Source: Mobula hypostoma (lineage: Eukaryota). From it: a stretch of DNA of 64,000 nt. The stretch lies in contig NC_086097.1 of the NCBI RefSeq assembly GCF_963921235.1, positions 149,050,001-149,114,000 of the forward strand, written 5' to 3'. Below are positions 1-64,000 of this stretch, piece by piece. The notes under the pieces are model-generated. The model worked only from the letters and a program-made list of their open reading frames with translations, was not told where the DNA came from and made no database searches. Every line of letters begins with the position of its first letter. Position 1 is the stretch's first letter. Position numbers and translations under genes: made by a program.

Positions 1-163
1 GTCCAAGATGTCAACTTCTACAAAGAAGGGATCCGTATGCTCCACGACTGCTGGACTAAGTGTGTAAATGTAGGAGGGGACTACGTTGAAAAATAAACGT
101 GCTAGGTTTTCTAAAATTGACTCCTTCTACCTCAGGCCACGAACTTATCAATTACCCCTCATA
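1..163 (+). mobile_element. 3' end of a mariner transposon (transposase C-terminus plus right TIR), truncated by the window edge
   Basis: Frame 1 (1-96) reads VQDVNFYKEGIRMLHDCWTKCVNVGGDYVEK*, the typical mariner transposase C-terminus (FY..GI..L..RW.KC....GDYVEK). It is followed by a TIR-like end ...GAACTTATCAATTACCCCTCA-TA. Confidence 0.85.
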
Positions 164-345
164 GTGTTCACTGGTTCAATGTCCATTTAGGAGTCGGATA
201 GCAGAGGGGACAAAGCTGTTCCTGAATCACTGGCTGTGTGCCTTCAGGCTTCTGTACCTCCTACCTGATGGTAACATTGAGAAAAGGGCATGCCCTGGGT
301 GCTGGGGCTTTTCAATAATGGACGCTGCCTTTCTGAGACACCGCT
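164..345 (-). mobile_element. Rex1/Babar-type LINE 3' fragment
   Basis: The minus strand encodes an LPSGRRYRSL-like motif, as in the other Rex/Babar copies in the window. Confidence 0.6.
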
Positions 346-1238
346 CCTTTCTGAATTCTACTTTATGTTCGTAAATGAAGAGGGCACAGTTTCCATAAGC
401 GAAAGCTTAGGTAAATCTGTATTTTTGTGTTTCAATTCTATGAAGGAGAAGAGAAAAGGAAGCCGAAGAGTTGTTAAAATTGGATTAGTTTTAAGTGTGA
501 GATCTATAGTCATTCGTAGCATCATTTCACTCAGTGTGCCTGAGACATTGCACTAATTCTCACACCAATAGCAGCAGATAAAGATTGCAAGCTGCATCTG
601 TCATTGCTTCTGCATGCAGTCAAGCTGTGCTGGTATAGTCACTCCTTCCTTCCATTCTCTTTCTTACTTATCCTTATTTTATCATTGTTATTTCCTTCTC
701 CTTCCCTGCGGAGTAGGGGTTAGTGTATTGCTATGTAGAAAGATTACCTATTCTTTTGATAGATGAAGTGTGATTTTGGCCACAATCTGGGCAAGCAGAT
801 ATTTAATATGAACTCCCATTTTGTCGAATGAAGCATTGCATCAAAAGTATTCATCTTATTACATTATTCATTTGCTGTGTTTGAATGGTGGCCCAACATC
901 AGTATAAATCTTTGAATTATCTCATCTATATAATATTTTCATGCTTTCCCACACAACCTAGGCAAAATGAGAACCGTGACATGATTGACTGCAACAGAGG
1001 ATGCACATGGGCTTGCATTCTTGAGGATTTTTGTAAGATTTGTGTACTTGCCCTGTTCCTTCTCTTATTTAAACACACTGTGCTTCTGCACACTCACAAA
1101 AACATGTACTCTTTCAGTCATAATTACACTCCTCATACTGCTGTCCCCATGATAAAGATGAATTGTTGAGCCTTTACATCAACAATACAACTAAAGTACC
1201 CAACTACACTCTGCCTAACTGAGTATAGCTACAACTAA

Positions 1239-1456
1239 TCACAAACTAGAGAAAATCTGCAGATGCTCGAAATCCATGCAACTCACACAAAATGCTGGAG
1301 GAACTCAGCAGGCCAGGCAGCATCTATGGAAAAGAGTAAACAGGATCCCTTACTTCTCATCTTTTTTCTCCAGTCCTGGTGAAGACTGAAATAGTGACTC
1401 TCTTCCATAGATGTTGCCTGGCCTGCTGAGTTCCTCCAGCATTTTGTGTGAGTTGC
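1239..1456. mobile_element. Short non-coding Penelope-derived inverted-repeat element
   Basis: Arms GCAACTCACACAAAATGCTGGAGGAACTCAGCAGGCCAGGCAGCATCTATGGAA and its reverse complement. Flanked by a 14-bp imperfect TSD: ATAGCTACAACTAA (1225-1238) and ATAGCTATACCTAA (1457-1470). Confidence 0.8.
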
Positions 1457-1619
1457 ATAGCTATACCTAAAGTTTGTCGGGCAGGAATAAGACATGAGTT
1501 TGTGTTATACTTTGTACTGCAGCACTTCGATCACGTATTCCTGAATTTGTGCTTTTGTTCTACAAGGTGAGTGAGAGCAAAGGGATACTATGAAGAGCAG
1601 GCATAATGATTTTCATCAT

Positions 1620-1860
1620 TGGCAGGATTAGTGAGTAGAATGCCAGAGGGGTTGTTGCTGGGGATTCAACGTTTACCAATTTGTATAAATCACTTGAATG
1701 TATTCTTGGGTATGGTTGCTAAATTTGCTGATAACACCAAGGTAGATAGGAGCGTTGTCAAGAGGACACAAGGAGGCTACAAAATGATTAGATGCAGTTT
1801 CAGTGAGTGGACAAAGTTGTGAAAAATTACTCATAATGGTGTGATATTTCCATTTTGGCC
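1620..1860 (+). mobile_element. Degenerate CR1 reverse-transcriptase fragment
   Basis: AKFADNTK motif (CR1 KFADDTK) in ORF 1619-1822. Confidence 0.6.
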
Positions 1861-2228
1861 GAGAAAGTTTGAGTTCAGGTTTATTGTCATTCATCCAAAC
1901 GTATATACAGCCAAACTGAAACAATATTCACACATAAAGAATATTAGCACAATAATATTCACAGAAAATGAAAATATTCTTCAGATGTGCAAGTTGACAT
2001 AAAGTGCAAAATCAACATAGAGTAAAATTTACAACAGTATAATGTTACTGGCACTGTGATAAATGATGTGTAGCACGTTGTTCAGATGTCTCAACTGGAG
2101 GCGCTGTTACCTAGTCTAATAGTCCTTCTTAGAAGAACATTACCAGATGGTCATTTATTCTTGGGGATCTCTGCTTCCAATGTCCTGTGAGGAATTATTT
2201 ATGAATATTTCTAAGGAAGAGGTCAGTA

Positions 2229-3796
2229 CACAGATACCTGATAAGCAGGAAGGTGAAAGGCTAACTCTGAGCCTCCGAGGAAAGCCACCGCTACAACCTG
2301 ATCATCTCTCAGGCTGAGGTACGCAGATGTTTCCAACGAGTGGACAGTCACAAGGCTGTGGGACTGGACGGCATCCCAGGGCGAGTACTCAGGATGTGTG
2401 CAGCACAACTGGCAAGTGTGCTTACTGACATTTTTAATCTCTCCCTCTCCCAGCATAGAGTGCCCTCTTGCTTCAAGTTATCCACCATTGTCCCTAACGT
2501 GCCTGAATGACTGGCGTCCTGTCGCACTCACCTCAATAATAAGCAAATGCTTTGAGAGGCTGGTTAGGGATTACATCTGCAGCTTGCTGCCATCCAAACT
2601 GGACCCCCTACAATTCGCCTACCGACACAACCGATCAACAGACGATGAAATAGCCTCTGCTCTACATACCGTACTTACACAACTGGAGAAGAAGGATGCT
2701 TATGTGAGAATGTTGTCCTTGGACTACAGTTCAGCATTCAACACCGTAGTTCCATCCAGGCTTGACAAGAGGCTCAGAGACCTCGGCCTTGACCCTGCCT
2801 TGTGCAGCTGGATCCTGGACTTCCTGTCAGAACACCAGCAGGTGGTAAGGGTGGGCTCCCTCACCTCCAACCCTCTGACTCTCAGCACAGGAGTCCCTCA
2901 GGACTGTGTACTAAGTCCCCTCCTTTACTCCCTGTGTATCCAAGACTGTGTCGCCACTCACAGCTCTAATCTGCTAATTTAAATTTGACAACGACACTAC
3001 ATTGATTGGCCTTATCTCAAACAATAACGAGATGGTCTACAGGGAAGAAGACATCTCTCTGACACAGTGGTGTCAAGAAAACAATCTCTCCCTCAATGTC
3101 ACAAAAACAAAAGAGCTGGTTGTGGATTACAGGAGGAATGGAGATGGGCTAACCCCTATTGACATCAATGGATTGGGCTGAGAGGGTAAACAGCTTTAAG
3201 TTCTTCGGCATCCACATCACCAAGGAACTCGCATGGTCTGTACACACCAGATGTGTGGTGAAAAAGGCACAACGACGCCTCTTTCACCTCAGACTGTTGA
3301 AGAAGTTTGGTATGGGCCCCCAAATCCTAAGAACTTTCAACAGGGGCACAATTGAGAGCATCCTGACTGGCTGCATCACTGCCTGGTATGGGAACTGTAT
3401 CTCCCTTAATCACAGGACTCTGCAGAGAGTGGTGCGGACAGCCAAGCGCATCTGTAGTTGTGAACTTCACATGATTCAGGATATTTATGAGGAGGGGTGT
3501 GTGAAAAGGGCCCGTAGGATCGTTGGCGACCCAAGTCACCCCAAACACAATCTATTCCAGCTGCTACCATCTGGGAAATGGTACTGCAGCATAAAAGCCA
3601 GGACAGCTTCTTCCACCAGGCCATCAGACTGATTAACTTATGCTGATTTGAGTGTACTGTGTTACAGTGATGGTTCTATTTATTATAAGTTATTATAAAT
3701 TACTATGATTGCATGTTGCACAATTAGACAGACATAACGTAAGGATTTTTATTCATGTATGTGAATGATATAAGAAATAAAGTTAATTCAATTCAG
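2229..3796 (+). mobile_element. Rex1/Babar-type non-LTR retrotransposon, 5'-truncated and frameshifted
   Basis: ORF 2398-2982 has RT motifs ([40 protein letters not shown]). ORF 3159-3632 is the C-terminal region (KKAQRRLFHLR, ESILTGCITAWYG, LLPSGK). Ends in AATAAA plus a (TTCAA)n-like tail. Confidence 0.9.
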
Positions 3797-5367
3797 TAAA
3801 TGGGAACTTGGATTTGAGGTTTAACATAGATCAGCACTGACATGATTAAATGATTGAATAAATTTCAGACTGAGTGGCCTATTCCTGTTTGTAATTTGTT
3901 CTGTTGGACTCTGGCTATTCCAGAACCATAACATAATGATGTATTCCTTTTTTCCAGTAGTCTTACTCCTGCTATGGAGATCTTCACTACTCTTCACTAT
4001 CTTGCCTGAGTGCTTCTTACGTATATGGGGACTGCTTAACTATATCGGCACCACAGCTAAACCTGAATCTGTACTCTTTATTCCAAAATACTAATCAGAG
4101 AAGAAATAGTATTTTAAAAACTGCCTGGCTGATTTAGCTGTTGAAACTATTTATTCTCTCAATCACAAAACTGGCTGAATGCAGCTGGTGGGATATAGAG
4201 CGGAGATTGGAAAACGAAACGGCCTCGTATTTGCTGTGTAGTGTCAGCCATCCCATTTTGCTATCTTCTATAGTAGCATAAAAGGGGTTAAGTTACATAT
4301 TTCCAGTGAAGGTGTCAAGCCTTGTGTCTGAAATATGTCTTTTCTAGACAAGTTGGATTTCAAATCCACCTCCCAGTCAGGATGGCATCTGAACACCAAA
4401 TCACCTCATTAATAAACTAATATTCGTTTTGCATGGCTCCTTTTTGAACCTTGATCTCAAACGAGCCTTTTGGCCTGAGTCAGTGCCTCAGATGCTGGTC
4501 ACGCTAGTGAAGTCAGCTCTTTCGGTTCAGTCTGTATGGCTTCCAAGTTTCAAGTCCCGGCTGAGTCAGTCTCTAAGGCACAGGCCTTTAATTGTATTTA
4601 AGTGTGAAACATGGCTCTGCTTTAGCAGTGAAAGCCAGTACTGAAGAAGTAGTGTGAGCTCAAAAGTTGCAGTGCTGAGTTATTTATTTTCATAAATAAA
4701 CCACAGCTTGGACAGAGTGACTATGAAGAGCACCTTTGATGATCACAGAGTGAGGACAGGCTGAATGCCAGTGGGCCGCCTTTGAATAGAAAGGTTTGTG
4801 TTGTTTGCTGCCATTGAAACATGCATCGTTTCCTTGTGGTAATGCTTAGCCACGTGCGTGGGAGTGTTTGCAGGGAGGGGAGGGCACTTTCCATGTTGTA
4901 CATTTATATCTAGATGCATGGTGCTCCTGACTGACTCTTGGGTCCACCAGAAAAATTTGGAATGATCATAACAGAAAAAAATATTATATATATTTTCATG
5001 GTGTTAAAACACTATTGTGCATCACCTAGTGCTGTTTGTGAAAGTTCACTGGAGATTGAGATGTTCACTTATGAAGTTTCTAGAACCATGTCAGTTTTCT
5101 CTGTTGGTTGCAGTGCGGCATGTTCAGTTACCTAATGCAAATTCCTCAGGCTGCTGGGCCAGGCAGATATGATCATTACAGCCAGTATTGGATGTACCAG
5201 CGTACAAAAAGCCCCCGGGGAACGTTGTTATATCATAAGTAGGTATTGAAGTATGAGGAGTGGAGTGGGTCTGAATTTTCCAGAGAAAATGATTCCGGAT
5301 GTATGTTCTTTGTGAAAGAGGCCTGTAGAGAGTCTCTAGCACCAGAAGCGGGTGTTCCAACGGGACA

Positions 5368-5427
5368 CTGCAGGGGGTGTTAGGAGTAGCACCTTGTGAA
5401 TGGTGCTATTCCTAACACCCTCTGCAG
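5368..5427 (+). repeat. 60-nt hairpin (26-bp stem, 8-nt loop)
   Basis: Left arm CTGCAGGGGGTGTTAGGAGTAGCACC, loop TTGTGAAT, right arm GGTGCTATTCCTAACACCCTCTGCAG. The two DNA mismatches are G-U pairs in + strand RNA. Confidence 0.9.
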
Positions 5428-6276
5428 GAGTTTGAATGCTGACACTGTATGGAAGCCAAAAATGGGAAAATCCTTATGCCCACCCTGACTGCTCCCGCAG
5501 GCTGTAAGAAAAATAGTGCAGATCTCCTCTCGTTGAGTCTGGTAATCTAACTAATGCAACAGCAAACTCCGAGATGCGGCAGAGATCAAGGCCCCTAGGG
5601 CTGAAAAATTGAGAATGAGTGTGATCTTTGTCACGATGGGCAAAGTGATCCAGGCCAGCAGAAGGCTCTGTCTGACAGGCTGGGAGTCAGTGAGGACAAA
5701 AAGCAATCTTTGAGACTTGCTTTTTAAGAATAACTGCTTTGTGGGAATGGTGTGGGTTATTATTGTCACAAGTATTGAGACACAGTGAAAGCCTTTTGTC
5801 TGCATGCCACAGATAGATCATTCTATATGTAACTACATCAGGGTAGTGAAAATAAAGGGTGCGGAATATAGTGTTACATTTACAAAGAAAGTGCAGTGCA
5901 GGTAACAGTAAAGTGCAACGTGCTTGACAAGGCAGATTGTGAGGTGAAGAGTTCATCTTTAATGTACAGGAGGCCCATTCAAGACTCTTACAACAGCAGG
6001 AGTGAAGCTGTCCTTGAGTGGTGTTGTGCCAATAATATTTCGGTAGCATTGAGATGTATTGTAAATGTATTGGTTGATTAAGCATTTTTGATCGTTTAAG
6101 TAATTCATTTTGGGTTAAATGTAAAAATAAGTGAATTGCATATGTCACGACACTACCATGTGATAGGTGAATGCCTTTTTGAAGTAATTGCCAATTTAGA
6201 TACGTTATTCCAGACTCCCTTGTTTTTATTTCAATTACTTTTTATGTTTTGGAGTTCCAAAATCTAACAAGAGGGT

Positions 6277-8780
6277 CACAAACATGAGAAAATCTGCAGA
6301 TGCTGGAAATCCAAAGCAACACACACAAGATGCTAGAGGACCTTAGTAGCATTAATGGAAAAGAGTAAACAGTCAATGTTTTGGGCTAAGACCCTTCACG
6401 AGGACTGGAAACGAAGGGGAGAAGTCAGAATAAGAAGATGAGGGAGAGGGGGAGGAAGAAGGTGAAGGTGGCAGGTGATAGGTGAAATCGTGACGGGTAG
6501 GGGTGAATTAAAGAGCTGTGAAGTTGATTGCTGGAAGAGATAAGGAGCTGGGGAAGGGGGAATCTGATTGGAGATGGCAGAAGGCCACGGAAGAAAGGGA
6601 AACGGGAGGAGCACCAGAGGATGGTGATGGGCAGGTAAGGAGAGAGAGGGCGTGAGAGGGAAACACAAAGGCGTAACATTGAAGGAGAGGAGGGGGGCCA
6701 TTACTGAAAGTTTGAGAAATCGATGTTCATGCCATCAAGTTGGAGGCTACCCAGACAGAATACAAGATGTTGCTCATCTAACCTGAGTGTGGCCTCATTA
6801 CAGCAGTAGCAGAGGCCACGGACTGACATGTCGGAATGGGAAGTAGAATTGAAATGGGTGGCCACTGGGAAATCCTGCGTTTTCTGCCAGAAGGAGCATT
6901 GGTGCTCAGCAAAGTGGTCTCCCAATCTACGTCATTTCTCACCAGTATACAGGAGGCCACACCGGGAGCACCAGACATAGTAGCTGACCCCAGCAGACTC
7001 ACAGGTGAAGTGTCGCCTCACCTAAAGGAACTGTCTGGGGCCCTGAATGATAATGAGGGAGGAGGCGTAGGGGCAAGTATGGTACTTGTTCCGCTTGCAA
7101 GGATAAGTGCCAGGAGGGAGATAAGTGGGGAAGGACAAGAAGACAAAGGAGTCTTTTGGGGAGTGATTCCTGTGGAAATAGGTGGAGGGGGAGGAAAGAT
7201 GTGCTTGGTGGTGGGATTCTTTTGAGGATAGCGCAAGTTATGGAGAATTATGTGCTGGATGCGGAGGGTTGTGGGGTGGTAGATGAGGACAAGAGGAATC
7301 TTATCCTTGACGTGGGAGGAGGATGAGATGAGGGCAGATGTGCATAAAATGGAAGAGATGTGGTGAGGGCAGCGTTGATGTTGGAGGAAGGGAAACTACT
7401 TTCTTTGAAGGAGAAGGAGATCTCAGTTGTTCTGGAATGAAAAGGTTCACCTTGAGAGCAGATGCTGCAGAGACAGAGAAACTGAGGAAAAAAGAATGCC
7501 ATTTTTACAAGTGACAGGGTAAGAAGAGGTATAGTCCAGATAGCTGTGAGTGAGAGTCAGTGGGTTTATAAAACATATCAGTAGATAGATGATCTCCAGA
7601 GATGGAGACAGAGAGATTGAGGAAGGGGAGAGATGCGTCAGAAATGGACCAAGTAAATTTGAGGGCAGGGTGGAAGTTGGAGGCAAAATTGATGAAGTTG
7701 ACAAGCTCAGCATGGGTGCAGAAAACCGCACCAATGCAGTCATCAGTGTAGTGTAGGAGGAATTACCGAGTGATGCCAGTGTAGGCTTGGAACATGAACT
7801 GCTCCACATAGCTGACGAAAAGGTAGGCTTGGCTGGGACCCATCCGAGTGCCCATGGCGAAACCTAGGGTTTGAAGGAAGTGGGAGGAGTCGAAGGAGAA
7901 ATTGTTGAGGGTGAGGACCAGTTCAAATGGAGGAGAGTGGTGGTGGATGAGAACTAGTTGGGTCTGTTGTCCAGAAGAAACAAGGAGTTTTGATGGGGGT
8001 GGAAGTGTACAGGAACTGGGCATCCATAGTGAAAATGAGAAGGTTGGGGGCAGGGAACTTTGAAGTTGTTGATAAGATCGAGAGCGTGTTAAATGTCATG
8101 GATGTTGGTAGGAAGAGACTGAACCATGGGGTATAAAACAAAGTTGATATATGCAGTCACAAGTTCTGTGGGCAGGAGCAGGCAGAAACAAATGGCCCCA
8201 CTGAACCCTCTCTCACTGCTCCCCCTCTGTGATCTCCGACTCTTCGACCAGATCCTCACCCAGACCCACTAGCACAGAAACAATGGGTCAGGTTTGTGAA
8301 TCTTGGATAGGAGGTAGAAGCACGAGGTGCTGGTAAGGGATCTGTGAAGTTGATGGTAGTGGACAGGAGATCCTCAGTCAATGAGGTTGTTGATGGTGTG
8401 GCTGATAATGGCCTGATGTTCCTTAGTGGATCCTGTTCAAGAGATAAGTAAGACCAAGTGTCTGAAAGTTGCCACCTGGCCTCAGCAAGGTAGAGGTCAG
8501 CCCCCCCAGACTACAACAGCACCTCCTTTATCTGCGGGTTTGATGGTGAGGTTGGGATTAGCGCGGAGAGAGTGGAGAGCAGGCTGTTCCAAGGGAGAGG
8601 CGTTAGAGTTAGAGAGAATGTTAAAGCCGAGATGGTTGCTGTCTCATCAGTAGTTAGCGGTTTAAAAAGATTCAGAGGAGGCAGAAGACCAGAGTGGGAT
8701 GTCCCAGAAGAAGAGGAGGAGGGTTGAATGTGGGAGAAGGTGTCATCAGTGCGGGTAGGGGAGTCCTCGCCAAAGAACGC
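6277..8780 (-). mobile_element. Penelope-like element (RT + GIY-YIG endonuclease + 3' pseudo-LTR), degenerate
   Basis: Minus-strand fragments give LIFTMDAQFLYTS, ELVLTLNNFSFDSSHFLQTLGFAMGTRMGPS, LHYTDDCIG (YxDD), DSHSYLDYTSS-like and GDHFAEH...PVATHFNS...GMNIDFSNF (GIY-YIG C-terminus). The terminal repeat at 6277-6700 matches the other PLE copies. Confidence 0.88.
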
Positions 8781-10954
8781 ACTGTGGGTGTTTTCAAAGT
8801 GTTGAATCTTCTGCTTGATGGAAGGGAGGAGTAGAGTGATGTCTGAAATGGGAGAGGTCTTTGATCATGTTGGCTATTTCACTAAGGTGGCAAGAAGTGT
8901 AGATAGAGTCCGCAGAAGGGAGGCTGGTTTATCTGATGCGCTTAGCTATGTCCACAAATCTCTGAAGTTTCTTGGAGTCTTGGGTCGAGTAAGTAAGTGC
9001 AAGGATTCCAAGGTAGACTGGGAGATCATGAGTTAATCTCTTAATGTATGAGAGGTCTGTTGAAGAGTCTGTTAACAGCGGGAGAGACACTGTCCTTGAG
9101 CTTGGTGGTTAAAACTGGTCAGCCAATAAACGAGAATTGATGTCACACAGATGATGGTGATTGTAAATCACACAGGAGATAAATTTGGGCTGTTAACATC
9201 ATTTTGGAGACACGAGTTTGGAATGGGTGTTGGTGGATACTGAAAGGCAAATACAGAGCAAAACGATGTATTTCACTGCATGTTTCGATGTACATGTGAC
9301 ATATAAAGCTAATCCTAAATCCTAATGCAACTCTGTGTCATGTTCAGCACTCTGTGTTCTACTGTATTTGTCTGAAATAACGAATCTTATTTCCTGATGC
9401 ACGAAGACACCCAGAAGTGGGTGCAAAATGACTCTTAACCTGGATTAAACAAATTTTCAATTGCAAGGCTCAGTTTTTAAAGCTGTGCAAAGGAGTTCCA
9501 AAGCTTATGTGTCACTCCATCTCTTGAAAAGAAACATTTAAACTAGTTAAGTATTTGAACTTAAGTATTATTGGCTACAGAAGAAGTTAAAAAGTAAATC
9601 ATAACTCCAGCTTTTGCTATATTGGGAAATGTGGCAATTTACATTTCATAATATTGCATAAATAGCAACATTAAAGGGACAAAGTAATGCTTCTGGGTTG
9701 TTGGTTGGGGTTAAATATTAGAACACTGGGGGAAAAATCTCTGCTCTTTGAAATAATCATCTGGGATTTTAATATTCAACTGAAAGGGGAGAAACATGCA
9801 TAACATAGGCATCCTAACTTTTTACCATAAATCACTCATTTGTTTCTTTCTTGCTTCTGTCTAGGTTTTCCTAGATGCATCTATTCTACTTAATCCAACC
9901 AATCTACATACTAGCTAGTTCCACATTCTAATCATTCGTTATCATAGAGTCATAGCAGTTGGCCCTTTGTCCCACCAGGTCAATGTTGACCGTCAAATAT
10001 CTATTCTAATCTCATTTACCAACACTTGGTCAGCTTAATATTTTTGATGATTTTGGTGCTTGTCCAGGTGCTTCTTAAATGTTGTGAGAGTAGCTGCCTT
10101 CAGCGTCTTCTCAGGCAAGCAGCACTCCTGATTGTATTGGTGACTATGTTTAAGGACTTGGTTTAGGATTAATTCTCATATGATCTTCAATCATTTGTCC
10201 AGGTCTCCATTCCTCTTGTCTCATCTGAGTGAGTAAATCTTATTTAAACCTCATCTGAACTTGTTGTGTAGGAATGGCAGAGTAGATCACTACTGAGCCC
10301 AATTTTGTTGGCATCCCACTTTCCAACAGAAATCATTGCAGTGGAATCAGGGGAGAAAACAATAGCCAATTCTTCCCTATAACACCAAAAGGTAAACCTC
10401 CAGCCAATACTTCAGTACTGAAATCTGAGAGCTCACTAGCATTCTGGAAGTTAATTCTAAACCACCTTCATTCCCAAGACACATTAGATGTACTAAAAGT
10501 AATAATTGGTTCCTTGAATGGCAGGAGGGTTGAATTCTTTTACTTCTACGTGCTGATCACAGATATTCTTAAATCACATACATAGAAGATCATTTGCAAA
10601 GTGTTCAAACCAGAGTTAGAATTATCCTATTCATTGCAGCTTGCTGTAATTGTCCTGGCCTTCCTGCTTGGGTGCTTGATAACTCTGACTAATTTATAAC
10701 TCCTGTAATGTACAGCAATTTCTGTCATGCAAAGAAAATTGATTGTTATCTAATCCATGAGATCTTTGTTCATGTGCATCATTTTTCACAAAGTGAGCTT
10801 CTAAATCTTGGTACCAAGGCAAAGTCAGGCATGTGGTCTAAGAGGCATCTTTTTCTCAGAGGCTGGGGGAGTATATAGAATGGGTTGCCAGGGGGAGCTG
10901 TAGAGGCAGGTACAACTACATTTGGACAAGTACATTGATAGTAAAGGTTTAGAG

Positions 10955-11034
10955 CAGGGGTTCCCAACCTTTTTAATGTCATGAACCAATACAATTAGGC
11001 AAGGGGTCCATGAACCCCAAGATGGGAACCCCTA
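10955..11034. mobile_element. 80-bp hAT-type MITE inserted in a CR1 3' remnant
   Basis: TIRs CAGGGGTTCCCAAC / GATGGGAACCCCTA. 8-bp TSD GTTTAGAG (10947-10954) and GTTTTGAG (11035-11042). Confidence 0.8.
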
Positions 11035-11549
11035 GTTTTGAGTGATTATGGACTAAATACAGCCAAATGGAACTTGCTTAGATAGGCAACTTGGCCAGCA
11101 TGAATTACTGTATTACTTATATAGAAGTTGAGAAGTTATATAGAGTGCATATCAGATAATAACTATGTTTTGAATTTCATTGATTGGAATCACATGAAAA
11201 TGTAGTGGAACAAGGAGTTCTATTTAGACATTGTCACTGAAATGTAGAGCAAAACTCTTGGTTTTGTATTAAATCACAAACTGTGCAATAATTTAACATT
11301 TTGATTTTTCACATCGGGTATTTCAAATGTGCCAATTTATAGATCACTGTTTAATCTGCATTTTATTCCTGCTAGAAACTCAGAAAGAAATAATAGTACA
11401 AAAAAACCTTGTAATAGGCCATTTGCCCTATTCTGTCCATCCTAGCTCTTTGAAATGGCTGTCCAGTTTAATGTTGCACCCAAAACTTCTCACTCTAACT
11501 TTGTAAGTCCTCTTGAAAGTCATTCTGAGGGTAAGTTCATTAAATAGTG

Positions 11550-11641
11550 ACGAAGGGTCTCGGCCTGAAACGTCGACTGCGCCTCTTCCTATAGATGCTG
11601 CTTGGCCTGCTGCGTTCACCAGCAACCTTGATGTATGTTGT
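11550..11641 (+). mobile_element. 92-bp Penelope terminal fragment with a 5'-truncated hammerhead motif
   Basis: Near-identical to 44300-44390. Flanked by a perfect 14-bp TSD TTCATTAAATAGTG (11536-11549, 11642-11655). Confidence 0.9.
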
Positions 11642-12360
11642 TTCATTAAATAGTGTATCAGTTACATGGGATTGATTGACAGCCTCCAGCATTTGATTCT
11701 TATGTTCTAATTTCCAAAAAGCGAATTAAACTGTTCTGCATATGTATATTGTATAAATGTGTTCATTTGAAAGAGTAAGGTGAGGATATATTGCAATGTG
11801 AAGAACAGGAGAAAAATTATCAAATCATGTAAAGTCACTATCTTCTCACCATTGCTTTATTTAGCTATCCTGTACTAAATCTTGATCAACAGGAGCATAT
11901 TAGAAGCACCATTGAATATTATGACTTTAATTTGTCAGTCTGTGTTTTCTTCTCTAACAAGTTTAAACACTGGAAGTTCAGACTTAGTTGGAATTCTTCT
12001 TGTGTTCCTCAATCCTTTATTTCTGCCTAAGCAGATATAATTGCACCTAGAAGCCACTTTGTTGGCTTTCTTTGTAAGTTTCCAACAAGCTATAAAAAGA
12101 TATTCTACCTGATTCTATTTTTTATTCTAACTCCCACATTGTGTTCAATGACACTTGGGTTGTTTCCCAGTGTGCCTAGATAAACCTTGTGAATTTACTC
12201 TGTTGCTTTGGATATCTTAAAATTGCCTTTCCACAAAAAACAAACTTAACTTCCTTATAATTTGCTTACAGTTAAATTTATCATAAACTACATTAATTGC
12301 TCACCTCCAAAAACATTTATATCTTTCCTCTAATTAGGTGATCTGACTGTGTATAGTGTT

Positions 12361-12521
12361 CCAGGTCAGGGCCTTCCCAAGACTATGGTCAACACGCTCC
12401 TAGAAGACAGCGACGTGGCAAATGTAGATGAACTGAACACACTGATGAGGGAGAGGGAGAAGTGGAGAGTCCATCATCGTGCCCGACGCCGGCCCCCTTG
12501 GCCTGAGTCGACGTAGTAGTA
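12361..12521 (+). mobile_element. RTE/RTEX-like LINE 3' end fragment
   Basis: Translates PKTMVNTLLEDSDVANVDELNTLMREREKWRVHH..., resembling an RTE-clade C-terminus, followed by a (GTA)n tail. Confidence 0.5.
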
Positions 12522-12719
12522 CTGGTAGTCAGGGTCTGGCCAATTCTGTAAACTGCAATACATCGTGTTTTAACTTGTATTTTAGTAAAGAAACAATAGT
12601 AAAGAAAGCTAACCTGAAAAGAGATCTGTCATTATGTTGCCTTTGTTAATGCAATCTCAAACACCTGAACCACAAAGTAGTCAAATTATGAATCATAAGC
12701 ATAGAGAACAGGGTGTCTA

Positions 12720-13505
12720 TAAGGTTCAAGGTTCAAAGTACGTATACGTCACCATATACAACCTTAAGATTCATTTTCTTTTGGGCATTCTCAGTAGAAA
12801 TAACCATAACAGTATCAATGAAGGACAACCCAACAAGGGTGATCAACCAGAGTGCAAAAGTCAACAAACTGTATGTATACAAAAAGAAAACTAATAATAA
12901 TAATAAATATCAAGAACATGAGATGAAGATTCCATGAAAGTGAGTCCAATGGTTATGGGAACATTTCAATGATAGGGCACATGAAGTTGAATGAAGTTAT
13001 CCCCTCTGGTTCAAGAGCCTGCTGACTGAGGCTCTTATACCTTCTTCCTGATGGTAGCAGCGAGAAGAGAGCATTTCCTGAGCGGTGAGGGTCACTGATG
13101 ATGGGCGCTGCTTTCCTACTACAGCGTTTCATGTAGATGTGCTCAGTGGTTGGGAGAATTTTATCCGTGATGGACTGGGCTGTATCCACTGGTTTTTGTA
13201 GGATTTTTTGTTCACGGGCATTAGTGATTCTATACCACACCAGGCTGTGCTGCAGCCAGCTGATGTACTTTCCACTACACATATATATATAAGTTTGTCA
13301 AAGTTTTAGATGTCATGCAGAATCTCTGCAATTTCCTGAGGAAGTCGAGTTGCTGTCATGCTTTCTTCGTAATTGCACTTGTCTGCTGGTCCCAGGACAG
13401 ATCTTATGAAATAATAACAGCTAGGAATTTAAAGTTGCTGACCTGCTCCCCCTCTGATCCTCCGATCAGCACTGGCTTGTGGACCTCTAGTTTCCTTCTT
13501 CTGGA
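12720..13505 (-). mobile_element. Rex1/Babar-type LINE 3' fragment
   Basis: ORF 12953-13282 has FSLLPSGRRYKSL, and there is a short repeat tail at about 12720. Confidence 0.8.
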
Positions 13506-14039
13506 GACCGATGATCATGAGGACTGGCAGGCAAATTATGTAATATTTTGTTGTTCCCAGATGTAGATTTTAACGACTGTAGGAAACAAGAAAGATGAGC
13601 ATTCTTTTGCAGACACTCTTTTTCTTGGATTAATATTACGTGCTTGGATTAATACAGCCTTTTACAACACAGGACATGCCAAAGTGATTTTAAAACCTGT
13701 ACTGTATATTAATGTGCAGGCACTGTAAAAGTGGCTGTAACTTGTAGCTCTGCCTCTCAGCACAAACATGTACTGTACAAATATTTGTGTAATGAAGCCT
13801 GATGACAAAGTTCAGGTGACTTTAGTTCTGGAGTGGTGGTGTCATAGACTGAACAGTTTTCCATTGACTGGCAATCAGCAAGTTGATGAAACATGAGGTG
13901 GTTATGCTGTAGCCCAGCTCATTACAGGTCTGAAGAGAAATCCCGTTTTAGACTCTCTGGTTCTGATCATGGCCTGTATGCTATCGTACAGATGTATGAT
14001 GGAGACTAATTTCTGTAGATAGAAAATTTGAGAAAGATG

Positions 14040-15505
14040 CTCTGCTGCATTTAGACACAACCCACCACACAGCAATCCATGTTGACTATTCCTAATCATT
14101 CCCTGTCTATGCAATGCTTATATTTTCTGCCCTTCAGAATACCTTCCAATAAGTTGCCTGATATCAGGCTTACCGGCATATAATTTCTTGTCTTATTCTT
14201 AAGCCTTTCTTAAACATTGGAACAACTTTAGCTATCCTCCAGCCCTCTGGCACCTTATCCGTGGCGAAGGATGCTGTGAACTGTTGGCTGGTTATGCCTT
14301 CCTTATTCCTCAGTTCTACCGATAAACAAATTTCTCCAGTCTGTCCTATCTGAGCATTGTCGTGACATTTTCCCTGACTAGTAATGATACCCGCTCTTCC
14401 CGGCGCCCCCCCCCCATCCCTCTTTCTCTATCAGGTCTAAAACAATGGAACCCTGGAACAATTCTGCCAGTTCTACCCCTCCTGCAGTCAAGTTTACAGT
14501 GTCATAATTCCATGTGCTGATCCATGCCCTAAGCTTATCACCTTTTCTATAGCACTCCTTACACTGAAATTTATGTAGCTCAGAACATTAGTCCCAACTT
14601 TTGATTCCTGAATTTGTATGCAGGCTTAACAACATCTTAGTCCACAACCTGTTCAGGTGTTCAGGTTCCCATCCCCCTGCAACTACAGTTTAAATCCACG
14701 CACCCCTCCCCTACCCCCCCCCCCACGGTGTAGCAGTAGCAAACCTTACCACAAAGATATTAGATGCCCCTCCAGTTCAGGTGCAAACTGCCCCTTCTCT
14801 ACAGGTTGCACCTTCCCTGGAAAAGAACCCCTTGATCCAGAAATCTGATGCTCTCCCTCCTGCACCAACTGCTTAGGCACATGATCTTCCTATTTCTGGC
14901 CTGACTAGCAAGGGACACATGTAGCAATCCTGAGGTCACAATCCTGGAGCTCCTGTCCTTTAACTTCGCACCTAGCTCCCTGAACTCACTTTGCGGGATC
15001 TCGTCACCTCTTCTCCCCATGTCATTGGTACCAACGTGGATCACGACCTCTGGCTGTTCGCCTCCCTTTTAAGAATGCTGTGGACTCAATCTGAGATGTC
15101 CCTGACCTTGGCAGCAGGGAGGCAACATAACATCTGGGAAACTTGTTCTCATTCACAGAACCTCCTTTCTGTTCCCCTAACCAATCCCCTATCACTACAG
15201 CACGCCTCTTCCCCCCCCCCACCCCTTCCCTTCTGAACCACGAAGTCACATTCAGTGCCAGAGTCCTGACCACTGTGACTTTCCTCTGCTAGGTTATTCC
15301 TCCTCCCAACAGTATCTAAAGTGTTATACTTGTCGAGGGGATTGGCTACAGGGGTACTCCTCCCTGGCTTCCCATCCCTTTTCCCCCTCCTCACGATTAC
15401 CTGGTTACCTGTGTCCTGCACCTTGGGTGTAACTACCTCCCTGTATGTTCGGTCTATCAACCCCTCAGTCTCCCGAATTCATCCGGTGCCTGCTCCAACT
15501 CCTTA
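14040..15505 (-). mobile_element. CR1 LINE remnant including the ORF1 SGNH esterase region and ORF2 fragments
   Basis: RRAVVIGD..LVRGTERRFC and VIHVGTNDMGR (GDSL/SGNH blocks typical of CR1 ORF1). RT-region remnant IRNSQHGLLCGGLCL at about 14050-14110. Confidence 0.8.
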
Positions 15506-16852
15506 ACATAATTCCTGAACCTTAATAGATTCAGATACACTTTACTAAAGAAAACTTGACAGTACTTGAAAGGTAAAATGTATATATAGAATGAGCTTTG
15601 GACTGGGATTAATTGTATAGGTCTGTCAAAGACATGGTCTTGTGTATTCTGCTAGAAAGGCAGATGTCTAGTGAGCAAAGTAGAGCTTCTTGCCACTCGT
15701 GCTAAGACTAGCAGAGCTTTACACCAATTTTCCCTTTATATCTGGAAACAGAGACAGGATGTACTGATTGAGACTAAGGAGCTTCCGTCAGCTTGAGCCT
15801 TTCCCAATCAACTCACTGTTACACTCCCTTCTGTTGTTTCCTGAAATTGTGCAAAAATAGAATGCTGAAAAATCAGCTCAAATATGGACACTCCTCCCTT
15901 CCTCCCACCGACCACCCCCTCCACCACCATTTCCTTCCAGGCTCTTGTGGAAAATCTGAGACCTTTATTACCAGAGATGAGCAACTGGATTGGAAAACCA
16001 ACCCAAGTCTAAAGTGCTGACTCATCATAAATCTCTGAAAATGATCAATTATACTGATTTGTGGTATGAAACACGAGCAGTGTCTTGGGATGCATTTAGC
16101 AATAGGTTAAGGTTCCAGAAAAAGTCATTGGAATTTATACAGTATATAAAAAAAAAACTTGATCTGCTGTGTTGTGGTTTTTAGGCGGAGTACTACAGCA
16201 CAGGAACAGGCCTTTTGGCCCGTCTAGACCATGCCGACCTGATCTGCCAGTCCCATCTTATTACACCCAGACCATATCCCTCCAAATGCCTCCCATCCAT
16301 GTACCTATCACATCTTCTCTTAAATGTTACAATTGAACTATGGAAGTTAATATTAAATGAGGGAATTGAGGAATACAGTCCAAAGTCATAAAGTGCGTGC
16401 TAACGTAGTTCGCTAATCACTATGTTTATATCATGTGGAGGCTTAGAAATTCATAAGTGCTTCAGTTTAATTAGTTACCTTGAGGACATGCCAACAGTGC
16501 TTAGCATATCATGAGGGTCAAGTTATTAACTGCCCAGCACGAAAGCAAAATATTCCTTTTGTGTACTATGTCAATGTAAGTCTGAGGAGAAAGTCTTGAA
16601 TATGTTTTCAGGGGGTTGGTGGTGATGGTGATGAGGTTGGGGGGGGGACGAGCAGAGGTTGAGGGAGGAAAGTTGTTGAATCAAGAGCAATTGGTGAGAG
16701 GCAGAATGGTGACTGAATGGAGGTAGCTGCTGAATCGTTGATTAGGTGGGAGATCACCAGGTTAGGAGTTGATCAATCTCAGGACAGTCAGTATGAGGGC
16801 AAGATTGCCAGGATGTGGACAACCAATCAGTAATTGCGATCAGGTCAGAAAC

Positions 16853-16915
16853 TCAACAACTTGGGTGTTGGAGGATTGTCAACAACTTGGGTGTTGGAGG
16901 ATTGTCACCAACTTG
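16853..16915. repeat. Tandem duplication of a 26-bp unit (about 2.4 copies)
   Basis: TCAACAACTTGGGTGTTGGAGGATTG at 16853-16878 and 16879-16904, then a partial copy TCACCAACTTG. Confidence 0.9.
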
Positions 16916-18289
16916 TTGAGTAATTCATGAGTGGGGGTGTTTCAGGCGAGAGCATTAGCTTGGGAACGGGATTGGATTAATACCATTCTGGGTTGGGGTG
17001 CCAAAACAGATCAGATGAATTGTGTTCCCAATATTGTGCTGTGAATTGCTGAAGAAGGGTTTCCTTAAGTTTCTCCGTCCAGCTGCTCTTGTAAACCGGG
17101 CTGTGTTGAACGCGACCAATTACAATGTCAATTGGTGTCAGGATTGAGGACTGATGCTCAGTGCGCCACAGATGACTGCACACTGAAGATTCTGGAGACG
17201 GCAATGTAGATCATTTTCTCATGGCAGCCCTCTTATGGGAATGTATTTTTTCTCTGTGCATTCAGAACTGAAGAGGCATTATTGGTGCAAGTGCAATTTA
17301 GTACTGGAAGTACCTGACCAAATTTCTGGGATTGTGTATATCTGCTTGAAGATCATTGCAATCATGTTCCATTGAGGTTATACAAAAATGGACATATTGC
17401 ATTATCTTTCTGACCAGTGGAATGCTTTCAGATACTTGAAGAAGCCATTATGACTAAAAAATGAATTTAGCTGCACACATTTCTCAAATGTAAAATGGCT
17501 CTTAACTCTTCATTCCAGAGTCAGAATAGTAATAGTCAGTATGAGCTAGTAAAGTGTCTGCAACAAATGAGTTTTCTCACTCAGCTATGGCCCTGAACCA
17601 CATTCTAATTACCTTCCCTCAGATATTGTCTCTTGAAGCCATTTCTCTCTTCTGCTGCCATGGTTTTATTACCCAGTGTTGCCTCTGTGTGTGGATTTGA
17701 GTGTTCCAAAGTATCACAGAAATGTTCAAAATTTATTCACCAATCTCATTACTTTCCTTGTCAACATGATTCATTTAGATAAGAACCCCACCCCAGCAAA
17801 TCAGTTAAGTCAAGGTGGGGGGGGGGGGGAAGTAAACAGATCCTGGAATAATGGTGTAAAAATTGTAGGTTAAGAAAATGCACAGCAGATCAAGCAGCAT
17901 CTATGGAAATAGAAATAGAGTTACCATTTCAAGCCAAAGATCTCTCAGTGGAACCCAGAGAAAGTGAGCATATTTTAAGTTGTTTTGAGAGAGAGAGAGA
18001 GATGACAACTAGAATATTTTTGATAGGGTAGGGCTAGGATTGTTCTGCAGTTAAACTGCTTATGAAACCATTTGGTTGATTAATAAGGCATGTTAGAAAG
18101 AGGGAAAACACAGCAATGAAAAATCTTTCTACATCTGAGTGCAATGGCATTCCTGAATCTCCACCCGGGACCTGCACAGGCTGTAAAAGCTGTTAAATAA
18201 AGGTCAGAACTGTAGGAAATTACCAACAGATCAGATGTTAGAGAGATGAAAAATTGAGCTAATATTACTAATGGATCATCTGTAGGCCA

Positions 18290-20213
18290 GTTCTGATACA
18301 CAAAAAGTGAGTAACCTGAAGATGATAGGGCAAAATTGCAGTCTGTGGGATGAGTTGAAGTGCAACATTGGAGGAGGATCAAAAATTGTGATGAATACAG
18401 GCTTGAAGGTTTTGTACTTCAGTGCACACAGTATACGGAAAAAGAAAGATATTCTTGTAACACAGTTAGAAATTGGTAGGTATGACATTGTGTACATCAC
18501 TGAATTGTGGCTGAAAGAAGATTATAGTTGGGAGCTTAACATCCAAGGATACGCATTGTATCGAAAGGATAGGCGGGTAGGCAGGCGGTGGGATTGGGGT
18601 GGATTTGTTGATAAAAATGAAATCAAATCCTTAAGAAGAGGTGACATAGGATCGATAAAATCCTTGTGGGTAGAGTTAAGAAACTGCGAGGGTAAAATGA
18701 CCCTGATGGGAGATGTGTACAGGCCTCTGAACAGTAGCCAGGGTGTGGGATACAAGTTACAAAGGGAGATAGAAAATGCATGTTAAAAAGGGCAATGGTA
18801 TGATAGCCATGGGGAATCTCAATATGCCTTTAGATTTGGAAAATCAGGTTGGTGCTGGATCCCACGAGAGGGAATTTGCTGGAGTTTTAGTAGGCAATTT
18901 GGAAGGGGAAGTTAGAGGATTGATTATAAAGCAACAGTGGGTAACTAAAAAGCCATGAGAAAAGATGAAATATGAAGGTATTCTAGCCAATAATATAACA
19001 AGGTTAAATAAAGTTTTTTCAGAATTATGAAGATTATAAGGCCACTGGGAAATGGCACTGGAGGGGTAGTAATGGGGGACAAAGAAATGGACTATCTTAA
19101 TAATTATTTTGTGTCAGTCTTCACTGTGGAAGTCACTAGCACTATGCCAGAAATTTGAAGGTGTTGGAAGATGTAAGTGAGCGTAGTTGCTGTTGTTAAG
19201 GAGAAGGTGCTTGGGAAGCTGAAAGGTCTGAAAGTAGGTAAGTCACTTGAACCAGGTGGACTACACCCCTGGGTTCTGAAAGGGGTAGCTGAAGAAATTG
19301 TGGAGGCATGAGTAATAACCTTTTACTTTCTGCCCATTACATCACTGATATTTAGGGCATCAATGAAGGTCCTCCACCTCTGGCAATGCTCAGGGCCTCC
19401 TTCATCATGTCAGTAGCTTCCAATCGGTTTTCATTACTGTCAGTTGTGCAAGTCCTGGGTGGAGATTCAGGGATGCCATTGCACTCAGATGTAGAAAGAT
19501 TTTTCATTGCTGTTTCCATAACAATTTTGTTTTTATCCGTCAGGGTTGTTCGCCCTGAGCTGAACCCGTGAACCTGAAAGATTGGTAGACCACTCTTAAT
19601 CTGCTCTCTACCCTTTGACCTGTTTGGCATGGGTGACCCTAACAAGAGCCAGAGCATAAAACCCTGACTTCAACCAGCATTAGTCTCTGGGTCATTAAGG
19701 CACGCAAGCCTCCAAACCACGACAAGATTGTAATCCTCTTGGAGGAATGACCTTTCAAGAATGACTATATTCTAGAATGGTTCCAGAGGACTAGAAAATT
19801 AAAAATGTCACTCTGCTCTCTAAGAAGGGAGGGAGGCAGAAGAAAGGAAATTATAGGCCATCTTAGCCTGACTTCAGTGGCGGAAGATGTTGAAGTCCAT
19901 TATTTTGCAAGGGGTTTCACCGTACTTGGAGGCACATGATAAAATAAGCCAAAGTCACTATGGTTTCCTTAAGGGGAAATATTGCCTGACAAATCTGTTG
20001 GAATTCTTTGAGGAAATAACACACACAATAGACAACAGAGAGTCACTGGATGTTGTGTACTTAAAATTTTAGAAGGCCTTTGACAAAGTGTTGTATATGA
20101 GGCTGATTAACAAAATAAGAAACTATGGTATTACAGGAAAGATACCAGCATGGATAGAAGATTGACTGACTGGCAGGAGGCGAAGTATCGGAATAAAGGG
20201 GGCTTTTTCTGGT
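18290..20213 (+). mobile_element. CR1 LINE ORF2 remnant (APE endonuclease + RT), internally deleted and interrupted
   Basis: ORF 18307-18786 has YDIVYITELWL, YRKDR, SLWVEL and VYRP. ORF 19887-20072 has SHYGFLKGKYCLTNLLEFFEE...DVVYL. Confidence 0.88.
19324..19745 (-). mobile_element. Non-autonomous RTE derivative (5' UTR joined to 3' end) nested in CR1
   Basis: The minus strand starts CCTCCAAGAGG..CTTGTCGTGGTTTGGAGGCTTGCGTG.., resembling RTE/Expander/BovB 5' UTRs, and ends with RQRWRTFIDAL-like coding. 10-bp TSD AATAACCTTT (19314-19323) and AATGACCTTT (19746-19755). Confidence 0.7.
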
Positions 20214-22456
20214 GATTTTTGAGCACCAAATGCAATCATTAGAATGGAAGGTGTGCAAGTGGATCACACTTTCACCTGAAGGACTGTTTGGATTGCATGC
20301 AGTAGAAGGAACAGATATTCATTCCAGTTGTTCCACAGGAAAGTACCATATGAAAGGGAGACATTGGTGACAGCCACACTTTAAGTCACGAACCGAATGT
20401 TTCCTACAGAAGATTGAAAGGGGTGTAGAAAATGTGTTTGCTGAATGAATCTTGGTGAAGGTACTCTCAAGTTCTGTAGGGCCAAAGTTCCAAAATTTAG
20501 ATCCAATGATGATGAAGGGTCAAGTTAGGATGTTATGTCTTGAAAGGATACCTGCAGTTGAAGGTGTTCCCAAGCATGCAAAGCTCTTGTTCTTCTGGTG
20601 GGAAAGGGCACTGCTATTGAAGGGAAGACAAGTAACCACAGTGTATTTTGCAGCTAGCACAAACTGCAGCCTCATGCTCCTATGTTAGTAGGTTTAATAC
20701 TTATTGTTTGTGAGGCACCAATCAAGTTGGCTGTCTTGTCCATACATAGCAATAATAATGAAACATTACTTGCACTTTGGGGTCTCAGTAGTCCCCAACT
20801 CCTTGGAACTGATATTAGTTTTTATAGTAGTCTCAATGCATTGTGAATTATTTATTATAATCATATTTCACTGAGTAACTGGTGTTTAATATTGAAAATA
20901 ACATTAAAATATATTAAAACGCAATAAATTTCAGCTTGATTTTTTAAAAAATCTAGGCAAGCTTTGTTTGTGCCTTTCATTTCCTTCATTTCAATTTTAA
21001 TAACGATGAACAGAGTTTGAGCTGATACAGTCTTAACATTCCCAAGATGTTTTGGGACTTAAACTCAGTGGTGTTGAAAATGTTTTTCTTCAGCTTCTCA
21101 CAGTTCTGCCCATGGGTTTTCGAAGTATACGAGGAAAGTGTAGAGTGGAAAAAAACAACACGAGGGAAACAGAAAGACAGACCACTCAGCAGTGGCCACG
21201 GCATAGAATTCTGATTCAGCAAAGTTATCCCCAATCCTGTTAACCTTGTAGAATCCCCCAACAAACATAGGATTCAAGTCTATATTGGGAAGAGCTGCTC
21301 CAGAGTCGTCAAGCAAATGTCTGATGTAATTGTCACAGAATCATGCCTCAAAGACAAAGTGCGGGATTTCCAATCCACAGGTATGATCTGATTCATCTGC
21401 AGGGCAGACTCCATTAATGGAAATTGGAGCACATTCCTGGAGCAAGTACAATGAACACTGTGCTGGGTAATTAACTTTTTCCAGCATTGACTGGAAATGT
21501 ATAAGAATGAATACTAACAACAACTGGAGTCGTAGTGTTCTAGCACTGGGTGAATAGTCAGCTTTTATCTCCTGAGGAAGCAGCAGTGTAGCGGAGTACA
21601 CACGGGGGAAGTATTGCTGAAAGTCTCAAACATTCATTCTAGACCCCACGAAGTGTTGTGGGCAAGGATACTTCCTGCAATCTACTATCTTCCCCTAAAT
21701 GGTCAATTGGTGCTTCCCTGTTTTGCACAATATGTGAAAGAAGTGCTGAATACAGAATATAGTCTGGGTGTGTTGTTGTAGGGGGAGGGGTATGTGGTCT
21801 CTTCAATATCCGTCACCATGAATGGCTTGGTGAATGAACTTACCAGGTTCTGAAGAACATAAAATGCTAGATTATGCCTGTGGCAAATAGTGAGTGATCA
21901 AATGTGGTGGTCAACCCTGTTAACCTCACCCTGCTTGTCCATTGTTGTAGCATTGGTAGAAATAAATAGCCCTTTCTTTACAATGAGAGCACCTTTGTAT
22001 GGCACTATAGAAATACTAAGAGGTTTAAACTCAGAAAAAAATCTGGCTTCTCTAAGCTGGTACCCATGAAGTGTGGTTCAGTATCAACATCAGCAGGTAT
22101 ATACGCTACCATATTCTCTAGTCTCATGGCCCACTGTAAAACTCACTCTTTCGTTACCACCAAGCCAGTGGCTCAACCCCTGTTTCAATGAGGGGTGCAG
22201 AGGTAATGCTGGGAGCAGCACCAGGCATAGCTTCACCCAGTTGACTCCCTCATTTTAGCTGTCAACAGGAGTTCATACCTGCTCCTCAGCAAAAGCCAAG
22301 AGTTTCACAAGCAAAAGATTAGATCATAGCCGTGCATTTCTGGTCATTAAAGCAGGTGAACAATTAAAAGGTTAATATGAGGGGATGGCTTCAAGAAGAT
22401 CTCCAATACCAGAATAATAATTTTCAACCATGTTCAGCCAGAAGCTCCATGAGGAT

Positions 22457-22792
22457 GAATTGAATTGACTTGACTTTATTACTTACATCCTTCGTATACA
22501 TAAGGTGTATAAATCTTTACATCAGGTTGCTGTCCAAATGTGCAGTGTGCAATTTATAGTAATTTGTAATAAATAGTATGTACCACAGGACAGTCAATAT
22601 AACTTAGAAATACAATTGTATCAGTGTGAATTAATCGGTTTGATAGCTTGGTGGAAGAAGCTGTCCCGGAGCCTGTTGGTCCTGGTTTTTACGCTGCAGT
22701 ACCATTTCTTGGATGGTGGCAATTTGTGGTTGGGTGACTTGGGTCCCCAATGATCTTTTGGGCCCTTTTTACATACCTGTCTTTGTAAATGA
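22457..22792 (-). mobile_element. Rex1/Babar 3' fragment
   Basis: Reverse complement resembles the 3' part of 2229-3796, with a (TTCAA)-type tail at about 22457-22475. Confidence 0.7.
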
Positions 22793-23085
22793 TAGATCGT
22801 GACTCATTCCTGAGATTCCACTAACAGAAAAGCCCATTTTCAGCTATTTTATTCACTCCCTGAATCACTGGATATAGCAAAGACCAAAGGACCATCATTC
22901 CAGGCATACCTGTGTCTCCAGCCAAGCTGTTCCTGTACAGCTACAGCAGTTCAACAACTGTTGGAAATTGCCTGAAATTTTCCATGCAATGTCAGAGAAA
23001 TAAAGCAAGACCATTCAGACTAATTACCATCCCAATTAGTCAACTCTCAATGACAATTTTCTAGGAGGCTACTTAATAAGATAAG

Positions 23086-24210
23086 AGCCCATGGAATTAC
23101 GGGAAAGTTACATACGTGGATAGAGCATTGGCTGATTGGCAGGAAACAGAGAGTGGGAATAAAGGGATCCTAATCTGGTTGACTGCCGGTTACCAGTGGT
23201 GTTCCACAGGGGTCCGTGTTGGGGCCGCTTCTTTTTACATTGTACATCAACGATCTGGATTATGGAATAGATGGCCTTGTGGCTAAGTTTGCTGACGATA
23301 TGAAGATAGGTGGAGGGGCCGGTAGTGCTGAGGAAATGGAGAGTCTGCAGAGAGACTTGGATAGATTGGATGAATGGGCAGAGAAGTGGCAAATGAAGTA
23401 CAATGTTGGAAAGTGTATGGTTATGCACTTTGGCAGAAATAATAAACGGGCAGACTATTATTTAAATGGGGAAAGAATTCAAAGTTCGGAGATGCAACGG
23501 GACTTGGGAGTCCTTGTACAGGATACTCTTAAGGTTAACCTCCAGGTTGAGTCAATAGTGAAGAAGGCGAATGCAATGTTGGCATTCATTTCTAGAGGAA
23601 TAGAGTATAGGAGCAGGGATGTGATGTTGAGGCTCTATAAGGCGCTGGTGAGACCTCACTTGGAGTACTGTGGGCAGTTTTTGTCTCCTTATTTAAGAAA
23701 GGATGTGCTGACGTTGGAGAGGGTACATAGTAGATTCACTAGAATGATTCCGGGAATGAGAGGGTTAACATATGAGGAACGTTTGTCCGCTCTTGGACTG
23801 TATTCTTTGGAGTTTAGAAGAATGAGGGGAGACCTCATAGAAACATTTCGAATGTTGAAAGGCATGGACAGAGTGGATGTGGCAAAGTTGTTTCCCATGA
23901 TGGGGGAGTCTAGTACGAGAGGGCATGACTTAAGGATTGAAGGGCGCCCATTCAGAACAGAAATGCGAAGAAATTTTTTTACAGAGGGTGGTGAATCTAT
24001 GGAATTTGTTGCCACGGGCAGCAGTGGAGGCCAAGTCATTGGGTGTATTTAAGGCAGAGACTGATAGGTATCTGAGTAGCCAGGACATCAAAGGTTACGG
24101 TGAGAAGGCTGGGGAGTAGGACTAAATAGGAGAATGGATCAGCTCATGATAAAATGGCGGAGCAGACCTGATGGGCCGAATGGCCGGCTTCTGCTCCTTT
24201 GTCTTATGGT
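23086..24210 (+). mobile_element. CR1 LINE, 5'-truncated (RT C-terminal half + 3' UTR)
   Basis: ORF 23216-24052 has LGPLLFTLYINDL, KFADD and LVRPHLEYC. The 3' UTR is GATGGGCCGAATGGCC...CTTATGG. Confidence 0.92.
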
Positions 24211-26554
24211 GGTAGTTGCTCACCAACAATCTGCGCACTGACGCCCAATTTTTGGTTTTACCAGCCACTCTTGGCTCTAGATGTCGTTACAGACTGGATT
24301 CAAACATGGATCAATGAGAACGTAAGTAGTAATAGCAACAGCAATTAGAATAAGCCCATTGGCCCCTCCTGCCTTCCCTGTCATTAATAAGATCATGGCT
24401 GCTTTTTTTTTATCTCAGCAGCTCATGCCAATACTAACCTGTATTCCTTAATATTTAAAACTAACCTTCAGATTCATGACATTGCCATCACAAAATCATC
24501 CACTATCACTATTTTGGAGTTGTCATTGACCAGAGTTGCAAATGAACCACCATCAGTACTGTGACTACATGAATATATCAGAGGATAGCTTGTGGTAATT
24601 GATGCATCTCCTGCTAGTGCAAGAGCATTCCACAAATCAACAGTTTAGTGGAATATTTCCTGGTTGCCCAAATCAGAGCAGCTCCAACAACTGTTGAAGC
24701 TGTACATTCTCCAGAACAAAGTAGTCAGTTGACTGCGAACCCATCATTTTTTCCCTAAGTTACTAACAGGTTTCCTTCTAAATATCACAACATCCTGACT
24801 TGGAAGTTTTCTGCTGCTCAGTCACCACTGCCAAGTATAAAATATATTGTGGAAATACCGTATCTTAATCCAGACGACCTGCAGCTCTTCTGGATGGTAG
24901 CTTGCCACCAACTTCACAGTATCCTTAAGAATGCCAGAAAAACCAAGATCCCAGGAAAGTGTGTACACTAAACACAGGCTTCCACTCCCCCAGTGTTCAG
25001 GTGGTTGTGGATCATCTTGAAGATTTTTCTGGTGTGCAATATTACATTTACAGAAAGATGGATATGCTCATCTTCACAGTCCAAACAAGCAAATTAGTTT
25101 TGTAACTAGCTGACCTCCAGAATAGTTGAGGAAAGTGCCGTTCTTCCGAAAGTGAGATGTTTGCTTGCATCGTTGTGAGGAATCCTGCAGTCATACATGT
25201 GCAGAGACTTTATTGTTGCATTTAACAGTCAGTGCTGGAGGACATGAGATACAGGTGAAGAACAGGAGAAAGTTTACAGTCATCAGGCAACACCTCAGCA
25301 AGACACCACCAGTCTTGACTCCCAGCGGAGTGGAGACTGCTATTAAGAGGTCCCTATCCACTGCCTCTCCATTCTCAAACCTTTAAAAGTAACCTTCACC
25401 AGTCATTGGTCAATAGAACTCATGACATTTAGTAACCCCTCGCAACTTTCTTTGCATGGCTTAGTTCTGGTATCACCTGGTTCAGGAACAGTTATTACCC
25501 TTCATTTATCATGCTCCTGAACCAGCATGGGTAACTTCACTCACTTCAACACTGAAAGTATGGACTCATTTTTAAATCGTGTTCTCATATTGTTTATTTA
25601 TTTGTTTGTTTGTTTACTTATTTATTTCAGTTTGTTTTCTTTTGCAGATTGGTTTTCAGTCTTTGGGTGTAGTGTTTTCAATGATTCTGTTGTATATTTT
25701 TCTTCTACAATGAATGCCTGCAAGAAAGTGCATCTCAGGGTAGTTTAAGGTGATATATAAGTAATTTGAACTCTAACTTGAGATTGGAGGAAGGAAAAGA
25801 GGAGAATAAAGAAATCAAAAGGATAATGTAATGTTAACATTAGTGAAACATTAAATAAAATAAGTATTGAAAAGACGAAAAACAATTCAAGTTTAAAACA
25901 TGCTGAGACAGGAAATGGAAAAGGTATTGCATTTTCATCACAATCACAGCTTTATTTCCTGTTTGCAGCTGTGTTTAGTTCTTAAGCTTACTAATATGCT
26001 AAATGTTATCCATCCAAAAATCAAAGATTAAAATAGAGCATTTTAAAGCAGAGTTCATATTCCTAACTGTATCATTATTCAAAGGCAGACAGTAATATAG
26101 CAAATTGAATGTGGTCTGAACACAGCAGAGCATTTGACGGTGTTGCCTGATAAGTGAATGCAAACCCCAAAAAAAATGAACTAAGTCTGGTCAGAGGTTT
26201 TATTTGAATTGGTTGTCAGAGGTCCAGAATTAAGCTATGAATAGCACTGAATACTGATTTATGAACGTGAAAATTAAGGTTGTAACTTAAGCATTAATTC
26301 CAAGAAAAGGCTTTGCTCATTATCTTGGGTTAATATGTATACAGTTGTTTTGTATGAACTTAATGCTGGATTGACTGTTTTGATTTATTGTGGTCACTTA
26401 GAACTGAATGTTGTTATTGTGCAAACTCAACTGCTGATTAAACAAGCAACACTGGAATCAAGTCCTGGAAATGTCCGTGGAACACTGAATTGAGAATTGA
26501 GTGAATGTTTGTCATGGGATGTGGTGTTGAGAGTATCCCTGTAAATGCAACACT

Positions 26555-27626
26555 AGTGGGAATAAACGGGACCTTTTCAGAATGGCAGGCGGTGACTAGT
26601 GGGGTACCGCAAGGCTCAGTGCTGGGACCCCAGTTGTTTACAATATATATTAATGACTTGGATGAGGGAATTAAATGCAGCATCTCCAAGTTTGCGGATG
26701 ACACGAAGCTGGGTGGCAGTGTTAGCAGTGAGGAGGATGCTAAGAGGATGCAGGGTGACTTGGATAGGTTGGGTGAGTGGGCAAACTCATGGCAGATGCA
26801 ATTTAATGTGGATAAATGTGAAGTTATCCACTTTGGTGGCAAAAATAGGAAAACAGATTATTATCTGAATGGTGGCCGATTAGGAAAAGGGGAGGTGCAA
26901 CGAGACCTGGGTGTCATTATACACCAGTCATTGAAAGTGGGCATGCAGGTACAGCAGGCGGTGAAAAAGGCGAACGGTATGCTGGCATTTATAGCGAGAG
27001 GATTCGAGTACAGGAGCAGGGAGGTACTACTGCAGTTGTACAAGGCCTTGGTGAGACCACACCTGGAGTATTGTGTGCAGTTTTGGTCCCCTAATCTGAG
27101 GAAAGACATCTTTGCCATAGAGGGAGTACAAAGAAGGTTCACCAGATTGATTCCTGGGATGGCAGGTCTTTCATATGAAGAAAGACTGGATGAACTGGGC
27201 TTGTACTCGTTGGAATTTAGAAGATTGAGGGGGGATCTGATTGAAACGTATAAGATCCTAAAGGGATTGGACAGGCTAGATGCGGGAAGATTGTTCCCGA
27301 TGTTGGGGAGGTCTAGAACGAGGGGTCACAGTTTGAGGATAGAGGGGAAGCCTTTTAGGACCGAGGTTGGGAAAAACTTCTTCACACAGAGAGTGGTGAA
27401 TCTGTGGAATTCTCTGCCACAGCAAACTGTTGAGGCCAGTTCATTAGCTATGTTTAAAAGGAAGTTAGATATGGCCCTTGTGGCTACAGGGGTCAGGGGG
27501 TATGGAGGGAAGGCTGGGTTCTGAGTTGGATGATCAGCCATGATCATAATAAATGGCGGTGCAGGCTCGAAGGGCCGAATGGCCTACTCCTGCACCTATT
27601 TTCTATGTTTCCTATTTTCTATGTTT
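26555..27626 (+). mobile_element. Young CR1 LINE copy A, 5'-truncated, open ORF2 3' part
   Basis: Uninterrupted RT C-terminal ORF to 27524 (SGVPQGSVLGP, KFADDTK), with 3' tail CTATGTTT repeats. Possible 4-bp TSD CACT (26551-26554, 27627-27630). Confidence 0.95.
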
Positions 27627-27719
27627 CACTTCACACAGCCAGAATTGCCAGTTCAGCAAAACTAGCAAGCAGTGTTTTATTGCAGCTCCTGCCCAACTGC
27701 AGCCGACTGATGTAACGTT

Positions 27720-28235
27720 TTGATATGTTGAGGTTGGACAGAAAGTGGTGGATACAGGCCAGTTTATCAGAGGCAAGCCCTCCCCAGAACACTGAGTACA
27801 TCTACATGGAGCTCTGTCACAAGAAAGCAGCATCCAAAGACCCCATTTATCCAGGCCTTGCCCTCTTCTCACTGCTGCCAATGGACAGGAAGTACTGATG
27901 CCTCAGGTCCCACAGCACCAGGTTCAGGGACAGTCATTGTCCTACACCCATCAGGCTCCTGAACCAGTGTGGATAACTTCATTCATCACTACTCTGATCT
28001 AAATTCAGCTATCTACAGACTCACATTCAAGGACTCTTTGCAGTTCATATTTTCAGTATTATTTTATCGGCACAGTTTTTCTTTAGTAGATTGGTTGTTT
28101 GTCAGTCTCTATCTGTTTATGTATAGATTTTCCATAAAACTTTATTGTAGTTCTCTTTGTTCCTGCAAGAATATGAATCTCAAGGTGGCATATGATAACA
28201 TGCGCATGCTTTGAAAATAAATTTACTTTGAATTT
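27720..28235 (+). mobile_element. Degenerate Rex1/Babar-type 3' fragment
   Basis: ALFSLLPMDRKY-like coding followed by a T-rich 3' UTR and AATAAA. The same tail family occurs at about 25480-25780. Confidence 0.6.
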
Positions 28236-28790
28236 TGAGATAGACTGCTTGTCAGAGGGCTGTCATGCAAGAGTTGGAACAATACCTGTTTGCTATATGT
28301 GAGTGCCTCCTGGGAAGGATGCTTGACCAGCCAAGGGAAGATGAGCTGCAGATGAGCATCATTGTAATGGCTACTCGCTATTGCTTTAAATGCATTCTTA
28401 GAGACAGAATATTGGTTATAAGCCAGCCAGTGCCTGCCATTCTGTGGTTCCTGTGAACCTCTGGCATTGCCAATGAAATTCAAGTCGCTTTCGCAAAAAA
28501 GGAAGCGCTGGATCCCAGAGCTGCAAGCCTGCAATTTTAGTGAAGTTCCACTGGTGCAAGTTCGTGCCCAGACTGTGACCATGGCAAAAATGCCTGCAGG
28601 CCACAATTGAATGCATGTAGGCGTTTTTTGTCCTTCTGTTGTAGGCAAGAATTGTCACAGCTAACAACATTTTGCAATGGGTTATCTTCATCTTCAGTAT
28701 TTGGGCATTATTGATGCCAATGTGGCTGGAATATATTACATATTTCTGGCACCACTCGTGCCCACCATATTGAGAAGTGTCATGCAATAT

Positions 28791-29979
28791 GGATTTTCAA
28801 AAGGCTTTTGACAAGGTCCCACATAGGAGATTAGTGTGCAAACTTAAAGCACACGGTATTGGGGGTAAGGTATTGGTGTGGGTGGAGAATTGGTTAGCAG
28901 ACAGGAAGCAAAGAGTGGGAATAAACGGGACCTTTTCAGAATGGCAGGCGGTGACTAGTGGGGTACCGCAAGGCTCAGTGCTGGGACCCCAGTTGTTTAC
29001 AATATATATTAATGACTTGGATGAGGGAATTAAATGCAGCATCTCCAAGTTTGCGGATGACACGAAGCTGGGTGGCAGTGTTAGCAGTGAGGAGGATGCT
29101 AAGAGGATGCAGGGTGACTTGGATAGGTTGGGTGAGTGGGCAAACTCATGGCAGATGCAATTTAATGTGGATAAATGTGAAGTTATCCACTTTGGTGGCA
29201 AAAATAGGAAAACAGATTATTATCTGAATGGTGGCCGATTAGGAAAAGGGGAGGTGCAACGAGACCTGGGTGTCATTATACACCAGTCATTGAAAGTGGG
29301 CATGCAGGTACAGCAGGCGGTGAAAAAGGCGAACGGTATGCTGGCATTTATAGCGAGAGGATTCGAGTACAGGAGCAGGGAGGTACTACTGCAGTTGTAC
29401 AAGGCCTTGGTGAGACCACACCTGGAGTATTGTGTGCAGTTTTGGTCCCCTAATCTGAGGAAAGACATCTTTGCCATAGAGGGAGTACAAAGAAGGTTCA
29501 CCAGATTGATTCCTGGGATGGCAGGTCTTTCATATGAAGAAAGACTGGATGAACTGGGCTTGTACTCGTTGGAATTTAGAAGATTGAGGGGGGATCTGAT
29601 TGAAACGTATAAGATCCTAAAGGGATTGGACAGGCTAGATGCAGGAAGATTGTTCCCGATGTTGGGGAGGTCTAGAACGAGGGGTCACAGTTTGAGGATA
29701 GAGGGGAAGCCTTTTAGGACCGAGATTAGGAAAAACTTCTTCACACAGAGAGTGGTGAATCTGTGGAATTCTCTGCCACAGCAAACTGTTGAGGCCAGTT
29801 CATTAGCTATGTTTAAAAGGAAGTTAGATATGGCCCTTGTGGCTACAGGGGTCAGGGGGTATGGAGGGAAGGCTGGGTTCTGAGTTGGATGATCAGCCAT
29901 GATCATAATAAATGGCGGTGCAGGCTCGAAGGGCCGAATGGCCTACTCCTGCACCTATTTTCTATGTTTCTATGTTTCT
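28791..29979 (+). mobile_element. Young CR1 LINE copy B, 5'-truncated, open ORF2 3' part
   Basis: ORF 28777-29883 (DFQKAFDKVPH...), with tail (CTATGTTT)2. Possible 5-bp TSD AATAT (28786-28790, 29980-29984). Confidence 0.95.
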
Positions 29980-30414
29980 AATATAAGGACATGGTGGAAG
30001 TGTCCAGATCTTGGCATCACAACTGAAGGTAGGCCAAAAATATAGCAAAGCTCTTGCTGTTAGATTTGGGGGCTTTGGTAAACTTTCCTCTTGGTCTGTG
30101 GTAGGATAGGGAAATTATAGAGAGAATGCATAAGGCAAGATAGTCCCTCTCTCCTCTGCTTCCCCTTCTTTTATCAGGATGGAGCCTATTTGTCCGTGTT
30201 AAAGGAAGAGTGCTTCAAATCCATCACTAAACTGAGGGGAATGTGTAGGAGAGTCTTCATTGCAAGAGTGCTACTAATGGTACTGTCTGACATGTTGAAA
30301 CAGTAACTGAGCAAGCTTGAATAACTAGTAAAATGTAATGCTGGCCATGGACTTGGATGCCTTAATATGTTTCATGTTCCAGTCCATAATTGCATGAAAT
30401 AATGAATGATTTAT

Positions 30415-30724
30415 GAAAGGCATCCATTAGTCTTGCGAGACCATGGATCTGCGCCTGGAAAGTCTTCACTCACCAGGATGCAGGCCTGGGCAAAGTTGTA
30501 TGGAAGACCAGCAGTTGCCCATGCTGCAAGTCTCCCCTCTCCACAGCACCGATGTTGTCCAAGGGAAGGGCAAGGGTCGATACAGCTTGGTACCAGTGTT
30601 GTCGCAGAGCACTGTGTGGTTAAGTGCCTTGCTCAAGAACATAACACGCTGCCTCAGCTGGAGCTCAAACTCACAACCTTCAGGTCACTAGTTGAATGCC
30701 TTAACCACTTGGCCACGTATCCAC
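30415..30724 (-). mobile_element. tRNA-derived SINE with a CORE-like central segment
   Basis: The minus strand has an A-box TGGCCAAGTGG, a degenerate B-box GAGTTTGAGCTCC, then CTTGAGCAAGGCACTTAACC (CORE-like). Imperfect TSD ATGATTTAT / ATGATCTAT. Confidence 0.7.
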
Positions 30725-30967
30725 ATGATCTATAGTCAAGGAGAAATTAACTAAACCAATTCTTGGAAGAAAGCTGCAGGGCAACAGTGCATATATTGCT
30801 TCATGAAGACCACAGGCATCCTAATGTTATAAAGACCCATTGACTGCAGCCACAGCACTGTGAGGGCAGTGTACGAGAATTCTGACATGTGCAGGAAGTG
30901 CACTCCTTCAACATTGCAGCCAGTCTCCAATCATTTGCAGAGAACTGTGCTGTTCAAAGTCCAATGC

Positions 30968-31986
30968 GCATCCACATCACCAAGGATCTCATGTGGTCTG
31001 TAAACACCAGCTGTGTGGTGAAAAAAGCACAATAGCGCCTCTTTCACTTCAGACGGTTGAGGAAGTTTGGTATGGGCCCCAAAATCCTAAGAACGTTCTA
31101 CAGGGGCACAATTGAGAGCATCCTGAGTGGCTGCATCACTGCTTGTTATGGGAACTGTACCTCCCTTAATCACAGGACTCTGCAGAGAGTGGTGCAGACA
31201 GCCCAGCGTATCTGTAGTTATGAACTTCCCATGATTCAGGACGGCGGATTATCGGCACCCAATTGCCCACCATTGAGAACATCTAGAATAAACGCTGCCT
31301 GGGCAGGGTGAAAAGCATTATCAAGGATGCATCTCACCCTAACCATGGACTTTTTACTCTCCTCCCATCCGGTAGGCGCTACAGGAGCCTCCACTCCCGC
31401 ACCAGCAGGCACAGGAAGAGCTTCTTCCCTGAGGCTATGACCCTGCTGAAACTCACATCACAGCGCTAAGCAGTATTGTACCCATATTGTACTGTCTCAG
31501 TACTTTTATATTTGTGTGCTGTAGCACTTACTTTTTATTTGCAGTTATTTTGTAAATAACACTATTCTTTGCATTTCTCGTTAAATGCTAACTGCATTTC
31601 ATTGGCTTTGTGTCTGTACTCGGCACAATGACAATAAAGTTGAATCTAATCTAATCTAATCTAATTTACAAAGACAGGTGTGAAAAGTGGGCCTAAAGGA
31701 TCAATTGGGACGTGAGTCACCCCAACCACAATCTATTCCAGCTGCTAGAATCCGGGAAACGGTACCGCAGCGTAAAAGCCAGGACCAACAGGCTCTGGGG
31801 TCAGCTTCTTTCACCAGGCCATCAGACTGATTAACTCATGCTGATTTGAGTGTATTTCTATGTTACATTGACTGTTCTATTTATTATAAATTACTATGAT
31901 TGCACATTTTGACAGACACCTAACATAAAGATTTTTACTCCTCATGTATGTGAAGGATGTAAGGAATAGTCAATTCAATTCAATTC
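30968..31986 (+). mobile_element. Rex1/Babar 3' fragment (same family as 2229-3796) carrying a nested insertion
   Basis: Closely similar to 3207-3796 on both sides of 31242-31663, with a (CAATT)n tail. Confidence 0.88.
31242..31663 (+). mobile_element. Second Rex1/Babar-type family 3' fragment nested in the previous element
   Basis: Encodes RRIIGTQLPTIENI..KDASHPNHGLFTLLPSGRRYRSL, and has its own AATAAA and (AATCT)4 tail. Confidence 0.85.
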
Positions 31987-32915
31987 AGTCAGTAAAAGTA
32001 ACTCATCCAGCCAGTCAAGGCCTGATGTGCCCTAAGCCTTTGAGCCACTGTGAAGACAAAAGAGTGCGGCAAAAGAAAGCTGTCTACTGACCAACTGGCC
32101 CTGTCATCGCCCATGCAAGAGATGTGCTACCAGTTGGAACATGTGCTACCATCACCTCTGTCTGAAAAGCTCTGGAGATGAATTACTATTGACCATCACA
32201 TTTTCTGCAACCGGACAACCAGCAGATCTGTCACTGGAGGTAGTGGTGAAAGAAGAGAGGAGGGAGCTTTGGGAACTTCTTCCCTACCCTGTAGTCAAGG
32301 AACAGTTAACAGATTACTATTTTAATAAAAGCAGACTCAATCCCCATTCCACCAAGTTTCCCATCTTACCCTCCCACTATTACTGATATCACATCGTCCA
32401 CAAACCATAAAAACCAAATTCAAGGTCATCGCAAATCAAAATTGCAAATCTTTATTATACATCCAATCATGACAAAAGCCAAAAAAACCCATCTAATTAC
32501 TTTACCATCCACGTTGTACCTTTTCACAGTGGTTCCCGTAGAGTGCACTCACAGGGTGGTTGGTGGGACACCACTGAGTTACTGGAGCACACTGCAAGCG
32601 GCCGTGAAGGATGCTTTTGATATTGTAGAGTCAGATTCGGGCTGATCAGCAACATTCAGGGTTGGCAGGCTATATGGATGCTGCCAGGATATTGATGGAC
32701 TGGCAGTGAATGCTGCCACCCCGAGAAGCAATAGCATTTTCATGCTTCTTGATAATGCTGCCATGTCCTTGGAATTCTGCTACTTGGGGGGGGGGGGTGG
32801 GAAACAGCAATAAGATAAATGCCAAATAGCCTTTTGTCGAATTAGGGAGAAATCGTCTAAAGTTCACCCAATAACAAGTTTGGATGAGGTCAGATAGATG
32901 CCCAGTTGGTGTTTG

Positions 32916-33296
32916 TGAAACCCCCGGTTTCCATGGCTGCGTAAGTCTAGGGAAAACGCTCTCCGGTCCCACCAAACTCATGAGACTGAGACGACTCTCC
33001 CATCCCAAATGCCGGGTTGTGTGGATGCTGTGTAATTTGTTACCCTGTTACAGATTAGTGCCATGAAGTAACAGATAGTACACTGCATACGATTAAAGGA
33101 ATTATATTTATGTATCTTAACTAAAGGGTTATTAAAGAAAAACTAAAAGGAAAATCCCATTTTAATTAAACAGTCAAGTGTGCGCAGGTCTTCAACAATA
33201 ACCCAAACAAGCCGAAAACAGAACAGACTGCTCTTACCAAGCTGTTAAATGAAATACATACAGCATAACAGTAAAAATATGAACCAGGGCGTTACA
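32916..33296. mobile_element. Probable solo LTR
   Basis: TG...CA termini with a short inverted repeat (TGAAACCCCC / GGGCGTTACA) and a 4-bp TSD TTTG (32912-32915, 33297-33300). Confidence 0.65.
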
Positions 33297-35324
33297 TTTG
33301 AGCCAGGCATCAAAGGGACAATCGTGCCTTCAAGGAGGAGAGATGAGAAGGGAACAATTCAAAAGGATGACATTGCACTTTCATATTGCAGTGGATCAAA
33401 CCAATGCCCATTCATTCCCATTATATCGATCAGAGATCCCTTTTTTTTATTGAGTACCCACTTTCAGATAACTTTTGGGGATCTTCCACAATATTTTTTG
33501 TCTTATCTTAAATACTAATTAGTTACATTACATGCCAACCTTCTTTAATTACCTGTTGAGTTCTGAATCACTAATTCTTTCCCATGACATCTCCAACTTC
33601 TCTCTGTGACCACCATTTTTGTAATCCTTTTTCCAAACCTCCATAGGCTTACAATTCCACTGTTCAATAATTTCTCCATGTTCCCCTCAAAGATGATGCC
33701 ATGGTGTTTGTACCAAGGTCTGGGCTTTACTAACATAGATGGTCAACGGGATGAAACATCACCCCACTCACTTCAATTATTCAGAGCTGCAGTGAATCAA
33801 TTTATGTGCAAGTCATTTCAGATAAATCTCCAGGGATGTGATGGCTCAAAGGATTTACAAGGGAGTTCACATCTGCAACAAGGGTAAGAGAGCTACAGAA
33901 ACCCCTGAAAAGATCCATTCTTCCCTTTCCAGAATGTTTCAAGAGCACCAGCAGAGAAAGTCCTTGTGGCAACTTAAGGTCTTGTCTCCATCTTAACTAA
34001 GCTGGTGTCTTTGCTGAATCCCAGCCATAGGGCATTTATTAGGGCTTAATTTGCATAATTGTCCTAAAATATTTGAACCTAACAATTGCCAAACTACTTA
34101 CAGTAAATCTTAGCAGCACAGAGAGGCCATTCAACCCACAAATCTGCATCATTTCCTGGTGCAACCGTTCCATCAGTCCCATTTCCCTGCTTTTTTACCC
34201 ATATCCCTGATTTTATTTCCCCTCAAATCACTATTAATTTTTTTCTCTTTGGCAAATAATTGAATGTTATCACAGCCAGTACTATTCCTACTCATTGTCT
34301 AAACGTAAGCAATTGTAACATGGGGATAATTGGCTAAAAGTCACTAATGGGAACTGAGCTAATTTTGTGGTGCCGAATGGGTGCAACTTTAATGCTTACA
34401 TCATATCAAGATCAGATTGCACATCACAAACTAGGAATGGCACCAGACCCTCCGAGCAGTCTGAGTAGTCTGACTCACCGACTTACAGTATAAGGTCACT
34501 GAATCACAAGAGCAATTGCCTGTCCAAGTGAATCAATATGATAGATTCCACTAATGCACCTGGAGTGAAGCCCATCCTCTACTGTCTAAAATGTCCTCTT
34601 GGGTTGATTTATTTGATGTGATTTGTATTTCAAGTGACTGAACAAGGCTGAAGAAGTACAAAGGTTTGCAGGCAGGCAAATTTGTTTGTGCAGTTTATCA
34701 GGGTACAGCTGCTGCTAATACAATAGACTCAGGCAGTTCCAAGTATAAGTCCATCTGTAATGCAGCCAAGGTCACAGCAGTGCAATGTGAGCAAAAGACT
34801 TTTGAAAATCTACTTCCTATTGCTAATGGAAGAGCCTTTGTTGACAGAAATTATGGTCAAAATGGTTCTGGCCCCTCCAGATGGAAATGATTTCCAAAGT
34901 TCAGCCTATAAATTGAGAAGCTGTTTTACATATAGTTACTGCTTTTCTGCTTCTAGGAATTATTTTCTGGATAGCATTAGCTCTGGAAACTGTAATGTTC
35001 ATAAATGGGAAGCTCAAAAAGAAGCTTTGGGAAGTCCAAAACCTAAACTTCTGCACTTCTTCAGTTTTACTTTTGATTTCTCTGTTTTCCTCTGGCAGCC
35101 TTGATGAAGGGATAGCATTGATATGCAAGGAGCAGGCTATCAACCTATTTGACCATTTTGGTAAACAGCATAAAATTTCATTTTTTGATACAAATTCCAA
35201 TTTCTATGTAAAAAAAAAATTAAAGGAATCAAAATAAATGACTGAATCTATAAGCCATTTGTTCAGTTTATCTACATATAATATTGACTCTTTTTATTGC
35301 TATGCATTTCTTTCCTAAAGCTGT

Positions 35325-36116
35325 GGCTCTTTGGTAGAGAGTATCATGCTGGACTTCCTCAATGTCTATAAGTCAAAGGGGAGGGTCATCAACTTCAGGA
35401 GAACTCACACCACTCACACTGGCAGTCACTTCGGTGGCACAACAGTGGAAACTGAAAGTAGTCTCAAACTCCTGGGAGAGCACATCTCGCACAACCTTCA
35501 TGGTCCTAGGACACATCCTACAAAATTAAGAAAGCTCACCAGCGCCTCTACTTTCTGAGGGGGCTGAAGAGAACTGGACCATGCACAGCAATACTCACAT
35601 TCTTCTGGTGTGCAGTAGAGAGCATCCTGACATGCTCACTGCAGGGTACAGAAACTACACTGCAGCTGACAGGAAGGCTCTACGATGGATCGTCACAACT
35701 GCCTAACGCATCACCGGCACCAGCTTTTCCACTGTGCAGGGCATATATACAGAAAGGTGCCGTTAAAAGGCCAAACCACCCATCCCGATCATGGACTGTC
35801 TGGCTCACTGCCATCAGGGAAGAGGCGACATAGCATTCACTCCTGGACTAGCAGACCCAAAAAACAGTTACTTTCCCCAGGCAGTAAGGCTGATCAACAC
35901 CTCCACCATTTCATCATTTCTTGTCAGAGTCACCATATGCACATCTGCCTAGTGTCACTTCATGTATATGAGCTACCTTATGTATTTATATTTCTTGTAT
36001 TTTTAATTATTGTTTTCTTCATCTTTTTGTGCTGCATTGGATCTGTAGTAATAATTATTTCATTTTCCTTTACACTTGCGTACTGGAAATGACAATAGAC
36101 AATCTTGAATCTTGAA
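35325..36116 (+). mobile_element. Degenerate Rex1/Babar-type LINE 3' part
   Basis: HGLSGSLPSGKRRHSI motif and a (TCTTGAA)n tail. Confidence 0.75.
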
Positions 36117-39100
36117 TGCATCAACCACGGTCATTCTACAGATGTTAGCCTTGACAGGAAGCAGGGGTAGGCTGTATAGGAAAGTAGGGTCTGGCATTGC
36201 TGTGAGTGAGATGACAGTTGAGCCAATTCTCATTCCCATCTGGCTACCAAATGTGAAAAAGCCATGGATAACAAGTAGTTTTAAGAACTGAAGCCCTTCC
36301 CCTAGTTCGAATTCATTGATGTTCAGGCTAAGTGTGGCTACTTCACCTTCCTTTGAACTGGGGTTATCTAGAATAGTGGTCCAGGGATTAAATCTGGAGT
36401 TTTTTTTAGTCTTTCTAAAGCAAACACTCTTAATTTCCCAGTAGCACAGTAGAGTAATCTGATTGGTTTCCATGTCATGAGATCTCATGAATAAAACTTC
36501 AGCTTCTCGAGCCTGTTTACACCTTGAAATAGAACAGGGATCTGACAACACTGGAGCCACCCTCTAATATCTAGCAGATGACGTTTAAAGAATCATACTA
36601 TTTACTGCATAGCCTTGCCAGGATTTGGACACAGTCCTTCAGCTAATGAAACTAAAGAAGAGAGGAAGAGGAGAACAGATTGAGTCACCTAAAACATATC
36701 TGTGAAATCTGTGACAAAAAAAAATGTATGACTGTGATCCCATTAAATCCAACTCCAGTTTTCCCTTCATCAGCAGTTTCATACCTGTTAATGACTATCC
36801 ATCATATCCTTGGCTCCAATGCAAAAAAAAACTCTCAAAATAAATATTGCAAACCGAGTTTAAAAAGCGTAGCATTTCATATTATAATGAATCACTAATT
36901 AAACAGTTTTGTGCATTCCTGTTGTTCATCTTTCCCTGGTTTAGTTATGCACATTGCTATCCCAATCAGTTCCAATATGACTGGTTGAAGGCTGCAGACT
37001 TTCTATGATGGAGACTGCATTTGACTTTGGAGGATTAGCTGGGTCATTGGGCATGAGGATGGGGTCCATACCTATGCTGATGGAGTTGTCCACCAGTTCT
37101 AATTTGGACTTGGAACACAGCGCCTGAACAGCCCATGATATCTGTACCAACCGTGATGCCAAATTAAAACTAAGCCTATCTGTCCTCACACAAGTGAACA
37201 TGTAGCATGCAAGAGAATTCCTAGAAGCATGGTTTTCCACTTCTATAAGCAGACACGTAGACTTCAATCCCATTTATGACCACAATACACGAAGTTCACC
37301 ACACAAGCAATCAGCGACCAGATTTCATCCCTACATCACAATTGAGTTTCCATAATGACGACCAATCAGCTGATTGATAAATCTAGAGAGGCCAACCACT
37401 CGGAAGATGCACCACAATTAATTGTGCACTCATGGTGTCTCCTTGTATGGCGACAAAACGTTTGCAAGTAAATTGCCAAGATCAGAGAACAACTCAACCT
37501 GACCATAAACAATATCCCTCTACTCCCTCCATATTTATGTATCTATCTAAAAGCCTCTAATGTTACTATTGTACCTGCTTCCACCACCCACCCTGGCGGC
37601 CTGTTCCAGACACCTGCCCCACAGGTTGTTTCTGTCCCTTAGCTTTGCTCCCTCTCACCATACAAGCAGATTCTCTGTATCAAGTGGGTACTGCTCTCTG
37701 GAATGGTTCACAAGTTCAAGCCATTTAGGGAGCTGACACTTGTTCCATCATTATCTCTTATGTTTGTAATAGACCAGATTTGCTCAGTGATATACTTGTG
37801 TCCAGATCTGACATTCAAGCCATCCTCAATGCACAGCATCAATTCCTGCCATCATGCTTACAGCTGTGAGAAGGAATGGTAACCTGTCTTCATTTTCACT
37901 TTCTGCTGGCTCTTTCCTCACCTGCCCAGCCAGGTTAGAGCCTTTGGTTTTCTATGAGGGGAAGTCACAAGGGATGAGATGACAGGAGCTAACAGAATAA
38001 GAAGTCCTGTTTATAACAAATTTCAAGTGCAATGACTAGTAATGTGGTTGATGAGATATGATATTTGAAGAAGCAGTCATTCGCTTTAGTCCTACTGGTG
38101 AATCCATTAAGGTTGTCTCAGTACTGCAACTGATCTATAGGATGGCTCTCTTGATGATAGCTCGAGTGACTCTGTTCTAAGTCTGTGGGGATAATTGTGT
38201 GGAGGTGTTTTTTACCTTCTGAAAAAGGTGACTATCTGTTACTTTCTCCACCTCCACCATTACTACCTCCATTGTGAATCACAGTGCATGTACCTCCGAG
38301 TTTAATCATCTCCTAGATCAGAATGTGTTGCAGACTACTTCCAGCAGCCAAAGTCCACCCTTCTCCTTTCCCTTTTTCAAGGCACAGGCTGGCTGTAATT
38401 GATGCAAGCTTACATTAAACTGTAATGACCACTCTTTGAAAGCATCCAGTCACTTAATAGCACAATGAGCACTGATGGCCATTGCAATCATTTCAAATGA
38501 GCAGCCAGCACAAACTTTGTATGTTGCCTGCTTTAGATTGATTGGGAACAATTATTTATGCACCTTGATCCTGTGCAATTTATTCCCTTCTTTCAACTAT
38601 CCTAAAGACCTCATTGAGATGACATCCTAGTCTTCTGCATTAACATGGATATGTCTAGTAAATACATGAGGGCCTTCTGATTAAAACATTTTAGTCACAG
38701 TATCATTTTGGGGATTCTGCACTGAATACTCTTAATATATTCTCCCTGAGGTGGGTTGTCAAAACGGAGTGATTTAATTGCATTCAGACCAGAACTGCAT
38801 ATAATTGTAATGTAAATTTCTTCCCCTTTTTCATTCCATCCCCCTTGAGATAACAAATCCTGATCATGCCCTTCACTCGGTCTGTAGAGGCTGAACGGAA
38901 TGATGGGAGGAGTCAGGTTAAAGACTGATTTATGTAGCAATACCAAGCAAAAGCTGTGATACCCTGTGGAGGCTGTGCAAAATTTGGCAGCTTGGTGCAG
39001 ATGATGTCAACTATTTCCTGACAGTATTCCACAGTTTCCTAGGCAACCAGCCTGGCAACAGATGAGGACTGACCTCCTGGAAATGCTTTCCCCTCTCCTT

Positions 39101-40825
39101 GTTATCAAAGCAGGGGCCCTGAGTTGCAAGATGAGGCAGTCAGCAATCAGAGGGATTCAAATACTATTATTGGTAATACAGAGCATCCTGCAAGTGGACA
39201 TATACTACACGTAAGGGTCTTCTGTGGTTTGCAGGCAGCCTAACTCCCTATGTTACAAACAGGAATAATTTCAGAAAAATAGTTAAAATATTTAAAGCTA
39301 TTTCTCATGAGTTTCATTTTTTGATATTAAACTAGAAATTACTGCCATAGACTGTCGAATGTTTAACATCTTTGTTGGACAGCCTTCTGTGTACTAGGTT
39401 TAATGAAGACTATTTTTATGAAGGTTAACACCTTTGTGAAACTTATGAGGAAAGAAATGTCATCAAGTATTGATGCCATGGATAACTTTTAAGAAATAGT
39501 ATTTTTATTCATTTGGTCAATTTGCTCCGTTTCTCGAAATTTGGTTGATGGAAGAAAAAGACAGTTGTTAACTTGGTTTGCCTTCTGCCATCCTGGAAGT
39601 TCCATGGTACACAGTGAACTGAGCAGCATCTATGGAGGAAGGGAGATGGTCAACAATTCTGGACTGATGTAGGGTTTTAACCTGCAACATAAATCATCAC
39701 TCTATTTCCACAGATGCTGTGTGACCTTCTGAGTTGCTCCAGCACTTTGACTTTTGCTACTGTTACTCATGCATGAGGCTGAAAAAAAACTCTAGTGATG
39801 GGAAAGGGATGGATGTACATGTAATTTCCAGTATGAAGCAGATTACTAGTTAACCAGGAAAGCTGGTTCTTCACAGTACCATTGTAGTTTCCCTGCTGCT
39901 GTGGCTAGATAACATGACCCTGATCTAGAGCTTCCTAATTTCAATGCCTGAGACTCAAAATTAGCAGTTCCTTTAACATTAGGAATGAATCTGTTATCTC
40001 TATCTAATCCCTAGCCTCTGATACTCTTAAATCTGAGGGAATTTAAAAAAGGAAAGATGAACTTGCAAACAGGGAGCATTAGAATGTATCCAGCCACATT
40101 AATACATGATAAAGGTTGCACACCATCTAAAAAGGCACAGATCTGCTCTGTGTCAGAGATGGTTTGCACAAGGATCAGGTAGTGTACTCAAAATCAGCTG
40201 CTTCCTGATTTGGCAACTCTGGGTTATTCTTCTGGATGTTCCACAAAAGTCACCTGCTTCCTGCTATAATTCATTAAAGATGCTCATTGTTCACCTGTTG
40301 GCATGACAACCTAAATACTCAATGGCTTAGCCACAGGCAGATCAAGTAGGTCACAAGCCAGATCTACACATTTGAAAAATAAGCTACTGCTGAACAGGTT
40401 GGAAGCAAAGTTTACCACATTAACCTCCAACTCATGGGTTAGGGTGAGGGTTAAAAACGCGCAGGGTTGTCCTTGTTATTCAATAATGCCTAGAAGAAAT
40501 GCATGTCATTGGGACCACAGTGGCTTAAATTGGGATTATTATTTCCAACAGTAATTATATTGATCGCCAATGGGAGTGACAACTCTAATTCAAACAAATG
40601 ATTGGATCTGAATCATCTAAGGGACAAATGTAGCTTCTAGCAAGGAATTAGGAATTCCCTATAGTTCAATGAATTCAATGGAGAGATTCCTTGTTACTTA
40701 AAGGTTAATTTTTTTGTCTGTTCTGTTTATTGTTTTCTCCTCCTCACCAAACTTTCTCTGTCTTACATTTATTCATGTAGGATAATAAAGAAATTGTTAA
40801 ATTTAAACGTTTTATTAAGAACTTG

Positions 40826-41094
40826 ACCCAGCTGGTGGCATGGTGGCATAGTGGCATCAGTGCCGGACTTCAAGGTGAAAGGTCCCGAGTTCGAATCCAG
40901 CCAGCTCCCCTGCACGCTTTCCATCCGTGCTGGGTTACAAGCTGGTGATCTCTTTGGAAACTCACCTGGCAGAAGACAATGGCAAACCACTGCTGTAACC
41001 TGCTTTGTACACGGTTCCCCACTACGTCAGAGAGGCGTGGAGGGAAATCGTCCACCAACCGGAGAAACTCCGGATGTGAAGTACCTTTCCTTTT
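40826..41094 (+). mobile_element. tRNA-derived SINE with an RTE-related body
   Basis: A-box TGGCATAGTGG (40844-40854), B-box GAGTTCGAATCC (40887-40898) and an RTE-like AATGGCAAACCACT segment. Perfect 16-bp TSD TTTTATTAAGAACTTG (40810-40825, 41095-41110). Confidence 0.88.
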
Positions 41095-43247
41095 TTTTAT
41101 TAAGAACTTGGAGTGCATGATCATGCAAACAAAACCAACCTCCCAAAACTGCATTCAGAAGACATTCTCACCTGAGTCAGATAATTCTGTCTTCAAGTTG
41201 AACTCAAAAAAAAACTTCAATACGTAATTTACATTGATTTTCCAGTACAGTATGTTGACTGAGCCCTCACTCAGATGAAGCATTAAAGTAAGGTCCTGTC
41301 TGGCTTCTTAGGTTGAGTAAAAATTCACCCGGTGTCATTTTGTAGAAGATCTTGGGTATATCACTCTTGTGGTTTATATGTCCCTAAAGCTACATGAGGA
41401 AAATTGATTATCTGCTCTTTATTTCATTTCCCTATGTGGGATTACACACTGCATAAATCAGCTGCCACATTTCATAGACTATAAAGTACTTTGGAATGTC
41501 CTGAGATTGTCAAAAATCTCATTTAAATGCATATTTTTCTCAGCCCCACTGTTAAGCCTTCTCATGCTGTCCCTTTTCAAACTGATGCAAAAACTGTGAA
41601 ATGATGGTATCTCTTTAAATTGTAGGAAAACTCCCCTATAAGCTCTGAGGATAATTTTAGAATCAAGTTTGCACTGAGCCAAGCAGATCAGGACTAGCCT
41701 ATGTTCTGCCCAAAACTTGCACTAAACAATAGCTGGAACATAATCATTACAACCTGCTTACATACAAATTAGACTGGAGATTGTTAGGATATGATTTGTG
41801 ATGGCAATTCTTTCTGTAACTGAGAAACCTCGTGACACTCGGCATTAAGACGGATATCGAGTGCTAAAGTTAAACACTACCAGGGCTGAAGCAGTAAAAA
41901 AAACTGTTCCATTTACTGACCTCAATCCTAGATTCTAAACATTGCATTAATATGAATTTTTCCAGTTTGTGCACAGTCCTCTGAGACTAACCAAGGTAAT
42001 CTTTATCGTGTATTTATGTATTTCAGAGTTTTTATCACATTAAATTTGGCATGATTCAAACCCTTGCTTCTTTGGGGTAGACTTAATCTATTGCATCATA
42101 CCAACTAATCCATTAGCAACAATCCGTTTATAAAGATGAAAAAATTAATTGAGAGTTTTACTTAAATTGAAAGCATTTAAATATGTATAAAACTAGGTGA
42201 TGAAATTTTGAGACTCTCCCTGAAGCCCGATCTATTCACGGCACTAGCCCACAGTCACATATGGTTCTCACTTGATTTGCTTTCTTCATATGCCAGGCAC
42301 TGCTGGCATTGCTTGTTTCTTCCACCCTCTCCCCACCCCCCCAACTCCTCTACTTCCCACTGCCTTTCCGAGAAGGCTGCCTGCTACCTTGAGGATGATT
42401 GTAGAGGCTCTCATTTAAGTGGTGATCCTGCATTTCAGTCTTATTGCTGAGTGTCACGGGGTTTCTAAGTTATAGGAATGATCACTACAAAGCCTAATCG
42501 TGTCCTAATCATCAACAGATTAACTCTCATGTTAGTAGCTTGCAACGATGGGCAGGAGAATCTGAAATTAAAACAGAAAATGCACGTTGGGTAACAAATA
42601 TTTTCAATAGCACTTCCCCACAAGGCTGTGTCCTTAGTCTTCTGCTCTACCCACAGCAATGTGTCCAGATCCCGATCTAACTCCATCTACAACTTTGCAT
42701 AGTGGGCTGTATCTCAAATAATGATGAGTTGGAGTAAAGGCAGAGCTTGGTGATAGGGTGTCATGACAGCAAAACAAAAGGGCTTGTCATTAACTTCAGG
42801 GAGGGGTGTGATGCGCATGCTCCTGTCTCCATCAACAGTGCTGAGGTTGAGAGCTTCATGCTCCGAGGAATGAAAATAAATCATTTACATATTACTTCTT
42901 TCCTTTATAGTTACCGTACACTGAGTGGCTACTTTATGAGATACCTCCTCCACCTAATAAAGTGGCCACTGAGTGTATGTTTGTGATCTTTTGCTGCTGT
43001 AGCCCATCCACTTCAAGGTTCAATGTGTTGTGCATTCAGAGATGCTCATCTGAACACCACTGTTGTAACATATGGTTATTTGAGTTACTGTTCCCTTCCT
43101 GACAGTTTGAACCAGTATGGCTGTTCTTTGCTGACTCTCTCATTAGCAAAAACAACAGGAATTCTGCAGATGCTGGAAATTCAAGCAACACACATCAAAG
43201 TTGCTGGTGAACGCAGCAGGCCAGGCAGCATCTATAGGAAGAGGCGC

Positions 43248-43283
43248 AGTCGACGTTTCAGGCCGAGACCCTTCGTCAGGACT
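43248..43283 (-). ncRNA. Minimal type I hammerhead ribozyme motif (Penelope-associated)
   Basis: Minus strand AGUC-CUGACGA-A-GGGU CUCG GCCU-GAAA-CG-UC-GACU: conserved core, stem I AGUC/GACU, stem II, palindromic ACGU in place of stem III, and a GUC cleavage triplet. Confidence 0.8.
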
Positions 43284-44292
43284 AACTGAAGGAAGAGTGA
43301 GTAAGGGATTTGAAAGCTGGAGGGGGAGGGGGAGATCCAAAATGATAGGAGAAGACAGGAGGGGGAGGGATGGAGCCGAGAGCTGGACAGGTGATAGGCA
43401 GAAGGGGATACGAGAGGATCATGGGACAGGAGGTCCGGGAAGAAAGACGGGGGGGGGGGGTGACCCAGAGGATGGGCAAGAGGTATATTCAGAGGGACAG
43501 AGGGAGAAAAAGGAGAGTGAGAGAAAGAATGTGTGCATAAAAAAGAGTAACAGATGGGGTACGAGGGGGAGGTGGGGCCTAGCGGAAGTTAGAGAAGTCA
43601 ATGTTCATGCCATCAGGTTGGAGGCTACCCATACGGAATATAAGGTGTTGGGCCCCAAACAGTCCTTCCAGGTGAGGCATCACTTCACCTGTGAGTCGAC
43701 TGGGGTGATATACTGCATCCGGTGCTCCCGATGTGGCCTTTTATATATTGGTGAGACCCGACGCAGACTGGGAGACCGCTTCGCTGAACATCTACGCTCT
43801 GTCTGCCAGAGAAAGCAGGATCTCCCAGTGGCCACACATTTTAATTCCACATCCCATTCCCATTCTGACATGTCTATCCACGGCCTCCTCTACTGTAAAG
43901 ATGAAGCCACACTCAGGTTGGAGGAACAACACCTTATATTCCGTCTGGGTAGCCTCCAACCTGATGGCATGAACATTGACTTCTCTAACTTCCGCTAGGC
44001 CCCACCTCCCCCTCGTACCCCATCTGTTACTCTTTTTTATACACACATTCTTTCTCTCACTCTCCTTTTTCTCCCTCTGTCCCTCTGAATATACCTCTTG
44101 CCCATCCTCTGGGTCACCCCCCCCCCCGTCTTTCTTCCCGGACGTCCTGTCCCATGATCCTCTCGTATCCCCTTCTGCCTATCACCTGTCCAGCTCTCGG
44201 CTCCATCCCTCCCCCTCCTGTCTTCTCCTATCATTTTGGATCTCCCCCTCCCCCTCCAGCTTTCAAATCCCTTACTCACTCTTCCTTCAGTT

Positions 44293-44328
44293 AGTCCTGA
44301 CGAAGGGTCTCGGCTTGAAACGTCGACT
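44293..44328 (+). ncRNA. Minimal type I hammerhead ribozyme motif (Penelope-associated)
   Basis: AGTC CTGACGA A GGGT CTCG GCTT GAAA CG TC GACT. Stem II is weakened by a C>T change. Predicted cleavage is after 44324. Confidence 0.75.
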
Positions 44329-45134
44329 GCGCCTCTTCCTATAGATGCTGCCTGGCCTGCTGCGTTCACCAGCAACTTTGATGTGTGTTGCTCTCATTAA
44401 CAAGCTGTTTTCTCCCATTGAACTGATGTTGAGTATATTTTTTTTTTCTTTTTCACGCCATTCTCTATATACTCTGGAGAGTTGGTGTGAAAATCCAGGA
44501 GATCAACAGTTTCTGAAATACTCAAACTACGCTGTCTGGCACCAACAATCATTCCACGGTCAAAATCACTTGGATCACATTTCTTCCCCATTCTGATGTT
44601 TGGTCTGAACAACAACTGAACCTCTTGACCACATCTGCATGCTTTTATGTGGTGTTGCTGCCTCATAACTGAATGATTAGTTGTTTGAATTAATGAGCAG
44701 GTATACAGGTGTACAATAAAATAGGTACAGAGTGTATTTTAATTTTTCTTCCATATCTGTTTCCTTCTGAAATTGTCTAAGCTAATAAGTTACTAATTGT
44801 GGTACTGAGCTCCACTCTCTAACCACTACCTGAGGAAAGTTATTTTTTCTAGTTGCTTGAAATGTATTCCCTGTAAAAACAGAGGCCACAGATTTACTAA
44901 AAGATATAGGGAAATTATAGAAAGTATCTTTACTCAGATAGTGGTTATAGAGTGTGGAATACCATACCTCATTAAATAATTAAACAATTAGAGGTTTGCA
45001 AGGGTCGAATTGTATTCTTCAGATCTACCTTGCCAATCTATTCAAAATATTCATTTTTGTTCCATCTTAAATTATGGCCATTCAAAATTTCAGCTGTTAA
45101 GAAAATTGGTATGTGGGATAAGTTATTTAAACAA

Positions 45135-45890
45135 TTTCAAGGGTTCAAATGTTCGAAGGTACAATTTAATGTCAGAGAAATGTATACAATATACATCCTG
45201 AAATGCTTTTTCTTCGCAACCATCAACCAAAACAGAGGAGTGCCCCAAGAATGAGCGACGGTTAAATGTTAGAATCCCAAAGTTCCCCCCCCCCCAGCTT
45301 CCCCTTCCCACACGTAAGAGACAGCAAGCAATAATCCCCCCTCTCCCCACTGGCAAAAAAAAGCATCAGCACAGTCACTGAGCACTCAAGTGTGAACAAA
45401 GCAATAGCAAAGACACAGAATTGCAGTTACCTCAAAGACTTTGCGATTCACCCAGCATTTGACATACCGCAGGTTCTCTCTCCCTCTAAAAAAAAGAGGT
45501 GTCTCCATTTTCCCAGCGAAAAGAGAGACATAACAAACAACTCGCTGGTTTACGATGTTATAAGTCCGTTATGTGGCTTTTTTCGAACTCTGTGCCTGAA
45601 GATCGCAAAAATCCTGGGTCCCCAGGCACACAGTCGCAGATAACCTGACTACCCCGACAGCACACAGGTCTCCTGTCATGACGCCGACCCTCGATCTGCC
45701 CATCTCCAGAGCCCCGAGATCCGAGGCTTCCAAATTTGAGCTGGACTTGATCGTGGAACTCCGAGAGCGAGTTCCATTCCCGCAAAGAACCGTAGTCAGC
45801 GTGTAACTCCAGGTCAGGGTCTTCAAAAGAACCCTGAAAGGGAAAAACAGAGATAGTAAAAATGGAAATAGAAGTTGCAAGCAAAGGAGT
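45135..45890 (-). mobile_element. Unclassified non-autonomous LINE-derived element
   Basis: CpG-rich segment with a tail-like end at about 45140 similar to that at 12720. No recognisable ORF. Confidence 0.45.
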
Positions 45891-46149
45891 GGCTGTTAAT
45901 TTTTGGGATTAAAAGCTGGTATAGTCTTCATATGAAATGTACAAAATAAACTAAGCCGTGGCATAGTTTTGCTTTTGTTTTATTTTATTTTATCTTAACT
46001 ACTATTTTGATTTTTAATATAAAATTTTAATATAAATACCAGAACAATATATTTTGGGGTTCAAAGAGGTAGTATTCAGCATAAAATCTAAAAACCTGGC
46101 AAGTAGAATAGTAAGAGTTCGTTAGCACATTGCAGGCATAATTACAGTG

Positions 46150-46352
46150 TGGAGGCACAAGAAATTGCCGATGCTGGAATCTGGGTCAACACAAAAGGAT
46201 CTGGAGGAACTCTGAGGATCAGACAGCAACTATGGATGGAATTGAATGATGAGTACAGATGAAGGGTCCTGCCCCAAAATGTCGACTGTACATTTCCCTC
46301 CATTGATGCTGGCTGACCTGCTGAGTTCCTCCAGTGCCTTTTGTGTTGCTCC
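46150..46352. mobile_element. Degenerate Penelope-derived inverted-repeat element
   Basis: Same terminal sequences as 1239-1456, with a decayed hammerhead-like core CAGATGAAGGG...CCCAAAATGTCGACT. Confidence 0.65.
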
Positions 46353-46970
46353 ATAACTTATGTGTGACAAGCCTGTGTTTTACATGTGTAACTAGGAATA
46401 TATAATGGAATAAGCTGACAAAAAGTAGCAAGGGGAATACAGTTTTGTGGTCAGGTCAGGAAGTACACACATACATAAGAAATTCAATATGTTGTTAGCT
46501 CATTCTTTTCAGCATGACAGATCAAAAGAGATCTTAAAAAAATACGAAGCCAGCCACTTCAATAGAAAGTAAAAGGCAGTTGTGTTTTGTAAATGACATG
46601 AGTGTTGATGTACAAAGAAACCTCACTTTCTGTGTCAGTCACTGAGAGTAAACATGCAGATGAAACAAGCAGTATGTTGGCTTTCATAGCAAGAGGATTT
46701 GAGAATAAAGGCAAGAATGCCTTGTCACAATTACACAGGGCCTTGGTGATCCTACTCTTATGTTTAGTTTTAGTCTTCTCACCTAGGAAAGGACAAATCT
46801 GCCACAGAGGGAGTGCAACAAGGCTTCACCTGACTGATTCTTGGCCTGGTGAGAGTGCCATATCCGAGGAGATTAGGTCGACAAGGCTGTCTTCACTAGA
46901 AGTTCAAAGAATGGGAAGAGATCTAAGTAAAATTCAAAAAATTTTGACACTGCTTGAGAAACTGGATGCA

Positions 46971-47563
46971 AGCATCACTCCCCCCTAACATCTTAACTAC
47001 ATTCTACAGAGGCGAGGTTGAAAGTGTGCTGACCTTTTGCATCACAACCTGGTACTCCAGCTGCAGTGCTGTCGACAAAAAAGCCTTGCAGAGGGTGGTT
47101 AGGGGAGCAGAGAAGGTTATTGGGGCCTCCCTACCTTCTGTCCAAGACCTCTTTCAGAGTCGATGCCTCCAGAAGACACGGTACATCATTAAAGACCCCT
47201 CACACCCTCTCCATGAACTGTTTGTTCTTCTGCCATCAGGCAAATGTTACAGGAGCATCAAAACTAAAACCACATGGCTACTAAACAGCTTCCTCCCATA
47301 GGCAGTCAGACTGCTAAATAGCTGCTCCACCTGACTCTGCTTTGGACACTTTTAACTTGCACTGGACACTTATAACTGATTTTAACTGACATGTGGCTGT
47401 TGTGTTTTACTATTTATTGTTATGCCTATTATTTAGTGTTGCGTTTGTTATGTTATGATTACATTGCCCCTGAGAAACGCTGTCTCATTCTGCTTTGCAG
47501 AGCTGATGTATGGTTAGAACAACAATAAAGTTTTTTTGAATCTTTTGAATCTTGAATCTTGAA
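46971..47563 (+). mobile_element. Rex1/Babar-type 3' fragment inserted into an older CR1 (about 46640-47830)
   Basis: ORF 46954-47301 has ESVLTFCITTWY and FVLLPSGKCYRSI, followed by a (TCTTGAA)n tail. The CR1 sequence CTGGATGCA|GAAAGATGTTGCCC resumes across it. Confidence 0.85.
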
Positions 47564-49009
47564 GAAAGATGTTGCCCTTGGTTGAAAAGTCTAGAATAAA
47601 TTGGAGATTATGGGGCAAGAAGTTTAAGGCTAGGGTGAGGGAAAAAGACACTGATGAACCTGTGGAATTAATGCCGATGGGCCTGTGCTGAATAAATTTA
47701 AGAAGAAGATTTATATATTTATAAATATAAATGGGATCAAGAGGTTTGAAAGAGACCTGTAATATGGCATTAAGATAGAGCAAGCTGCAAAATCAAATAG
47801 CCTATAGCTGCTGCTATTTCCTGTGTATTCATGGTATGTCCCATATTTATCAGGTGAAATGAGGTTAGTGGGCATTTTGGAATTGGTCCTCTCACTCTAG
47901 AATAAGATTTAATGAGGAAATGTTAGTGACTGCCTATAGAGCTGTAAGGATTCCTATACTTAATTTTCTGATGGGTGGTTACCAGTGATTACCCTAACAC
48001 AGTTTAAAATCGGAGACTTCATGGAGACTAGAAGTTGCTCAGGAAGCTCTGGCAAACTTCCTGATCTGGAATTTTTGAAGAGACTGCAGCAGGAGGTTTT
48101 CTCCATTGACCTGGAACAATTTTGAAATGCTCAGGATATTTCTGGTAGAAGTGTTATGGTACATTTGTGATGTCCTGACGCAGAATCTCATTCCGAAATG
48201 TCAACAATTCTATTCCCCCACAGATGCTTCTCGACCCACTGAGTTCTGCCAGCAGTTTGTGTTTTGCTCCATGTTCTTGCAGCCAAAATCTCTTGAGTCT
48301 CTATTCATTATGTTTTGAGAGCTTTGAAAACTTGCTAATCTAAGAGCCACAGCTTATCCAGCTGTTAAAAGTTCTTTAAACTATTTCATAAACAAGCTTG
48401 TAAATGTTTAGCTCTTGTGCCTGTGATTAGCTCACTGCTGGCTGTAATGTAAACAATGCCCGTTTTCCTGATGCCACACCCCATGTACTGTAGCCTTACA
48501 GCAGTTTAATAAAAATGTGAAAATATTTACACAGAATAACTATAACAATGCAACCGGTCATTTTCTTACCAGTGGAAATCCATGCGGGATCCCACAACTT
48601 TAGTGGTAACACTTGCTGCAACTTCTGAAAGGGAAAGTTCTACAAGGTGAATGTAAAATCTTTCTGTGGGTTATTGGCAAATGTTATCAGCTCATCACTG
48701 ACTACAAATTCTGGTCCATAATATTTTACCTTTTCACCTTCATAATATCAATTATTAGTGTATCCGCAGCATCATGTAACTATGCCCTGTTTCTTGTGAT
48801 TTTCAGCATAAAGAAAAGATTTGCACCACATCTAAAGATAGAGGGTATGATCACAATTTACAAAGCTTTACATTGGGAGATCCGATGAATGATAGGGACA
48901 AAGAATTCCTTGCGAAACAAACATTAAGAATTTGCAGAGTCAAAAGCTATATTGTTATTCACTCCAAGTGTACAATAACTTGAAAATGTTCCTTTTCTTT
49001 TTTATTTAG

Positions 49010-49159
49010 TTGACATACGGGAAATTAAGGAAATTCGACCTGGGAAGAACTCAAAAGATTTTGAGCGTTATCCAGATGAAGCACGGAAACTGGATAGCAA
49101 CCTGTGTTTTGTCATTCTCTATGGAATGGAATTCAGACTGAAAACACTAAGCGTTTCAG
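49010..49159 (+). CDS. PLCG1: Internal coding exon of a phospholipase C-gamma (PLCG1-like), N-terminal PH domain
   Basis: Polypyrimidine tract plus AG at 49008-49009 and GTAAAT donor at 49160. The 150 nt (phase 1/1) translate [51 protein letters not shown], matching PLCG1 [12 protein letters not shown]...[16 protein letters not shown] from memory. The family call is strong; the exact paralogue is uncertain. The exon is absent from the ORF track. Confidence 0.9.
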
Positions 49160-50291
49160 GTAAATTATTTTGATTAAGGCTGTTTTCTAGGCTGACTCCC
49201 ATCCACCCACGAGATTAGGAATTCCTCATTTTTTAAACAAGCAGTTTAGAGTCAATTGCAAAATAAATCAGATTAGATTAACTCAGATCAGTGGAATAAA
49301 GGCCCTTTAACTTTGGCCTGATAAGGATTGGAACTCTGAAACTCAGAAAAAAAATGAAAGGAAGAAAGTTATAAAAAATATTAAGAAGTCTCCTAAACAG
49401 ACAAGAAGTTTAAATGATATGGCACATTTTCATATACAGTATGAAGTTATAGACATGTAGCTATAGAGGCATTGATTAGAGGCTCCTAATAATATAGCAG
49501 CCTTGACAAAAAAACATAGGTTGGCTGTTAGGGAACTATATGTAGCCCATGACCTACAGTATTTCCTGAATGTGCATCCATCATTCAATGCTTGATGGAA
49601 AACATTACCCCTGGTTAATTTTTCACAGAACACTGAAACCCATTATTGTCTATTTCTATTGCCCTAAGATTATCTGATGTTGTACAATCCAAGCTGAACT
49701 GAAGTATTAGCTACTCATTAAATACATCAATGCTTTTTTCCTATCATCAGCTTATAATCACGCTCCAGGCACTCCTATTTGGTCAGAAGACATCAAGTTA
49801 ATTAGATCCTACCCTCACCTTTGATCCAAACAATCAGAATCACTGCTTAACTTTCCCCTGTTCCTAACCCAACAAGTCCAAGACCACTTGTAAAATCTTG
49901 ATAGCAACTGAGCTGAGGTGAGCTAAGCTAAGCAAAGATCAGCTGGTCACAAAATTGTTCTTGTTTGATGATGGACTGGTTGAGCTGAAAATCTGTTGAG
50001 TACTGTAAATACCTCATGTCTCAGTTCCACTTTAATTCATCCACCAGCAGCTGGGCCCTTAGAGAACCACATGGTCTGCAATTTATTTGTGATTCTTGGA
50101 AAAATATGTTGCGTGCCATTTACGGCAAGTGCTGAAAAAGCATGACAGTAGGTCAATATGTTAAGAAGAAAGTAGTTACACTGTTAGTGAGGATGAAGGC
50201 GTGTTTTGGTCAAGAGCAAACCTTGCCATCTGCCTTTATACTTTGCCCTGGAGTGAGAAAGATGTAGATTAGTTTATCAGCAAACTGGGTT

Positions 50292-50975
50292 AGATTAGAT
50301 TACATTAGATTATGAGGACACTCTGTCCTCGTTTATTGTCATTTAGAAAGGCATGCATTAAAAAATGATACAACGTTCCTCCAGAATGATATCACAAGAA
50401 AACACAGGACAAACCAAGGCTAAAACAGACAAAACCACATAATTATAACATATAGTTACAACAGTGCAAAGCAATACCATAATTTGATAAAGAGCAGACC
50501 ATGGGCACAGTAAAAAAAAAGCTTCAAAGTCCCGATAGACTCATCATCTCATGCAGGCGGCAGAAGGGAGGAACTCTTCCCGCCATGAACCTCCAAGCGC
50601 CGCCAACTTGCCGATGCAGCACCATTGGAAGCACCCGACCACAGCAGACTCTGAGTCCGTCCGAAAACTTCGAGCCTCCGACCAGCCCCTCTGACACAGC
50701 CTCTCCGAGTACCATCCTCTGCCGAGCACTTTGACCCTGCCCCGGCCGCCAAGCAACAAGCAAAGCCAAGAACTTGGGGCCTTTTCCTTCGGAGATTCTG
50801 GACCACACAGTAGCAGCAGCAGTGAAGCAGGCATTTCAGAAGTTTCACCAGATGTTTCTCTGTGCTCTCAAGTCTGTCTCCATTAGATCAGGATTGTGCA
50901 CGGCACCCTACTTGACAAATAACAGACATCACCACTGGAGTGGCCGCTGCGAGCTGCGTCATGCCACCATCTTCC
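50292..50975 (-). mobile_element. Non-autonomous retroposon with a CpG-rich 5' part and an (AATCT)n tail
   Basis: The minus strand starts GGAAGATGGTGGC and ends in (AATCT)n. 7-bp TSD CTGGGTT (50285-50291, 50976-50982). Confidence 0.7.
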
Positions 50976-51176
50976 CTGGGTTTATGTACTAAATGCACTC
51001 CGTTATCATATAATTCATATTGGATAGTCAAGAAACATTCCCAGTAGAATCAATGCTGAAATGAGTCAATATAACATTATAAATGTTCATGCACCCCATT
51101 TAGCTCCCAGGTTAATCAGACCTAAGGCCTGATGTCTGCAAGTCTGAGAGTCCTGGGCCAAGGACTAGAGATTGGA

Positions 51177-51608
51177 AACACAAAATACTCTGCAGATGCT
51201 GGGGTCAAAGGAACACTCACAACATGCTGGAGGAACTCAGCAAGTCAGGCAGCATCCGTGGAAACGATCAGTCAACATTTCGGGCCGGAACCCTTCGTCA
51301 GGACTGAAGAGGGAAAGGGCAGAGGCCCTATAAAGAAGGTGGGGGGAGGGTAGGAAGGAGAAGGCTGGTCACCTTTCCTGCCTATCAGCTCCCTGCTTCC
51401 CCTCCCCCACCCCTTTATCTTTCCCCTTACTGGTTTTTCACCTGATACCTACCAGCCTTCTCCTTCCCACCCTCCCCCCACCTTCTTTATAGGGCCTCTG
51501 CCTCCGCCCTCTTCAGTCCTGACGAAGGGTTGCGGCCCGAAATGTTGACTGATTGTTTCCATGGATGCTGCCCGACCTGCTGAGTTCCTCTAGCGTGTTG
51601 TGAGTGTT
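51177..51608. mobile_element. Non-coding Penelope-derived inverted-repeat element with two hammerhead motifs
   Basis: Arms about 51212-51369 and 51451-51608. Motifs at 51270-51305 (-) and 51515-51550 (+). Perfect 14-bp TSD GACTAGAGATTGGA (51163-51176, 51609-51622). Confidence 0.9.
51515..51550 (+). ncRNA. Minimal hammerhead ribozyme motif (variant; mirror copy at 51270-51305 on the minus strand)
   Basis: AGTC CTGACGA A GGGT TGCG GCCC GAAA TG TT GACT. Stem I extends to TCAGTC/GACTGA. GAAATGTT replaces GAAACGTC. Confidence 0.65.
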
Positions 51609-52379
51609 GACTAGAGATTGGAGCCTGGAGGTGGCCTGCCCTTAGTTGGAGGCCTTTCTGTGTAAATGTATGGGTGGGTTGGAGGGTAGGAAAGGAGTTT
51701 GTTCCAGTATTGTTTTGTTCTTGTTGCTTGTGTTCTTATGCTGAATAAGATGGTCATGCTGTACTGATGCAGGAATGTGTGGCAACTGTTGCGGCAGCCC
51801 CCAGCACATTCTTAAGGTGTTGATTACTAACGCAAAATAACTCATTTCATTGTATGCTACGATGTACTGTACATGTGATAAATAAATGAATCTGAACATC
51901 GGAGGTTCAGTTCCCAGGAACAAGAGCACTAATGGAATCAGGGCTGATAGGTATCTTTATGCCTTTAGTAATAAGAAGGTGCATTGTGGACGGTGCTTTG
52001 TTGTATTGGAAATCTGAGTGTCAAGAATCCAAAGCAAATCCCTGCCTTTGCAAACAATGAGTCAGCCCACAGCTCACTGTGGACAGGCTGCTTCTGAGGG
52101 TTGGTGTTGGGAGGCCCAGCAGGAGAGATACGGTTGTTCAGCTTGGAGAGGACAAGCTCAGGTTTGCAACCTGGCTGACACGGTGAGAGCTGGGGGCTGT
52201 TCAGAATCCTGGCACAACATTGGTCATTGGGTCACAGATTGATAGAGTAGGAAAACAGACCCTTAGGCCCACCAAATCTGTACTAACCATCGTTCGCTCT
52301 TGCACGCTGTTTGTATGTTAATTCCATCTTTTAAATTCTCCACAGATTCTTGTCAGCTCTCCCCAGATTCCACCAGTCA

Positions 52380-52556
52380 CTTATTCTCACCAATCAATTT
52401 ACAATGGCAAATTAACATATCACTCTTTTAGATCTGGGAGTAAATCGGAGCACTCAGAGGAAACCCACATGATTACAGTAAGAATGTATAAATCTCACAC
52501 AGACAGCACCAGGGGTCAGGATGAACCTGGGTCTCTGGCATGGTGAGGCATCAGCT
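52380..52556 (-). mobile_element. V-SINE/HE1-like SINE remnant
   Basis: The reverse complement has the V-domain-like GTCTGTGTGAGATTT..ATTCT....TGTGGGTTTCCTCTGAGTGCTCCG. Confidence 0.65.
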
Positions 52557-52671
52557 TTTGGTGGAGCATAGGAGGCTGAGGGGTGACCCTGTAGAAGTTT
52601 ATAAAATCATAAGAGGTACATGCAAGGTGAATAGCCAGGGTATAGTGGGGAGTCCAAAACTAGAGGTCATA

Positions 52672-53233
52672 CACTCACTAGCCACTTTATTAGGTGCCTT
52701 TTGTACCAAATGAAGTTTTGCCACTACGTGTATGTTCATGGTTTTCTGCTGTTGTAGCCCATCTACTGCAAGGTTCAACATGTGTGTTCAGAGATACATT
52801 TTCTGCACATCATGTAACACGTGATTATATGAGTTACGTCATCTTGCTGTGAGCTTGAGCCAGTCTGGCCATTCTCCTCGAGCCTCTCCCATTAACTAGG
52901 TGTTTTCGCCCACAAAAATGCCTCTCACTGGATGTTTTCCTTTCTGCACCATTCTCTGTAAACTGTAGAGACTGTTGTGCGTGAAAATCCCAGGAGATCA
53001 GCATTTTCTGATGTATACAGACTGTCCAGTTTGGCACCAACGATCATTCCATGGTCAAAGTCACTTGGATCACATTTCTTCCCCATTATGATGCTTGGTC
53101 TGAATGATAACTGAATCTCTTGCCCAGGTCTGCGTGCTTTTATGCACTGAGTTGCTGCCATTCAATTGGCTGATTAAATATTTGCATTAATGTGCTTATA
53201 TACAGGTGTACCTAATAAAGTGGTCACTGAGTG
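52672..53233 (-). mobile_element. Non-autonomous Tc1-like element inserted in a CR1 remnant
   Basis: TIRs CACTCACTAGCCACTTTATTAGGT / ACCTAATAAAGTGGTCACTGAGTG, with TA duplicated (52670-52671, 53234-53235). Contains an MGKKCDPSDFDHGMIVGA fragment. Confidence 0.9.
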
Positions 53234-53924
53234 TAGGTTTAAAGTGAGAGGGGAAAGAACTTTTTCAAAACAGGGTGGTGAGTATGTGGAATGAGCTGCC
53301 AGAGGTAGACATGAGTACAGTTACCACGTTTAAAAGTGATTTGGACAGTTTGTCAGAATGGATGAATTGTGCTGAAGCACCTTTTTTCTGTGCTGTATAA
53401 CCCAATGACTCTATAAGACGTGCAGCAGGGATTTACCAGGTAATTACCGGCCAAGAAACTTGGAAAGGCTGGGATTAGTATGGAACATTGAGCATGGATT
53501 TGTTGATGGAAGATCCTGTCCAACTAACTTAATTGTTTTTTGAAGAAATTACATATTACAATGAAGAGAACAGTGCAGCTGATACAGTTGGCGTTGTTCA
53601 CTGGTTTGAAAGTTGATCCCATAGGATCCAGCTGGCATGTTGCATCCTAAATTAGCTTGGTAATGTGAGATGGAGAGTGATGGTGCAGAGCTGTTTCTGT
53701 AAGTGGAAGCCTGTGATCAGAACTGTTTCACAGAAATCTGTGTGTTATGTATATTAAAAAATTACTTGGAATGCAAATGCAGGACTAGGATTAAAAAGTC
53801 TGCAAATGATTGAAAAACTGGTGAGGAAGGTAGTGTTAGGCTACAATGAGATATTGATAAATTGGTAAATTAGGCGGAGCACTGACACTGAACTTAAACT
53901 CAATACTTGGAATTCATGTACTCT

Positions 53925-56292
53925 AAAACGTAAGATATCATATATTAACTGCACAGTAATAAAACCTAAAATTAGGTAAGGCTAAACATCCAGACTTTTC
54001 AGGTTTTTGAAGATGAAATTTATTTAAATGAGGATGTTTATTTTTCCATATATTGGAGGATAAAATAGATTCAAGAGAGTCAAAAAAGGATTTAGGAATA
54101 AAAACAGGTAAAGCCTGAAAAAGGTATATAAATTTAGGTAGAATATTCATTTTAATAGAATTAATTCATCCGATCAACGATATTGGAAGAGGTGACCAAT
54201 TTAATAATATCTTCTTTACATGGTTCAATAAAGTAAGAAAGTTTACGTTAAACAGGTATTTGTAATTCTTATTGATTGTTACACCCACGTAAGTAAATTG
54301 ATTCCTTACAATTTTAAAAGGAAGATGATTATAAATTGATACCAAATTATTTAAAGGATATAATTCACTCTTATGTAGATTCAATTTATATCCTGAAAAC
54401 TGGCTGAAATGGGAGAGTAAAGCAAGTACACAAGGTAACAAAATCTCAACATTAGAGATAAAAAGCAATATGTCATCAGCGTAAAGCGAGATTTTGTGGG
54501 TGATACCTCTCCTTGAAATACCACCGATATCATTAGATTCTCGAAAAGCAATGGCAAGGGGTTCTAAAGCGAAATCAAAAAGCAAAGGACTCAACGGACA
54601 GCCTTGTCTAGTTCTGCGATGAAGTTTAAATGGTTTGGAATTTTGAAAATTAGTAAGATCTCAAGCAGAAGGAGATAAATAATTTAATCCATTGAATAAA
54701 ATCTGGTCCAAAATTACATTTTTCTAAGGTTATAAATAAATAATTTCATTCAACCCGATCGAAGGCCTTCTCAGCATCTAACGATATCACACATTCCGAT
54801 ATCTTCTGAGAAGGAGAGTAAATAACATTTAATACGTGGCATATATTAAAATGGGAATGCTGGTTTTTAATAAATCCAGATTAATCGTGTAGACTGTCTG
54901 GTATGGGTTTCTTTAGAAGGTAATTCTGTTAATAAATTTTGTATTATTTCTCTTCTTGTATCCTTATTTCCTTTATTTGTGAGTAAACTAACTGATAATT
55001 TAATAGTTAAACATACTCTGAGGATCTGGATACAATTTAGAAAATACTTTGGTTTATTGAGATTTACCCTTTCTAGTCCCATTTATTCTAATTTTTTTAA
55101 ACCCTCCATGACTGATTTAGTTTTTAAAGAATGGGACAGGTTGGGTATTAAATGTTTTTGGGATCTGTTTGTTGGAGGAAATCTTTTTTTCATTTGAGCA
55201 ATTGTCAGCTAAATATAGCCTACCCAAAGCTCACTTTTTTAGATATCTACAAATTAGAGGCTTTCTAAGATCTCAATTGTGTACATTTCCTATAAGCTCA
55301 GATAAGAACTTACTAGATGTAATTTTTAATTTGACACCTTTTTATAATGGTTCAAAATCTAATATTTATGGTGTGTTACTAGAGACGAGGAATATTCCTT
55401 TAGACAAAATTAAGAATCTCTGGGAACAAGACTTACAGACAGCTATATCTGAGGAAACCTGGAATGAAATTTTTAAACTGGTTAATACGTCATTGCTATG
55501 TGCTTGCCATTCCTTCATACAATTTAAGGTGGTACATAGAGTCCATATGACTAAAGATAAACTACCTCGCTTTTATTCGGGTATATCTCCCTACTGTGAC
55601 AGCTGCAATAATGGAGATGCTTCATTAATTCATATGTTTTGGACTTGTCCACGTCTTGAAAAATATTGCCCAAAGAAGTTTTTCAAACTTTTTCTTTATT
55701 TTTCAAAGTCAATTTTAAGCCTAATCCTCTGACGGCCCTATTCGGTATTGTTGCAAGAGAAGATATCAAGTTGAAGACATCAGATTTACATATTTTGGCC
55801 TTTAGCTCTATTACAGCTAGGAGGGTGCTTTTGTTTAAATGGAAAGATGTTTCTTCTCCTACTCATGCTCAATGGTTATGCGATGTCACGTCATGCTTAA
55901 ATTTAGAGAAGATTCATTGTTCAATTTCTGAATCTCGTCAAGACTTTCCAACATCGTGGGGACCCTTTCTGAATTATTTTCAAAACTTTCAAAAACCTCA
56001 ATTCGTTGTTTAAATTTAAATGTTGGCTATTATTAATTTTTATTATACGAAAAGATATTTTACCTTTTTTTCCTCTTTAATAAGCAGCTTCGGTCTTGGT
56101 AGGGCTTAGATTTTTTTGGTAATAAATTAGTATATTTCAATATAACTTTGACTAAACTACATGAATACGGGGTAATGAGATTGTTATTATGAATAGATAT
56201 AATGTAATTGGTAGTTGTTTTTTTCGACCTTTATATATACTTTGTTGTACTCTGTATTCTTTTATGTAGAAACTAATAAAAAATATTGAAAG
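53925..56292 (+). mobile_element. L1/Tx1-clade LINE with a 5' inversion (53925-54880 antisense, 54881-56292 sense)
   Basis: Minus-strand RT (SPLLFDFALEPLA, ISLYADDILL, LALPNFRFYY) and plus-strand C-terminus with a CCHC knuckle (CDSCNNGDASLIHMFWTC) and AATAAA. 16-bp TSD GGAATTCATGTACTCT / GGAATTCATACACTCT. Confidence 0.9.
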
Positions 56293-58711
56293 GGAATTCA
56301 TACACTCTGGAAGATCTAATAATTGTAGGACATACATCAGGAATGTAGAGCCCTGGGAAACAGTAGGATCTTATTGTCTAGTTGCACACATTTCTAAAGG
56401 GGGCAGCACCGACAGATACAATGATAAGACATAAGGAGTGCTGGTTGCTACATCTTATAAACGAGGAGATAGCACTGGTGATGGTGTTGAGGAACTTATA
56501 CCAGGATGTTGCCTGGTCTGCCAGTTCTGAGGAGAGAATGGAGAGGCTGGGGTTGTTTTCCATGGAGTGAAGGAGGTCGATGGGGTCCTGATACAGAGCA
56601 AATGTTTGGAAGTGGGATTAGGGTAGATAGTGTTGATGGACAATATATACATGGTAAACTGAGTAGCCCGTTTCCCTGCTGGGTGACTCTATGACTAAAG
56701 CAGACCGTAAATATAAACAGCTTTGAATTAATCCTATTGTGGCCTACAAATTAGCTAAATAGGTGATAGGAAAAGAAGGGGTTAAATCTTCCAGAAGGTG
56801 TTGGTTAAAATCTGTGGTATATCTAAACTGAACAGGAAAAAAATGGATTTTACTGGATTAGACTAGTATAAAACCTCTGCAGAGTGAATAAATGAAGTGA
56901 TGATCAAAGATATAAACTTAACGGATGGTGTGATAAAACAAATAGAAAAGGGCTGAGTAAACTGTTGGGTATTTCTGAAGCAAAATGTTATGATGCTAAC
57001 GGATATTAATTCAAATGAGAATATGATACAGTGTAAGGAGAAATCATGGGAAAATAACCAAATTTGTCAATAAAGAAGTTCGGAGTTCAAAACATTTATT
57101 ATCAAAGTACGTATACATTATACAACCTTGAGATTCGTCTCCTAACGAGCAGTCACCAAACAAAGAAATAGGATAACATCTTGCTGCAAAATTATTTACA
57201 AGTGCTGGGGATTTTCAGAGTGAAATGGTTGACAGAGAGAGCCTTAAGAAAGAGGCTAATATATCAGAAACCTAAAGCTTTAGCCCATGATACCAACATC
57301 AATCCAGTTTGGGAAAAAGGCAAACTGATATGGATGAAATATCTGGTGTGAAAATAGTTTGTAGTAGAGACTCAGTTCATTTGTAGATAGGAGTAAACAA
57401 TAGCTAGGGATCAGAGTAACGAGAGCAAGGAAGCTTTGCACAATGTCTGCCTGGCCTATGGATCCGACAAGTATTAATAGGGATAAAATGTAATACAAGT
57501 GTGACCCTGGAGTCGGTATATCACATGTTACATTAACCATATGGTCAAAGAGTCAAAGCCAATGTGAAAGCTTAAATGTTGAATGTTAACTTAGTCGCCT
57601 GTAGAGGGAGTTGATTAACAACATCTTATTGGGGGAGTTGTTGGAGACATTGGGAGAGTAAAGTGGGATTAGTGTACTGTTAGTATAAATGTGTGCTTGA
57701 TGATCAATACAGAACTGGGGGCAAACAGCAATTATATGATACCATCACTCCATGAATGTTAAAAAAAGAAAAATAAAATATGGCCAGGAAAGCTAAAATA
57801 TAAAATGAGAAGAGGAAATAAATGGAGACTGGGACTGATGGGAGAAATCCATGAGTCAATATAGACTCAATGGGTCAAATAGTTTCCTTTTGTGTTGGAA
57901 GAAAGCATGAAGAATTATGAGATAAAAAGGAATATTAAAGGAATTAGCAAGTATTTATTCAGACATTTATACAAGTTGTTAAAAAAAGTGAAAGCATGGA
58001 GCTGCATGATAGATGATCACTACAGATGGGAGACGGGGAGGAAGTCGGTGCCTGACGGGGAAGTATTAGAACAGATGTACTGTTGATGCCCGTCACATAT
58101 GTAATCAATGTTAGACTGCAAACGGTTGAAGACATAGCACCAACCTCATGTAAAATTGCTTGCAAAATCAGCAAAGTATTGAGTCTTTTAAATTTTATTT
58201 TGTTTTCTAACATCACATGTACATCACTGGCAAAGTCCACATTTGATCCCCATCTCCAAATGCCGTAAAGATGGTTGAGAGTTGCCTTTGGAACTTCTGA
58301 AGTCAAGGAAAGGAAAGTATTGCTGGAGAGCTGCTAGGTAAAGGGCTTGAGGACACTGGCTATTGTCAATGAAGGATTGGTAATATATTTCCAAGTTCAA
58401 GATAGATAATGAGCTGGTAAGGAACTCATTGTTTGAGGCACCCTCTGCCTTGCTGTCTTTGCTCTTCTAATTGGTAGTTGACATGTACTTTTTCTATTGA
58501 AGAAGCCTTGGCATATTAACAAATTTCACAACATATGCTGGTAATAGTAAATTTGATTCTGATGTTGTTGTAAAGCACATTACAGATTAATGCACAGCTA
58601 ACATGAAGACAATGAATAATGGTCATGGATAGGGTGACTTTCAAGAAGCTTGCTTTGCTGTGGCAATGTTGAATATGTTCAGTGATCTTGGAGATACTAT
58701 CACCAGGTGAT

Positions 58712-59168
58712 TGTCACAACCATGGATTCGGCAGTGCCGCAGATATGGCAATTGCACTCGTTAATATGCACGCGTCAGCTAATTATTATTTCATTGTGAT
58801 GGTATTTAACTCCATTCTTTTTGTCATAGTGCTTGTCGAGACTTGAGCAAAGCACAGCAAAGTTTCGCTGCCTGCTTGCATGCGGCTTTGCCTGAGAAAT
58901 TGGACTGTCAAGTCAACTGGCTTTGAAGATGAGCGGTATTCATTTTATATTTAGTGATTCCTTTCAGCTGCAGTGTTGGCTTCGTTTTCCATTAGAGAGT
59001 AATAGTTAATGGCCCTGTTTGTCCTAGGGTTTATTGTTTTCCTTTCCCTCTAACTCCATTTGCATTAAAGTCTGTGAACTATTGACCCACTTCAGTTTCA
59101 GTCTCTCTCTCTCTCTCTCTCTCCCTCTCCCTCTCTCCCTCCTTGTGCCATATCCGAATATACTGACA
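58712..59168 (+). mobile_element. Solo LTR
   Basis: TGTCA...TGACA termini, a perfect 5-bp TSD GTGAT (58707-58711, 59169-59173), internal ATTAAA, and a (CT)n tract. Confidence 0.8.
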
Positions 59169-59392
59169 GTGATATGAAGACTTGCATCACGCTTCCAACT
59201 TATGCCTCATAAGTGCAAAGTTTGGAGAAGCCAGGAGGCAAAGCGCTCCAGGCAGTATATACAACCTCTTAACTTGCTGTTGAAACCACAATATTTATTA
59301 CTGTTTCATTTAATTTCATCATGAAGACCATCTCCAGACCTGCACACCACTCCAGGAAGTTAATATTTGGGTTCCCTCAGTAAAATTGAGAG

Positions 59393-59815
59393 CAGGGGTG
59401 CAGTGGTAGCCGCAGTGCTCTGAAACGCGTTCAGCACCTCTTTAAGAAAAAAGCCGAAATAAACAAGCTAATTAATGAGCTGCCGCCCAGGGTGATTTAA
59501 GTATCTCAGGAACTGCTGATCTCCTGGGATTTTTACACACAGCATACTCTGGAGTTTACAGAGAATCCAGCGAGTGGATTTAACACGATGTTTTTGCTCA
59601 CGGAACAGCCGCTCGCTGGATTTTTTTTTGTTTTTGGCACCATTCTCTGTAAACTCCAGAGTATGTTGTGCGTAAATTTCCCAGGAGATCAGCAGTTCCT
59701 GAGATACTTAAATCACTCTGGGCGGCAGCTCATTAATTAGCTTTTTTATTTCGGCTTTTTTCTTAAAGAGGTGCCGAACGTGTTTCAGAGCACTGCGGCT
59801 ACCACTGCACCCCTG
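59393..59815. mobile_element. Palindromic hAT-type MITE with 174-bp arms
   Basis: CAGGGG...CCCCTG termini, arms 59393-59566 and 59642-59815, and a perfect 8-bp TSD ATTGAGAG (59385-59392, 59816-59823). Confidence 0.92.
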
Positions 59816-62619
59816 ATTGAGAGCAAGTATTTAGAATTTTGTTTCGGAGATGTCTGTGTCCTAGAATGTATGAGGCAGAACAATAATTGGCTAAGTTAAA
59901 ACCTGAATGTTGTCCAAGCCTTGCTTCATCCAGGCCTCATTTACTTAGGATTTGTGTTGGATCTTAACGTTGTACAATCATCTATGAATATCTTATAGTA
60001 GGGAGCTCATTGTAACTATTGCCCTGCAGAAATTCTGGGGCCTAACTAATTCTGCTAGGTATGACCCTAGCCAGGGAAGTTGATTTTCATTTCTCTGGCT
60101 TTTTATGCCACACCAAGTTAAATGCTTCTTTGATTTCCAAGGAAGAAACTCTTCCTCATCACATCATGTAATGGGGCTTGGAGCACAACATGAACATCTG
60201 TAAGCAGGTTAGAGAAGAGCAAGTGCCAATTGTTAACACTGTCAACCAAGCTGATCACTGCTTTATTGTGACTGCAGGGAAGTTGCTCAGTTGGTACCGA
60301 CAGCTGAATTGATCTTCCTTATGCCAGCAGGCATACCTAAGCAACGTTCAGTGTTGCAGTTATACTAGAACAGCTTGATCAGAGGTACAGCGAGATCTGA
60401 AGCTCAATTTAAGTATTAAAGACTCAGTATTGTTGGTCTCTGTAATGGTTGCAAAGTCCAGTGCTTTGAGCTGTTTCCTTTCTAATGACACCATTTTTGT
60501 TGATTGCAACAAAATCCAAGCAACATTTAGATCCTCGCTTCTGTTCTTCTACAACCCAGATGTCTTCTGAGTTAATCTGAGATGGCAGATGAGATTACAA
60601 TGAATGATCTGGTCTCTACTTCTGACTTAATTTATGACTGAAAACCTCCAGCCTTATCTTTAGTACTCATAATCTGGGCGACTTCACCACTGAAGCTGCT
60701 GATGTTGTTCAAAATGGGAGGGGTGGGGTTCAAAGACTGAAGTATAGTTTAAATTGTATCATTTGTATTGTAATGTAAAAGGTTGAAACAGACTTGAAAC
60801 TATTCAGCCCAACTTTCACTTTAAGTAATGTGGAATTTATTTTAAGTAGTGAAGTATCGAAGTAGGCGTAGTATAGTAGGAGGGAATCTATGTAACCAGC
60901 AAGAAGGTTCTTGTCTAATAAATGGAGCCAAATTCTTCAAGGTGGTGGCAGACATCATTGACAGCTGTAATCTTACAATTTGGTTCATCTTCAGTAAGTT
61001 TTTGAGTCTGTATCATGAGTGATTAGTTCACAAGATAGCAAACTGGTAAGATAAACTGAAATTTGAATGAAGGTTACTTACAAATGAAATGGTCTCAACA
61101 TGACAGGGGATCACTTACCGTGTGAAACAAAGAGAAGATTACATCATGCCCTTCAAATTGCCAAGATAACCCCAAGGTATTAGACAATCAATGAAAAAAT
61201 TCTTAAGTGTAATCACTGTTGTAAAGTAGCAACAACTAACTTGTGTATACACCACCTCTACAAAATGATATGGCCAAATGGAATCTAGTCTATCATTCAT
61301 AGTGGATGTAATCTTTACCAAATTTCTGCTTTCCATTGTCCTTATTCCTTTATATTTCAAATAGTTATGTATCCATCTTGAATCCGTTCAACTACTCACC
61401 TCTGAGCTGTCTAGAGAAAAGAATTATGAGGATTCATGACTCTCTGGGAGAAATTTCTCCTTATTTCTATCTTAAATAGGTAAGTTCTTGCTTCGGAGCT
61501 GTGGACTTCTTGTTCTGAGTTACTCCATGAGGGAAAACACCCACTCAGCATCTATAGCATCATTCTATCTCAGAATCTAATGTTTCAATAAGATCACTTG
61601 CAGTGTGTAAAGATTGATTTCCGGGTTTCTGTGTACCAACTCAACAAGGCTTCTTGGACACTACTTCTGAAATCCACAAACTGCGTCAGCTGGAAAGAGA
61701 AAGGGAGTAGGAACTTGGAACATCACCACTTCCGGTCTTCCCTCCAAATTGTACACCTTTCCAAACTGAGAAGAATGTATGTAATCGGCCTTTGTGGATT
61801 CTGGGATAAAATTCTGTCAAAGTATTAAATAATTTTCCTGCAATTCATTTCCCTACATTTTATTTAACAATCTGTTTAAATATCTGCTTACTTCTTATTA
61901 GTAAAGGGGAAATGTATATTTTGTTACACATTTACACAGTGAACAAATACAATATTTAATACCCATACCTGGCCCATAAACACCTTATCCAGAAGAGACT
62001 GGTATGGTCATTAAATATTATTTCTTTGTGATGTAAATGAATAACAAGATGTATATATTTCCCTCAAACTAATAAGAAATAAACAAGTATTTGGACATTT
62101 GGTAAATAAAATGCAGGGAATGTATTAACAGGAAAACATAAAATAGTTTACCTCAACACAAAGTAATTGAGACCAAACTTACTAAAATGTTATTTATTTA
62201 CACAGCTCATCTCAGTAATGCATAAATCAACTAGCAAATTGATCTTATTTTAAAATGCACCTAAATAACAAATTTTACATCATACAGTATAAGACATGGA
62301 TACTAAAGCCGATTCAGAGTTTTGAATTTCCTGTTCTATCATTAACATTGCACCAATAACAGCATGTCCTTAATCTCTCTTATACTTTTATATTCTTTAA
62401 TTTACTCAATAATCCCCTGTTAAACTTTCCACAGGAAATTGTCTAATAATTAATTGCTTAACTAGTCTTTTATCTCCAGTGCATAACAATAGTTGCTGAA
62501 CAATAGTTCAGTGTCTCTGTCTGGTGAATTGATGATGGAAATTTTAAATTGCAATTCTCTTTTTACTATTTGTGATGTTCTTACTTTCATTACGTTGAAC
62601 ACTTTTGCTCCTATATAAC

Positions 62620-63725
62620 CACGTAGTAGTTAGCATAACACTTTTCAGCACCAGCAATTGGGGCTCAATTCCCACGGCTGTTTGTTTATAAGGAGTTTGC
62701 ACGCTCTCCCTGTGACCTGCATGGGTTTCCTCTGGGTATTCCTCTTCCTCTCACATTCTAAAGACAAACTGGTTATTAAGTTGTGGGCGTGCTATGTTAA
62801 CGCCATAAACGTAGTGACACGAGGTCTACCTGCAACACATCCGCAGACAGTGTTAGTTGTTGACGCAAATGACACGTATAAAACCTTAAGACATAGGAGC
62901 AGAATTAGGCCATTTGGTCCGTCAAGTCTGCTCCATTTTTTCCTCTCAGCCCCAATCTCCTGCCTTCTCCCCGTATCCCTTCATGCCCTGACCAATCAAG
63001 AATCTATCAACCTCTGCCTTAAGTATACATAAAGACTTTTCCTTCACAGCTGCCATAAAATCCCACAGATTCACCACTCTCTGGCTAAAGAAAGAACCTC
63101 CTCCTCATCATCATCATTCTAAAACGATGCCTCTCTATTCTGAGGCTGTTACCTTTGGTCATAGACTCTCCCACCATAGGAAATACTCTTTCCACATCCA
63201 CTCTATCAAGGCCTTTCACCATTCAATAGGTTTCAATGAGGTCACGCTTCATTCTTCTGAATCCAGACCTAGAGCCATCGAACACTTTTCATATGACAAA
63301 CCGTTCAATCCTGAAATCATTTTCGTGAACCTCTGTCGAACCCTCTCCAGTTTTAGCACATCCTTTCTAAGACAAGGGGCCCAAAGCTGCTCACAATACT
63401 CCAAGTGAGGCTTCATCTATGCTTTATAAAGTCTCAACATTACTTCCTTGCTTTTATATTCTAGTCCTCTTGAAATGAATGCTAATACTGCATTTGCCTT
63501 CCTCACCACAGACTCAATCTGCAAATTAACCATTAGGGAATCCTGCACAAGGACTCCCAAGTCCCTTTGTGCCTCATATTTTTGTATTTTCTCTCCATTT
63601 AGAAAATTGTCAACCCTTTTCATTTCTGCTATCAAAGTACATGACCATATACTTCCCAACACTGTATTCCACTGTATATCGCTGTACACCCAATGTTTCG
63701 ATGTATATGTGACAAATAAAGCTGG
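62620..63725 (+). mobile_element. V-SINE-like element split by a CR1 insertion
   Basis: Head and V-domain at 62620-62876. The tail ...TGTTTCGATGTATATGTGACAAATAAAGCT resumes after about 63663; the same tail occurs at about 9260-9310 and 51830-51890. Confidence 0.65.
62877..63662 (-). mobile_element. CR1 LINE 3' fragment
   Basis: ORF 63417-63689 has QRDLGVLVQDSL..KANAVLAFISRGLEYKS. The CR1 3' UTR is at about 62880-62935. Confidence 0.88.
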
Positions 63726-64000
63726 TCCTATCTTATCTTTCTGTACCTAATTCTGCTCCAATTCACTCTGTTTTCTCTATTTGTTTTTCAGACATTAGTT
63801 AAGCAAATAGAGGGTTTGGTTTTACGTTTCATTTAGATACACAATAGCCTACTGCCTTTCAATCTGCATTTATTTGCTTCCATATCTAATTAGTTGGAGT
63901 GATAGTTTGATATAATGTCAGCAAGATAAGCACAAGCAACTGTGCCAAAGGATATTCCAGTTCAGGGGGGATTTGGTCCACACCACAGGAGAGAGAACAG

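Follow-up and report, generated by a model that had tools for sequence, protein, structure and literature searches.

The hammerhead motifs in the window (the whole stretch of 64,000 nucleotides analyzed here) are, with good confidence, minimal hammerheads that belong to the terminal repeat of a Penelope-like element (PLE), present here as dead, inverted insertions. The copies that lie within the surrounding PLC-gamma-1-like gene are likely inert, each sense copy among them being predicted to be locked in a hairpin. The preliminary description of this DNA had proposed a minimal type I hammerhead in a PLE terminal repeat, with stem III reduced to a palindromic remnant, and both the anatomy of the insertions and the published features of minimal hammerheads (min-HHRs) fit that proposal.

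Hammerhead motifs and the insertions that carry them

All five principal copies listed in the preliminary description (43248, 44293, 51270, 51515, and 11548) were recovered in place. An intact minimal hammerhead antisense to the host gene lies at 43248 to 43283 on the minus strand (sequence scan), and an intact sense copy lies at 44293 to 44328 on the plus strand (scan and folding); the two differ by a single base. The pair at 51270 to 51305 (minus strand, antisense) and 51515 to 51550 (plus strand, sense; scan and folding) represents a subfamily variant with two CpG-type changes and 6 differences per copy, including AUGU replacing ACGU and U17 replacing C17. The catalytic core (CUGANGA, GAAA, and NUH) is present in all four copies, and the cut sites predicted earlier (after 44324 on the plus strand and between 43252 and 43251 on the minus strand) are consistent with hammerhead numbering. 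The plus-strand copy at 11548 begins within the catalytic core, so that stem I has no 5′ strand and C3 is missing; it belongs to a young solo stub (11548 to 11643, plus strand) in which a ribozyme fold is impossible.

The five decayed copies on the same list were also found. An ungapped scan recovered three of them, all with a broken core, at 6371 to 6406 (minus strand, in an older PLE copy), 46252 to 46287 (plus strand), and 48171 to 48206 (plus strand). The other two, which are strongly decayed, were visible in gapped alignment only, at 1372 to 1399 (plus strand, with an 8-nt deletion) and at 39663, where the aligned segment spans 39664 to 39690 (plus strand). The ungapped scan returned 8 matches at 14 or fewer mismatches, compared with 0.3 per shuffled window, and none of the 50 shuffles contained a match at 12 or fewer. 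The bare CUGANGA...GAAA pattern showed no excess over chance in the window (7 matches versus 4.59 expected). Comparison with hammerhead models through Rfam did not bear the motif out, as none of the 25 window matches was a hammerhead; the microRNA and RRE matches were due to inverted repeats. The case for a hammerhead therefore stands on the full motif and on covariation.

In the family of the two intact copies (here the focal family), the motif has one unpaired base between positions 9 and 10.1, a G10.1-Y11.1 pair, and a palindromic 15.1-16.1. A search with a longer-stem pattern yielded 1,983 matches versus 297 for its control, and these included five further repeat families. At least five older hammerhead families (loci L082 to L110 and L211 to L225) share the core and the palindrome with a 6-bp stem II and other stems, and several of them also occur as head-to-head pairs. 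Among 23 copies of the six families, hand-picked by eye with picks favoring a paired stem II, 159 of 184 stem cells were paired, compared with 50% when strands were swapped between families. Majority pairs were kept across the six families in 43 of 48 cases, a score reached by 1 of 720 family permutations, while stem I alone was weaker (20 of 24; 6 of 720 permutations) and poor in one family. These stem pairs were counted by script from anchors, as the MAFFT alignment put one row and, in the family with the short stem, stem II out of place.

No covariation was detected within the focal family. Among 30 loci drawn from 1,050 double-mutant matches, pair 10.2-11.2 was kept in 2 and pair 2.2-1.2 in 3, and the changes represent uncompensated decay, as expected since the copies are dead. 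The most frequent changes among 134 genic copies fall at CpG positions. The stem covariation anticipated in the preliminary description is thus found across families and is missing within this one. The five other families may likewise be PLEs: one lead in the atlas points to GIY-YIG (0.85), none of five upstream ORF pieces matched Pfam, and BLASTP gave a blank result. Endonuclease-like motifs were noted by eye in L090, L095, L098, and L105.

The pair at 43248 and 44293 sits in one young insertion (43146 to 44391), which consists of a 5′-truncated PLE with an inverted truncated copy on its 5′ side, arranged head-to-head with the 3′ ends outward. The arms are 98.9% identical over 467 nt, and the whole is bounded on the plus strand by target-site duplications of 8 bp (9 including a shared C) at 43138 to 43145 and 44392 to 44399. 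From left to right, the insertion comprises a 38-nt PLE tail on the left arm only (43146 to 43183, minus strand), the left arm itself, which is an inverted copy of the element's 3′ end (43184 to 43650, minus strand), a C-terminal PLE ORF remnant encoding a GIY-YIG endonuclease without reverse transcriptase (RT) (43642 to 43998, plus strand; Pfam PF01541, E value 2.1e-5, above the cut-off), and the right arm with the ORF end and the 3′ UTR or pseudo-LTR (43927 to 44391, plus strand). On the plus strand the GIY-YIG C-terminus ends in a stop at 43998; next come a 3′ region rich in pyrimidines and the hammerhead, past which the element continues for 63 bases. The hammerhead at 44293 lies 295 nt past that stop, within the pseudo-LTR and on the strand of the PLE ORF.

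An inverted truncated partner together with a tail of 30 to 40 bp on one end is described as the PLE signature (PMC8557442), and a tail has also been described for the PLE in PMC11167929. The RT and the linker have been lost from the window copy. Sister copies carry in-frame RT motifs upstream of the endonuclease (L008, L021, and L028, read by eye) or a CX4CxxC linker preceding it (L001, L009, L011, and L026). A CX2-5CxxC linker between RT and endonuclease is given as a mark of Neptune and Nematis (PMC8557442), and being common to both, it would fit either clade alike for the focal element. A second, older inverted PLE stub occupies 51212 to 51608, with arms at 51212 to 51369 and 51451 to 51608 that are 92% complementary.

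Other repeats were noted in the window. Both flanks of the insertion at 43146 to 44391 match one older repeat that was interrupted by the PLE and that recurs at 52670 to 53235. This landing-site family has terminal inverted repeats and is represented at 42914 to 42980, 44490 to 44649, 52670 to 53235, and 59393 to 59815, the last being an inverted pair of the repeat (174 nt, 95%). An older and longer PLE copy at 6370 to 8100 (minus strand) retains RT and endonuclease remnants, is about 79% identical to the focal element, and has a broken hammerhead core. Two LINE reverse-transcriptase fragments (26555 to 27607 and 28914 to 29966), 2,359 nt apart, are identical over at least 300 nt and represent either a recent duplication or an assembly repeat.

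The motif in the element's own cycle

Copy ends were mapped in 1.264 Mb. All 17 young copies that span the cut site end past it, by 64 to 77 nt without the tail or by 95 to 106 nt with the tail; none of the 17 ends at the cut site, and none of 32 young copies begins there. Because no copy ends or begins at the cut site, the integrated copies must derive from RNA that was uncut at the hammerhead. Truncated young copies start inside the motif or at its 5′ edge in 11 of 20 cases (one more, at a block edge, was left uncounted). The copy ends of the focal family agree with those reported for the anole PLE PAc, in which reverse transcription starts at two internal sites and no RNA-seq read ends at the cut site (PMC11167929). 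The hammerhead of PAc cleaves only with the element's protein, and its mutants still insert in vitro (PMC11167929). Hammerhead monomers of other PLEs are reported to be inactive and dimers weak (PMC4209133), and one of nine Xenopus dimers is reported to cleave (10.64898/2026.07.22.740005).

We infer that selection maintains the motif solely in master elements that transpose. There it would work on the tandem RNA of the element itself, in dimeric form or assisted by the element's protein, both of which have been shown for other PLEs. In dispersed copies the motif would have no role. An alternative that we consider unlikely, yet the strongest of its competitors, is that even the master elements carry a motif that has lost its ribozyme activity and is retained as a structural signal for protein binding, for the start or stop of reverse transcription, or for splicing. 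The origin of integrated copies from RNA uncut at the site, the 11 of 20 truncated copies whose start falls within the motif or at its 5′ edge, and the insertion of hammerhead mutants in vitro all speak for a structural signal, as do an active fold far off the predicted minimum, dimers included, and the spread of Naiad PLEs without a hammerhead (PMC8557442). However, the catalytic positions and the NUH triplet are common to six families with differing stems (in a search whose pattern required the core), and related motifs cleave in vitro (PMC4209133, PMC11167929). Cleavage of the tandem RNA of master elements is the reading that we prefer.

A pyrimidine tract ending in CAG, which resembles a splice acceptor, adjoins helix I at 44270 to 44292. 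The young solo copies L012, L132, L143, and L182 start 1 to 2 nt past this CAG, and 3 of the 20 truncated copies in the unbiased set do so. An intron of the Drosophila Penelope element is reported to end at helix I (PMC4209133). No spliced retrocopies were found among all fetched loci, where the one split alignment (L208) lies away from the candidate acceptor.

Intronic copies and the host pre-mRNA

The host gene and its strand had been read correctly in the preliminary description. Coding exon 2 of a PLC-gamma-1-like gene lies at 49010 to 49159 (plus strand) and matches PLC-gamma-1 best, with 61.6 bits compared with 45.4 to PLC-gamma-2. Coding exon 1 is located at C1:148,982.8-148,983.0 kb, with its end at C1:148,983,012, exon 3 is located at C1:149,126.4 kb, and PLC-X exons follow further downstream on the strand of exon 2. 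The copies, which had been assigned to one PLC-gamma intron, are indeed intronic but are divided between two introns: the inverted pair 43248/44293 is in coding intron 1 (116 kb), 4.7 kb before exon 2, and the inverted pair 51270/51515 is in intron 2. Near-perfect long hairpins in the pre-mRNA are found on both sides of exon 2 (43184 to 44392 and 51212 to 51608) and are likely substrates of A-to-I editing.

The presence of such copies in this gene is not unusual. In the 3.48-Gb genome, the 34-place pattern gave 53,422 exact matches (one per 65 kb) and the core-plus-stem-II pattern gave 122,113 core-intact matches (one per 28 kb), while the reversed control patterns gave 0 matches in both searches. 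Neighbor pairs within 4 kb numbered 14 among the first 100 exact matches (8 head-to-head, 3 tail-to-tail, and 3 same-strand), and 3 of 30 sampled loci had a same-strand neighbor within 1.5 kb. With core-intact copies at a density of one per 28 kb, several should occur by expectation in an intron of 116 kb, and the genome-wide abundance combined with opposite-strand pairing makes it an expected outcome that a large intron carries copies on both of its strands.

Folding predictions argue against activity of the paired copies. The 44293 copy is predicted to pair over 36 of 36 nt with its own upstream antisense arm (43248 to 43283), and the 51515 copy over 35 of 36 nt with its own; the 36-nt duplex is predicted at -73.6 kcal/mol. 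Double-hammerhead folds reach -3.9 (44293), -9.5 (43248), and -9.8 (51515) kcal/mol, compared with -23.1 to -31.1 kcal/mol for inactive dimers, and a fold of 44293 in which only helices I and II form is given a probability of 0.0002. These are equilibrium predictions, the energies leave out tertiary contacts, and RNA editing or helicases could open the duplex. Cutting by a monomer is unlikely since it is unable to close stem III. The core-intact sense copies in the 264 kb around the window are 44293, 51515, and C1:148,998,284, and the nearest same-strand intact partner of 44293 is 7.2 kb off and itself hairpin-locked. During transcription of the PLC-gamma gene, the antisense arm would emerge about 1 kb ahead of the sense hammerhead, and the emerging sense motif would zip into a duplex of about 465 bp instead of folding. 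The sense copies are thus likely inert, given the long hairpin that each is predicted to form with its antisense arm. The inserted copy would be a passenger that decays, fastest at CpGs. Evidence to the contrary comes from the solo intact sense copy at C1:148,998,284 (L036:8284, plus strand), which lies in the same PLC-gamma intron 96 kb upstream and, with no inverted partner within 1.5 kb, is free of a hairpin lock over that distance. If any copy is active, this one is a more promising candidate than the pair at 43248 and 44293.

Strand bias was examined in 1.224 Mb within PLC and laminin-G (neurexin-like) genes, with gene spans inferred from domain matches and some blocks past the outermost matched exon assumed to be genic. 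The 134 copies in this sample are divided into 64 sense and 70 antisense, with 20 and 13 core-intact (p 0.30) and 9 and 6 fully intact, respectively. With the window excluded, the core-intact copies number 18 sense and 11 antisense, and the exact matches 6 and 1, including 5 solo sense copies. No sense-strand depletion was observed in this 1.224 Mb, where a 2:1 antisense bias was rejected (p 0.0012) in what is a small test. Intact copies on both strands are about half as dense in the genic sample as genome-wide (9 versus 19.4 expected; 20 versus 44.4), which could reflect selection against genic copies that is not strand-specific. Intact genic copies at first seemed to have inverted partners more often than expected (11/15 versus 28/119, p 0.0002), but this difference disappeared once a single pattern and a single distance were used and the window was excluded (2/7 versus 7/30, p 1.0), and it was discarded.

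Taken against these results, the earlier proposal that plus-strand copies would cut the host pre-mRNA is without support. It is very unlikely that sense copies cut the PLC-gamma pre-mRNA cotranscriptionally, through dimers in cis or trans or with help from the PLE protein, and thereby affect splicing or output. In its favor, the 44293 copy retains an intact core, palindrome, and pair of stems, and lies 4.7 kb ahead of the exon 2 acceptor. A ribozyme of a different class, located in an intron, has been reported to affect its host gene (PMC10919898), and a related hammerhead is switched on in vitro by PLE protein (PMC11167929). These points are outweighed by the predicted full pairing of 44293 with its antisense arm, the distance to a same-strand intact copy that is itself locked, the absence of a sense-strand deficit, and the youth of the insertion, which, with arms 98.9% identical, is no old conserved host element. 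Since intact minimal hammerheads occur once per 65 kb and solo sense copies are tolerated in introns, one could also imagine, as a long shot, a dormant ribozyme pool, tens of thousands of sites strong, which the PLE protein would switch on in trans upon derepression of the element, so that many host pre-mRNAs would be cut at once; the inverted arm would exempt roughly one-quarter of the copies. Inert passenger copies remain our favored interpretation for this gene.

Relation to described hammerhead elements

The focal family closely resembles the min-HHRs of metazoan PLEs, including the fish elements Xena, Poseidon, and Neptune (Cervera and De la Pena 2014, PMC4209133). The core, the 4-bp helix I, the unpaired base 9/10.1, the G10.1-Y11.1 pair, and the palindromic 15.1-16.1 that replaces helix III are the same as in that description, as are the location in the pseudo-LTR and the occurrence mostly as solo copies with some opposite-strand pairs (published as 100 to 700 bp apart). 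Helix II has 4 bp in the focal family and 7 to 8 bp in Schistosoma (PMC4209133), and the 53,422 exact or 122,113 core-intact copies compare with about 4,000 in coelacanth and about 9,000 in Xenopus, counted there under different search rules (PMC4209133). A chance hammerhead look-alike multiplied by transposition is hardly credible and, judged from the sequences, is largely refuted by the cross-family covariation: the bare core is unenriched in the window, Rfam finds no hammerhead, and high copy number proves nothing by itself, but compensatory changes occur across families in both stems, the published description is matched in its additional base following A9, in G10.1-Y11.1, and in the palindrome, and the motif is positioned in the pseudo-LTR.

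Neptune-type PLEs (Craig et al. 2021, PMC8557442) share the C-terminal GIY-YIG, the linker (in sister copies), the inverted truncated partner, and the tail on one end, whereas the window copy has neither RT nor linker. The anole Poseidon element PAc (Frangieh et al. 2024, PMC11167929) likewise carries its hammerhead in the pseudo-LTR, and its copies end at two sites further downstream, with and without a tail, instead of at the cut site; it belongs to another clade, however, and its ORF starts in stem II, where the focal family has no ATG. Animal non-LTR retrozymes (PMC7229834; 10.64898/2026.07.22.740005) are also described as repeats with type I hammerheads, akin to the ends of PLEs and in many cases located in introns. 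Retrozymes are noncoding head-to-tail tandems, while the focal element is an inverted, ORF-bearing stub with a same-strand neighbor at 3 of 30 loci, and a retrozyme identity for 43146 to 44391 was rejected on its inverted layout and ORF remnant. The conserved intronic hammerheads of amniotes, RECK and others (PMC6155905), are similarly type I, intronic, and sense to the gene. They are described as few, conserved across species, and equipped with tertiary loops, in contrast to the focal copy, which is young, one among tens of thousands, and devoid of loop 1 and helix III. Domestication of the RECK type was rejected for the insertion given its youth, its intact target-site duplication, and 53,422 near-identical copies.

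Min-HHRs have been reported in fish Neptune and Poseidon elements (PMC4209133), with no cartilaginous fish named in the passages and supplementary files of that study that were covered. The axolotl is credited with 126,247 hammerhead motifs (PMC7229834; 10.64898/2026.07.22.740005). In Xenopus tropicalis, about 44% (43.9%) of the hammerhead repeats derived from PLEs overlap with introns, according to a survey that includes one sampled chondrichthyan (10.64898/2026.07.22.740005). The class, its occurrence in fish, intronic copies, chondrichthyan hammerhead repeats, and six-figure copy numbers are already in print. The preliminary description was right that the class is known, but the intronic context that it held to be possibly new has been published for PLE-derived repeats (10.64898/2026.07.22.740005). 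No paper describing the focal family was found, and subscription papers, Repbase, or the preprint's supplements may hold it.

The locus itself matters little, since the motif has been described and its copy here is a passenger. The focal family, which is young, numbers more than 50,000 intact copies, and occurs in solo and inverted as well as sense and antisense arrangements, is a usable system for learning what PLE hammerheads do, including whether they cut host RNA in vivo.
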